From Mobula hypostoma (lineage: Eukaryota), in NCBI RefSeq assembly GCF_963921235.1, contig NC_086097.1, positions 131,876,001 through 131,940,000 of the forward strand: 64,000 nucleotides of DNA, in the 5' to 3' direction. Position numbers and translations under genes: made by a program. Positions within the stretch are counted from its first letter, which is position 1; each line of letters begins with the position of its first letter. Positions 1 to 64,000 of this stretch are shown here, in pieces. The notes beneath the pieces are model-generated. The model was not told the origin of the DNA. It ran no database searches and saw nothing but the letters and a program-made list of their open reading frames with translations.

Positions 1-300
1 GAGCAAGCCGAGTGAAATATAGTCCGAGTTAGAATTAGGATTTTTCAGGTTGGTTCATGAAACTGATGGTAGTGGGGAGGGAGCTGTCATTGGACCTTGC
101 GGAGCAGGTCTCAGGCTCCTGCCTGATGATAGCATTGAGAACAAACAGGGTATGGCCCGATGGCAGGGGTTTATTTCAATGGATGTCACCTTTCAGAGAT
201 ATTGCCTCATCCAAATATCTTCAATGGTGAGGAGAGTTGTACTTGTGATGGGACTGGCAGAGTACATCATCCTCTAGCCTTCTGTGTTCCTGTAGATAGG
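1..300 (-). mobile_element. Degraded Rex1/Babar-like LINE 3' fragment
   Basis: Resembles the Rex1 RT C-terminal region of the better-preserved copy at 16616-16933 (CTCAGGCTCCTGCCTGATGATAGC...GATGTCACCTTTC). Heavily decayed. Confidence 0.4.
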
Positions 301-1009
301 AACCTACACAATTGATTTCGCTCAAACCCATGAGATTGGATACCCAGTGGCGTTATTATCACCCTCTGACCCAAGGAGGACACTAGTGTGTATTTTGATT
401 CACCTTTGTCTATATGGCAAAAACCTCGACTTTTTTTAGTAACTGACTAAGAAATTAAAATTATCCTCTGTATTTACTATATTCAGCACCAAACATCATG
501 TTAATTAGGAAATCTTTATTAATTGAAGGCATTAACTTTGAAAAATATCACTTGGCAACTCATTGTTAATTTTTATATGCCAGATAAAACTAAAGAGAAA
601 TTGTAGAACTGTTTCATCAAACTCTTTTGACAGCTCTGCACCAGATACCACTAGAGTTGGGGGCAGTGGACATATGTCTGGGAATCCACCAAACACTCAG
701 TTGTAGATCTAACGTTGCCAATTCTGTATAAAAGTAGTTTATATAGAGAGTTGAATTAGCAAAACTCATATAAGATGCCATGGCAACTTCTTCCAATCCA
801 AGCAGGTGCATTTCTCTCAGTTATTCAGTAAGTGGAAGACGTGCGGATAAGAATTTGATTCCGTCTCTGTCACTTAAATCAACTAGATCAGCAGCCTTGA
901 CTGATTGTAGAACTTATCCATGGGAGTTGTCCTCACTCCCATGAGAACTCAGTTTAGCATTTTATCCAAATTTGCAGCATTTCCTCAGTCCAGGAATTCT
1001 GTGAATGAT

Positions 1010-1580
1010 GAATGAGTAAGATGAATGACCAAAGCTTTTTTCCCCAGGGTAGGTGAGTCCAAAACTAGAGAGCATAAATTTACAGTGGAAGGGACCTGCA
1101 GAGCAACATTTTCACCTGGAAGGTAGTGAGTATAGAAGCATAGAAACATAGAAAACCTACAGCACAATACAGGCCCTTCAGCCCGCAAAGCTGTGCCCAA
1201 CATGTTCTTATCTTAGAACTACCTAGGCTTACTCATAGCCTTCTATTTTTCTAAGCTCCATGTACCTACCCAGGAGTATCTTAAAAGACCCTATCGTTTC
1301 CACCGCCGGCAGCTCATTCCATGCCACTTACCACTCTCTGCCTAAAAAAACTTACCCTTGACATCTCCTCTGTACTTATGTGGGAGAAGCTGCCTGGAGA
1401 TGTGGTTGAGGTAGGTAAAATTAAACCACTTAAAGAGAATTTGGACAGTTACATCTATAGGATACACTTAGAGGAAGTACAGGGAAATTGGCCTAGATCA
1501 GTTGGGCAACTTGGTCAGCATGGAAGAGTTGGGAGGAAGTGTCTGCTTCTGTGCTGTATAGCTCTATGACTCTATAATTT
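1010..1580 (+). mobile_element. CR1 LINE 3' fragment, split by a nested CR1
   Basis: CR1 C-terminal motifs (AAAACTAGAGAGCATAAATTT...; TGGGAGAAGCTGCC) and tail TGTATAGCTCTATGACTCTAT. Confidence 0.7.
1136..1377 (-). mobile_element. CR1 3' end nested in the opposite orientation
   Basis: (CATAGAAA)n tail followed by CCTACAGCACAATACAGGCCCTT, matching the 3' end of the CR1 at 32820. Confidence 0.8.
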
Positions 1581-1689
1581 TATCAGATGATGAAAGTCAC
1601 TGCCCTTACTTTAGCCAAAGATTGCAAGGAGTTAAAGTTGTGATCCTCCCCAAAGCATGTCATTTATGCAGGGATGTAAACCCACTTAG

Positions 1690-2050
1690 AAAGTGTCAAC
1701 AATGGGACAGTGAGTTAGATGGATGTGCGTTTAAGTCCGGAACCTTTAGTTCAAAACTTCAGTGCAGTGCCATGAAGTTGCTACACTGTCAAAGGTGTGG
1801 TCTTTTGGATGAGCTGTTAAAAATGAAATTGTTCCTGACCTCTCAACTGGATGCATCAGAAATCATAACTTTACTTTTGGAGACCAGCGGCATTCCCTCA
1901 GCTTAGTACTTATACTCCGACTAGCATTCCTGTTATGGGACTTTGCTGTTCACGGCATGACTGGCACATTTTCTGCATTACATTAGTAACTGTGAAAAAC
2001 TGGGGAAATTCTGAGGTCATGAAAGTTGCAAGACAAATGTAAGATCTGTT
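1690..2050 (+). mobile_element. Old Deu-domain SINE (SacSINE/AmnSINE-like)
   Basis: CAGTGCAGTGCCATGAAGTTGCTACACTGTCAAAGGTGTGGTCTTTTGGATGAG...TGGGACTTTGCTGT...GAGGTCATGAAAG matches my recollection of the Deu-SINE body and tail. Similar pieces at 8120 and 9170. Confidence 0.55.
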
Positions 2051-3367
2051 CCCTCCTATGTCCTTTTGCTCTAACTTGAAGTGGCATTTCATTCATAAAA
2101 GCTTAACACTGGGGGCACTCAGAGGGCATTATGACTGAAGCAAGCATCTTGACCACTGCAGGAAGCATTTTGTAGAATGCATTTTGTCTCTTATAACAGA
2201 GTAAATAAAAAAATAGACCCATTAAAATCCACAGAGGACAGAGTGCAATACATTCCATACTAAATAATAAAAAATCCCCTGCTTGATCTGTGGACTATTC
2301 ATAGTATTTCTTGATTGCTTAAGGAGAGGATAAAATGCTGGGAACATTTGAACATCATCTCTTGACACTGTTTTATTAGTGGATCTGTTGTCTGCACAGC
2401 TTTGCAGTACAAAATGATGAGTTTCTAAAGATTAGCTGCTCTATACACCATAAGGGCCCATTGAATATGTTTGCATGACCACAGACCTCTTTTCATCAAA
2501 ACTGCAATCATTTAATTGGTTGCATTTAGCTGCATCCCATCCAGTTTAAAATTACCTCACGGCAACCATGATTTCACTTTGATTGTACTTTGACAGCCAA
2601 CCTATGTTCTGTCTGTATATGACAAATGCTCCATCAGTCAAAGTGAAATGCCACTTAACGCAGAAATAATAACTGTTTACTCCAATAGTGTGGGCCGCTG
2701 AGAGTGTTTGCCTTCAGTGATTGCTGATTGGTCATATATAACCCACCTCGTCAATTAGAACAAAATAGCTCCAAAGAGCAGTTTAGGTCCTTCTGAGCAC
2801 TGAGGTGAATAATGGAGACGGAGAAATAAAATTTACTAAATCAGGATGAAATATAACAACAGGATCCTGTCAGAGGAGCTTGGAGCCCTCTCAGAGGGAA
2901 GATGGAACAGCTGGTCATAAAGCCAAGGTCAAAGGTCTGATGACCATCCATGCACACACCATAGCACTGGTTTTGATGTATTGTTGGTCAATTTCACATG
3001 ATTTGTTGTGCAGGATCTGACTGGATATTAGCGTTGTAACAACGTGTGCTGAGCTCACAAGGGTGAAAGCGAAACTTTCGGCATGCACCGTATGTTTTAA
3101 TGACTGCCTTGTCCATTTTCAAGGTTTGTATAGTCATTGGCTGCTGTAACATAGACTTCTCTCTGTACTCTATCCTGGGCTGTAACTTCACCCTCACTTC
3201 TCATTGGGAAACAGGTTAGGTGAGTAGCAGCCAAAATCTTGGCCCTTTAGCAGCCTTGAATACCTTGGCTCTGTATCCAGTCATATGATCCTCCAGGAAC
3301 ACAGTTCTTTGACAGAGTGCAGCCTCCTGTGCATTTACAGTTGCTCTTGGCAGTCATGATTTTCAGC

Positions 3368-4330
3368 ATAGAACATCAAACAGTCCAGCACATGTTCAGG
3401 CCTGTTGTCCAACCATGTTGAGTTAAACTAATTAAGCTAATGGCAACTAATTGCTATGTCTGCGCATGAACCATCTCCTTCCATTCTCTGCCATTCATGT
3501 GCTATCTGAGAATCTTCTAAAGGTCCCTATCATATCTGCCTTCCCCCACCGCCCCTGGCAGCACACTCCTGGCAACCATCACCTTCTGTGTTAGAAACTT
3601 GCCCCATGCCTTTCCTTTGAATATTTGCCCTTTCACCTTAAATGCATGCCCTCCAGTATTAGATATTTTGACACAAAGGGGAAAAAAAAAGATTCCGATG
3701 GTCTGCCCTATCTGTGCCTCCCATAATTTTATAATCTTCTATTAGATTACCTCTCAGTCTCCTCCACACATGAGAAAACAACCTAGTTTGTCCATCTTCT
3801 CCTTGTAGCTCATTCCTCGAATCCAGGCAGCATCCTAGTAAACCTTCTGCATTCCTCCAGCATCTTGTGTGTGTAGCTTGAATTTCCAGCATCTACAGAT
3901 TTTTCTTGTGTTTGTGATCCTAGTAGACCACTCCACTTCTGCATCCTCTCTAAAACCGCCACATTCTTTCTATAATTCATTTTCTTTTATTTAGAGATAC
4001 AGCCTGGAAACAGACACTTCCAGCCCTATGTGCTCATGCCACCCAATTGCACTCATGTGACCAAAATAACCTGCATGTCTTTAGAATGAGGTGGGGGTGG
4101 GGGAACCAGAGCACTGGAGGAAACCCATGCGATCATGGGGAGAATGTACAAACTCCTTACAGACAGTGGTGGGACTAAACCCGGGTCGCAGGTGATGTAA
4201 TGGGGCAACTAGAATCAGATGTAATACTCTGGATGCGGCCTAACCAGAGTTTTATAAGGCTGTAACATGACTTTCTGATCCTTGAACATGATTAATAAAA
4301 GTAAATGTGCCCTATGCCTTCCACTATAAA
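3368..4330 (-). mobile_element. CR1 3' fragment with nested Penelope-terminus and V-SINE pieces
   Basis: ORF 3659-3892 contains RRLRGNLIEDYKIMGG (CR1 RRLRGDLIEVYKIM motif). CATAGAACAT tail at the left end. Confidence 0.7.
3985..4203 (-). mobile_element. V-SINE (HE1-like)
   Basis: GGAACCAGAGCACTGGAGGAAACCCATGCGATCATGGGGAGAATGTACAAACTCC is the reverse complement of the V-domain. Confidence 0.7.
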
Positions 4331-4489
4331 GTGCTGCAAGTCCCTCCCTGGATCTTCCTATCTTTCCTGAATTATATCCCTTAACCATTTATGATTAGAT
4401 TTCTTCATGAGGCTTGAGGACAAATTCTTGACAGTTGTAACACTGGCTGGTTCATCATTATGAAATATTCACGCTATTAGATTAAGAGT

Positions 4490-4945
4490 TCTACAGCATA
4501 GAAACAGATCCTTTTGCCAAATTAGTCCATGCTGAGCAAGATGCCTATCTAAGTTAGTCCCATTTCTCTTCATTTGGCTCATGTCCCTCTGATCATTTCC
4601 TGCACATTACCTATCCAAATGTCTTTAAACATTGTAATTGTACCTGCTTCGACAGTTTGTTCCATATACCCACCACACTCTTTGTGAAAAACACTTGTCC
4701 CTCAATTCCCCTTTAAATCGTTCCCCTCTTACCTTAAAGCAATAAACTCCAGTTTTATAATCCCCTACCCATGGAAAAAGACTGTGGCAACCCAAGATTT
4801 TATAAACCTCTGTAAGGTCACTCTTCAGTCTCTTTTGCTGCAGAAAAAAAAATACAGTCCCATCCCATCCAGTCTCTCCTTGTAACTCAAACCCTCCAAT
4901 CCAGGCAACATCCCTATCAGCCTTTCCTGCAACTCTCTGCCTTAC
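4490..4945 (-). mobile_element. CR1 3' fragment
   Basis: ORF 4625-4957 contains KRLKSDLTEVYKIL...FKVRGERFKGELR..FSQRV. Confidence 0.75.
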
Positions 4946-5094
4946 TTCTTCCTCCACAGATGTTCCCTGACCTGCTGAGCACTTGCAACTCCAGCATCAG
5001 TAACTTGCTGCCAGATATTAGTCAACACTGATGGAAATACTCCAGTTAAGTACTCTTTTCCTATTCAGTCAAAAAACATATTTTTATTTCAAAA

Positions 5095-5640
5095 GTAAGT
5101 TTTATTCTTTATATTTACCAAGAAAATGTGTATTGCTTTCTTTACATTCATAGTGTTATTTAGCTTGTACAGTCATATTGATGCTGTTTTCCGTTCCACA
5201 CATTGCATCTTCTTTGTACAGAGGACCTTTGCCACCCGTGTGGTCTTTTCGGATGGTAGAAACTTCAAGTGTTTGAGACGCTTCTACACTTGATTTTGCA
5301 ACTCAATGAACAGTGGCAGATGGACTTTAACCTGCAATCCTTCCCCACAAAGACTTTGCCTGCATCAAATTTTAATGTGTCCCTCAGCATGTAGTCCTGT
5401 AACCTGGAATGTACCTGACATCTCATGACACTGGAAGACATGTTCTGGGCAGGTGGAAAGTACATCTTTCACCGAATTAATGATCTTCCAGAAGTATTTG
5501 AAGTTTGTCTCAGAACACATTCCTGGAAACAGCCAACAGATCAGCTTAATGTTATGATGCAAAGTATGACCCTCTATTAGTGAGATATTAGGATTTTGAG
5601 GAGGTTTGGTATAACACCAAAGACCAGCAAAATTCTGCAG
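5095..5640 (-). mobile_element. Tx1/L1-like LINE 3' fragment
   Basis: Translations WKIINSVKD and HSRLQDYMLRDTLK resemble Tx1 ORF2 C-termini. AATAAA on the minus strand near 5100. Confidence 0.6.
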
Positions 5641-5644
5641 ATAC

Positions 5645-6440
5645 ATCATGGAAAGACATGTATGGTCATGCACTTTGGTAGAAAGAACAAAGGCATAAAC
5701 TATTTTCGAAACAGGGAATGAATTCAGAAATTGGAGCTGCTAAGAGACTTGAGAGTCCTAATGCAGGACTCCCAAAATGTTAGTTTGCAGGGTGAGTTGA
5801 TGGAAAGCAAGACAAATGCAATGAGAACATTCATTTCCAGAGGACTAGAATGTAAAAACAAGGATGTAATGCTGAAGCTTTAGAAGGCATTGATCAGATC
5901 ACGTTCAGAATATTGAGTGTAGATTTGGGCCCCACATCAAGTGAAGGATGTGCTGGTGTTGGAGAGGATCCAAAGGAGGTTTACAAAAATGGTGGTGGGA
6001 ATTAAAGGATTAACATTTGAAGAATGTTTAATGGCCCTGGAGTTTAGAAATATGAGGGCAATCTCATTGAAATCTATAGAATATTGAAAGGCTTGGATGG
6101 AGTGGATGTGGAAAGGATGTTTTCAATAGTGAGAGAGTCTAGGATCAGAAAACACGGCCTCAAAACTGAAAGACAGGCCTTTAGAACAGAGGTGATGAAG
6201 AATATCTTTAGCCAGAGGTTAATGAATCAGTGAAATTCATTGCCATATTCGGTTGTAAAATTTAAGTCATTGGGTATATTAAAAGCAAAGGTTGATAGGT
6301 TCTTCATTATTAAGAACGTCAAAGGCTACAGGGAGAAAACAGCGAAAAAGGTTTGAGATGGAAAATAAATCAGCCATGATCAAATTGCGGAGCAGAATTG
6401 ATGAACTGAGTAGCCTAGTTCTGCTCCTATGTCTTATAAT
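5645..6440 (+). mobile_element. Decayed CR1 ORF2 C-terminus and 3' UTR
   Basis: GTCATGCACTTTGGTAGAAAGAAC (VMHFGRKN), CTCATTGAAATCTATAGAATATTG, tail CTGCTCCTATGTCTTAT. Confidence 0.75.
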
Positions 6441-6874
6441 GTTCAGTTAGAGAACAGGAGGAAGAAAATTCTTAATTCCACCTGAACTACACGTCTGTAT
6501 GTTACTGCTAAGAACAGTTAAGTAGCAACTATATTATTATGGGTATGAGCCACGTATGAGGCAACCCTGTCGACTTCCTTCCATAATGACACATAACTGA
6601 GCTGGGTGGGTCCTATTGTCAATCCAGTTACCTCAATATTCACCATGACTGATGGTAGGCTCTTGATTCTAAACATGTTTCAGAATGCAATAAGATAGGA
6701 GTTGTAGTGTCAAATATGGTCATGGCTGATCTACCCTCGGCTTCAAGTCTTTCTCTGTATTGTACCCCTTGATCATCAATTCCCCAATTGTTAAAAATAC
6801 TTCTGCTTTAAGTTATTCACCCCTACAGAGCTCTCTAAGGTTGACAATTCAAGAAATTTACCACCTTCTGCAAA

Positions 6875-7275
6875 AGAGGAAGGAGTTTAAGGCGAGTAAG
6901 GGATGGCTGGCTATCTATGTAAAGCGCTACAGCCTCAAGAACTTAAAGATCACGGGAGAATCAGCATCGGTTGATGCCGAGGCAGCATCAGTATTCCCAG
7001 AAGAGCTACGATGGTTGCGTCTGTACTGAACATGTACAGACCTTTTTTTCTTGACATTATTCCCTAAGCAATACAGTATAACCACTATGTACATAGCATT
7101 TACATTGTATTAGGTATTATAAGTAATCTAGAGATGATTTAAAGTATACGGGAGGATGTGCATAGGTTGTATGCAAATACTACGCCATTTTATATACGGG
7201 ACTTGAGCATTCATGGAATTTGGTATCCGCCGAGGGTCCCGGAACCAAACCCCCGCGGATACGGAGGGCCAACTG
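6875..7275 (+). mobile_element. Tigger (pogo-family) DNA transposon deletion derivative, right part
   Basis: Encodes FKASKGWL..YVKRYSLKNLKITGESASVDAEAA..FPEEL (Tigger CENP-B-type HTH region). Ends in TIR-like ...GGATACGGAGGGCCAACTG followed by TA (7276-7277). Left TIR not found. Confidence 0.85.
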
Positions 7276-7679
7276 TAGTAGGCATTTCTATGAACCATGG
7301 TTCCAAATTGTCAACAGTTCAATCTTTCAGTGCCTGCCTCCATCATTCACTCAGCTTTCAGGCTCAGTGCTGGGGAGACCCATGCTACTGAAACAGAAGT
7401 TTCAGTGTGGCACTCTGTGGATTTGACCTGCTGTCTGGTAATTGCTGCTACATGGAATTCTGAGCAACCTCTGGGTCGCTGCTGCCCAAACAATCCAGTC
7501 CCAAGGGGTATGCCACAGGCATGAGCGTATCCACGGTCAAGGTAATCAGGAACATCTCAGCACTAGGTCGCGAGATGATGGTTTATGGGTAGATGTACTA
7601 TAACAAAATCTAAACCAACGTACAGAGGAAGTATTTGTGATAGAGGCACCATCTTTCATAGCAGCGCAGTATGAAAGAC

Positions 7680-8000
7680 AGTGATACTCCTGGCTCCTGC
7701 CTCACAGCACCAGAGACCCAGGGTCAATTCCGATCTCCCTTGCTGTACGTGCGTTCTCCCTGTGATGCCACGGGTTTCCCCTGGGTGCTCCGGATTCCTG
7801 CCGTATCCTAAAGAACTTGCAGATTGGTCCGTTAATTGGCTGCTGTAAATTGCCCCTCGAATGTAGCTGAGCGGCAGGATCCATGGGAGTGGGAGTGCAG
7901 GGGAACTAGGCCACAGGGAAAATCAGTGGGGGAAGAGGATTGCTTCATGAGTTGGCTTTTACTAGATAATATGAATGGTCTCCTTCTACATCATAAGGAT
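7680..8000 (+). mobile_element. V-SINE (HE1-like)
   Basis: GCCTCACAGCACCAGAGACCCAGGGTCAATTCC (tRNA-like B box), V-domain GGGTTTCCCCTGGGTGCTCCGG, TGTAAATTGCCCC. Confidence 0.75.
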
Positions 8001-8119
8001 ATGTAGTAATTCAGGTAAGATTTTAAGTTTGATGTCTTTGACAGCCCTGGTCTGTTTTTATTTCAAATTCCTGGCCTTTGCACTTCATTGCCTTTCATGG
8101 GCACCTTTTTTTGGAATCA

Positions 8120-8355
8120 ACCCCACAACCTTGCTCTCAGTGTGCAGATGTCGATAAGGCTGGACAGATCCACTGGCCCTCTGGGGAAGATGTCAAAGAC
8201 CCGAGGTGATCGTTACAGAAAAGGTCAAGGGTGTCCTCCCTACTCCCTGCTCTCCTGGTCGACATTCATACCTCACATGATATCCACAGCCAAATAGCTG
8301 GCTGTTACTATATTGTGGGTTCTTGCTGTGCCCAAAGGAGGTGCCAAGTTTTCTA
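8120..8355 (+). mobile_element. Deu-domain SINE fragment
   Basis: GATGTCAAAGACCC...TCCTGGTCGACATT...TTGTGGGTTCTTGCTGTGC. Confidence 0.45.
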
Positions 8356-8359
8356 GCAG

Positions 8360-8650
8360 TAACTGTATAAAATGCAAACCTTTATCTTTGTGTTAAATGT
8401 TCCTTTTTCCTTTGACAACTTTGTTGTGCTTGGACAAGGCTGATATGGCCTTTGAGACTCGTAAGAATATCCAGGCATTATTATCAGCATCAAATGCTCC
8501 CAGGACATGTATCTTCCTATAAAGTGCAGAGTAAACTTTCCCTCGATGAGCTTCAGCAGTCTGTTCAATCTCAGGCTCGCTAAAGCACACCCAGCAGCAC
8601 CATCCTGAATCTTTTACACTCCCCACACTGCACATTCTTGCAATGTCTCA
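8360..8650 (-). mobile_element. RTE-clade LINE remnant
   Basis: Minus-strand translation ends in ...TKIKVCILY, resembling RTE post-RT sequence. Decayed. Confidence 0.4.
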
Positions 8651-9169
8651 AGGTGAGATTGGCAATTTAGTGTCAATTTGTGCTGTGGGCCACTGTTGGA
8701 TTGAGCCTGCCTCGAGTCATTTCGGGCAGGAGCTTCGAGTAGGAGATTTCATCCCATCTATCTAAGTCTGGATGTAAAACTGAGTCCTTATAGGAAAAGG
8801 GCAGCATGCAAAAGTATTACATGACTTAATCATGATTGCCTGCAATCTTATCATAACATGCAAGCAATTTTATGGATGCAAAGCTGAAGTGGCTGTGGTT
8901 TGTGCCTTCTTCATCAGATCAATCTGTGTAAAACAGATACTGGAAGCAGGCACTTGACTTCAAGGCACCATGGTGTTACTGCCACAGCATATTGAAGGCT
9001 TTATTCCATCAAGCTGAGTGTAAAGTGGGTGAAACAAAGCTGAAGTAGATTTTATGAGGCAAAGTATAAAAGGTCGATAAATGTCAGGCTGAGATGGAAA
9101 GGAGCTGCCGACTCCTAGTTAGAATGGCTTTCTGTTAACTTGTGTTGCATCAAGGAAGCTTGGAAGCTC

Positions 9170-9500
9170 AGAAAGCAGCACCTCCCCCTCAGAGTCTGAA
9201 GATTTTGGGTTCGAGTCTCATTCAGAGACTTACATCAGGAAATCGAGGCCTGCAATCTAGTGCTGAGGGAATGTTGTATTGCTGATCTGCCGTTCTTGTG
9301 AACCTGACTCAGCAGGTTGGGGCACAGGGGTGTTTGAATGAGACTAGATGCATCCTCCCTCAGTGCTCTGGTTAGCATTTAATAACCTCTTAGTAAAAGA
9401 CTGAACTGCTATTATCACAGAGCTGCTTGTGGGATTTTGATACTGATTAAAAAAAAACTACCTTGAGGTTGTGAAAAGCACTATGGAAATGCAAAATTAT
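9170..9500 (+). mobile_element. Deu-domain SINE with tRNA-like head
   Basis: GAGTCTGAAGATTTTGGGTTCGAGTC (B box), GTGCTGAGGGAATG, tail GAGGTTGTGAAAAGCACTATGGAAATGCAA. Confidence 0.55.
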
Positions 9501-9724
9501 TCCTTGTTATTTCCAAGATTTGTATCCTAATTATATCCTAATTTCATCTCTGGGCTTTGATTGGGTTGGAGTGCTTATGTTTTTCTTATTGGCTGGAGTC
9601 ATGAATGTAGGAGGAGGGAGGTTTGGCAGCAGAGTAGACAGCTGGGCTCAGTACAAGACAATCTTCCCAAATTCTGGCATGTCAATATTACTGGTAGCTT
9701 TAACACATTTCCTCCTCATGGACA

Positions 9725-10445
9725 CTCAAGACATGTGTATAGTCATTCACTTTGGTAGAAGGAATAAAAGTGGAGACTATTTTCTAAATTGGTGGAAAAT
9801 TCGGGAAATGGAGACCCAGTGCAGGATTCCATAAAGTTAACTTGCAGGATGAGTCGATAGGAAGAAAGGCAAATGCAATGTTGGGGTTTTTGTTTTGAGA
9901 GGACTAGAATATAAAAGCAAGGGTATAAAACTGAGGCTTTATCGGGCATTGGTCAGACCACGTTTGGAGCATTTTGAGCAGTTTTGGGCCCTATATATAA
10001 GCAAGGACATCCTAACGACAGAGGCAGTCCAAATGAGGTTTATAAGAATGAACCCAAGGTTGAAGTAATCTACCGAGTCTGGGGGAAGATGTGATAGGTC
10101 ATAAAGTTATGAGAACATCAACAGTGTAAAGTCAGTCTTTTTACCAGAGTGGAATGGTCAACTAGTTGAGGGTATGGCTTTAAGATGAGAGAGGGATGTT
10201 TCAAAGCAATATATGGGTCAATTATTTCTAAATAGAGAGCAGTAGTTGTCTGGAAGGTGCTCTCAGGCAGGGTAATGGAAGCAGATACATCAGTGACATT
10301 TGTGTGGCATTCAAAAACAGATAAAGCATGGGTGGATATTCATCAGGTACAGGCAAATGGGATTAGTTTAATTTGGCATCATGGTCAGCATAGACATTGT
10401 GGGCCGAAGAGCCTGCTTCTGTGCTATAGGAGTTGAAGTTCTATT
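9725..10445 (+). mobile_element. Decayed CR1 fragments
   Basis: VIHFGRRNK motif, TTGGTCAGACCACGTTTGGAG (LVRPHLE), 3' UTR TGTGGGCCGAAGAGCCTG. Confidence 0.7.
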
Positions 10446-12116
10446 AAACTAAAAGCCAACCATTTTTTCCTTCGATTATGTGTTTGGAAATTAATGCTCA
10501 GTTCCTGGAGTATGCAGGGTAATCAGGTAGCACTCTGTAATGAGCCAGCTTGGTTCGAAAAATCTCAAACTGTTCTTTATATTAAGTCTGTCTCTCACTC
10601 TGGCCAAAATACACAACAATGCAGTACTTTGTTTTCTTACGGGCCAGGCTGCTGACTCCAGAGAAATCTTGGGTCTTTAATCAATTAGACAAAATTGCCT
10701 ATTAGGATCAAATTGTTAACCCCGCTTCCCTTCCTGGACTACTTTTTAACAAGAAGCAATCAAGAAGGCAAAGGGCAAAGGGTTAAGGAAACATTATTCT
10801 CTTTATTTTGTAGGCCCACCTACGTTGTAATCAAGTCTATTAAAAATCAGGGCTGCAATTCAGGATTTCAGTGCAGGATCCTCTCTACTGCATTTAAGAC
10901 AACTCTGGTTTTAAATTAGGCCAGCAGTTTGATCAAGACTCTTAGCATCATATCATGGTTATTAGAACAGCCTAATACACTGCTTATCATGGACATTAGC
11001 AAGGAAATTCATATCAATTATGAAACATAAGATCAGGTGACAGATGTGTGGATAAAGAGGTCACCATAAAGAGAAACTTGGAGGGGGAGAGGGATTCTGA
11101 GAGTGAATTCTTGGCAGTTGAAGGAATGATATCGAAGCAGTTAAACAGATTATCACATCAAGTTAGAGTAAGATAGTGTGGGGATGAGGATATTATTGGG
11201 AAGAGGGAGTTGGGCACTGGTTGGAGGGGTGGCAAGAGATATGAAAGCATGGAAGTGTTGTAAAGAAGAATATATACATTAATTGAATATTATTCTTGTT
11301 GTTTACATTTAAGTTAAAAGGGGAGGAATTTTCTTACAGTGAACCGTGACAACATTTCCAAACCTGGAGTCCTGTGGAAGTTATCAGTTTTCAGAACTTT
11401 CTATCCATTCACATACCGACCTTCTAGCAGATGTCATTAGTGAGTAGAACCCCACAGAGTGAGGAGACTCCTGAGAGCCTAATGGAAGGAATGGTGCCCT
11501 GAAGCCAGGAAATTCCCACCATAGATAGGAGAAGTATTTACTTCCAATTATTGAAACGGGAGGCAGGAGTTAGAAGTCTGTACAATGACAGTACATCTTG
11601 CTGATCCCATAAACCCTGAAGTTTAGGAGACACTTATGACGTTGTTAAAGACCATGATGCGTATATTTGATTACTTTTTTCAATTACTTCACTGTGGATT
11701 TGATAGCATATTGAAATTGTCCTGTTGGATTTCATTGTATTTCTTAAGACAAAGTGATACTCCTAGAAATTTATAGTGTCCTGGTTTATCCTGGCTGGAA
11801 GGATTAAGATAGATTATTCTGCGCATTAAGAGAGATGCATTTTTAACTGGAATCTTAATTTGGGTGAAGTTTATTCTTTAAACAGAAATTTACAAATGCC
11901 TTTTCTTTTAACTTCTGTGACTGGTTGCGTGCTTATTTGAAACTGGTAATCAAAAATCAAGAAAACCAGCGGATGATGAAAATCTGAAGTAAAATCTGAA
12001 AATGTTGGATGACTTAAAAGATCACACAGCAGTTGTGGAGCGAAAAACAGAGGCAGCATTCCAGGTCCACGATTTTTTATATATCCTTGAATGAAAAGTG
12101 ATACACTTCAAAGTTA

Positions 12117-12638
12117 CAGTGCCTGTAAAAAGTATTCACTCCCATCTGACAACAAGGAATCACAATGAATTTAATTTGGATTTTTTTGACACTGATCAAC
12201 AGAAAAAGACTCTTTTATGCCAAAGTAAAAACAGATCTCTACAAAGTGATCTAAATTAATTACAAATATAAAACACAAAATAATAATCCCTTTCAAGTCA
12301 GTATTTAGTAGATGTACCTTTGGCAGCAAATACAGCCTCCAAAAAGCAGATCTCCATTCAACTAATTATGTGACTTTTAAAACTAATTGGCTACACCAGT
12401 AATAATTTGGTGTGTCATATTAAGGGGGGGGGTGAATACTTATGCATTCAATTATTTTGGTGTTTTATATTTGTAATTAATCTTGATCACTTTGCGGAGA
12501 TCTATTTTCACTGTGACATGAAAGAGTCTTTTTCTGTCAATGCCAAAAAACGCCAAATTATATCTATTGTGATTCAATGTTGTAAAACAATAAAACATGA
12601 AAACTTTCAAAGGTGGTGAATTCTTTTTATAGTCACTG
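12117..12638. mobile_element. Non-autonomous Tc1-like element with long TIRs
   Basis: TA|CAGTGCCTGTAAAAAGTATTCAC ... GTGAATTCTTTTTATAGTCACTG|TA. Inverted similarity extends about 170-200 bp. No transposase. Confidence 0.85.
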
Positions 12639-13224
12639 TACATATTTAAGGTGTAATTTACTGCAGTTACTTAACTCATTAGCACACGCTTGGAGTGGGG
12701 GATGAAACCAGAGCTCGGGGGGTAGCCATGCCATCACAGGGAAAAGGGGTGGGCTCCACTCAGGCAGCGCTGGAGGTAGGAATCAAATTCAGATACCTGA
12801 AAATGTGATACTGCAGAACTAATTACTCTGCCTTTGTGTCAATCTAAACATTAAAACGTTAACTCTGATTCTCTCTCCGCAGATTCTGCTTGACGTCAGA
12901 ATATTTTTCGCATTTTCTGTTTTTATTTTGTGTTTAAAATAGATGTGTGGTGTAAAGTAGTGACTGGTAGCTGTATTAAGCTTTTGTTCACTTGTGAAAG
13001 TTTTCCGATCTTAACAATAAAGTGTATTACATTCAAAACCTGTTTACATTTGCAAAGCACCTGAAAACAGCCAAACTGATTCCCACCTATTTAGATATTT
13101 TCAAAGTTCACATAAAGGTAGGCTCTTTGTGTGACCTTTGCTCCCAGCGTAATGCTGTTTTGTTTGGCTCTATCCATGGGTACTTATGTATGATTGAATA
13201 ACAATTAAACTTGAACTTGAACTT

Positions 13225-15410
13225 ATGTGAGATATGGAAACTCTGGGAGACTGAAGGTCTCCCAGATAACTACACCTGTATGAAGTGCATCAAGCTGCAG
13301 CTCCTAGAGTCCATGTTAAGGAACTAGATCTGCAGCTGGATGACCTTCAGCTCATACCAGAGAATGAGGAGGTGATAGACAGGAATTACAGGGAGGTAGT
13401 CACCCCTAAGTTACAGGATGCATGTACTGGGATGACTGTCAGGAGAAGGAAAGGGAACAGGCAGTTAGGGCAGAATACCTCTGTGGCTGTTACCCACAAT
13501 AATAAAGAATACTGCATAGGATAGTGCTGGGGGCGGGGGGGGGGGGGGAATGGTGTTGTGGAAGACCTACCAGGAGGAAGCCAAAACAACTGGTCTCTGG
13601 CACTGAGTCTGGCTCTAAGGCTCAGAAGAGAAGTAGGGAGAAAGAGTGCTATTGTAGTAAGAGATTCCATGATATGAGATCCTATGGATGGAAAAAGAGA
13701 CACCTGGATGGTATGTTGCCTCTCAGGTGCCAGGGTCAGGGGCGTTTCCAATCAGATCCACAACATTCTAAATGCCGGAAATTTGAGTGTGTCAGGGGAC
13801 AGAAGTGAGTGTAGTTGATATTCTTAAGGAGAACCTGCTTGGGAAGCCGGAAGGTCTAAAGGTAGATAATTCACTTGGACCAGATGGACTGCACCTCAGG
13901 TTTTTGAAAGAGGTATCCGAAGAGATTAGTAACAACCTTTCAAGAATCAGTAGATTCTGGAATGGTTCCAGAGGACAATTGCAAATGTTAGTCCATCTTT
14001 AAGAAGAGAGGAAGACTGAAGGAAGGCAATTATAGGCCAGTTAGCCTGACTTCAGTGGTTGGGAGGATGCTGGAGTCCACTATTAAGGAAAAGGTTTCAG
14101 GGTACTTGGAGGCACATGATAAAAGAGGCCAAAGTCAGTGTGGTTTTTCTGATGAGGAAAGTTTGCCTGAAAAAACTGTTGGATTTTTTTTTCAAAGAAG
14201 TAACAGCAGGATAGGCTAAGAAGGTCAGTGGATGTTGTTTACTTGGACTTTCAGAAGGCCTTTGACAAAGGTGCTGCATGTGAGGCTGTTTAAAAGATAG
14301 AAGCCCATGTTATTACAGGAAAGACACGAGCATGGATGGAAGATTGACTCACTGGCAAGAAGCAAAGAGGGGGAATAAAGGGGGCCTTTTCTGGTTGGAT
14401 GCTGCTGACTGGTGGTGCTCCACAGGGGTCAGTGTTGGGACCACTTCTTTCACGCTATATGTCAGAGATTTGAATGACAGAATTGATGGCTTTGTTGCCA
14501 AGTTTGCAGATAAGTGGGAGAATAGTTAGTACTGAGGAAGCAAGGAGTCTGCAGAAGGACTTATACAGTTTGGGAAAACTTGCAAAGTGGTAGCAATTAG
14601 ACTATAGTGTAGGGAAGTGTATGGCCATGCATTTTTGTAGAAGGAATAAAGGCATAGACTATTTTCTAAATAGGAGAAAATCAGAACTGCAAAGGGACTT
14701 GGGAGTCTTTGTGTGGGATTCACTGAAGGTTAACTTGCAGGTTGTGTTGGTGGTAAGGAAGCTAAATGCAATGTTAGCATTTATTTTGAGAGGACTTCAA
14801 TATAAGAGCACGAATGTAATGCTGAGGCTTTATAAGTAATTGTTCAGACTGAACATGGAGTATTGTGAACAGTTTTGGGCTCCTTATCTCAGAAATTATG
14901 TGGTGGCATTGGAGTAAGTCCAGAGGATGTTTATGAAAATGATTCCAGGAATGAAAGTTTAACGTATGAGGAGTGTTTGATGGCTCTGGGCCTGTATTCA
15001 CTAGAGTTTAGGATAGTGAGGAGGGACCTCATTGAAACCTGTTTAATGTTATAAACCCTCAATAGAGTGGATGCAGAGAAGATGTTCCCTACAGAGGGTG
15101 AGTCCAGAACAAGTGGACACACACACAGAATAAAGGGATGTCCATTTGGAAGAGAGATGAGGAGGAATTGCTTCCCCTAGTGGATTATGAATCTGTGGAA
15201 TTCATTGCCACAGATGGCCATGGAGACCAAGTCACTGAGTATAGTTAAAGCAAAGGTTGATAGATTCTTGATAGGTCAGGGTGTCAAAGGTTATGGGAAA
15301 AAGACAGGAGAATGGGGTTGAGAGAGAGGGTTGAGAGTTATGATGGAATGGCGGAACAGACCTGAAGTGATGAATGGCTTAATTATGCTCCTGTGTTACA
15401 TGGTTTTTAC
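13225..15410 (+). mobile_element. Decayed CR1 LINE: ORF1 remnant joined to the RT half of ORF2
   Basis: ORF1-like CIKLQLL and GTATGTTGCCTCTCAGGTGCCAGGGTC (VCCLSGARV). ORF2 LKVDNSLGPDGLHLR, NYRPVSLTSVVG, KFADK and 3' UTR. Confidence 0.8.
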
Positions 15411-15614
15411 TCATGATATTGAGGTAAGCAAACATTGACTGGCATCTGAGACCTATAAATTACAAGTGCAAACGTATGTTCTTATGATAAATTAGATCAC
15501 TTTTAGTGCTCAATGAAATAATGTTAGTTCAAATTTTGAGGAAACTCTCCTGCTGTTGTTGAATATAGTTGCACCATCAATGGTAATTGGTCTATTATTG
15601 TCATACACTAAACT

Positions 15615-16035
15615 AGTTCCATCATGAGTGAGCCCTCCCCTCCCATCAAGGATATCTGGAAGAGGTGATGTCTCAGGAAGGTGAGTCATCATCAGTTCCC
15701 CATCATCTGAGCCATGGCCTGTTACTGTTGCAGCCATTAGCAAGGAGGTACCAAAACTTGATGACCCACACCTCAAGGTTCAAAAACAATTTCTTCCCCT
15801 CTGCCATCAGGTTCTTGCCCAATGTCAAAAAGTTTAACACTACCTTGAATGACATATACTTCTTGTTTCTCTCCCCTACTTTGTTGTGTAAGTTATGTAT
15901 AATTTACGTAAATTTGTTTCATGTAATATGTTTGCCATGTCTGTAATATATTTTTGATGCTGCTGCAAAAATCTAATTTTCATGGTATTTGTACCCCGGA
16001 TATGTTTGCCCATTAGAATAAACTTGACCTTGAAT
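15615..16035 (+). mobile_element. Rex1/Babar 3' fragment
   Basis: THTSRFKNNFFPSAIRFL motif; AATAAACTTGACCTTGAA tail. Confidence 0.7.
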
Positions 16036-16377
16036 TTCATGAACGTGAATAGTTACAGAGAAAGTGCAGTGCAGGTCGATACTAAAGTGCAAGGGCCATG
16101 ACAAGTTCAACAGAAAGATTGAGAGCCCCTCTTTATTATTTGAGAGGGCCATCCGGGATTCTTATATTCATGGAATAGAAGTTTCCTTGGGACTGGTAGT
16201 GCATGTTTTCAACCTTTCGTATGTTCTGCCTGATGTAAAGATAGAGAAAAGAGAATGACTGTGGTGAAAGTGTCCTTGATGACATTTGCTGCTTTCCTGA
16301 GGCAGCAGGAAGTATAAAGAGTCAATAGCGGGGAGGCTAGTTTTCGTGACAGACTGGGCTGCACTCACAACACTGCA

Positions 16378-18420
16378 AGTTCAAAGTTCAAAGTAAAATT
16401 TATTGTTAGAGTACATACATGTCACCACATACAACCCTGTGATTCCTTTTCTGTGGACATAATTAGCAAATCTATAGAACTGTAACTGTAAACAGAATCT
16501 GTAAGTTGTAAACATCAGGAACTGTAAACAAACTGCGTAAATGCAGATAATAAATAAATAGGAATAAATCACAAGCATGAAATAACAAAAGAGAAGAGTC
16601 CTTAAATGAGTGTAGTTATCCCCTTTTGTTCAATAGCCTGATGGTTGAGGGGTAGCAAATGTTCTTGAACCTGGTGGTGTGAGTCCTGGGGCACTTGTAC
16701 CTTCTTCTTGATAGCACCAGCGAGAAAAGAGCATGGCTTGGGTGGTGAGGATCTTTGATGATGGATGCTGCTTTTCTACAGCAATGTTTCATGTAGATGT
16801 GCTGTGTGGTTGAGAGGGTTTTACATGTGATGTAGCAGGCCGAATGCATTACCTTTTGTAGGATTTTCCACTCAAAGGCATTGGTGTTCCCATACCAGGT
16901 CATAAAGCAGCCAGTCAGTACACTTTCCACCACACATCTACAGAAGTTTGTCTAGGATTTTGATGATATGCCGAATCTTCACAGACTCCTGAGGAAGTAG
17001 AGGCACTGTTGTGCTTTCTTCACAATTATATTTATATGATGGGTTCAGGACAGGTCCTCTAGATAATCCCAGGAATTTAAAGTTGCTGACCCTCTCCACC
17101 TCTGATCCTCTGATGATTACTGGTGTGTGGACCTCTGGTTTCCCTCTCCTGAATTCTACTATCAGTTCATTGGTCTTATTGTCATTGAGAGAGAGGTTGT
17201 TGTTATTACACCACTCAGCCACTCTCCCTTCTATGTGCTGATTCATTATCACCTTTGATACAACCCATAACAGTGGTGTCATCAGCAAACTTCTATATAG
17301 TGATGGCACTGTACTTAGCCACACAGTCAGAGGCATAAAGCAAGTACGGCAAGGGGCTAAGTAGACATCCCCGTGGTGCTTCTGTGCTGATGGAGATTGT
17401 GGAGGAGATATTTTTGCCAATCCAAACTGATTGGGGTCTACAAGTGAGGAAATCCAGGGTCCAATTGCACATGGGAGTATTGAGGCCAAGGTCTTAGAGT
17501 TTACTGATTAGTTTACAGGGAATGATGATGTTAAATGTCAAGTTGTAGTTGATAAAGAACATCCTGATGTATGTATCTTTGCTGTCCAGATGTTCCAGGG
17601 TTGTGTGTAGAGCCAACAAGATACCATCTGCTGTAGACCTGCTGCTTCAATAGGTGAATTGGAATGGATCCAAGTTGCCATTCATACAGGAGCTGATATG
17701 CTTCAATACCAGCCTCTCAGAGCACTTCGTCACTGTGGATGTAAGTGCTGCTGGGTGATCGTCATTTAGACAGATTAGACAGACTCTTCTTGGGCACTGG
17801 TATGACTGAAGCCTGCTTGAAGCAGGTGGTACCACACACTGCTGGAGCGAGAGGTTGAAGATATTAGTGAATACACCAGCCAGTTGCTTGGCACAGTTCT
17901 TCAGTACTCGGCCAGGTACTCTGTCCGGACTGAATGCTTTCCTTGGATTCACTCTTTTGAAGGCAGACCACATGTCATCTTCCGATACTGAGGCCAAAGG
18001 ATCATTGGGAGACATGGGAGTGCGCGATGGTTTCATCCTGTTCTGGTGATCAAAGAGAGCATAGAAGGCATTGAATCAGATCTCTGTTTTCCCCGTGTGA
18101 CAAGATTTAACATTCTAGAAGGTTATGGCAGTCAAACACTGCCACAGCTGTCGAGCATCCCTCATTAATCCCAGTCTTGCCCGGAATCTCCTCTTTGCCT
18201 GAGAGAGGGCATTCTGGAGATCATACCAGCACCTCTTGTAGCATCCTTGATCTCCAGACTTGAATGCCTCAGCAGATTCCGGATTTCATTGGTCATCCAG
18301 GACTTCTGACTGGGGAGAACCCTGAATGCTTTTGTGGGGACACACTCATCCACAGCTGTTTGATTAAGTCTGTAATGACCCTGGTGAAGTCATTCAGGTC
18401 CACAGCTAAGTCCTCCTGGA
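16378..18420 (-). mobile_element. Rex1/Babar LINE, 5'-truncated and frameshifted
   Basis: ORFs contain RVNPRKA..PD.VPGRVLK.CA.QLAGVFT.IFNLSL, VERVSNFKFLG and THTTRFKN..YPSTIRLLN; TTTGAACTTTGAA tail. Confidence 0.9.
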
Positions 18421-19839
18421 CAAAGCAGAATCAGAATTGGGTTTAGTATCACTGACAAATGTTATGAAATGTGTTGTTTTGTGGCATGAGTACACTGTAA
18501 TACATAAAAATGACTGCAAGTTACAATTTTAAACAAATAAATAATTAATAGATAGATAGTGCAAAAGAGGGATAGTGACATAGTGCTTATGGGTTCATGG
18601 ACGGTTCATAAATCCGGTGACAGAGGGGAAGAAGCTGTTCCAAAAACATTGAGTGTACAGTTGTCATACCTATCTGTGATGGATCTGGATAGGATGACTT
18701 TGTTGGTGCATCTAAAAAAAATCTGGCAAGGGTCATCATGGGCATGCTGAATTTCATTAGCTTTCTGAGGAAGGTCTTCTCTGACAGGAGCACCCCTCAT
18801 TTCTGAAATGTGAGAGATTAGTGTTTCTCAGGATACCTTGCTTTCCTTTGACATAGCTTCCTGGAATAATTTATTTCCACACTTGAGAGCAGGACATGGA
18901 GACACAAGAGATTGCACATGCTGGAATATGGAGCACCACATGAGATGCTGGTTCCCTGCTCAAAAGTTTTGATAGAAACATCAGACAGTGGATGCAAAAG
19001 AATATGGAGGCAACAAACTGGAGGCAACCAACAATATACTGGAAGAACTCAACAGTACAGGTAGTATCTGTGGAAGGAAATAGACAGTCGCCATTTCTGG
19101 TTGAGGCTGTTCATTTGGACTCATTCTATCGACAGCTCTTCCTCAGTACTGCAGTGGCAGGTACAGACTTAGAGATCAGTTCTTTACCGTGGAACTTGGG
19201 CCCTGAAAGTTCCATTCAGAAGATGGAGTGCTCTGCAGGCAACCCTCCTGCTACCTCTGGGGGTCACTGCATTCTGGGGTTTGGAGGGGTTGGTGTAAAA
19301 TCTAGCACAGAGATCTGAGCTTTATACAAAGGAGGCCTCAGATGAGTGCAGTGTTGATAGAACATCAGTGCGGGTCAGAAGCAGGCAGAGCATATAATCA
19401 GTGGGCCAAATAAACTCCTTCTCTACCACTTGGACATATGGAAGTGCTTTACCTTGTGGTAGAAAAGTCATGTCAATGGATTCCACTGCCATCTCTCCAT
19501 GGCTGTGAAACTTACTCCTTCTGGATGCCTATCCTTTTTCTTTTCAAACCTTGATTCACTTTGTTTCACTGACTTTAAAGGAAATGAATGCCAGCTCATA
19601 ACTTCTCTCAGTCATTCTTTTCCGTCATATTTTTCCTGTACTGAATATTTTGTACCATGCTTTAACTCAATATGTCTGATCATTAAACCATCCCTCTCTC
19701 TATCAAGAACCCTGCATGCACACGGTGACTGACTCTGCACCTAAGATTCATGGGTTGATCCAGCAGACTCTACCAAAGCTCTGTAACCAATGCTAACACT
19801 GTTACCATCTCCACATCTTTCTTGTAGAATCATTGTCAT

Positions 19840-20175
19840 AGAGTCATAGAGAGAAACAGAATGGAGACAAACCCTTTGGTCAACTGAGTCTACATTGTCG
19901 ATCGACCATCCATTTTATGAATTCTACATTAACCCTATTTTATTCACCCTCACATGCTTATCAACTATTGCCAGATTCTACCTCTCAACTACTCTTGAGG
20001 GACAATTTACAGTAGCCAATAAACTTGCACCTCTTTAGGATGTGGAACAAAACCAGAGCATCCAGAGAAGACTCATCTATTTACAGGAAGAACATGTAAA
20101 CACCACACAGAGAGAACCTGAGGTCGGGCTATCAGGCTATCAGGCCCGCAGCTTTACTATGCCACAGTGTCACTA
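19840..20175 (-). mobile_element. V-SINE (HE1-like)
   Basis: GGACAATTTACAGTAGCCAAT, GGATGTGGAACAAAACCAGAGCA; CR1-derived tail CATAGAGTCATAGA. Confidence 0.65.
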
Positions 20176-21599
20176 TTTGATTGTACTTTAAGATGCTTCT
20201 TAAATATAACCCCTTCAGATGAAGTGTTTAGGATCTTAAATTCTCCCTCTTTGGCTTGATGTCAAGTTGACCAGCCAAGACCTTTTGGATGGTGCTGCTA
20301 CCTGAAAACCACTGAATAAGTTCCAGTAACCATAGTTATTCTTGACAACTGGTAATTGGTTTATTATTGTCACATATATGGAAATACAGTGAAAAGCTGT
20401 TGCTTGCCATCCAGACAGATTATTTCAAAGTCTCAAGTACATCATGATAGCCCAAAGCAAAAGCAATAGAAATATGCAGGATATAGATAGTTTGTTGCTA
20501 CAGATTCCATCATCTGGAGTCTCTTGTCTCCATTTTGCTACTACACTGTGAAGTTTTCTCAAGATATGCCAAATCTGAAAACATTTTCTTTCTGCCTCTG
20601 ACTGAGTCCTGATACAGGGTTTTGACTGGAAATGTGGACAATTCCTTTCTCCACATTGTTGCTGCTCAACCTGCTGAGTTCTTCCAGCAGATTGTTTGTT
20701 ACTCCGGATTCCCGTTCCGTAATCTCTGTATCTGCATTTTGAAATATCAGATATACTATACCAGCTGCACTCTGGTCTAAACTTCCAAAAAGGTCTCTAA
20801 TAAATCAGAAAGAATCAGGATCAGAATCTCTTATTATCGCCAAGTATGTGGACACATACAGGGAATTTGATGCCAGTTTCCCTGAGCTCTCGCTGTACAG
20901 AATCAAAAAGCAAACAAAATTATAGTTCAAATAATCATGAACTATATACAATGAGGTATACCTATGTATGTACAGGTGGACTTGGTTTATAATAGACTAA
21001 AATTCAAGTGTTCATAAGGCTGATGGCATACGGAAAGAAACTGTTCTTGTACCTATTTGTCCTGGCATACATTAATCAGACATAATTTTCATGAACCCCT
21101 GATGACTTTGCTCAATCAAATTATGACACTACTGTTACTGTCTCAACAATAGTTTCTAATGCTTTTTTTCCAATAATAGACTTTATATTATCTGGTTACT
21201 CACTTTTTCCTCCCACATTTTTTGAATTGGCCAGCTGTGGAGAAGGAGCAACACTGGGAGGAATTAGGGCAACCCAAGATGATATGGATCCAATCGAGAA
21301 GATAATTGTGATCCTGTAGTTGTGAGGTGAGATATTCACTTGCTCCTGGGGAAGAGAGCAAGGCTATGCATAGATGTCCCTTTGATCTCCCAATCCACAA
21401 GCAGTGCTATAAATTCCCTTAGCTCTTCCGAACAGTCTTCCTTAGTTTCCTTTAGATACCAGTCAGCCATGATTAAATCTGGAAGACCATTAAAATATGA
21501 ATCCATCATCCTTGTTACATTATGCAAATAGGAAACATTCTTTCTGAGAGGGAATTGGTTGTACTTCCTAGGAACCATTGAAAAGACACCTATTACTTG

Positions 21600-21910
21600 A
21601 CCTCCACAGATTCCTTGGCTGATGAAATTCCTCATTATTTGATTATAAAAAAGATGTCGCTTATTCTGAGGCTGCTCTCCCACTAATGAAAACAACCCCT
21701 CCTCATCTACTCTATCCAGGCTTTTCAGTATTTGATAGGTTCTGATGAGATTCCCCCCTATCCTCTGAGTTCCATCAAATCCAGAGCCATCAAATGCTCC
21801 TCATATACTAAGCCTTAAATTCCTACGATTACTCTTGTGAACCTCCTCTGTATTCCCTTCTGGGCCAGCAAATATTTTCTTTGATATGGTATACAAAATT
21901 GCTCAGAATT
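21600..21910 (-). mobile_element. CR1 fragment
   Basis: Reverse complement gives GGGAATCTCATCAGAACCTATCAAATACTGAAAAGCCTGGATAGAGTAGAT (GNLIRTYQILKSLDRVD). Confidence 0.65.
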
Positions 21911-21914
21911 TCAG

Positions 21915-22140
21915 AGGAATTGGGTTTTAGGGAGCATCTGAAAGAACAAGGGAGAGGAAGAGAGAGTTAAGGAAGTAATCACAGAGCATAAGGCTTTGAG
22001 ACTACATGCCAGTCCAGCAGCTCTGTGGTGAGTTAATGCAGGAATGGGTGAACAGTCAGAATGTAAGAGATGTGGAGATCTTGGTGCATTGTAGACTGGG
22101 AGAAGTGACAATGATAGAGATATACAATATTATAGAGGAC
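21915..22140 (-). mobile_element. L2 LINE 3' remnant
   Basis: ORF 21911-22111 (SLLPVYNAPR...FQMLPKTQF) resembles an L2 ORF2 C-terminus. A related piece lies at about 31120-31315 (+). Confidence 0.5.
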
Positions 22141-22264
22141 AAGTAGGTTGCCTCCAACTTTTTCACAGCCTGACCTCCAATGTAGATCCAACACTAGAAC
22201 AGTTAGCCATTTTGATTGCTGCAGACTATTCACTTGGGATGCATTTTTCTAGGAATTATCCTTT

Positions 22265-22535
22265 TCACCATCAACCATCCATCTATATTAATCCTAATTA
22301 ATCCCATTTTATTCTCTCCCATATTCTCACCAACTCCTGTCAGATTCCATCATTCACCTACGCACTAGGGACAAATTACAGTAGCCAATTAACCTATCAA
22401 ATTGCTGGTCTTTGGCATGTGGGAGGAAACCAGAGAATTTGTTCACAGGAAGAATGTGTAGACTCCATGTAGACAGAAGATGAGATCAGGCTATCAGGCA
22501 GCAGCTCTTCTATCTACACCACTTTGTTACTGTGC
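22265..22535 (-). mobile_element. V-SINE (HE1-like)
   Basis: CACTAGGGACAAATTACAGTAGCCAATTAACC...TGTGGGAGGAAACCAGAG. Confidence 0.65.
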
Positions 22536-22759
22536 CATTATCCCCTATGATATTTCTGACAAAAAAAAACCCTTGCTGAAGTGTGTAGCATCTTAAATTC
22601 TCTCTATCTGCCTTGATATCAAGTTAACCAGTGAGGAGCTTTGGGGTGTTGGTAAAAATACTAAATAGATTCCAATATTTATAACATTATAATATAGTTG
22701 CATGCCATCCAAACAGATCATTTCAAAACATAAGTAGGAATAAATCTCCTGCCCCTAAT

Positions 22760-23255
22760 AAAATATATGTTCATAGTCTTCTGCTGTTGTAGCCCATCCA
22801 CTTCATGGTTCAATGTGTTGTGCATTCAGCGATGCCCTGCTGCACACCACTGTTGTAATGTTATTAGAGTTACTGTTGCCATCCTGTCAGCTTGAACCAG
22901 TTTGGCCATTCTCTTCTGATCTCTCATTAACAAGGCATTTTGACCCACAGAACTGCTGCTCATTGAATGTTTTTTTTTGTTGTTTCTTGCACCAGTCTCT
23001 ATAAACTCTACAAACTTGTGTGTGTGCAAATCCTGGGAGATCAGCAGTTTCTGAGATATTCAAACCACCCTTTTGGCCACCAACAATTAAGTCACTTAGA
23101 TCACATTTCTTCCGCAATATGATGTTTGATCTAAATAACTGAACCACTTGACCATGTCTGCATGCTTTTATGCATTGAATTGCTGCCACATGATTGGCTG
23201 ATTAGATATTTGCATTAACAAGCAGGTGCACAGGTGCACCTAATAAAGTGGCAAT
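22760..23255 (-). mobile_element. Tc1-like transposon remnant (5' end plus transposase N-terminus)
   Basis: KKCDLSD..IVG...GGLNISETADL.GF..T.V.RVYRDWC and RMAKLVQADRMATVT (Tc1 HTH region). TIR-like GCCACTTTATTAGGTGCACC on the minus strand. Confidence 0.8.
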
Positions 23256-23266
23256 ATAGTGATGGT

Positions 23267-23583
23267 GTGTGGGCACGTGGCCAAGTGGTTGAGGCATTGG
23301 ACTAGCGACCTGAAGGTCATGAACTTGAGCCCCAGCAGAGGCAATGTGTTGTGTCCTTGAGCAAGGCACTTAATCACACATATCTCTGCGATGACACCGG
23401 TGCCAAGCTGTATGGGTCCTAATGCCCTTCCCTTGGACAACATTGGTGTCATGGAGAGGGGAGACTTGCAGCATCGGCATCTGCTAGTCTTCCATACAAC
23501 CTTGCCCAAGCCTGCGCCCTGGAGAGTGAAGACTTTCCAGGCGCAGATCCATGGTCTCGTAAGACTAATGGATGCCTTTTTTA
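23267..23583 (+). mobile_element. tRNA-derived SINE with 11-bp TSD
   Basis: A box TGGCCAAGTGG, degenerate B box, CORE-like GTGTCCTTGAGCAAGGCACTTAA, T-rich end. TSD ATAGTGATGGT at 23256-23266 and 23584-23594. Confidence 0.85.
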
Positions 23584-24477
23584 ATAGTGATGGTACGCAA
23601 GGAAAATGACAAATCAGATTGTGAGATCAAGGGATCATATTTATTGTACAAGAAGTCCATTCAAGAATGCTGAACAGTGGGATAGAAGCTGTCCTTGGCC
23701 TGGTGGAGCTTGTTGGTCTACAGGCATTGTGGCAACTTTAGAAGCTGAGCTCCCTGCACTTTAATGCATGATCACTTTCATGCTAAGGGCTTAAAGCTGA
23801 GGTCTAATCACTTCAGACCTTCCAAATATCACTGCACAGTACCGGATAATGGCACTTCAGCATGTATTATGATAAACAGCCAAAACGTTTCAATATAAAT
23901 CTGGCTAAATTATCTTCATGAGCGTTACTCTCCAACATCTTTAGGTGGATTGATATGTGGATAAGGAATTGAAATCAATTGCATCCCAAAAATGATTCTC
24001 GCTGTCAAATAAGGTTTGATTGATTCTTTTTATAAGCTAGACATTAATGCCTAGATGTGAGGGTTTAATAAAATTCTGAGGGGTGAGATGTAAATGTGAG
24101 CATGAAAAAAATTCAAAAGTGTTACACATTAACATAATTGTGTGCAGGCATCCAGCCACTGAAGTCTCCTGGCACACATTGGTTCCTTTTATACTGCACT
24201 GGAGCCAATATTAAATATCACTGGAGCAAACATTACTTTCACTCACAAAGGGGAAATGATATTGGTACTTCTGACATTTCAGAAGCTGCTGCTTTCTTGG
24301 AATATACACATAATAGATGGTTTTGCAACATTCAGCATTATGAGAAACAGTTTACCCTGCCATGACTATCTCATAGTAAGAAGAAGCATAATAGTTTTTA
24401 TGCATGTTTTGGAAAAGGTTATAAACTTCGCTATTAATTGTTGCTCTCCCAGCAACAAACTTACACCACAACATATG

Positions 24478-24541
24478 CACACACAGACATACACACACAC
24501 ACTCTGTCTCTGTCTGTCTGTCTGTTCTCTCTCTCTCTCTT
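24478..24541. repeat. Compound microsatellite (CA)n/(TCTG)n/(TC)n
   Basis: Direct reading. Confidence 0.9.
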
Positions 24542-25556
24542 TCATACATGCATATGGCCGAACACAGGCAATTAAGCCAACTGAATCATGAAAGCAGTCC
24601 TGATCTTCTTCTCAGGGAATCACTTGGAATCAAAGATGAGTTGCATGCCCTCTTCTTTTCTGAGTTCTGGATTTGCCGATGAGGTTGATGTTGGAATCAT
24701 AAGAATCTTCTGCAGATGGTGTAGGGACGCATAGGATGGAGTGTTTCAATTACTACTGGAAACTAGCGAGGCTGGGACTGTTTTCCTGTTGCATGACTGG
24801 CATATATAAAGTATATGCAGGACACTATTCCCTGTTTTGGAGGTGGAAAAATGCAGAAGATATATTTAGGATAAGGGGTAAGAGATTCAGAGATGATCTG
24901 AGAGAAACTTTGTGGGCCAAAGGGCCTGTATTGTGCTGTAGGTTTTCTAGGTTTCTAAACCAAGTTCCAGCTGGGATCAGGAGCAGCTAGAAAAATGGTC
25001 TGAAAAATGGCAGATGGAACTTAATGCGGATAAGTATGAGATGTTGCACTTTGGGAGGACAAACCAGGGTAGGACTTACACGGCGAACAGCAGGGCACTG
25101 AATAGTGTGGTAGAAGAAGGTTCTAGAAATTGAGGCTTCCATTGGTCAGGGTTGACCAAGGATGTATCATAGCTATCTTGATATGCAAGCCAGGGCAATA
25201 CAACATGGAGAGAAAGCTGTTGCCCATGTGACAAACTTGCCCTCTCCATGTAGCTGTTGAATCCAAAGGAACAGCTGAGAATGACACAGCTTGGCACCAG
25301 CAGCACCGCAGGAGTTACTGTTCAGCATTGAGCTCAGTGTAGGACCACCTTATGAATCCAACTCCACACTTTTCTTCAGGGTTTATTCCTGAAGCCTTCC
25401 CCATGAGTGGGTAAAGCCACAAGGCAATGGAGGTTTGTGATCATAGATGAGCTGCCAACCATGTCTGATGAGCCCCATCTGCCCGAAGCAACTGATTTTA
25501 AGGAGCAAGTAACCCACCTTTGCCCTGGGTGAAATGGTTCCGCTAGGCTTAGTAGC

Positions 25557-25764
25557 TGCTGTGTCTGTGCATAACTACTTATCAATTAAATAAAAATACG
25601 CACACAGGAGATGGCTTTAACTGATGTACTCTCCTTGCAATGAGAGAGAGAGAGAGAAAACAATGCATATGCATAGACAACCACACATGTGCAGACAACG
25701 GATATATACGTAGTGCTGGGGAGGGGGTATTATTGTTCTAAAAGAAATAGATCCATACATTACA
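25557..25764 (-). repeat. 3' LTR of the minus-strand Gypsy
   Basis: Direct repeat of 28304-28505 (GTGTCTGTGCA..ATCAATTAAATAAAA..GATGGCTTT..TGTGCAGACA..TACATTACA). Confidence 0.88.
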
Positions 25765-26274
25765 CTTCCTCCCTTTTAGATTAATGCTGTATAAAACATT
25801 CAATTTCCCTTTCATAAACCCATATTCCAAACAAACATGCCTTCACAATAACGGTCCATAAACTAACTTCACAGTTCTAAAGATTCCACCTTTTGGGTGG
25901 CACTCTGCTTCTTTCAGGAGAGCACCTCTGGACCTGTGAGTGGCATTAGGTTTGGCAGGAGTTTGGATAACGTTCTCATCGCATCTCTGGACCTGTGGAG
26001 TGGTGTTGGGTTGGTAGCTGTCTTGTCTAAGACAACGTTCTCAGTTTATGGAGTCACATTGCTGTCAGCGACATCATCACTGAGAGATATGTCCGGTGAC
26101 TATAATGTGTCCACCTTTTCAGATGCAGTTGACTCAGGTGTATACTTCAGTTGAGCCTCCAGTATCTGGTCCACATGACATCTCCATGTCTGATCTCCAA
26201 CATCTACTGCGGTTCAGTCCTTGTAGCTATCCTGTCCAACCTCAAAGCTCCTTGCTGCTTTGCTTGGCAGCTGG

Positions 26275-26887
26275 CTAAACTGTTTTATTTTGCACTACCC
26301 TCCGTAGATCTGGTTTCAGAATGTCTATGCAGGATCTCAGATTCTTGTTCATGAACAGCATTGCTGGTGTTTGATTTGTTGTTGCATGAACTGTGCTCCG
26401 ATACACAAACAAGAGGTTGTCCACCCTGTGCTGTAGAGAAGTGTCCTCTTTGCCCATCGCTTTAATGGACTTCTTGAAGGTTTGGATAAACTTTCAGCTA
26501 ACCCATTTGTTGCTGGATGGTGAGGAGCTGACTTGAAATATCTGATCCCATTTTTCTTCATGAACATTCTGAATTCTTCTGACATGTATTGTAGACCGTT
26601 GTCACTCACAATTTGTTCTGGTAAGACATTTCTAGCGAAGGTAGTTCTCAGGGTGGAGACAGTCTTTGCAGAGGAAGTTGACTTCATTGGTATCACCTCC
26701 AGCCACTTCAGATGAGTATCCACAGCAATCAGAAGTATGGAGTCCTTGAATGGCCCAGCAAAGTCAATGTGTACTCTTTGCCATAGTGAAGACGGCCACC
26801 TCCATGGGTGTGTTGCTGTCTGTGGGGGTGTATTTTGAACTTTTGACATCCTGAACAGCTTTTGGCCAGGTTTTCAATCTGTTTATC
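26275..26887 (-). pseudogene. Gypsy integrase (decayed)
   Basis: AKSCSGCQ zinc-finger half, WQRVHIDFAGPF, PEQIVSDNG, SAPHHPATNGLAE, YRSTVHATT. Confidence 0.9.
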
Positions 26888-27020
26888 TTCTCAAGCACCT
26901 TCTGATTAGCAATAAGCAGCAGTGGCAGCCTCTGGTTAGTGCTACCATTTAGAAGCAATTGCCTGTTGATGCCACACTGAGAGCTTTGATTGAGTGCCAG
27001 TCTAGTTGGATTTTTCTCAA

Positions 27021-28128
27021 CTATTCACATCCAAAACGTGCTGGCCTTCTACTTTTCAATATATAAAGCTCTAACTGTTGTGTTGGCCTCATATTCACCT
27101 TCAGTTTACCTTTGGGAGGCACATTTTCACCTGTGTAGGTCTTTAGCATCATTGAGGTCTTCTCTAATGGTATCTTAGAAAACAGTCTGTTGTAGTCAGC
27201 CTCTGGAATTATGGACAAAGCTGACCCTGTATCCAGGTCCATTTACAGTTTTACACTGGACACATCTATTGTGATCCATATAATTTTGTGATCCACTTCA
27301 GTTATACTACGAAGCTCTAGGCATAACAGTTCACCTTTGTCAGACTCTATGTTGTCTGATTCCGTTGTACATTTAGTAACTTTATGCATTTGCTTAGGTT
27401 TGTGTTTGAGACTTTTCACTCGATTGTGCTTTTTGACTACCTTGCACACTCTCCCTTGGTGACCTTGTCTGTGACACTTTCTACAGAATTTTTCAATGCA
27501 CCAACAGTCATTTGTATCATGGGAGAATTTGCCACACTGATAATATATTTGGTGTTTTGCACCATTCGGGAACATTTTGTGCATTTTACTTTCTAACCTC
27601 CTTTTCTGTGGTCCTGCTACATCCTTTGCTGCAATCTTTAACGATATTGCAACAGTCAATGCCCATTCTAAGTTTAGGTCTCTTTCTGCCAGTAGCCTCA
27701 TATGAGTGCTTTGACTACGCATGCCACATACAAGCCTATCCCTTAATACAACAGAAAGTCCATCTTTAAAGTCACAGTACTGGGAAAGTTTGTGCAGTTC
27801 TGCAATGTATTCAGAAATACTTTCACCTTTTGACTGGTTCCTTTTGTAAAATCTAAATATCTCAACCATTGCCAACAGTTTGGGCCTCAAGTGATTTTGT
27901 AAAATTGTAACAATTTTGTTGAACATCTTGCTTTTTGGCTTTGCAGGGATTACTAGGTTTCGTAAGAGACGGTACATCTTTGCACCCATTAAGCAAAGAA
28001 TGTAGTGACTTTCTTTTGCTGTTCCACATTGTTTACATTACAATACAGTTCAACCCTCTGGATATATGACTCCCAGCCTTCAATGGTGCTATCAATTTGT
28101 CAATTTCCCCGAACGAAGCCATCACCAT
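27021..28128 (-). pseudogene. Gypsy gag and aspartic protease (decayed)
   Basis: Gag LRDRLVCG and two CCHC-like knuckles (QCGKFSHDTNDC; CRKCHRQGHQGRVC). Protease LDTGSALSII. ATG near 28128. Confidence 0.9.
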
Positions 28129-28287
28129 GTTATTTTCACTTTAAATTCAGCGTATCTTTCATTGTTACTCTAATGTTTATTAGTGTTTGTGACGGTCTTC
28201 CCTGTACTGTTTAACTCTCACTGTTTTGTCCCGTAATCGTACCGTAACTGTCGGTGCAGCTTGTGATATTTTCTCACATTCAGGTTC

Positions 28288-28300
28288 ATACTCATTGCCA
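28288..28300 (-). promoter_or_regulatory. Primer-binding site, tRNA-Ser(GCT)-like, CpG-decayed
   Basis: TGGCAATGAGTAT versus TGGCGACGAGGAT (10/13; two differences are CpG transitions), 3 nt from the 5' LTR. Confidence 0.7.
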
Positions 28301-28303
28301 ATT

Positions 28304-28505
28304 TGTTGTGTCTGTGCACAACAACATATCAATTAAATAAAAGCACACACACGGAAGATGGCTTTTACTGGTGTATTCACATTGCAATGAGAGAAAGTGG
28401 GAACATTGCACATACGAAGACAACAACGCATGTGCAGACAGCAGATCAATATGTAGTGCTAAGGTGGTGGTGGGGAGATTATTGCTCTGAAAAAAATACA
28501 TTACA
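28304..28505 (-). repeat. 5' LTR of the minus-strand Gypsy
   Basis: Direct repeat of 25557-25764, flanked by the TSD and PBS. Confidence 0.88.
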
Positions 28506-30519
28506 GTAGCTAAGCCACATGTGAAGGCTAGGAGCAGGACTTGGTTGTCAAAGGCTATTTGTGGCACACACCACTGGGAGCACTTAATAGGTAGTGGGAG
28601 CTTACCCCATTACCACCCCTGGCTATAACAGCCTTAAAGAACCGATCTGGAAATACAGATCCATAATTCCTTTGAAGTGGCATTCTGATAGATAGGGTTG
28701 TAAAAAGAGCTCTTGACACATTGGCCTTCATAAATCAAAGTATTGAGTACAAGAGTTGGGATTGTATATTGAAATTGTGTAAGACGTTGGTGAGGCCTAT
28801 TGTAGAGTACTGAGGGCTGTTCTGGTTAGCTACGTACAGGAAAGATATCATTAAGATCGAGAGAGTACAGAGAAAATTTACAAGGATGTTGTTGGGCCTT
28901 GAAGACCTGAGTTATAGGGAGAGGTTTAATAGGTTAGAAATTTATTCCCTGCAGCATAGGAGAATGAATGAAGATTTGATAAAGGTTAACAAAATTATGA
29001 GGGGTATAAGAAGGGTAAATGCAAGGAGCAATTTTCCATTGAGGTTGGTGAGACTAGAATCAGAGGTCATGGGTGAACGGTGAAAGGCAAAATGTTTAAG
29101 GGAAACATGATGGGGAAGTTTCTCACTCAGAGGTTGATGGAAGTTTGGAATGAGCTGCCAGCTGAAATGAAAGATGCAGGTTTGATTTCAGCACTTAAGA
29201 GAAGTTTGGATAAGTATATGGATGGGAAGGATATGAAGGGTTATGTACAGATGCAGGTCAATAGGAGAAGGCAGAACAATAGTTCAGCATAGACTAGATG
29301 GTCCAAAGGGCCTCCTTATATTGCGTACTTCTCTATGACACTGGGGGAGTGCTGCCTGCTTGAGTGAGTAGAGGAAGCAGGGTTGCTGACAGCATTTATG
29401 AAGTGGCATGTCACGCATTGAATTTGTCTTGTCAAAGAGGGCTATGGGTCAAGTGCTGGAAGATGGATTTAATGCTGATGGATGCCCACTGGTCAGCATG
29501 GATATGTGGGCTGAATCGCCTGTTTCTGCAATGTATGACATGAAATAATCACTCACATACACAAACTTTAAGAATATCAGACAACATCATGCGGTTACAA
29601 AAACCCTATGTCAGAAATATTGTATGCATTTGAAGTACTCAGAAAATGAAGTACTTGCAATTAAGATATAGTTACTTTAGGAGCAACGTTTGCACAATTC
29701 AAAGTTTAATAAAGTAGCATAAAAGCATATTTCAACAGATTTATTTAACATCATAAAATGTCCATTAAATAAGTGCTAAGCAAATCCATTAAGGGATTTA
29801 AATCATCACTGTAGATTTTCATCTGGTATCTTCAAGTAGAAATTAATTGCCACTGCTTTGTTTGCATTCCCCTTTATTCTGCCTGTCTTGAAATTCTCTT
29901 TATGGGGAACAGCTGCCATCTCGAACCTGATTAACAGATAGGCAAGAACAGTTTATGGCCCACATCAGGTTTAGTTCACAAATCACAAAGCTTCAAAAGA
30001 CCAGAACGCACATAAAACAATCCGTATACAAAACCATTAGATTAAAAGCATATTAATGCTTGGGAAGAGTTAATATTACAGCATTAATGAAATTTCCTTC
30101 CCCACTACCATTCATGGCAATTATGCGTGACGTGAAATTTATTTCCATCACTGGCGCCATCATGTATATACTCTGTGAGGTTTGTGTAATAAATAAAACT
30201 ATTGTAAACCATGGCATTAACCATATGGCAATCTCACTGGAGTCTCCCGAGTTTGTACTGTAACCTAATGGACTTGGATAGAACTGCTGCTGTTATCATT
30301 TGTTCTGATCATCCACTTTGGTGTATTTACTTAGAAAAGGAAAAAAAAAGCTTTTGATCAGCTCACAATGAGGAATAAACACATTAGAGCAATCTCCTGA
30401 AATCCATTAATTTTTCATTCACTTTGCTGGTATAACAGGAATGGACTCAAGTTTAGAACTGGTGCCTGCTTAGTTCTGGTATTGATGCTGAAGTCAGGGT
30501 CTTCTGTAGCATAGATTCC

Positions 30520-30970
30520 TCTGCCAAGCACAAGGAAGTGCAGAGAATTATGAATGTAGGCCAGTCCATCTATACTTCCCGATGCCAACATAATCAAAAC
30601 CCCTCCCACTCTAGTTATTCTCTCTTCTCACTCCTCCCATTGGGCAGGAAATACAAAAGCTTGAAAACATGTACTGGCAAGCTCAAAGACAACTTCAATC
30701 CCACTGTTACAAGACTCTTGAATGGATCTCTTGTCAATAATGATGAACTCTTGACATCACCATCTACCTTGTTACGGCCTTGCTCCTTATTGTTTGCCTC
30801 GTCATTCGTTCTCTGTAACATTATATTCTGCATTCTGTTATTGCTTTTTCCTTGTACTACCTGGATGTACATACTGTACGTTTTGAAATATGTCTGTAGA
30901 TGGTATTGAAAACAAAGCTTTGCACTGTACTTCTGTATTATGAAACAATAATAAAATAATTCACAATTAC
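30520..30970 (+). mobile_element. Rex1/Babar 3' fragment
   Basis: PSHSSYSLFSLLPLGRKYKSLKTCTGKLKDNFNPTVTRLLN; AATAATAAA tail. Confidence 0.75.
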
Positions 30971-31559
30971 TGTAGGGTAAATCTTAGGAAGGTGCATCTC
31001 AAGTGAAAATTCTGCGTGAATCAAGATGTTCTAGCATTGAATCTACACTGGAGGCCAGGTTCTGAAAATGTTAGAACCACCGATGTGTTATTGACTGACA
31101 CTCATATCTCTCTACGAGTGTCATTTCTCCCAGTCCACAACACATCCTGATCTCCAAACACCTCCAAATCTATCTGTTCTTGCATTTTATCACTCCAGCA
31201 TTGTTGGGCTGGCATCCAGCTCTGAAAGCTTTACTCCCTGTAATTTCTTCCTTAACTCTCTCATCCTATCCTGCTTTCTTTCAGATGCTCCCTAAAATCT
31301 ATGTCTTTTTGAACAGTGAGAAAGTTGTGTTGGTCCAGGACGGGCTCTAGAGTAGGTTCACAAGAATAATTCCTTAATGAAAGGCTTAACATATGAGAAG
31401 CTTGACGGCTCTGGGCTGGTGGTTGCAGGAGGAACTCAGTGGCTTGAGCAGCACTAATGGGGGCCAGAGGATGGCAATTGGACAGTATGGGTGAAAGGAA
31501 TTGTTGATGTTTCAGTTGGAAACCCTGGATCAAGATACCAGCTGGATTTTTCAGATGAT

Positions 31560-32645
31560 TTGGATTCGAATCATACAGTGAATTGCTGTAACAACCAATA
31601 CACCCTAGGATGTGCTGGAAGAAGTCTACAAGTATTTTCACACATTTCAGCCCCAACATAGTATGCCTACAATACTCAGCAGACAACACAAGCAGCAACA
31701 ACACTGGCAGCAACAAAACAAGGCAACAATAGCACAATAAGTCTCTTTCTCACCTAAACTACCCACCAACCCACTCACACACACAGACAGGCCTTCAACC
31801 CTAGTACAAGCAACCTCTGGGCCTTCAGTCCTTGACCCTGGACTGTCAGACTCACGGGTATCTGGTCTCCAACCTCCAGTGACCTTCAGGCCTCTACCTC
31901 TGCACGCGCGGAGCTCGAGACTACAATCTTTGGCTTTGCCTTACAGATTTTGCCGATGTCTGGATATTGATCCCAGGACTTAGAATCAGAGTCATAGAAA
32001 AGTACAGCACAGAAAAAGGCCCTTTGACCTATCTAGTCCATGCTGAAACTATTTAAACTACCTATTCTCAATGACCTGCACCGAGACCATAGCCTTCATA
32101 TCCTTACTATTCACATACCTATACAAATTTCTCCTAAATGTTGAAATTGAGCTCACATGGACCACTTGTGCTAGCAGCTCATTCCATGCCCTCATGATGT
32201 GTTAATCATGACCTTACCCTTTGGGTCTTGACACCAGGATCATGGGTTTGACATTTTGGGCTAGTGTCCTGCATTTGCACGGACCTCCGACCCCAGTGAC
32301 CTGGGGTGTGCATCACCAGCCCTTGCAACTCCTGCCCATATGGATTTCTGACCTGGGACTTTCCAACTTGGGAGATTACTGGTCTCCTTAGTGCCTGTCA
32401 ACTGGTCCTCTGGAATCAATGACCTTTGACTGCAGAGTACTCTGACCTGGACACCGAGCACTGGCTCCTGCCCTGGTACTGAAATGAGAGGCCCTGACCT
32501 CTAACTCCACTTCATTAATGTCCCTAAACCCTAATCTGACCATAATCCCTATATTGTCCCCAAACCCATCCCTACAAATCTTAGAAAATAACTTAAGTCT
32601 GAACTATAATATTAACAGACAGCACAGCTTGGCACCATCTTGGCC
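31560..32645 (-). mobile_element. Putative non-autonomous retroelement with internal degenerate repeats; nested CR1 3' end at about 31985-32200
   Basis: LINE-like 3' block (CCCTAGGATGTGCTGG...CCAACATAGTATGCC), repeated GACC(T/C)...CC(T/C)GGAC units, 5' CCAAGATGGTGCC on the minus strand. Confidence 0.45.
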
Positions 32646-32819
32646 ACATGTTCAACAAGATCCATATCAAAAGGTGAGTTGAAAGATAAGAACTCGTATG
32701 TTGAAGGTAAAATATTAGCATGGGTGGAGGATTGACAATAGCTGTAAAGAGTGGGTCGGAATAAGGAGGAGGCACTTTCAGTTTGAAAACATGAACAAGT
32801 GTGATGCAGCAGCTATCAC

Positions 32820-34527
32820 AGAAACATAGAAAACCTACAGCACAATACAGGCCCTTCGGCCCACAAAACTGTGCCGAACATGTCCTTACCTTAGAAATTA
32901 CCTAGGGTTACCCATAGCCCCCTATTTGTCTAAGCTCCATGTACCTATCCAGCAGTCTCTTAAAAGACCCTATCGTATCTGCTTCCACCAATGTTGCCGG
33001 CAGCTCATTCCACGCACTGACCACTCGCTGCGTAAAAATCGTACTCCTGACATCTCCTCTGTACCTACTTCCAAGCATCTTAAAACTGTGCCCTCTCGTG
33101 CTAGCCATCTCAGCCCTGAGAAAAAGCTTCTGACTATCCACAAGATCAATGCCTCTCATCATCTTGTACACCTCTATCAGGTCACCGCTCATCCTCCATT
33201 GCTCCAAGGAGAGAAGGCCGAGTTCACTCAACCTATTCTCATAAGGGGGAGGGAGGGAGGGGAGGGGAAGGAACGTCGACTCAGACCATGAAAGGCCTGC
33301 ATCGGGCATTTTCATGCCTTACATAAGGCATGCTCCCTAATCCAGGCAACATCTCTGTAAATCTCCTCTGCACCCTTTCTATGGTTAACACATCCTTCCT
33401 GTAGTGAGATGACCAAAGCTGAGCACAGTACTCCAAGTGGGGTCTGACCAGCGTCCTATATAGCTGGTACATTACTTCTCGGCTCTTAAACTCAATCCCA
33501 CGATTGATGAAGGCCAATGTACCGTATGCCTTCTTAACCACAGAGTAAGCTTTGAGTGTCCTATGGACTTGGACCCCAAGATCCCTCTGATCCTCCACAC
33601 TGCCAAGAGTCTTACCATTAATGCTATATTCTGCCATCATATTTGACCTACCAAAATGAACCACCTCACATTTATTTGGGTTGAACTCCATCTGCCACTT
33701 CTCAGCCAGTTTTGCATCCTATCAGTGTCCCGCTGTAAACTCTGACAGCCCTCCACACTATCGATAACACCTCCAACCTTTGTGTCATCAGCAAATTTAC
33801 TAACCCATCTCTCCACTTCCTCATCCAGGTCATTTATAAAAATCACGAAAAGTAGGGGTCCCAGGACAGATCCCTGATGCACACCACTGACCTCCATGCA
33901 GAATATGACCTGTCTACAACTACTCTTTGCCTTCTGTGAGCAAGCCAGTTCTGGATCCACAAAGCAATGTCCCCTTGGATCCCATGCCTCCTTGCTTTCT
34001 CAATAAGCCTTGCATAGGGTACCTTATCAAATGCTTTGCTGAAATCCATATACACTACATCTACTGCTCTTCCTTCATCAATGCGTTGAATCACATCCTC
34101 AAAAAAATCAATCAGGCTCGTAAGCCACGAGCTGCCTTTGACAAAGCCATGCTGACTATTCCTAATCATATTATGCCTCTCCAAATGTTCATAAATCATG
34201 CCTCTCCAGATCTTTTCCATTAACTTACCAACCACTGAAGTAAGACTCATCGGTCTATAATTTCCTCGGCTACCTCTACTCCCTTTCTTGAATAAGGGAG
34301 CAACATCCGCAGCCCTCCAATCCTCTGGAACCTCTCCCGTCCCCATTGATGATGCAAAGATCATTGCCAGAGGCTCAGCAATCTCTTCCCTCGCCTCCCA
34401 CGGTAGCCTGGGGTTAATCTCATCTGGTCCTGGTAACTTATCCAACTTGAAGCTTTCTAAAACCTCCAGCATATCCTCTTCCTTAATATATACATGCTCA
34501 AGCTTTTCAGTCCGCTGTAAGTCATCA
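32820..34527 (-). mobile_element. CR1 LINE, 5'-truncated (RT domain and 3' end)
   Basis: [65 protein letters not shown]; (CATAGAAA)n tail. Confidence 0.95.
33247..33321 (-). mobile_element. 75-bp insertion (probable SINE 3' tip with (CCCT)n tail) inside the CR1
   Basis: 7-bp TSD CATAAGG at 33240-33246 and 33322-33328. Removing it restores the CR1 ...SMPYENRL sequence seen at 52537-52560. Confidence 0.75.
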
Positions 34528-34999
34528 TTTCTGGGTTCGCAGTTGTTTACAACATAAGTATAAAAAACTCGAGGAAAGAAGCAAATGGACAGTAGGCATA
34601 TTTGCGGTGATACAAACTTGTGTGGAGAAGTAAAGAAGATACAGACAACATACAGAGAGACAATTTGGGCTTTTGGGAATGGATGCAATGTTTGTAAAGG
34701 AGAATAATTTATGAAAATGTGACATTGTTCACTTTGAAAGGAAGACTGCTTGAATTATTAGTTACAAGGAGAAAGACTGCAGAAAGCAGCAGCACAAAAG
34801 GATTTGAAGTCTTTGTGTAAAAAATACACAAATTTAGCATGGGAAGGCTAAAGGAATCCTGACTTTTACTTGAAGGTCATTGGATTACTTAAACAGGGAA
34901 GCCTTACTGCAAAATAATACAAGACCTCTTCTAGAGCACCAAGGAGAGTCTGAGTTCCCATACTTAATTAAAGGTATATTATTATTGTAGCTAGTTCAC

Positions 35000-35600
35000 G
35001 TTCAAGTTTAATTGTCATTCAACCATACATGAATACCCACAAATACAGACACAGTGCAAAACACAGTACCAACAGTACACAGCACAAGGCATGTATTGCA
35101 CTTATAAGATAGCAAGCATAAATGAGATAGCAGAAAAATATAGTCACACAAAGAAAGTCCAAGTTCCCGAGTCCATGAATGTTGCAAACAGTCTGCAGTC
35201 GAACACATAACAGCTTGTCTTCTGCTGAGTGGACACTAGGGGCAGTACCAACTCCAGCATGGAAGCCACGCCAGACTGCCATCAGCACTCCGGTGCAGCG
35301 CTCCATTCCAGTGCCTCCACTTGGGTGTCTGCAAACAGGCAATACCACGGCTTGTGGTTTAGTCCTCTCTATGACTGAGACCATGCCATTCTCCCGCCAT
35401 TCACCAATAAAGCAGTGATTTGGACTTGCAGTATTCCACACCACAAGATCACGGGAAAAGCAACTAAGACAATCTTTCTCTGTTAGACTGCATATCTCCT
35501 TCATGCACTGACGCCTCTCAGACAGCATCATGGTCTGCACCGTCCAACTCCTTCAGCTCTTCCACTAGTGACTAACTCGCTGATGGGGATCAACCTGCAG
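35000..35600 (-). mobile_element. Non-coding Rex1-tailed repeat interrupting a CR1 fragment (about 34700-34995 and 35605-35920)
   Basis: GTTCACGTTCAAGTTTAATTGTC tail like the Rex1 tails elsewhere in the window; CR1-like sequence on both sides. Confidence 0.45.
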
Positions 35601-35922
35601 TAAAGTGTGGGGTGACCTTCAGAGAAGGTTCACTGAGATATCTTCTGGTATGGGGGGGGTATTATATTATGAACAGTGTTGAATCTGTACTCACCGAAGT
35701 TCAGAAGAATTAAAAACCTCCTTATTTAAAGAAACATAAGAATCATGATCAAGTCTCAGGTTGAAGGGCAGTCTCAGAATAAAATGGAACATTCGTTTAA
35801 GACTTGGGTGAGGAAGAGTATTTTTTTCTCTCAGAAGACTGAGAATCTTTGCAATTCCTTGTACAGAAAACCAGAGGCTAGGTGCTTGAATATATTTAAC
35901 AGTGAAATAGATATATCATTGT

Positions 35923-36828
35923 CACAATAGATTCTGCAGATGCGGAAAATCAGAGTAACACACAAAAAAAAGCTGGAGGAACTCAGCAGGTCAGGCAGAA
36001 TCTCTGAAAATGAATAAACAGTCGATGGGCAGGTGTAGCATTTCTGTCACTTGCAGAAAATCTGTCCATTCTCCTCGTCCCTCGCCTTCATTCAGGCCTC
36101 CAAACCGTCCTTCCAGGTGAGACAACACTTCACCTGCAAATCTGTTGGGATCATGTACTTTATCTGGAGCTCCAGATGCAGCTTCCTCTACATTGGTGAA
36201 ACCTGACATAAATGCACTTTGTTGAGCACCTCTGCTCCATATGCAAAAAGAGGAAATTCCCAGTTGCCAACCATTTTAATTCCAATCCCGATTTGCATTC
36301 TGACATGTTGGTCCATTGCCTCCTCTTCTGCTATACTGAAGCCACTCTCAGGGTGGAGGAGTAACATCTCATACTCCACCTAGGCAGCCTCTAACCTGAT
36401 GGCATTAACATCGATTTCTCCTTTCGGTAATATATTCCCCACTCCCTTCCCTCTTCTTCTATGAACCACTCTGGCCTCTTACCTCTTCTCCTGTCTTGCC
36501 TATCATGTCCCCTTGGTGTCCCTCCTTCTTCTCTTTCTTCCATGGCCCTCTCTCCTCTCCTGTCAGACTCCTTCTTCCTCAGCCCTTTGCCTTTTACACC
36601 TATCACCTCTTAGTTTCTTACTTCAACCTCCCTCTCCTGTAAACCTGGTTTCACCTATCACCTTCTAGCTTATCATCCTTTCACTCCCTCCACCTTTTTA
36701 TTCCAGCATCTTTCCTCTTTCCTTTCCAGTCCCGGTGAAGGGTCTTGGCCTGAAATGGTGACTTATTCATTTCCACAGATGCTGCCTGACTTGCTGAGTT
36801 CCTCCAGCATTTTGCGTGTGCTTTTCTG
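35923..36828 (+). mobile_element. Penelope-like element: GIY-YIG 3' part with inverted terminal segment
   Basis: CCTTCCAGGTGAGACAACACTTCACCTGC...CTCTACATTGGTGAAACC (YIGET), GAGGAGTAACATCTC. Terminal block inverted at 35923-36030. Imperfect flanking repeat GATATATCATTGT/GATATATTATTAT. Confidence 0.8.
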
Positions 36829-37179
36829 GATATATTATTATTCAGTTAGGAAATTGAAGGTTATAGGCAAAAGATGAGAACGCGAGTTTGAGGAAAGATG
36901 GATCAACCATCACCCCATTGAAGGGCAAATTCCTGCAAACTGTTTTGTGTGTTGCTCTGGATTTTCTGCATCTGCCGAATGTCTTGGGTTTATGATCATG
37001 GCCAACTTTTCAGAAGTGGTGCTGGAGTTCTTTCTGGTTTGAATTCCCACCTCCCTCTTCCACAACAATATTTCATCTTCCAGGATGAATATCGTCCATC
37101 TTTCACTCATCCAGAAAGAGCCTTCCCAGTTACTCCTGGTCTGCATCCTCCTCCTCCAGCCCTTGACTACTGATCAATG

Positions 37180-37700
37180 GGGAATGATAGATCCACATAG
37201 CGTGATCAAGTGAATTTTGGGCTTCTGCATTTTCCAACTATTCAAACCCAACACTCATGCTGCAATGCTGCTCTTCATCTCCAACAAATCTTCCACTAGA
37301 GTGGGGTTAATCTTCAGGGCAAATGGTAAATTGATCAACTTATGCCACTTCCATCCCAGAACCAAGTTCAGCTGCAATATGCGGGCAATGTTTTCATCTG
37401 TATAGGGTCAGAGTTCCAGGTGATTGTTTATTCATTCATTGTAGCTCATGCAAAATTACCCTTCCATTTAACATCCCAAAGTATCCAAATCAACCTGACC
37501 CCCCCCCCCCATTGTACTATGCTATCATGTAACAATAAAGATCTATGTCTTGATCTTAGAAAATGTGGACCACTTCCTATATCTTGGAATATGTCTCAAT
37601 GAAGGCAGACATCAGAGAAAAAATCTTCCATTGCCCGCAATGTACCATCACCAATTTTGGCCTTCTGAGGAAGAGTGTGTTTGATGATCAAACCTACGGG
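37180..37700 (+). mobile_element. RTE (BovB-like) RT remnant
   Basis: AAMLLF...VGLIFRANGKLINL..HPRTK, LQYA, KADI, FGLLRKSVFDDQ. Confidence 0.6.
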
Positions 37701-37976
37701 GATAAACCAAAATGCCAAGGGAATATTTTGGAGGCTAGTTCAGCACAACATTGTAGGCCAAAGGGACTGTTCCTGTGCTGTATTGTTCCATGATCTATAT
37801 TTTCTGATAGGGTAATTCGTCTTGGTGTATAAGCCAAAATCTAATCTTGAAGCACCTTTCTCAAATGGTTCACTTTCATAGTGCTCTTTGATAGAGTATG
37901 CTGAGTGAAAATTGGATTCATTTTTTCCACAATATAACGCAATGAATATTTCAATGACTTTAAAGCAGTTGGTACG

Positions 37977-38223
37977 TACTGAGTATTTAATATTTCAGTA
38001 GTATTTGAGTAATAATAAAAATGTTTTGTTTGATTAAGCATTCTTGTTCATTTAAATAATTTATTATGAGAGTTGAAAAACAAATTAATTGCATACATCA
38101 TGACGATGCCACATGATTTGCGTGTGCCTTGCTTAAAGTAAACATGAAGTTAGTAACATTGTTCTGGACTCCCTTGTTTTTATTTCAATTACTTTTTATA
38201 TTTTGGAGTTACAAAATATAATA
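37977..38223 (+). repeat. 5' LTR
   Basis: Shares TTGTTTGAT.AAGC.TTCTTGTTCATT, CATACATCATGA and TTTGGAGTTACAAAA.ATAA.A with 43875-44104. Roughly 70-75% identical by eye. Confidence 0.8.
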
Positions 38224-38462
38224 GTGCCAATAAGTAAGCTTTAAACAAATCCAAGAAGACTACCTACCTGTTGAAGCACAGTGAGATATTTGAGTTTAAA
38301 AAAGCGCAGCAAGAAACGGTCGAGTAAAAAAAAACACCACAGCATGTGTTTCTTTGGGAATGGTTAGAGATTGTCAACTTATAAAAACGTAGAAAACAGA
38401 CACATTTATGGGTTTATAAACAGTAAGTACCAGGTGATAATAATCTTTAAAAAAGAGCGGAA

Positions 38463-39336
38463 ATGGTTGACTATATCAGAAAGACTGATGTATTCGATCA
38501 CACAACAGAAAACTGGCTCATATATATTGAGCTAATTGAACAATATTTGGAAGCTTATGAAATAATCAATGAGAAGCAAACACCAGTTTTGCTGAGTGCA
38601 TTCAGGTTAAAGGCATACAGTTTGCTGAGAAACTTAACTGCTCCAACTAATCAAGTCGAGATAAGTTTTGCTGATATCACAAAACTAATGTAGAAAAACT
38701 TAGAACTGAAACCATTGTTGATTGTAGACTGTTTAGGTTTCATAAGAAGAATTAAAGTGAGCTTGAACAAAATTGCAATGTTTAATTTGCCTGGCTGAAA
38801 AAATTATCTTATCGCTATGGTAAGACCTCACATACACCATTCCACTGCAGGTTTAAGGGTGAAATTTGCAGAAAATGCAACGAAGTATAACATATGCAGA
38901 GAGCATATCGGGGAGATAAAAATAAATGGACTGCAGAGAGAAGAGTAAAAGATAAAAAGTCAAATTGCAGTTTCAAAAGAGCATTATTCTGCATGCTGTG
39001 GATGAAAAACATGATAATGATAAGAGAGACACTGGAGTAAATAGCCTTGAGATTTACTATGTGAAAACTAACAATAGACAAGCAATATGGTTTTCACTAG
39101 AAGTGAACAGAAAATCAATTAAAATGGAATTGGACACTGGCTTGGTACTTCCAGTCATTCAACTAAATGTGTTTGAATGGCATTTCAAAGATACTAAAGT
39201 AAACCATGCAGATATCCAACTAAGAAATTATAATAGAGAAAAGATAACTCCTCTGGTAATGACATTCTTAACAGTGAAATACAACAACAAACAAGCCTCA
39301 TTGGACTTGTATATGATAAAAACAAAAGAGTATGTA
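38463..39336 (+). pseudogene. Gypsy gag and protease (decayed)
   Basis: FDHTTENW..YIE.IEQY...KAYSLLRNLTAP, knuckle CRFKGEICRKC, protease IKMELDTG. Confidence 0.85.
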
Positions 39337-39344
39337 ATTGTGAG

Positions 39345-42300
39345 TGTAAACACGAGAAAATCTGCAGATTCTGGAAATTCAAGCAACACACATAAATTGC
39401 TGGTGGAACACAGCAGGCCAGGGAGCATCTATAGGAAGAAGTACAGTCGAATTTGGGCTGAGACCCTTCGTCAGGACTAACTGAAAGAAGAGTTAGTAAG
39501 AGATTTGAAAGTGAGAAGGGGAGGGGGAGATCCGAAATGATAGGAGGAGACAGGAGGGGGAGGGATGGAGCCAAGAGCTGGAAAGTTGATTGGCAAAAGG
39601 GATACAGAGTTGGAGAAGGATCATGGGACGGGAGGCCTAGAGAGAAAGAAAGAAAGAAAGGGGGACGGGAGCCTAGAGGAAGATGGAGAGCAGGCAAGGA
39701 GTGATTGTGAGAGGGACAGAGAAAGAGAAAAAAGGGTGGAGAAATAAAAATAGACAAGGGATGGGGTAAGAAGGGGAGGAGGGGCATTAACGGAAGCTAG
39801 AGAAATCAATGTTCATGCCATCAGGTTGGAGGCTACCCAGACTGAATATAAGGTGTTGTTCCTCCAACCTGAGTGTGGCTTCATCTTGACAGTAGAGGAG
39901 GCCGTGGATAGACATATCAGAATGGGAATGGGATGTGGAATTAAAATGTGTGGCCACTGGGAGATCCTGCTTTCTCTGGCAGACAGAGCGTAGGTGTTCA
40001 ACGAAATGGTCTCCCAGTCTGCATCAGTTCTCATCAATATATAGAAGGCCACACCGGGAGCACCGGACGCAGTATATCACCCCAGCACACTCACAGATGA
40101 ACTGTCGCCTCACCTGGAAGGACTGTCTGGGGTCCTGAATGGTGGTGAGGGAGGAAGTGTAAGGGCATGTGTAGCACTTGTTCCACTTACAAGGATAAGT
40201 GCCGGGAGGGAGATCGGTGGGAAGGGATTGGGGGGGGGGGGGGAACGAATGGACAAGGGAGTCACGTGGGGAGAGATCCCTGTGGAAAGCAGAAAGAGTG
40301 GAGGAGGGAAAGATGTGCTTGGTGGTGGGATCCTGTTGGAGGTGGCAGAAGTTACAGAGAATTATATGTTGGACCCGGAGGCTGGTGGGGTGGTAGGTAA
40401 GGACAAGGGGAACCCTATCCCTAGTGGGGTGGCGGGAGGATGGGGTGAGAGCAGATGTGTGTGAATTGGGAGAGATGTATATCAGAGCAGAGTTGATGGT
40501 GGAGGAAGGGAAACCCCTTTCTTTAAAAAAGGAAGACATCTCCTTTGTCCTGGAATGAAAAGCCTCATCCTGAGAGCAGATGCGGTGGAGATGGAGGAAT
40601 TGCGAGAAGGGGATGCCATTTTTGCAAGTGACAGGGTGGGAAGAGGAATAGTCCAGGTAGCTGTGAGAGTCCGTAGGCTTATAGTAGACATCAGTAGATA
40701 AGCTGTCTCCAGGTACCAAAAAGGGATTAAATTTATAGGAGATTGTTATGAACGAGGTATATTGATGTCATTTGAACAACTAAAGGATAAATATAAAATA
40801 TCAAATAACACTTTCTTTTGTTACCTTCAATTAAGGGCTTACTTAAAAGGTAAACTGGGTCAAACAATGTTTTTGCCAAAACCTAATGAAATTGAAACTT
40901 TAATTCAAAAAGGGAAAATTAAAAAATTTATTTCTTGTATGTATAATTTGATTCAAAAACAGGCAATTAAACAAGGAATCCATAAGTCAAAACAAAAATG
41001 GGAAACAGATCTGAATATTAATATTGATGAAACAAATTGGTCAAGACTCTGTCTTGACAGTATGACAAATACAATAAATGTTCGACTTAGATTAGTACAA
41101 TATAATTTTTTACACCAATGATATATAACACCACAAAAAGTAAATAGATTAAATTCAAATTTATCCGATAAATGCTTTCGGTGTAATCAAGAAATTGGTA
41201 CTTTCTTACATTCTACTTGGTCTTGTTTTAAAATTCAACCCTTTTGGATAAATTTAAGAGTCTTATTGGAACAAATTACTGGAACTCAACTTCCATATAA
41301 CCCTGTATTATTTCTATTAGGTGATATTGAAGGGATAAAGCCGAAACTTAAATTGAATAAATATCAGAAAGAATTTATAAAAATTACACTGGCAGTAGCT
41401 AAGAAGACTATAGCAGTTACTTGGAAATCTGATTCATATTTAAGTATGAATCGTTGGAATAACGGCTAGTTCTATTCCACTCGAAAAAGTTACTTATAAT
41501 TTAAGAGATAAATATGTAACATTTTTGAATATTTGGCGCCCTTATTTACAAAAGATAGGATGGCATATTTAAGTGCTCCAATAAAGATCTTGGTCCCTTG
41601 GGGAAAGTAACGAATAAGTATACCAAATTTATTTTGAATCCCATGGAGCATGTGGAAACCTTCCAATACCCAGGCGGTTCTTCTTTTTTTCCTTCTTTCT
41701 TTTTTAGGTAGGACTATATATGGGGGGGGGGAGGGTTAAGGGGAGGGGGGAGGGTAGATACTATCTTTTCATGGATTCATTTTGAAAATTCAATAAAAAT
41801 TATATATTAAAAAAATGGCAGAAAAAAAAGAAAAAAAAAGTAAAAAAAAAAAGAAAGGGGAGGGACCTGTCAGAAATGGACCAGGTAAACTTGAGGGCAG
41901 GGTGAAAGTTGGAGGCAAAGTTAATAAAGTCAACTAGCTCAGCATGCGTGCAGGAAGCAGCGCCGATGCAGTCGTCGATGTAGCGGCAGGAAAGTGGGGG
42001 ACGGACACCAGTATAGGCTTGGAACATGGATTGTTCCACAAAGCCAACAAAAAGGCAGGCATAGCTGGGGCCCATATGGATGCCCATGGCTATACCTTTA
42101 GTTTGGAGGAAGTGGGAGGAGCCAGAGGAGAAATTATTCAGAGTAAGGACTAATTCTGCTAGACAGAGCAGAGTGGTGGTAGAGGGGAACTGGTTAGGTC
42201 TGGAATCCAAAAAGAAGTGGAGAGCTTTGAAACCTTCCTGGTGGGGTATGGAAATATATAGGGACTGGACATCCATGGTGAAAATAAGATGTTGGGGTTA

Positions 42301-42570
42301 GGGAACTTAAAATCATTGAAAAAATTCAGAGCGCGAGAAGTGTCACGAACATAGGTGGGAAGGGATTGAATAAGGGGGAATAAAACAGTGTCGAGGTATG
42401 CAGAAATGAGTTCGGTGGGACAGGAGCAAGCTGAGACAATGGGTCTACCTGGACAGGCAGGTTTGTGGATCTTGGGTAGGAGGTAGAAACGGGAAGTGCG
42501 GGGTGTGGGAACTATGAGGTTGGTGGCAAGGGATGGGAGATCCCCAGAGCTGATAAGGTTAGTGATCGTG
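39345..42570 (-). mobile_element. Penelope-like element (RT and GIY-YIG), 5'-truncated, split by L1
   Basis: FYLLPKIHKP..PGRPIVS, MDVQSLY.SIP, GIAMG..MGPSYACLF, RYIDD, YYKPTDSHSYL, GVIYCVRCSRCGLLYI. Flanked by 8-bp direct repeat ATTGTGAG (39337-39344, 42571-42578). Confidence 0.93.
40712..41851 (+). mobile_element. 5'-truncated L1-clade LINE (ORF2 C-terminus, 3' UTR, poly-A)
   Basis: LMSFEQLKDKY..FFCYLQLR, RLRLVQYNFLH, CCHC CFRCNQEIGTFLHSTWSC, G-rich 3' UTR tract, AATAAA at 41792-41797, A-rich tail. Confidence 0.92.
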
Positions 42571-42704
42571 ATTGTGAGGATGTGATTGGCTGAGACAACT
42601 ACAACCTGACTGGAGATCCATTCACAATTTGCATGCTGCATCCCTTGTTTTAGAAGGAGTCAACTGAAAACGAATTAAGAAAGGTAATGCATGATGATAC
42701 AGTT

Positions 42705-43560
42705 GTCTCCATGAGCCATTGCCCAATAGAGGGCAAACAAGTGTTGGTGCCAACGTCTGTGCCTCTGGTTGGAAATCAGATTGGACCAAAGGAAGACCAT
42801 GCTGTTCAGAGGAATTGTATAAATGACGAAAGCCATGGTCTGAATACAACAGTTTTTGTGGCCAATGTATCTGAGAAAGCTTCTGATATGTTAATCAGAT
42901 AGTTACTTGCAAAGTGTGGCTTGGTTTTCAGCTGGAAGGGGAGTTCAAAGAGCTTCAGGAAAGTTGCAAGTATTTGGCATTTATGAGTCTAAAGCGCCAG
43001 AATCCACTCTGTATGCATATTAAGTGGGAGACAAAAAGTTGCTTGGAAAAGTAGATGCAAAGGCCAAAGCCCAACTGGATGAATGGAAGGCCAAGATGAG
43101 ACACAAAAGCAGAGTATTTGTTAGATGATGTGAATGAGGAAACCTAAAGGAGAGATCAGATTGTAAAGGGATCATTAGAAGAATTAATTAGAGAATATTC
43201 CAGTGAACTAAATGGAACTTCCCAAGATCCAGATGCACATCCTAGAAAGAAGAAAAGGAAAAGAAAGAGGAGGATAACATAAATCTGTGAAAATGGAAGA
43301 GGATAAACAAGAACAGAGTTCTCAAGAAATTCGCAAATGGAGAGATATTCACAAGAAACTAGAAGAAAAAGGACGACGAGAAAACGGAAGGCAAAAAATT
43401 GAAAAGGAGAGAAGAGATAGAGAGAAAGAACATGAGTGAGAAAGAATTGGAGGAGCAAAAGAACACAAGAAAGAACACGAGTTGGAAAAGAGAGAGTAAG
43501 AAGCTGGGAGAAGAAAGGATTGATGTAAATCAAGAGAGAAAAGCCAAGGAAAGGAGAAAA
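42705..43560 (+). pseudogene. RBM25: Processed (intronless) RBM25 fragment: RRM plus start of the Arg/Glu-rich region
   Basis: Translates, with stops and frameshifts, to VLVPT...TTVFVANVSEKASDMLIR*LLAKCGLVFSWK, ASGKLQVFG.YE.K.PESTL, GDKKLL.KVDAKAKAQLDEWKAK, RRDQIVKG..E.LIREYSSELN..SQD.DAHPRKKK, MEEDK...QEIRKWRDIHKKLEE, EKERRDRE. Colinear with vertebrate RBM25 as I recall it. Confidence 0.93.
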
Positions 43561-43745
43561 TAAGGTGTCCAGAGCTGTCAGAGCCATTTCCTGCAGTCTC
43601 AGAGTCAACCACCATGGAGGAGGTCCCAGAAAATGAATTTGCTACACAGCTATGAGTCTCTCCTGCCAAATAGACTGACCTTCCATATCAGGAAAAACAT
43701 TACCCCACATGAGTAAGAGATCTTCCACAGCAATTAAATCTTTAG
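43560..43745 (+). pseudogene. Post-integrase C-terminal tail of Gypsy pol
   Basis: RCPELSEPFPAVSES...QEKHYPT*VRDLPQQLNL* resembles the R-Y-P-x-R-x-R-x-P-P-x-R-L tail of this Gypsy group. Followed by PPT and LTR. Confidence 0.7.
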
Positions 43746-43874
43746 GCCTGAATGGGACAATTTAAAATTTATTATGCTGTGGGTGTCTGTATGGTAGTTG
43801 TATTATATAGTGTACTGTGTATATAGTTGATGCACTCTCTATTGAGTTGGAATTTATAGCTAAGCGGGGAGGAG

Positions 43875-44104
43875 CATTGTGTATTCAGTAACATTTGAGC
43901 AGTATTGTAAATATGTTGTTTGATAAAGCTTTCTTGTTCATTGAAGTAATTCACTATGGCTATATGTAAAAATTAGTGATTTCCATACATCATGATGCCA
44001 CCACGTGATACGTACGCATCTCGCTTAATGTTAGATATGTTATTCTGAAATCCCTTGCTTCTATTTTGAATAGTTTTTATGCTTTGGAGTTACAAAACAT
44101 AACA
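43875..44104 (+). repeat. 3' LTR
   Basis: Immediately follows the PPT, ends ...AACATAACA, similar to 37977-38223. Confidence 0.8.
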
Positions 44105-44489
44105 GTAAGGCAAGCCTTCCTTGGAGTTAGATCAGCGGGGTCGATGAAATACTCATAATCCTGTATAAAGATTTTGCACCGCCTATGGCTGTTAGGTTGA
44201 AAACCAGGCTAGGTGAAATGAGAAGGTGAGCCAACATCCTGATCTCTTTGATGATCCACTTGCACAACCATTCTGCTATCATTCTGTTTCTGGGCAATGA
44301 ACAAAAATGCAAATTGGTATGGATTACAGTTAACTCCAGTGGGAGAAACTGTGTGAGTGCTGATTTAATATGAACCTTAAACAGTGGACAATAATGCTTC
44401 TTTTTTGGAGCAAATCTCGTCTCTAACTACAAATAGAAGAAAGCTACCCTGAGAAGAATTTGTCAAGTCAAGTCTTCTTGGTGCAGCCT

Positions 44490-45030
44490 CATAAACACAA
44501 ATAATTCTGCAGATACTAAGAATCTTGAGCAACACACACAAAATGCTTGAGGAACTCAGAAAGTCAGGCAGCATTTATTGAGGAGAATGAGCAGTCAAAG
44601 TTTTGGGCTTCATTACAACAGGAAAGGAGGGGGTCAGAAGCCAGAAAAAGAACACAGCCCTTCCATCCTCTTTTTTTCCATTCTTTATTCTGGTTACCCC
44701 TTCACTTCTCCTCACCTTTCCATTACATCCCTTTAGTTCCTCTCCTTTTCCCTTTCTTCCATGGTCCACTGTCTTCTCCTTTTAGATTCCTGCTTCTTCA
44801 GCCCTCTATCTTTTCCAATGTCATCACCCCTCCCCACACACCCACCTTCCCTTCAGCTGGTCTCATCCATCATAAGCTAGTCTGTAGTCCTTCACTTCCC
44901 CCACTTTCTTATTCTGGTTTCTTCCTTTTTTCTTTCGAGTCCTAATGAATTGTTGGAAATGTCTACTGTTTAATCCCCTGCATAGATGTTATCCAACTTG
45001 CTGAGTTCCTACAACATTTTGTGTGTGTCA
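44490..45030. mobile_element. Penelope terminal fragments in inverted arrangement
   Basis: ACACACAAAATGCTTGAGGAACTCAG at the left and CTGAGTTCCTACAACATTTTGTGTGT at the right, with a pyrimidine-rich spacer. Confidence 0.65.
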
Positions 45031-45789
45031 TTACAGTCTCAACGGGGAAGGGTGGTAATTGGTCTTATCCCAGCCTGCTTGTTCAAATAGAGATTCTTTA
45101 TCATCCAGCCAATTTAAATAAGTAACAATATCAGAAGAAGTAGCACATAATAAGAGTTTTCATATGTGTCCCTGGCTTGTGCCTTTCTAAACTTTTAAGT
45201 ATTAATTCTGTTGTCCACCAGTGTATGTCACGCACTGTAGCATGGCCATTGGTGTTCTACATCACCCATGATACTAAAACCACCTGTGCCAAAGTTTAAA
45301 ATAATGTATATTGTGATTGCATGAAAACATACAGCATGTAAGTGCATATCCCAAATGTGTGATAACAGAAACACATCTCAGACATGGTAGCTTGTTTTGA
45401 ACCAAATATCACAGGAAAAGAAAGAGGAGAGACACTGAGTATTGAAGTTGGGTTGTTAAGTTGCAGTTGTACAAGTTTTAGTAAGGCCGCACTTGGAATA
45501 TTGTGTTCAGTTTTGGTCACCCTGCTACACAGAAGATGCCATCAATCTGGAAAGCGTGCAGAAAAGGTTTACAGGGATGTTACCAGGACTCGACAAACTG
45601 GGTTATAGGGAGAAATTGATCAGCCTTGGACCTTATTCCCTGAAACTCTGAACTGAGGGGTAAACTGAGAGAGGGATATAAAAGCATGAGGGGCATTGAT
45701 AGGGAGAATGTATGCAGGGTTAGAGAATGAAGAACTAGGAGACATAGGGTTAAGGTGAGAAGTTAGAAAAGAATAATAGGAACCTGAAA

Positions 45790-46014
45790 CACACATCAAA
45801 GTTGCTGGTGAACGCAGCAGGCTAGGCAGCATCTCTAGGAAGAGGTACAGTCGACGTTTCGGGCCGAGACCCTTCGTCAGGACCCTTCGTCGGGGTCTCG
45901 GCCCGAACGTCGACTGTACCTCTTCCTAGAGATGCTGCCTGGCCTGCTGTGTTCACCAGCAACTTTGATGCGTGTTGCTTAAATTTCCAGCATCTGCAAA
46001 ATTCCTCATGTTTG
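45790..46014. mobile_element. Palindromic miniature Penelope-derived element
   Basis: Inverted arms of about 85 bp (45788-45872 and 45893-45976) homologous to the Penelope terminus at 39350-39480. Perfect 14-bp TSD ATAGGAACCTGAAA (45776-45789, 46015-46028). Confidence 0.9.
45848..45883 (-). ncRNA. Minimal type I hammerhead ribozyme motif
   Basis: Minus strand reads GTC-CTGACGA-A-GGGTCTCGGCCC-GAAAC-GTC^GACTG: CUGANGA and GAAA boxes, helix II hairpin, GUC cleavage triplet, helix I GUC/GAC. Confidence 0.75.
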
Positions 46015-47134
46015 ATAGGAACCTGAAAGGCAACTTTCTTATACAAAAGGTAGTCCATATAAGAACAAGCTGCCAGACAGGTGCATGTGTAGGAAAGGCT
46101 TAGGCACAAAAAATATGGGAATAGCTTAGATGGGTGTCTTGTTAGCATGGACCAGTTGAGCCAAAGATTCAACGTCCGTGCTGTATCACCCTGTGACTCT
46201 GAATATGACTCTAGAGGATACGGTGATATATTCAGAATATTCTATATTGCAACAGTGCATCTATGTAATCATTGCTCCATCCACTCATTCCCTTACCTTC
46301 TCAGCTTTTCATTCTGCCTTCTATCCCCCTTCCTTTCCATTCCTGATGAGAGGTCTCAGTCTGAAACATTGACCATATATATAATCTCCATAGATGCTGC
46401 CTCCAGTTCCGCCAGCATTTTGTGTGTGTTGCTTGAGGTTTCCAGCATCTGCAGAATCTCTTTTGTTTCTGTGTGTTGTTCCACTACTATGGAGAGAAGC
46501 ATGCAGAAGATGTACTGTGACTATTCATCAAAGTTAGGATTCTCAGGCAATGCAGACCATATATCTTTTACTTGGCTGCCTTATTGCAAAGGTTGAAAAT
46601 TAGTAAATAATGTGACTGCCTCTACCATGATATAGGAAGGCCCACTTAAGCATTTCTGCCACTCAGAAAGATCTGACATACAAGTTTGGAGGAGGTTCTT
46701 ACTAGCCCTGTGATCCACATCAGGTTGGAGAGAAGGACTGGGAGCCTCTGAAGTTTTTTTTCCTCTTGAACCTAATGAAGCTTATCACTACTTGCAATGG
46801 TACCATTGGAATCCTGTGCTTTTGAACCACAACTTAAAATTAAATACATTGCCAGGAAGGATATAAGTTACAAAGGAAGTCATACACCCCAATTGATGCC
46901 ATCAAGTGTAAGTTAGAAGCTGAGAAAGCTATGAACCTTCTCATGTAAACAGAGATAAAGATGCTGAGTCCAGATTTGCAGTTGCAGTGAATTCACTTGA
47001 AAATTTTCATTTTTGACAGGATTTATTGAGGTGTGATTGGATTTGAATTGCAAGATGTTATTAAAATGTTAATAATGCTTAAACTAACTAAAATTAAACT
47101 TTTATTGCTGATGATGTCACACAGCCTTTTGTGC

Positions 47135-47665
47135 TGGTTTATTATTGTCACATATACTCTGATGCAATGAAAAACTCTTTGTTTTTCACATCATCCTGAC
47201 AGATTATTCCATATATAAGTAACTTGCACTAGTCTAAAGAAAACTGAATGCAGCTGCAGAGAAAGCACAATGCAGGTAGACAACTAAGGTGGTAGGGTCA
47301 TAATGAGGTAGATTGGGAGATCAAGAGTTGTTCATTTAGCATGTAAGAGGTCCATTAAAGAGTCTGATAACAGAGGGATAGAAACTGCCCCTGAGTCTGG
47401 TAGTAAGTGTTTTCAAGGTGTTGTATCTTCTGCCCAGTGGTGGGGTTTGGAAGGGGGTGAGATGAGATGGTAGCAGGGTGAGAGGGACCCTTGATTATGT
47501 TGGCAGATTTCTCAAAACAGTGGAAAGTATGGTCAAAGACAACAGAGGGAAGACTGGTTTTCATGGTGGACTGAGCTGGGTTCACAACTCTGCAATTTCT
47601 AGCAGTTGACATATGAAGCTGTGATGCACCTGGATAGAAAGTTTCCTATGGCGCTTCTGTCTTTA
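47135..47665 (-). mobile_element. Rex1/Babar 3' fragment
   Basis: VVNPAQSTMKTSLPS...KSANIIKGPSHP; GGTTTATTATTGTCAC tail. Confidence 0.65.
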
Positions 47666-48419
47666 AAAAACTTCATACTTTTTCCCTTAACATCAAATCA
47701 TTGTGAGTTAATTTAACCCAGAGTTCTCACAGAAGGGCTTCAATCTGAAATGTTGACTGTTTCTCTTTCCACAGTTGCTGCCTGTACTGAAGAATATTTC
47801 CTGCATTTTTGTCCTTAGTTCATATGCCAACATCTCCTTTTTTCATTAACCCCCCGGAGCAAGTCATGTGTGCAATCACTTCCAGGTCAAAATGTGACAA
47901 TTATGAAATTCAACCAGTTACTCTTTTTATGACTTATTCCTGTGACTCTGAAACAATTCCTATGTCCACAATAAGACCATCATGAAAAGATACAGATGTA
48001 GAATGAGGGTATTCAGCCCATCAAGTCTGCCCTGCCATTCAATCATGGCTGATATTTTCATTTTCTCAAACCCATTCTCCCGCCTTCTCCCTGTAATACT
48101 TCATGCACTTACTAATCAGGAACCTGAAAAACTCTGCCTAAACACACCCAAAATGAATTGGCCTCCATAGTCCTCTGTGGTAATGAAGTCCACAAATTCA
48201 CGACCCTCTGCCAGAAGAAATCCCTTTATATGATTCAGGTGAAAATGTCATTTCATGTGCATAACTCCTTTTGGGGTATTGGAGGAGTCTCTAGCTTTCG
48301 GCAGCCACTGTGGGACATTGAATATGGTCAACCTACTGAGCTGACAGGCTTGAGCTTACTTCAGTATTCAACATAAATCTCAGGTATTTCCACCTTCTTA
48401 GAGGGTTGCTGCTGCAAGG

Positions 48420-48845
48420 AGAGGGTGGACAAACCAATTTTGTTTTTTCTGGAGCAACTGAGGCTGAGGGGAGAACTGATAGAAGTTTATAAAATTATTA
48501 GAGACATAGACAGAATTGATAGCTGGTATCTAACTCCCAGGGTCGAAATGCTAGATAACATGCACTTAAAGTGAGAGTAAGTAAATTCAAAGAAGAAGTG
48601 CAGGGTAAGTTTTTCACATAGAAATCAGTAGGTATTTGGAATGCACTACTGCGGTGATGGAGGAGGCAGGTATGACAGAAGCATTTAAGAGCCTCCAAAA
48701 TAGGCAGATGAATTTGCAGAGAATAAATGGATTTGGACTATGTGTAGGCAGAAGTGATAAGGTGCCATCTGCTTAGTTATTTCAGAACAACATTGTGACC
48801 AAAGGGTCTGTTCTCCTGCTGTGATGTTCTATGTTCTATGTTTCT
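48420..48845 (+). mobile_element. CR1 3' fragment
   Basis: AGGCTGAGGGGAGAACTGATAGAAGTTTATAAAATT (RLRGELIEVYKI); TGTTCTATGTTCTATG tail. Confidence 0.7.
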
Positions 48846-51142
48846 GTAGCAGTGTCCAAGCTGTAACCTTCTGCCCTCTCCAGCACTCAGCCCAAAACAT
48901 TGATTCAGTCTACACTTACACTCCCAATTCCATCTTTTTTCAAATGAACTGATTTGCCACTCCCCTCCCTACATCAGATGCTACAGTAGTTCCCTCCCTT
49001 CCCAATCTCATGCATTCCCAGTCTCCTCAACTGCCAGCTTGGATCCATATAACCAATGATTGATGGTGAGCTATATGTGTCTCTCTCCCCACCCTGACCT
49101 GTGCCCAATCTACCCCATCCTAGCCAAGGAAGAAAAGGATCTAGTGACATCTTGTCTTGATGCAGGGATTTGACTTGGAACATTGACAGCTCCTTTCCTC
49201 CTACAGACGCTGCTGACCTGCTGTGTTCTTCCAGCAAATCATTGCTCGAGATTCCAGCAACTGAATTCTCTTGTGTCTCTCTAGTGAAACCTTAGTGACA
49301 GACTTGACTACAAGTGATTTGTATTGGGGTAGGTACAATGACTAAAATGACTGCAGTCCTATTCCCGTAATAACTTTCCAGCCCATCCTGGAGTTTCTGG
49401 GAAACAGTATTTCTTGGAGCAGTCAGCAGCAGGTAGGAGGCTATATCTATTCATTTGGTGAGGTGCATTTCACAAGTACAGTTTTTGGATGATTGTTACT
49501 AAATGTAACTGCTATGTGCATGTGGGCTGCATATTTCCTGTCAAAAGACTTCATTGTCTGCACAGTGCCTGTGGTTGTGAAAGGTTCCTTGACCAGAAAC
49601 CATAAGGTAGTTCTCCCTAATAAACTTCTAGCTACAACTCTATAAGGAATTAGATGTGGATGAGCTGGTCATTTCTCTTTCCCCTCTATTGACCAAGGTT
49701 ATTCTCTTTATCATTTGGTGATTTTATTGAGTGATGTCAGCTGAGATGAATGGAAGCAAATAATGACAGTCTTGTGGTAACAGAGGTCAGTGGGTTTTAT
49801 ATGGAACAAATTGGGTCACATCCCCTTCTCGTACATTATTTCAGCCTGATTGGGCAAGTGGCCTCCGATAGCTTTGATAATGTATAGTCCTTATTAAATA
49901 GTTGCTGTGAATATCTAATGTACCAGTCAGCAGATTACCCCAGCCTGTCAAAAAATCAGAAATTTAAAATGTTCGATGGAGTGAAATATTTACGCGAGAT
50001 GTCAGAGCGTGAGATAAGAAGAGGAGCTCCTGGCAGCTTGCCAGTTTCCCTTCACATCACACTGGACACCACATCCACCCCTTTGATTTCATACAGCTGT
50101 ATCCCATGAATATTGGCCTGTACACTAGAGATTAAAGCACAGCAGATGTTTCTCTGCAGGCTAACAAATATATCACCCCTGATAATGAATGACAAATGTT
50201 GTTTTGCATTGTGTCAGACAAAACCAGGCCGCTTGTAAAACAAGTGTACAGTAGGAATAGGATATTGATAGGCAATTGTAACACAGTTACCTACATGAGA
50301 GTACAGAAGCAAGGTGCCAACACAGGGTTGTGGTCAGAAATCTGTTATCTGAGGAAAACTCAAAGGATTGCTTTTAAAATCATGTGCCTTTATGAAAGGA
50401 ACATCTGGGATGTTTAACATTCAGTTTTAGTGCTTAATTTAAGGCTGGAGATATGAACCACCCAGTCTTTGTAGTTGTGCTTTTAAAATCTGTACAAATT
50501 CACAACAGTGTAACCCAGACCAGTAGACTTGTTAATGCTACTCTCTCTAAATCAACCTGTGAGATATTCAGTTACCCAGAGAGATAAAGAATCAGGCTCA
50601 TAGGGCAGATGGTTGCAAATAAGTTTTGCAATATCTATTCCTGCACAAGCTTAGCTCTCTGCCTCAAGAACATTGGACTAAGCTTTGAAGAAGTTGCACT
50701 CTGTGGAGGAAGTTTGACGATGGGTTAACTCTAGGGCCAGTCCCCCAATTGAGGTTATCTATGTGACAGATGAAGAACAGCATATCCAAGTCAGGAATCT
50801 ATCTGTCCCAGCTATTAGTTTAAAAACAATTTTCCAGCCAAGATGTTGAACAGATATCGGATTATGGAACATAGGACTACACACTTGTAGAGAGGGCAGT
50901 TTATAATAAGATTAGTGAATAAATCCAAACAAAATCCTCCTTTCTGAGGACCCACGTTCAATAATTCAGAAACAGCTTCTTCCCCTCTGTCATCAGATTT
51001 TTAAATGGCCCAGGAACCCATGAAAATGACCTTGTAATTCCTTTTATCTGCACTATTTATCTATTTTTGTCATTTATAATAATATTATGTCTTTGCATGG
51101 CACTGCTGCAGCAAAACAACAAATTACACACAACATAAATCA

Positions 51143-52975
51143 GGGATGACTTTCAGTGGACTGAAAAGCTTGAGCACGTAGATACTAAGAAAGACGATGT
51201 GCTGGAGCTTTTGGAAAGTATCAAGTCACTGGGACCAGATGAGATATACCCCAGGCTACTGTGGGAAGTGAGAGAGGAGATTGCTGAGCCTCTGGCGATG
51301 ATCTTTGCATCTTCAATGGGCAAGGGAGAAGTTCCGGGGGATTGGTGGGTTGCGGATGTTGTTCCCTTATTCAAGAAAGGGAGTAGAGATAGCCCAGGAA
51401 ATGATGGACCAGTGAGTCTTACTTCAGTGGTTGGTAAGTGATGGAAAAGATCCTGAGAGGCAAGATCTATGAACATTTGGAGAGGCATAATATGATTGGG
51501 AATGGTCATATTATTCCAAGTGCTCCTGCCACGTTTTGTCACCCTGCAACCTTATCCTTCAAACTCTTTGAATCATGGAGGACAGCATGTGTATGAATGT
51601 CTCTCTTCAGCAGACTTCATCATGATTATCATGACTCCAATATTTTTACTATTTTTAAATGTCTCTTAATTGTACATATGACTTCTTTGTGTTCTATCGC
51701 TGCGCAGCAGTGAACCATCTGACTGGCCTATCAGAGTTCTCTTTGAAAACTAGTTGACCTGATCAGCATTTCTGATCTGGCTATTGTTCATGATTGCACT
51801 TAAAAAAAAAGTCAACATGGGTTTGTCAAAGGTAGGTGGAGCCTTACAAGCCTGATTGAATTTTTTGAGGATGTGACTAAACACATTGATGAAGGTAAAG
51901 AATTGGCTTGCCCACAGAAGGCAAAGAGTGGTTGTAGATGGGTCATATTCTGCATGGAGGTCGATGACCAGTGGAGTGCCTCAGGGATCTGTTGTGGGGC
52001 CCTTACTCTTTGTGATTTTTATAATTGACCTGGATGAGGAAGTGGAGGGATGGGTTAGTAAATTTGCTGATGACACAAAGGTTGGGGGTGTTGTGGATAG
52101 TGTGGAGGGCTGTCAGAGGTTACAGCAGGTAATCGATAGGATACAAAACTGGGCTGAGAAGTGGCAGATGGAGTTCAACCCAGATAAGTGTGAGGTGGTT
52201 CATTTTGGTAGGTCAAGTATGATGGCAGAATATGGTATTAATTGTAAGACTCTTGGCAGTGTGGAGGATCAAAGGGATCTTGGGGTCCAAGTCCACAGGA
52301 CAGTCAAAGCTGCTGCACAGATTGACACTGTGGTTAAGAAGGCATATGATGCATTGGCCTTCATCAATCGTGGAATTGAGCTTTGGAGCTGAGAGGTAAT
52401 GTTGCAGCTATATAGGACCCTGGTCAGACCTCACTTGGAATACTGTGCTCAGTTCTGGTCGCCTCACTCAAGAAAGATGTTGAAACCACAGGAAGGGTGC
52501 AGAGGAGATTTACAAGGATGTTGCCTGGATTGGGGAGTATGCCTTATGAGAATAGGTTGAATGAACTCAGCCTTTTCTCCTTGGAGTGACAGAGGATGAG
52601 ATGTGATCTGATAGAGGTGTGTAAGATGATGAAAGGCATTGATTATGTGGGTAGTCAGAGGCTTTTTCCCAGGGCTGAAATTAACATGAGAAGGCACAGT
52701 TTCAAGGTGCTTGGAAGTAGGTACAGAGGAGATATCAGGGGTAAGATTTTTACGCAGGAAGTGGTGAGTACATGGAATGGTCTGCCTGCGATGGTGGTGG
52801 AGGCGGATATGATAGGGTCTTTTAAGAGACTCCTGAATAGGTACATGAAACTTAGGAAAATAGGGGGCTATGGGTAACCCTAGATAATTTCTAAAGTAAG
52901 GACATGTTTGGCACAGCTTTGTGGACCGAAGAGCTAATATTGTGCTTTCTATGTGAAGGCTTTCTATGTTTCTAT
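51143..52975 (+). mobile_element. CR1 LINE, 5'-truncated, same subfamily as 32820-34527
   Basis: GPDEIYPRLL.E.REEIAEPL, SGVPQGSV.GPLLF, KFADDTK, TTTCTATGTTTCTA tail. Internal deletion near 51898 and an insertion at 51509-51810. Confidence 0.93.
51509..51810 (+). other. Unclassified 302-bp A-tailed insertion within the CR1
   Basis: Interrupts CR1 ...GGAATGGTCA|GTCAACATGG with GTCA duplicated; ends in A9. Confidence 0.6.
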
Positions 52976-53390
52976 AAATCAGTGATGATGAATCTGGTTT
53001 TGATTCTGCTGCATCTTTTAACTTGACTTTGCAATGGTTCACAGAAACAGAGCAGTTACCATCGCGGTCACCCTGGGCTGCGGTGTGCTGCTGCAGTTAG
53101 CCCAGCAGCCTCAGAGCTCCAAGGAGCTGAGTTTGATCCTGTGACCACACAGGTGTCCACCAGGTGTTCAGGTTCTGTCCTACATCCCAAGGACATGTCA
53201 TTAATATTATTTTAATGACATAAAGAATCACAGCAGAACTGCTGTGCAAAAGAGAATTATTTGCAAGAGTACAAGGAATGAGAGCAAGAGAGACTGAGAA
53301 GATTGCTTCCCTTCAACTTGGCATGGAGTAGAATGTTCTGTGTCATTACAATTATGACAAGGTAAGGATATAACTTGGAATATCAACATG

Positions 53391-54738
53391 CATATAACCA
53401 TATAACCATATAACAATTACAGCACAGAAACAGGCCATCTCAGCCCTTCTAGTCCATGCCGAACTCTTACCCTATCCTATTCCCACCGACCTACACTCAG
53501 CCCATAACCCTCCATTCCTTTCCTGTCCATATATCTATCCAGTTTAACTTCAAGCGGCAACATAGAGCCTGCCTCAACCACTTCTGCTGGAAGCACGTTC
53601 CACACAGCTACCACCCTCTGAGTACGGAAGTTTCCCCTCATGATACCCCCAAACTTTTGTCCTCTAATTCTCAACCCATGCCCTCTTGTTTGAATCTTCC
53701 CCACTCTCAATGGAAAAAGTCTAACCACGTCAACTCTATCAATCCCCCTCATGATTTTAAACACCTCTATCAAGTCTCCCCTCACCTTCTATGTTCCAAG
53801 GAATAAAGACCTAACTTGTTCAACCATTCTCTGTAATTTAGGAGATGAAACCCAGGCAACATTTTAGTAAACCTCCTCTGTACTCTCTCAATTTTATTGA
53901 CATCTTTCCTATAATTCGGTGACCAGAACTGTACACAACACTCCAGATTTGGCCTTACCAATGCCTTATACAAATTCAACATTACATCTCAACTCCTATA
54001 CTCAATGCTCTGATTAATAAAGGCCAGCAAACCAAAAGCTTTCTTCACCACCCTATCCACGTGAGATTCCATCTTCAGGGAACTATGCACCATTATTCCT
54101 AGATCCCTCTGTTCTAAAGCATTCTTTAATGCCCTACCATTTACCATGTATGTCCTATTTTGATTAGTTCTACCAAAATGTAACACCTCACATTTTTCAG
54201 CATTAAACTCCATCTGCCATCTTTCAGCCCACTCTTCTAACTGGCCTAAATCTCTCTGTAAGTTTTGAAAACCTACCTCATCATCCACAACACCACCTAC
54301 CTTAGTAGCATCTGCATACTTACTAATCCAATTTACCACCTCATCATCCAGATCATTAATATATATGACAAACAACATTGGACCCAGTACAGATCCTTGA
54401 GGCACACCGCTACACACCGTCCTCCAATCTGACACACAGTTATCCACCACTACTCTCTGGCGTCTCCCATCTAGCCACTGCTGAATCTATTTTACTACTT
54501 CCATATTAATGCCTAACGATTGAACCTTCCTAACTAACCTTCTGTGTGGTACCTTGTCAAAGGCCTTACTGAAGTCCATATAGATAAAATCTACCGTTTT
54601 ACCCTCGTCAACTTTCTTACTAACCTCATCAAAAAATTCAATAAGATTTGTCAAACATGACCTTCCACGCACAAATCCATGTTGACTGTTCCTAATCAGA
54701 CCCTGTCTATCCAGAAAATTATATATACCATTTCTAAG
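53391..54738 (-). mobile_element. CR1 LINE, 5'-truncated, different subfamily
   Basis: QHGFVRGRSCLTNLIEFF, YMDFSKAFDKVPH, SGVPQGSVLGP, KYADATK, MRGDLIEVFKI; (TATAACCA)n tail. Confidence 0.95.
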
Positions 54739-54807
54739 AATAATAATATACAAGTAACAATAACATACATACAGTTTATATGATTCAAATACACTTATCA
54801 AGAACTT

Positions 54808-54826
54808 ATAATAATAATAATAATAA
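54808..54826. repeat. (ATA)n microsatellite
   Basis: Direct reading. Confidence 0.85.
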
Positions 54827-54829
54827 TAT

Positions 54830-55085
54830 GATGGAGAGGGGAAAGATTTAAAGGGGACCTGTGTGGCAACTTTTTCATGCAGAGGGTCAAGCGTACATGA
54901 AACAAGCTGTCCAAGAAAGCAGATGAGCCAGGTACTATTATAATTAAAAGTCGTTCGGATAAGTACATGGATAGGAAAGGTTTGGAGGGATATAGTGGCT
55001 AAGCTTGGGTCGGCATCTTGCTCAGCATAGACCCATTAGGCCAAAGGACCTGTTTCTGTGCTCTGTAATTCTGTGACTCTATGAT
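54830..55085 (+). mobile_element. CR1 3' fragment
   Basis: GGGGAAAGATTTAAAGGGGACCTG...TTTTTCATGCAGAGGG; tail CTGTGACTCTATGA. Confidence 0.7.
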
Positions 55086-55369
55086 GCAGGTTTTACCAGA
55101 ATCTGCAAGGAGAGAAGGAAACAAAGAGGCTTGGGAAGTGAGTTCATTCGGAGGATTGTGAGAGTGTGGAATGAACTGACTGGTAGCTAAATATAGCTAT
55201 TGAAGATGGAAGAATTAAAATTAGGATTGATCAGGGAGATGAGGCTGGACAAGGATAACTGAAGGCAGGAAATAATGAAATTACAGAAATACTTTGAAGG
55301 TGAACTGGAGTAGTTAATCCTAAAACAGCAACTTCATTCCATCTGCTGACCCAGCTGTAATCTCCTGGT

Positions 55370-55990
55370 GACCAGCCATTTCAGTTTGACGCCTAGTTCC
55401 CAAACTGAAATATCATACAGGGGCCTCCTCCACTGCCAGGGTTGAGGCTAAATGCAAATCAGAGGAACAGCATCTCATAGTCCACCTTGGGAGTCTCCAA
55501 CTTGGCACCATGAATTTCAAATTCTCAAATTTCCATTAATTACCTCCCCAATACCTGTTCTCTTTTCTCAATCCTCCTGATCTGTCTAGCCCCCATCACA
55601 CTATATCTTCTACATCTCCCTTCCTCTCCCTCTCCATCTGTCCATTACCCACACACACCTCCCTCTAGTTCTACTCCTTCCATTTACTCCTATCAGATTC
55701 CACCATCTTCAACACTTTGTCATTTCCTTCAATCACCTCCCAGTTTCTAATGTCATTCCCTCTCTTCACTCACCCTCCATCTGCCTTTTAATCACTTCAC
55801 CTGGATCCACCTATCACCTCTCAGCTCTTGCTCCACCCTTTCCCTCCATTGGCTTATGCTGGCTATCTGTCCTCTTGCTTTCAGTCAAACAAAGGGTCTC
55901 GACCAGATATTCCAGTTGTCCATTTCCCCCCATAGGTGCTATGTGAACCATTGAATTTCTTCAGTGATTTGTATGTTATCTCTGAGATGT
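55370..55990 (+). mobile_element. Old Penelope 3' fragment
   Basis: GAGGAACAGCATCTCATAGTCCACCTTGGGAGTCTCCAAC (EEQHLI..LG.LQ), pyrimidine tract, degenerate terminal block. Confidence 0.65.
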
Positions 55991-57304
55991 TAATACTATT
56001 AGTTTTATTGAAATATTCAGCAAAACATTGATGGTAGCAATTAACTGATTGCATACTGCAAGGAAAAGTAGTATCCTCTGGAAATGTGTGAAACTTATTA
56101 CTGGGTGGAACGGACACTCAATATATTGTCAAATTCATTCCATCTCAAGAACAGAAGCCCTACCAACCTCTCCTAATAAATGGAGGGTTATCTGTCCAGA
56201 AAAATGTATTGAGTGGAAGATAGCCACATACAGATTATATGAAAATTAATCAGTCACTTAAAGCAGAGTCATCACCAATGTTGACTGTCAGGGAAATAAT
56301 CCAATCATCTTCTTTCTGATTGGGCATGCATGAAATCCCATTGGAATTAACTATAGGAAATAATGAATAAGTGGTACTTGAGTTCAAGGTTTTAATTTAA
56401 TGTCAGGACATTGCTCTTGTTTCTAAAACCACAAATTGCCCTAGGCATTTGTCCTTTAGTGAGCAAGTCACCTACCAATTGCCAAGCAAGTTACATACAT
56501 TTCAGCATTGCCATGTAATCACTTTCAAATCAACATCTGACATAATTTCACTTGAAAACCTCATCAGCTCCTTGAGACCCTGCTCTTTCTTTTTATGAAA
56601 GGAGATCCCAGAGGCAATGTCTCAAAATGAAAGGAAACAGGAAAGAATTAGCTTGGGATGAGGGCGGCAAATCATGTTCTGAAGGCTCCATGAATCACAG
56701 CTACCTGGCTTTCAACAAGACTGACTTGTCCATTGCTTGCTGTCTGATCTTTGGATAGTTACTGAAGGATGGAAGCTCGGAATTTTTAAAAACTGAAATA
56801 AACTTCATTCATAATAGCAAAAAATTCTTGCAAGAATAAATCATGCAGTGCTTTTTCATCTTGGATGGTCACCCAGAGCAAGTCATCTTCATTCTGACAA
56901 TCTGCTGGTGTTTTGGAAAACGTCCGCTCTTACAGACAGAGTGGTAATGTTGTGATATCACTAATTCTGCTTGCTATGGTTCTCACTCCAATAGCACAGC
57001 TAGTTATTGCTAACTCATACATGGCTTTGCTGCAGAGTGGAGAAAAGACAAATGCAAATATAATGAGTAGAAGAAGGGCCAAGTACTTTTGAAGCTAGAA
57101 ATTTGAATCACAAGTGTGAAACGAGAATAATGGTAAGTGTCACAGAGAAGGTATTTTTCCCTCTATTTATTCATTCTCTGGGCATGGAGGACACTAGCAA
57201 AGCCAGTGATTGTTGTCCATTACCAATTAAATCACTCTGGAAAATGAATGTTTTTTATGGGGTATTTCAGAGGGCGATTAAGAGCTAACTATGTTACTGT
57301 GAAT

Positions 57305-58265
57305 CTCAATTCAAAGTTCTAAGTTCAACTTATTGTCAAAGTATGTATAAATCATACAACCTTGAGATTCATTTGCTTACAGGCAGCTATGAAACAAGAA
57401 ACCCAAAAGAACCCAATTAAAATAAAACCAACACCCAATGTGCAGAGAAAAAGAGAAAAAAGCCCGGAGCATCCCGAGGAGGCCCATAGCCTCAGCCTCA
57501 GTCCATCTCAAACTGGTGAAGCTTGCGGACACAAAGCTGCTGCATTCATAGCAGGACATAGCGTCAGACTCAGCACTGAGGCATGCGGAGAGCGGAGTAA
57601 GTGTAGCACGGCAGCAAGTGTCTCAACACTCATCTCCAGTCCCGACACGCTGTCTTTTTCAATCCATCTGTTGGCATTAAAATTGACCAACACAGGGTCC
57701 TCCTCCATCCTCTTCACTGGGACTGAGGACCCTCCGCGTCAATCTGCTCTAGGTCGGGGCCCCGCCACCACGTTCTGGACCGTACCCTACTTTTCCGAAG
57801 CAGCCAAGTGCTTAGATCGATCCAGCCTCATTTTCAGTTTAAATGGATGGGTTCCGAAACTCCTCCGCACCACTCCTTCCAGCTCAGTCTCTGAATCCGA
57901 CTTTGTCTCGAACATGCCTTGACCTTGCTCCGTCCACTTCCATAGATACCAGACAAGAAGCTTTCTTCAGCACACCTGGCATCCATCATCAGGGATCCCC
58001 ACCGTCCAGCACATCCCTCTTCTCATTGACTGCCATCAGGAATGAGGTACAAGAGCCTGAAGACCTGTCCTCATTAGGTTTTAGGAGCAGCGTTTTTGCC
58101 TCTGACATCAGGTTTCCAAATGGCACATGAATTCATGAACACTGCCTCACAATTTATATCTTTTTCTTTGTAATTTATAGCCATTTTTTATGTTTTGCAT
58201 TGTATTGCTACCACAAAGCAATGAATTTCATGACATACATCAATGATAATAAACCCAATTCTGAT
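57305..58265. mobile_element. Rex1-tailed repeat (minus, about 57305-57920) adjacent to a Rex1 3' fragment (plus, about 57950-58265)
   Basis: Tails TCAAAGTTCTAAGTTCAACTTATTG and AATAAACCCAATTCTGATTC; CAGGGATCCCCACCGTCCAG and ATCAGGTTTC Rex1 motifs. Confidence 0.5.
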
Positions 58266-58521
58266 TCAGATGCTGTGTGCCTGTGATACTGCTGCAGGTA
58301 AGTTTTTCATTACATCTCTGCATACGGATACTTGGTCATATGACAATAAATTTGATTTTGAGGAATTCTTTTTGATTGGGCCTTTTCCACTCAGGTCTTG
58401 TTTTGCAGTCTTTTTCTTCACTGTCTTGTACAATTTGTGTATAATTTATGTTCTATGTGTTTTCTGAATCTATAATTCCGTAATGCTGTTTCAAGCACGT
58501 TTTGCTTTGTGCCTATACATC

Positions 58522-58808
58522 TGTGGCGACCCACTTTCTAGCACACACGAACCGGCTCACGAAACAGCGCGCACAGGCAGAGGGCCTGACCCAAAAAGGG
58601 CGCCAGGCCATCTTCACCCACGGGGGGAAAATCCCGCGCACAGAAAAGGTCTGGGAATATGTATTCCCCACAGCAGTCCCGCCCAGGGAGGGCGGGAACA
58701 GGAAGACTTTAAAGCAGGACGGGAAGTTTGAATAAATCTCTTTCATCGCAACTCCAACTCACCGACTACATGTGGTTATTTTAGCGCTGTGTGTAGCACA
58801 CCGCTACA
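58522..58808 (+). repeat. 5' LTR (287 bp)
   Basis: About 92% identical to the 3' LTR by manual count (about 22 differences, many at CpG). Contains TTTAAA and AATAAA. Confidence 0.95.
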
Positions 58809-58810
58809 AT

Positions 58811-58824
58811 TGGTGACCCCGACG
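58811..58824 (+). promoter_or_regulatory. Primer-binding site complementary to the tRNA-Trp 3' end
   Basis: TGGTGACCCCGACG, 2 nt after the LTR; complement of tRNA-Trp ...CGUCGGGGUCACCA. Confidence 0.9.
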
Positions 58825-58848
58825 GCCCAAACGATATTTGGACCAGAG

Positions 58849-59530
58849 ATGACCAATGCCGCATCTATTCACATAGTTTCGTTAAAACTGCCAAGCTTCT
58901 GGCCGCTGCGACCCCATTTATGGTTCGAACAAGCAGAAGCTCAATTCCACATTCGGCAGATAACCTCGGAGTCCACTTGCTACTACTACGTGCTGAGCTC
59001 CCTCGACCAGGAGACTGCTGCACAAGTTGAGGAGTTTATACAGTCGCCCCTGGAGGACGGCAAATACACAGCATTCAAAGCCCTGCTCATAAGGACTTTC
59101 GGACTCTCACGGCGCGAATGAGCACGCTGCTTAATGCACCTGGATGGTTTGGGAGACAGGCCACCGTCGGCATTAATGAACGAGATGCTGGCCCTGGCTG
59201 AAGGACACAAACCCTGCCTCATGTTTGAGCAGGCGTTCCTAGAACAACTGCCCGAGGACATATGCCTGCTGCTGTCCGACGCAGATTTCAGCAACTCCCG
59301 GGAGGTGGCGGCCCGAGCAGATGTGCTGTGGAATGCCAGGAAGGAGAGAGGGGCATCCGCAGCGCAGATCGCCAAGCCACGTGCCCAACGGCAGACCAGA
59401 CCAGGCCCGGCAGCAGAGCCTACAAAACCTGGCGATGGGAGTGAGGAGCCCAACGAACAATGGTGTTTCTACCACCAGCGGTGGGGCACAGAGGCCCGCC
59501 ACTGCAGACCACCCTGCAAATTCCCGGGAA
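58849..59530 (+). pseudogene. Gypsy gag (one in-frame TGA at 59119)
   Basis: VSLKLPSFW..RPHLWFEQAEAQF, LGDRPPSALMNEM, C-terminal WCFYHQRWG.EAR.CRPPC. Confidence 0.9.
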
Positions 59531-59920
59531 ACATAGAAACATAGAAAATAGGTGCAGGAGTAGGCCATTCGGCCCTTCGAGCCTGCACCGCCATTTATTA
59601 TGATCATGGCTGATCATCCAACTCAGAACCCCGCCCCATACCCCCTGACCCCCGTAGCCACAAGGGCCATATCTAACTCCCTCTTAATTATAGCCAATGA
59701 ACTGGCCTCAACAGTTTCCTGTGGCAGAGAATTCCACAGATTCACCACTCTCTGTGTGAAGAAGTTTTTCCTAATCTCGGTCCTAAAAGGCTTCCCCTCT
59801 ATCCTCAAACTGTGACCCCTCGTTCTGGACTTCCCCAACATCGGGAATAATCTTCCTGCATCTAGCCTGTCCAATCCCTTTAGGATCTTATACGTTTCAA
59901 TCAGATCCCCCCTCAATCTT
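59529..59920 (-). mobile_element. CR1 3' end inserted at the Gypsy gag-pol junction
   Basis: RGDLIETYKILKGLDRLDAGRLFP...KNFFTQRVVNLWNSLP; (CATAGAAA)n tail. Confidence 0.93.
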
Positions 59921-59921
59921 C

Positions 59922-62900
59922 AGCCTCCTATATGTCTGGGACAAACAGTAGGGACGCCGTTTTTTGGTCGACACCGGAGCGGAGATCAGCGTCTTACCTC
60001 CAACGAGTTACGACACCCGCAACAGAGAACCGGGACCCACCCTGAAGGCCACAAATGGCAGCACAATATGAACCTACAGCACCCACACGGTGCGGCTACA
60101 GTTCTGCTCTAGCCGGTTCACGTGGGACTTCACACTGGCCGCCGTGGCCCAACCACTCCTGGGGGCGGATTTTCTACGAGCTCACAGCCTGCTGGTCGAC
60201 CTGCAAGGGAAGCGATTAGTTCACGCCAAGACTTTTCAAATGTTCTCCCTGGGTGAAGCACAGTTGCCAGCCCCACACCTGGACTCCATCACACTGTCCG
60301 ACGACAAATTCACCAGGGTCCTGGCAAATTTCCCATCAGTACTGACACTGCAGTTCATGGCAGCCATGCCCAGACACGGACTACAGCACCACATCCCGAC
60401 CCAGGGACCACCCCTCCATGCCCGTGCTCGAAGGCTTCCCCCGGACAAGCTCCAACTGGCGAAGGAGGAGTTCAAGAAGATGGAGGAATTGAAGATCATA
60501 TGACGGTCCGACAGCCCATGGGCCTCCCCCCTTCACATGGTGCCCAAGGCAACGGGGGGCTGGAGACCATGCAGTGACTACCGCAGACTTAACGAGGCTA
60601 CAACGCCAGACCGCTATCCTGTGCCGCACATTCAAGACTTCGCAGCAAACCAACACGACGCAAGGATCTTTTCCAAGGTAGACCTCATCCGGGGATACCA
60701 TCAAGTCCCAGTACATCTGGACGACATCCCCAAAACAGCACTCATCACCCCGTTTGGACTTTTCGAATTCCTTCGAATGCCGTTCGGTCTAAAAAATGCC
60801 GCACAGATGTTCCAGTGGTTAATGGACGCGGTGGGACGCGACCTGGACTTTGCATTCATCTATTTGGACGACATCCTCATAGCCAGCAGTAGTCGGCAGG
60901 AGCATCTGTCCCACCTCCGCCAGCTCTACTCCCGCCTTAGTGAATTCGGCCTTACAATCAACCCAGCCAAATGCCAGTTCGGACTCGATACCATCAACTT
61001 CCTGGGCCACAGGATTACTAAAGATGGGGCAACCCTGCTGCCCGCCAAGGTAGACGCGGTCTACCACTTCCCCCGACCCAACACAATCAAAGGCCTGCAG
61101 GAATTCGTGGGTATGGTGAATTTCTACCACCGTTTCCTCCCCTCAGCAGCCCGAACCATGCGCCCCCTGTTCACCCTGATGTCGGGTAAGGGCAAGGACA
61201 TTACCTGGGACGAAGAGGCCGCAGTTGCTTTCGTTAAAACCAAAGAAGCCTTGGCAAACGCCGCGATGCAAGTGCACCCCAGAACAGACGTTCCTACTGC
61301 CCTCATGGTGCATGCATCCAACACAGCAGTCGGTGGAGTGCTGGAACAACTCATCGAGGGTCGCTGACAACCCCTGGCATTCTTCAGCAAACACCTACGA
61401 CCACCCGAACTCAAATACAGTGCTCTCAACCGGGAGGTATTGGCACTATACCTGGCAAGCCGGCATTTCAGGTACTTCTTAGAAGGTAGGCCCTTCACCG
61501 TGTTCACAGGCCACAGACCGCTTACTTTTGCGTTCATGAAGGTGTCCGACCCCTGGTCGTCCCGCCAGCAGCAACATCTGTCCTACATCTCTGAGTACAC
61601 GACGGACATCCGGCATGTCTCAGGAAAGGACAACGTCATGGCTGAGGCATTACCCAGACCTACCATACAGGCCCTGTCCCAGGGGGTGGACTATGCAGCG
61701 CTGGCAGAGGCACAGCAGGCAGACGCTGAGATCCCCAGTTACAGGACTGTAGTCTCCAGTTTGCAGCTTCAAGACCTCCCTGTAGGCCCAGGTGAGAGGA
61801 CCCTACTATGTGACGTAGCTACCGGCCAACCCCGCCCCGTCGTCCCAGCAGCCTGGCACCGGCGGGTTTTCGAATCCATTCACAACTTAGCGCACCCCTC
61901 CATCAGGACAACTGTCCGGCTGGTCGCCAACAGGTTCGTGTGGCATGGACTTCGTAAACAGGTCAGTGAATGGGCCAAAACGTGCATGCAGTGCCAAACG
62001 GCCAAGGTGCAGCGGCACACCAAGGCTCCGCTGCAGCAGTTCGAACCCACCCGCCGGAGGTTCGACCACATCCATGTGGATATCGTGGGGCCTCTGCCAG
62101 TGTCACGAGGAGCGCGGTACCTCCTAACTATGATAGACCGGTTCACCAGATAGCCAGAGGCGGTCCCGCTCACCGACACCACCTCCGAATCCTGCGCCCG
62201 AACACTAATCGCAACCTGGGTAGCCGCTTCCGGGTACCGGCCCACATTACCTCCGACAGGGGTGCCCGGTTCACCTCCAGCCTGTGGTCGGCTATGGCCA
62301 GCCATTTAGGATCGCAGCTACACCACACAACTGCCTACCATCCACAGTCGAACGGACTAGTGGAGCGTTTCCACTGTCACCTGAAGTCGGCTCTCATGGC
62401 CCGCCTGGAAGGGCCTAACTGGGTGGACGAACTTCCCTGGGTCCTGCTCGGAATCCGCACGGCGCCCAAGGAGGATCTACACACCTCGTTGGCCGAGTTG
62501 GTGTACGGCGCATGCCTGGTCGTCCCAGGAGAGTTCATACCAGCCCCAAGGGGGCAAGAGGAAGAACCCACAGCAGTCCTGGACAGCCTACGTGACAGGC
62601 TCAGTAACTTGGCCCCCATACCCACTTCACAGCACGGACAGAGCCCAACCTGCGTACCCAAAGACCTGCAGAACCGTAAGTTTGTTTTCGTACGACGGGG
62701 CAGACACTGGACACCACTACAGCGGCCCTACGAGGGGCTGTTTAAGGTGATCAGGAACAACGAGTCCATGTTCGTGCTGGACATTGGGGGAAGAGAGGAG
62801 GTTTTCACGGTGAACCGACTCAAACCGGCCCATGTGGACTTGGCACAGCCGGTCCAGGCTCAGGCACCACGGCGCAGGGGCAGACCTCCCAAACAGAGGC

Positions 62901-62958
62901 TGATCCAGACTGTGGACATTGGGGGAGATATCGCCGGTTCTGCGGGGGGGGGGGTTAA
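59922..62958 (+). pseudogene. Gypsy pol (PR-RT-RNase H-integrase), inactivated
   Basis: FLVDTGA (DTG at 59970), DYRRLN, RMPFGLKNA, YLDD (60861), integrase HNLAHP..C..C, HIHVDIVGPL, ITSDRG, YHPQSNGLVER. Stops at 59949, 60069, 60501, 61365 and 62151; frameshift near 62225. Confidence 0.95.
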
Positions 62959-63244
62959 TGTGGTGACCCACTTTCTAGCACACACGAACCGGCTTACGAA
63001 ACAGTGCGCACAGGCAGAGGGCTGGCCCCAAAAAGGGTGCCAGGCCATCTTCACCGCTGGGGGAAAATCCCGCGCGCGGAAAAGATCTGGGAATATGCAT
63101 TCCCCACAGCAGTCCCACCCAGGGAGGGCGGGAACGGGAAGGCTTTAAAGCAGGCCATGAAGTTTGAATAAATCTCTTTCATCGCAACTCCAACTCACCA
63201 ACTACGTGTGGTTATTTTAGCGCTGTGTGTAGCACACCGCTACA
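62959..63244 (+). repeat. 3' LTR (286 bp)
   Basis: Direct repeat of 58522-58808. Confidence 0.95.
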
Positions 63245-63429
63245 CATCACGATATTTGTGCATATGACAATGCACTCATCTGAGCTCAGGATTTTTATTC
63301 CAGAACTATTTATTGAAATTAAAGTACATGCATATACATGAAGCATCTCTGGTTCAGTAACCTAATCATTCGATTCTTCATTTGAATCAACTTTTGGCTC
63401 TCATTGAGTTTCTCACCACCAGCAACTTC

Positions 63430-63720
63430 TTCCAATACACTGGAAACAAAGAGGCTACAGAGGGTATTGAACTCAGCCAGTTCCATTGTGCGTTTTGCCC
63501 TCCCACCAGCAAGAAATTCCACAAGAGGCAATGCCTCAGGTGGGCGACGTTCTTCATCAGAGACCCACACCATCTGGCTCATGACCTCTTCTCAATGCCA
63601 CCACAAGCAAGAGGTACAGGAACCTGAAGGCCAACTCCTCAAGGGTCAACAACAGCTCCTTCCCCATTGATATCAGGCTCTGGGATGAACCTGTAAAACA
63701 ATAACACCATCTTGGATTAC
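63430..63720 (+). mobile_element. Rex1/Babar 3' fragment
   Basis: KRLQRVLNSASSI; IRDPHHLAHDLFS; NSSFPIDIRL. Confidence 0.65.
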
Positions 63721-64000
63721 ATTTCTTTTTTTCACTCTCAACTTGCACTGGTATTGTTATGCTGTGTGTGTGGCCTCTCCGGTGAAATGATATCGTATTT
63801 GTTAAATAGGGGCCATGCACAATTCTGATTTGATGGAGACAGACATGAGAAGCATGGAGGAACATCTGGAGAAACTTCTGAAATGCCTGGTTCACTGCCA
63901 CTGCTACCGTGCAGTCAAGAATCTCCGGAGGGAAGGCCCAAATCCTTGGCTTTTCCTGTTTCTGGCGGCCGGGGCTGGGGTCAAAACGCTCAGCAAAGAT

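Follow-up and report, generated by a model that had tools for sequence, protein, structure and literature searches.

Replication-defective transducing retroviruses (v-onc) carry host mRNA sequence in place of pol, fused in frame to gag, and need a helper. The RBM25-bearing Gypsy element described in this study is like them in that host mRNA stands in place of pol, in frame with gag, and in that its spread probably needed a helper. It is unlike them in being a Gypsy element without env and not a retrovirus, in showing no sign of selection on its cargo, and in having been amplified in the germline and not by infection. Viral oncogene capture and HERV-K/FAM8A1 are treated as host-gene captures in the portions of Tan et al. 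(2016; PMC5131818) used here, which describe LTR-mediated retrocopies in animals with a median microsimilarity of 6 bp at the joints, a preferred switch site of the element in BLASTOPIA, and re-transposition at a few sites. As in the retrocopies described there, a partial intronless mRNA replaces part of an element ORF with microsimilarity at both joints; poly(A) and TSD are lacking, both LTRs are present, and re-transposition as a non-autonomous element is possible. The RBM25 chimera is intronless, is flanked by a single, discontinuous LTR family and bears no L1 hallmarks, as LTR-mediated retrocopies do, and its tail joint recurs in the chimeric family, as in BLASTOPIA. In contrast to the cases in those portions, one RBM25 capture yielded 622 copies or more, probably ~3,400, which form subfamilies, are old and are common to several species. 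The species set given there includes no cartilaginous fish.

In maize, as far as the text drawn on here reports, the low-copy element Bs1 combines pieces of three genes and was reported to be transcribed and translated (PMC13317346, PMC2774510), and 425 intact gene-bearing LTR elements trace back to 189 or more captures, some two elements for each (PMC2774510). The RBM25 family likewise holds host gene sequence in an LTR element with a chimeric ORF, whereas, relative to the maize elements as described there, it comprises one gene, one capture and probably thousands of dead copies. Fish K02A2.6-like Ty3/Gypsy elements (P0111-P0115, P0119) have in common with it the order gag-CCHC-protease-linker and pol tail, the single gag-pol ORF type and the 5-bp TSD, but the chimeric family is without RT, RNaseH and integrase. 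An open-access literature search listed no report of this RBM25 chimeric family, which may nevertheless have an entry in Repbase or Dfam. The capture mechanism is already published (Tan et al., 2016; PMC5131818); the novelty lies in how far a single capture was amplified.

Architecture of the window element

Positions 37977-44104 of the window (the whole stretch of 64,000 nucleotides that was analysed, G000:C1:131876001-131940000) are a decayed Gypsy element in which RBM25 coding sequence stands where RT-RNaseH-integrase belongs. Its features are:

37972..37976, plus strand: left target-site duplication GTACG, 4/5 identical to the right copy
37977..38223, plus strand: 5' LTR, aligning with the 3' LTR
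38224..38235, plus strand: primer-binding site (PBS), degenerate
38463..38926, plus strand: broken gag with CCHC region, ATG at 38463, matching Gypsy polyprotein P0114
38929..39336, plus strand: broken protease region (P0114 match 38929-39328)
39337..42578, minus strand: nested Penelope-like retroelement (RVT_1 match; GIY-YIG/HTH_animal look-alikes)
40713..41815, ends approximate, plus strand: L1 3' fragment inside the Penelope-like element (L1 ORF2 match, E 2e-7)
42571..42697, plus strand: Gypsy protease-RT linker (P0114 match)
42698..42704, plus strand: 5' breakpoint region, a decayed remnant of the 7-nt TGCCACA and the final codon of the upstream host exon
42705..43562 (about; also given to 43565), plus strand: spliced RBM25 mRNA fragment, by host exon alignment
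43554..43562, plus strand: 3' breakpoint, the decayed 9-nt word GAGAAGAAA common to host mRNA and parent pol end
43563..43745, plus strand: C-terminal tail of Gypsy pol (P0114 match); in the family its frame differs from that of RBM25
43862..43874, plus strand: polypurine tract (PPT)
43875..44104, plus strand: 3' LTR, aligning with the 5' LTR
44105..44109, plus strand: right target-site duplication GTAAG

An earlier note, made from the sequence of the window, had read the layout as LTR-PBS-gag-protease-linker-RBM25-pol tail-PPT-LTR. LTR alignment, the P0114 matches and the PPT at 43862-43874 uphold this reading, and comparison with 14 other family copies agrees with its description of the PBS as degenerate. 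Gag, protease, linker and pol tail all match in order one 1319-aa K02A2.6-type Gypsy polyprotein, P0114 (domain reference: Pfam RT, RNaseH and rve), of which RT, RNaseH and integrase find no counterpart between the window LTRs. None of the window's decayed gag, protease and RRM frames was recognised by Pfam. The copy is dead, as the note had stated: it carries stops and frameshifts, its LTR pair has diverged to a K2P of 0.286, and it has private deletions of ~200 nt in gag near 38750 and at the 5' junction.

The Penelope-like element is bounded by an 8-bp TSD, ATTGTGAG, at 39337-39344 and 42571-42578, and interrupts the protease end, where other family copies pass directly from protease to linker. 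It is a later insertion, absent from other copies. The nesting of Penelope and L1 in the Gypsy element, which the note had also proposed, is confirmed by this TSD and the L1 ORF2 match.

The captured RBM25 fragment and its breakpoints

The insert was tested by protein search with the frame of one family copy, and RBM25 proved to be the right name: among 104 protein matches, the informatively named ones are all RBM25 or RRM/PWI-domain entries, the best being 81% to Heptranchias perlo RBM25. The host RBM25 gene, located with an RBM25 C-terminal piece as query, lies on the same contig ~32 Mb from the window (99.79-99.84 Mb, minus strand), and its protein matches that of Heptranchias perlo at 196 of 203 aligned residues. 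The closeness to this shark, the best named match, points to a cartilaginous fish as the host. A Pfam PWI search returned other PWI genes only and no RBM25.

Nine exons of host RBM25 are represented in the insert. In the window piece, eight host exons are matched in order without any intron, where the host introns measure 1-6 kb. The first of the eight is an in-frame 48-nt cassette exon, followed by the RRM, the acidic region, the start of the RE repeat (with a deletion) and the start of the next exon. Among 89 aligned copies (19 from the DNA search, 9 and 60 from the protein search, and the window), all eight exon junctions are intron-free in every copy that covers them (51/51, 62/62, 76/76, 81/81, 80/80, 59/59, 47/47 and 31/31), so that the suspected splicing of the insert is seen across the exon-exon junctions of the host locus. 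Since the first junction is joined without an intron, the captured sequence must start at the very end of the exon that precedes the cassette. Both ends do lie inside coding sequence, as the earlier note had it, but the start had to be shifted to the last ~10 nt of that preceding exon.

In the host gene the cassette exon is located at 99832633-99832586 (G000:C1, in L040), 48 nt long, in frame and upstream of the RRM. The next host exon has an alternative acceptor 12 nt upstream, used by shark isoforms, which contains a stop in the present genome. Among the proteins compared, only P0002, P0106 and P0107 include the cassette exon, the named ones being shark. The Heptranchias 'RBM25-like' proteins P0002 and P0106 were considered as chimeras and rejected, as their ends are intron read-through of the kind that the host gene would give.

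A pol-bearing parent family is present in the same genome (30 linker-to-RT and 30 integrase-to-tail loci examined). Several of the 20 integrase-end loci viewed at length cover >1,200 of the 1,319 residues, and compared with P0114 the parent copies keep the Ty3/Gypsy pol order PR-RT-RNaseH-integrase, whereas the chimeric copies do not. Flank comparison assigns the Gypsy sequences on both sides of the insert to a single family, as assumed in the earlier reading, and this family still has pol-bearing copies in the genome. At the 5' joint, TGCCACA (7 nt) is common to parent and host mRNA, and the chimeras are parent-like up to this word and host-like beyond it. At the 3' joint, parent and host mRNA have the 9-nt purine word in common. 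The microhomologies looked for at the breakpoints are thus 7 and 9 nt long; random parent pol/mRNA joints share at least 7 nt at a frequency of 8e-4 and at least 9 nt at 7e-5. In total, ~850 pol codons were exchanged for ~1,070 nt of mRNA (length in today's host).

In 69 of the 82 copies that have a tail, and whatever their host-side end, the tail joint falls at one point, give or take a few bases; in the other 13 it lies elsewhere, and seven of the 89 copies have no tail. Three pol-deleted parent copies (L056, L065 and L067) join the tail at that same point. The tail joint is a recurrent switch or deletion site.

Internal deletions in L056, L065, L067 and L073, all parent copies, end at or near the tail-start purine word. 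L065 and L073 have one upstream joint in common and perhaps represent another amplified deletion family. L067 and L068 (G000:C1:168.15 Mb) are identical and 11 kb apart, a recent tandem or assembly duplication.

Size, age and spread of the chimeric family

Against the 3.48-Gb genome, the RBM25 piece gave 2,822 candidates as DNA (40 scored, 40 matching) and 3,899 as protein (150 scored, 150 matching). A 21-mer across the 5' junction occurs at 622 genome places at up to one mismatch, with none for the control, which sets a floor to family size and shows that the junction of the window copy marks an amplified family; the parent 21-mer occurs at 1,316 places. These 21-mers would recover 16 of the 88 chimeric loci sampled and, for the parent, 7 of 20, in small, best-scoring samples, and the corrected copy numbers, ~3,400 chimeric versus ~3,800 parent, are very rough.

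Sixty copies were fetched, a non-random set of 40 upper-rank and 20 short-match picks; Gypsy sequence lies upstream in 55, downstream in 58 and on both sides in 53. By protein comparison, RT, RNaseH or integrase was found in 0 of 102 loci. An apparent integrase insert in L196 turned out to be an unrelated repeat, nested also in the reference copy used. All 14 short loci picked by the junction alone run on into RBM25. Chimeric copies without nested inserts measure 2.6-3.0 kb. A perfect 5-bp TSD flanks 6 of 15 two-ended copies (mismatched pairs: 1.4%), and the TSD is at least 4/5 in 8 of 15 (mismatched pairs: 12.9%) and below 4/5 in 7 of 15.

The family thus has the features of a non-autonomous LTR family, namely two LTRs, PBS, PPT and TSD without RT or integrase. 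LTR-LTR divergence is much the same in the two families, with a median K2P of 0.235 (range 0.16-0.29, n=20) in chimeric and 0.244 (n=7) in parent copies. Many dispersed independent insertions and an autonomous partner of the same age were therefore both observed. All copies seen are decayed, and their structure points to mobilisation in trans; this proposal of the earlier note agrees with a pol-less family far larger than one copy and a parent of the same age.

A short subfamily (~22 sampled copies) is defined by a common deletion between two purine-rich repeats and has LTR variants of its own, and several long copies have one 138-nt RE-repeat deletion in common. Such subfamily-specific common deletions indicate that copies begot copies. 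Two oriented copies show local tandem structure: three tandem copies of the 5' junction unit in L122:2504-2907 and a tandemly repeated 51-nt tail unit in L118:3841-4480.

Long and short forms agree in their 5' breakpoint, in the isoform that they carry and in the majority differences that set them apart from today's host gene. The chimeric family very probably has one origin, on the basis of the common junction and the host-part variants and not of a tree. In the protease-linker no site separates chimeric from parent copies; in tail and LTR a few do. The tail+LTR tree is star-like and does not recover the chimeric copies as one clade, with 17 changes for the chimeric-versus-parent character and 2 of 86 branches starred; such a tree neither proves nor excludes one chimeric clade.

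Outside CpG, the majority differences between family and host are 27 synonymous and 1 non-synonymous, and at that one codon a shark has the family residue. About 27 of some 190 synonymous sites amount to 0.14, near half of the LTR divergence, 0.12. This agreement suggests a burst shortly after capture, with the majority differences mostly reflecting later evolution of the host gene.

Copies were also found in DNA runs of three other organisms. Runs of organism B contain a fraction of 0.23-0.33 of the window words, and those of six further organisms about 0.11-0.12. In the contig comparison, done at 80% likeness, organism B contigs are 96-98% like the window copy and ~98% like the right flank, far above the paralogue level of 75-88%; therefore, the window insertion is shared with organism B. 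The 5' junction is bridged by a contig of organism H and the 3' junction by one of organism D. Where contigs of B and D cross from LTR to flank, they reach only 25 and 28 nt into the LTR (bar 31), and orthology of the window insertion in organism D is suggestive only. In three organisms the summed contig depth of the RBM25 part is hundreds of times the flank depth, a ratio that is not a copy number. The epaulette shark mutation rate is given per generation in the part of PMC10587355 used here and did not serve for dating.

A one-time LTR capture of a host mRNA can thus yield a major vertebrate repeat family, with an amplification two to three orders of magnitude above the published cases compared, as far as their texts were drawn on. 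Thousands of copies preserve an old RBM25 transcript including its cassette exon, which makes synonymous change in the host comparable with neutral repeat decay, and insertions in common between species are phylogenetic markers. The family will also cause confusion when genomes that carry it are annotated for RBM25, masked for repeats or used for mapping reads.

Mechanism, cargo and alternative origins

Very probably, RBM25 mRNA was co-packaged and captured by two microhomology-guided template switches, and the product, with its cis signals kept, was then amplified in trans by the contemporaneous parent. A double template switch fits the microhomology at both breakpoints. The non-autonomous family would go back to a single ancient event, in which a virus-like particle formed by an autonomous K02A2.6-type Gypsy also enclosed spliced RBM25 mRNA. 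The RT copying Gypsy RNA would have switched at the 9-nt purine word onto the RBM25 mRNA, copied ~1.07 kb of coding sequence and returned to Gypsy RNA at the 7-nt word just past the protease-RT linker. In this way ~2.5 kb of RT-RNaseH-integrase would be lost, and LTRs, PBS, gag, protease, tail and PPT retained. The ~3-kb product was presumably reverse-transcribed and integrated repeatedly by enzymes of the parent family while the parent itself spread, giving a few thousand copies, and shorter deletion subfamilies would have arisen and spread in turn.

With the same origin, it is tempting to speculate that the cargo was useful, in that an in-frame Gag-PR-RRM protein, or else the purine-rich RNA, made the element RNA more stable or better packaged or exported and drove the success of the element. 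An RRM/RE segment fused behind Gag-protease, where RT would be freed, could make a better parasite: a splicing factor's own RNA-binding module or purine-rich RNA signals might favour export or packaging, which would explain why the family rivals its helper in copy number, and thousands of RBM25-like repeats might turn small-RNA silencing on an essential host gene. We consider both the useful cargo and this extension of it unlikely. Of 58 measurable copies, 45 read in frame across the 5' junction and 13 do not, open frames cross this junction in real copies, and no indel in gag-PR-linker is common to the chimeras and missing from the parents. At the 3' junction the tail is out of frame, with a modal spacing of 20 nt in 32 of 47 copies. 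The founder could, judged by sequence, encode Gag-PR-cassette-RRM-RE with a short foreign end; the Gag-PR-RRM/RE fusion frame of the earlier note thus holds in real copies, but it does not continue into the tail. The RRM is kept in both subfamilies, in at least 13 of 14 junction-picked copies as far as 1.5 kb shows, and the chimeric copy number is near that of the parent. The 27:1 ratio would likewise suit a useful cargo.

However, a host gene under purifying selection would give that ratio as well, provided that the burst came directly after capture, and the pattern of synonymous differences neither shows nor excludes a role of the fusion. A correct frame arises by chance 1 in 3 times, and the short subfamily, which has lost the RE region, nonetheless accounts for 6 of the 14 copies picked by the junction. 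Neutrality is seen both for changes at 10-25% frequency (N+stop/S 2.7 vs 2.8 expected) and for rare changes in 89 copies (3.4 vs 2.8 expected). Protein searches across the junction gave no passing match, and none of 83 protein matches convincingly spans it (seven inspected). In one run guessed to be RNA, no junction-bridging piece is among the matches listed, which says nothing either way. An intact, expressed ORF under selection, as a functional chimeric retrogene would have, was not found: the window copy is broken and, in the sample of copies, rare changes are neutral. Most likely, the RBM25 piece is a passenger. The family makes testable whether cargo aids the spread of an element and whether a host gene suffers off-target silencing.

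Potentially, the founder arose at the DNA level, where a spliced RBM25 cDNA or older retrocopy and a Gypsy copy or cDNA were joined by microhomology-mediated repair before non-autonomous spread. The 7- and 9-nt microhomologies suit end-joining as well as template switching, and L1 and Penelope reverse transcriptases abound in the genome. We regard this as quite improbable, as it requires two rare steps and the insert is sense-oriented and replaces pol exactly between two common words. In addition, reuse of the tail point in L056, L065, L067 and chimeras with other host-side ends is what an RT switching hotspot predicts, and a search with the PWI part gave three host exons only and no retrocopy of the 3' part.

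Template switching is also preferred to an L1-driven RBM25 processed pseudogene that landed in a Gypsy copy, with deletions then removing pol and the L1 hallmarks. L1 occurs in the genome and internal deletions are frequent in the chimeric family. Inspection of both insert ends found no poly(A) and no TSD of its own, as the earlier note had maintained, and both ends lie inside coding sequence; the 3' poly(A), flanking TSD and mRNA 3' end of an L1-type processed pseudogene are missing. Both of the deletions required would need to stop at a word in common with pol, and 0 of 102 copies keep RT, RNaseH or integrase. This origin is largely refuted and very improbable. That the many copies stem from one chimeric locus by duplication, segmental or tandem, has nothing specific in its favour (one duplicated pair, L067/L068, is among the parent loci). 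In the sample this origin is refuted by dozens of contigs, unrelated flanks and own TSDs, and its probability is negligible.

Other repeats lie in the window. At 26284-28093 (minus strand) there is a decayed K02A2.6-type Gypsy with gag-protease and integrase and no RT match, of another family by DNA, and at 59967-63145 (plus strand) a Gypsy pol (RT-RNaseH-integrase) that is GC-rich, has retained CpG and belongs to an unrelated family, apparently a younger one. The segments 34067-34526 and 51145-51962, ~17 kb apart, form long inverted repeats with 84-92% identity and probably represent a LINE present twice, in opposite orientations. A 71-nt inverted repeat at 45788-45976, 96% complementary, is Penelope-type terminal sequence.
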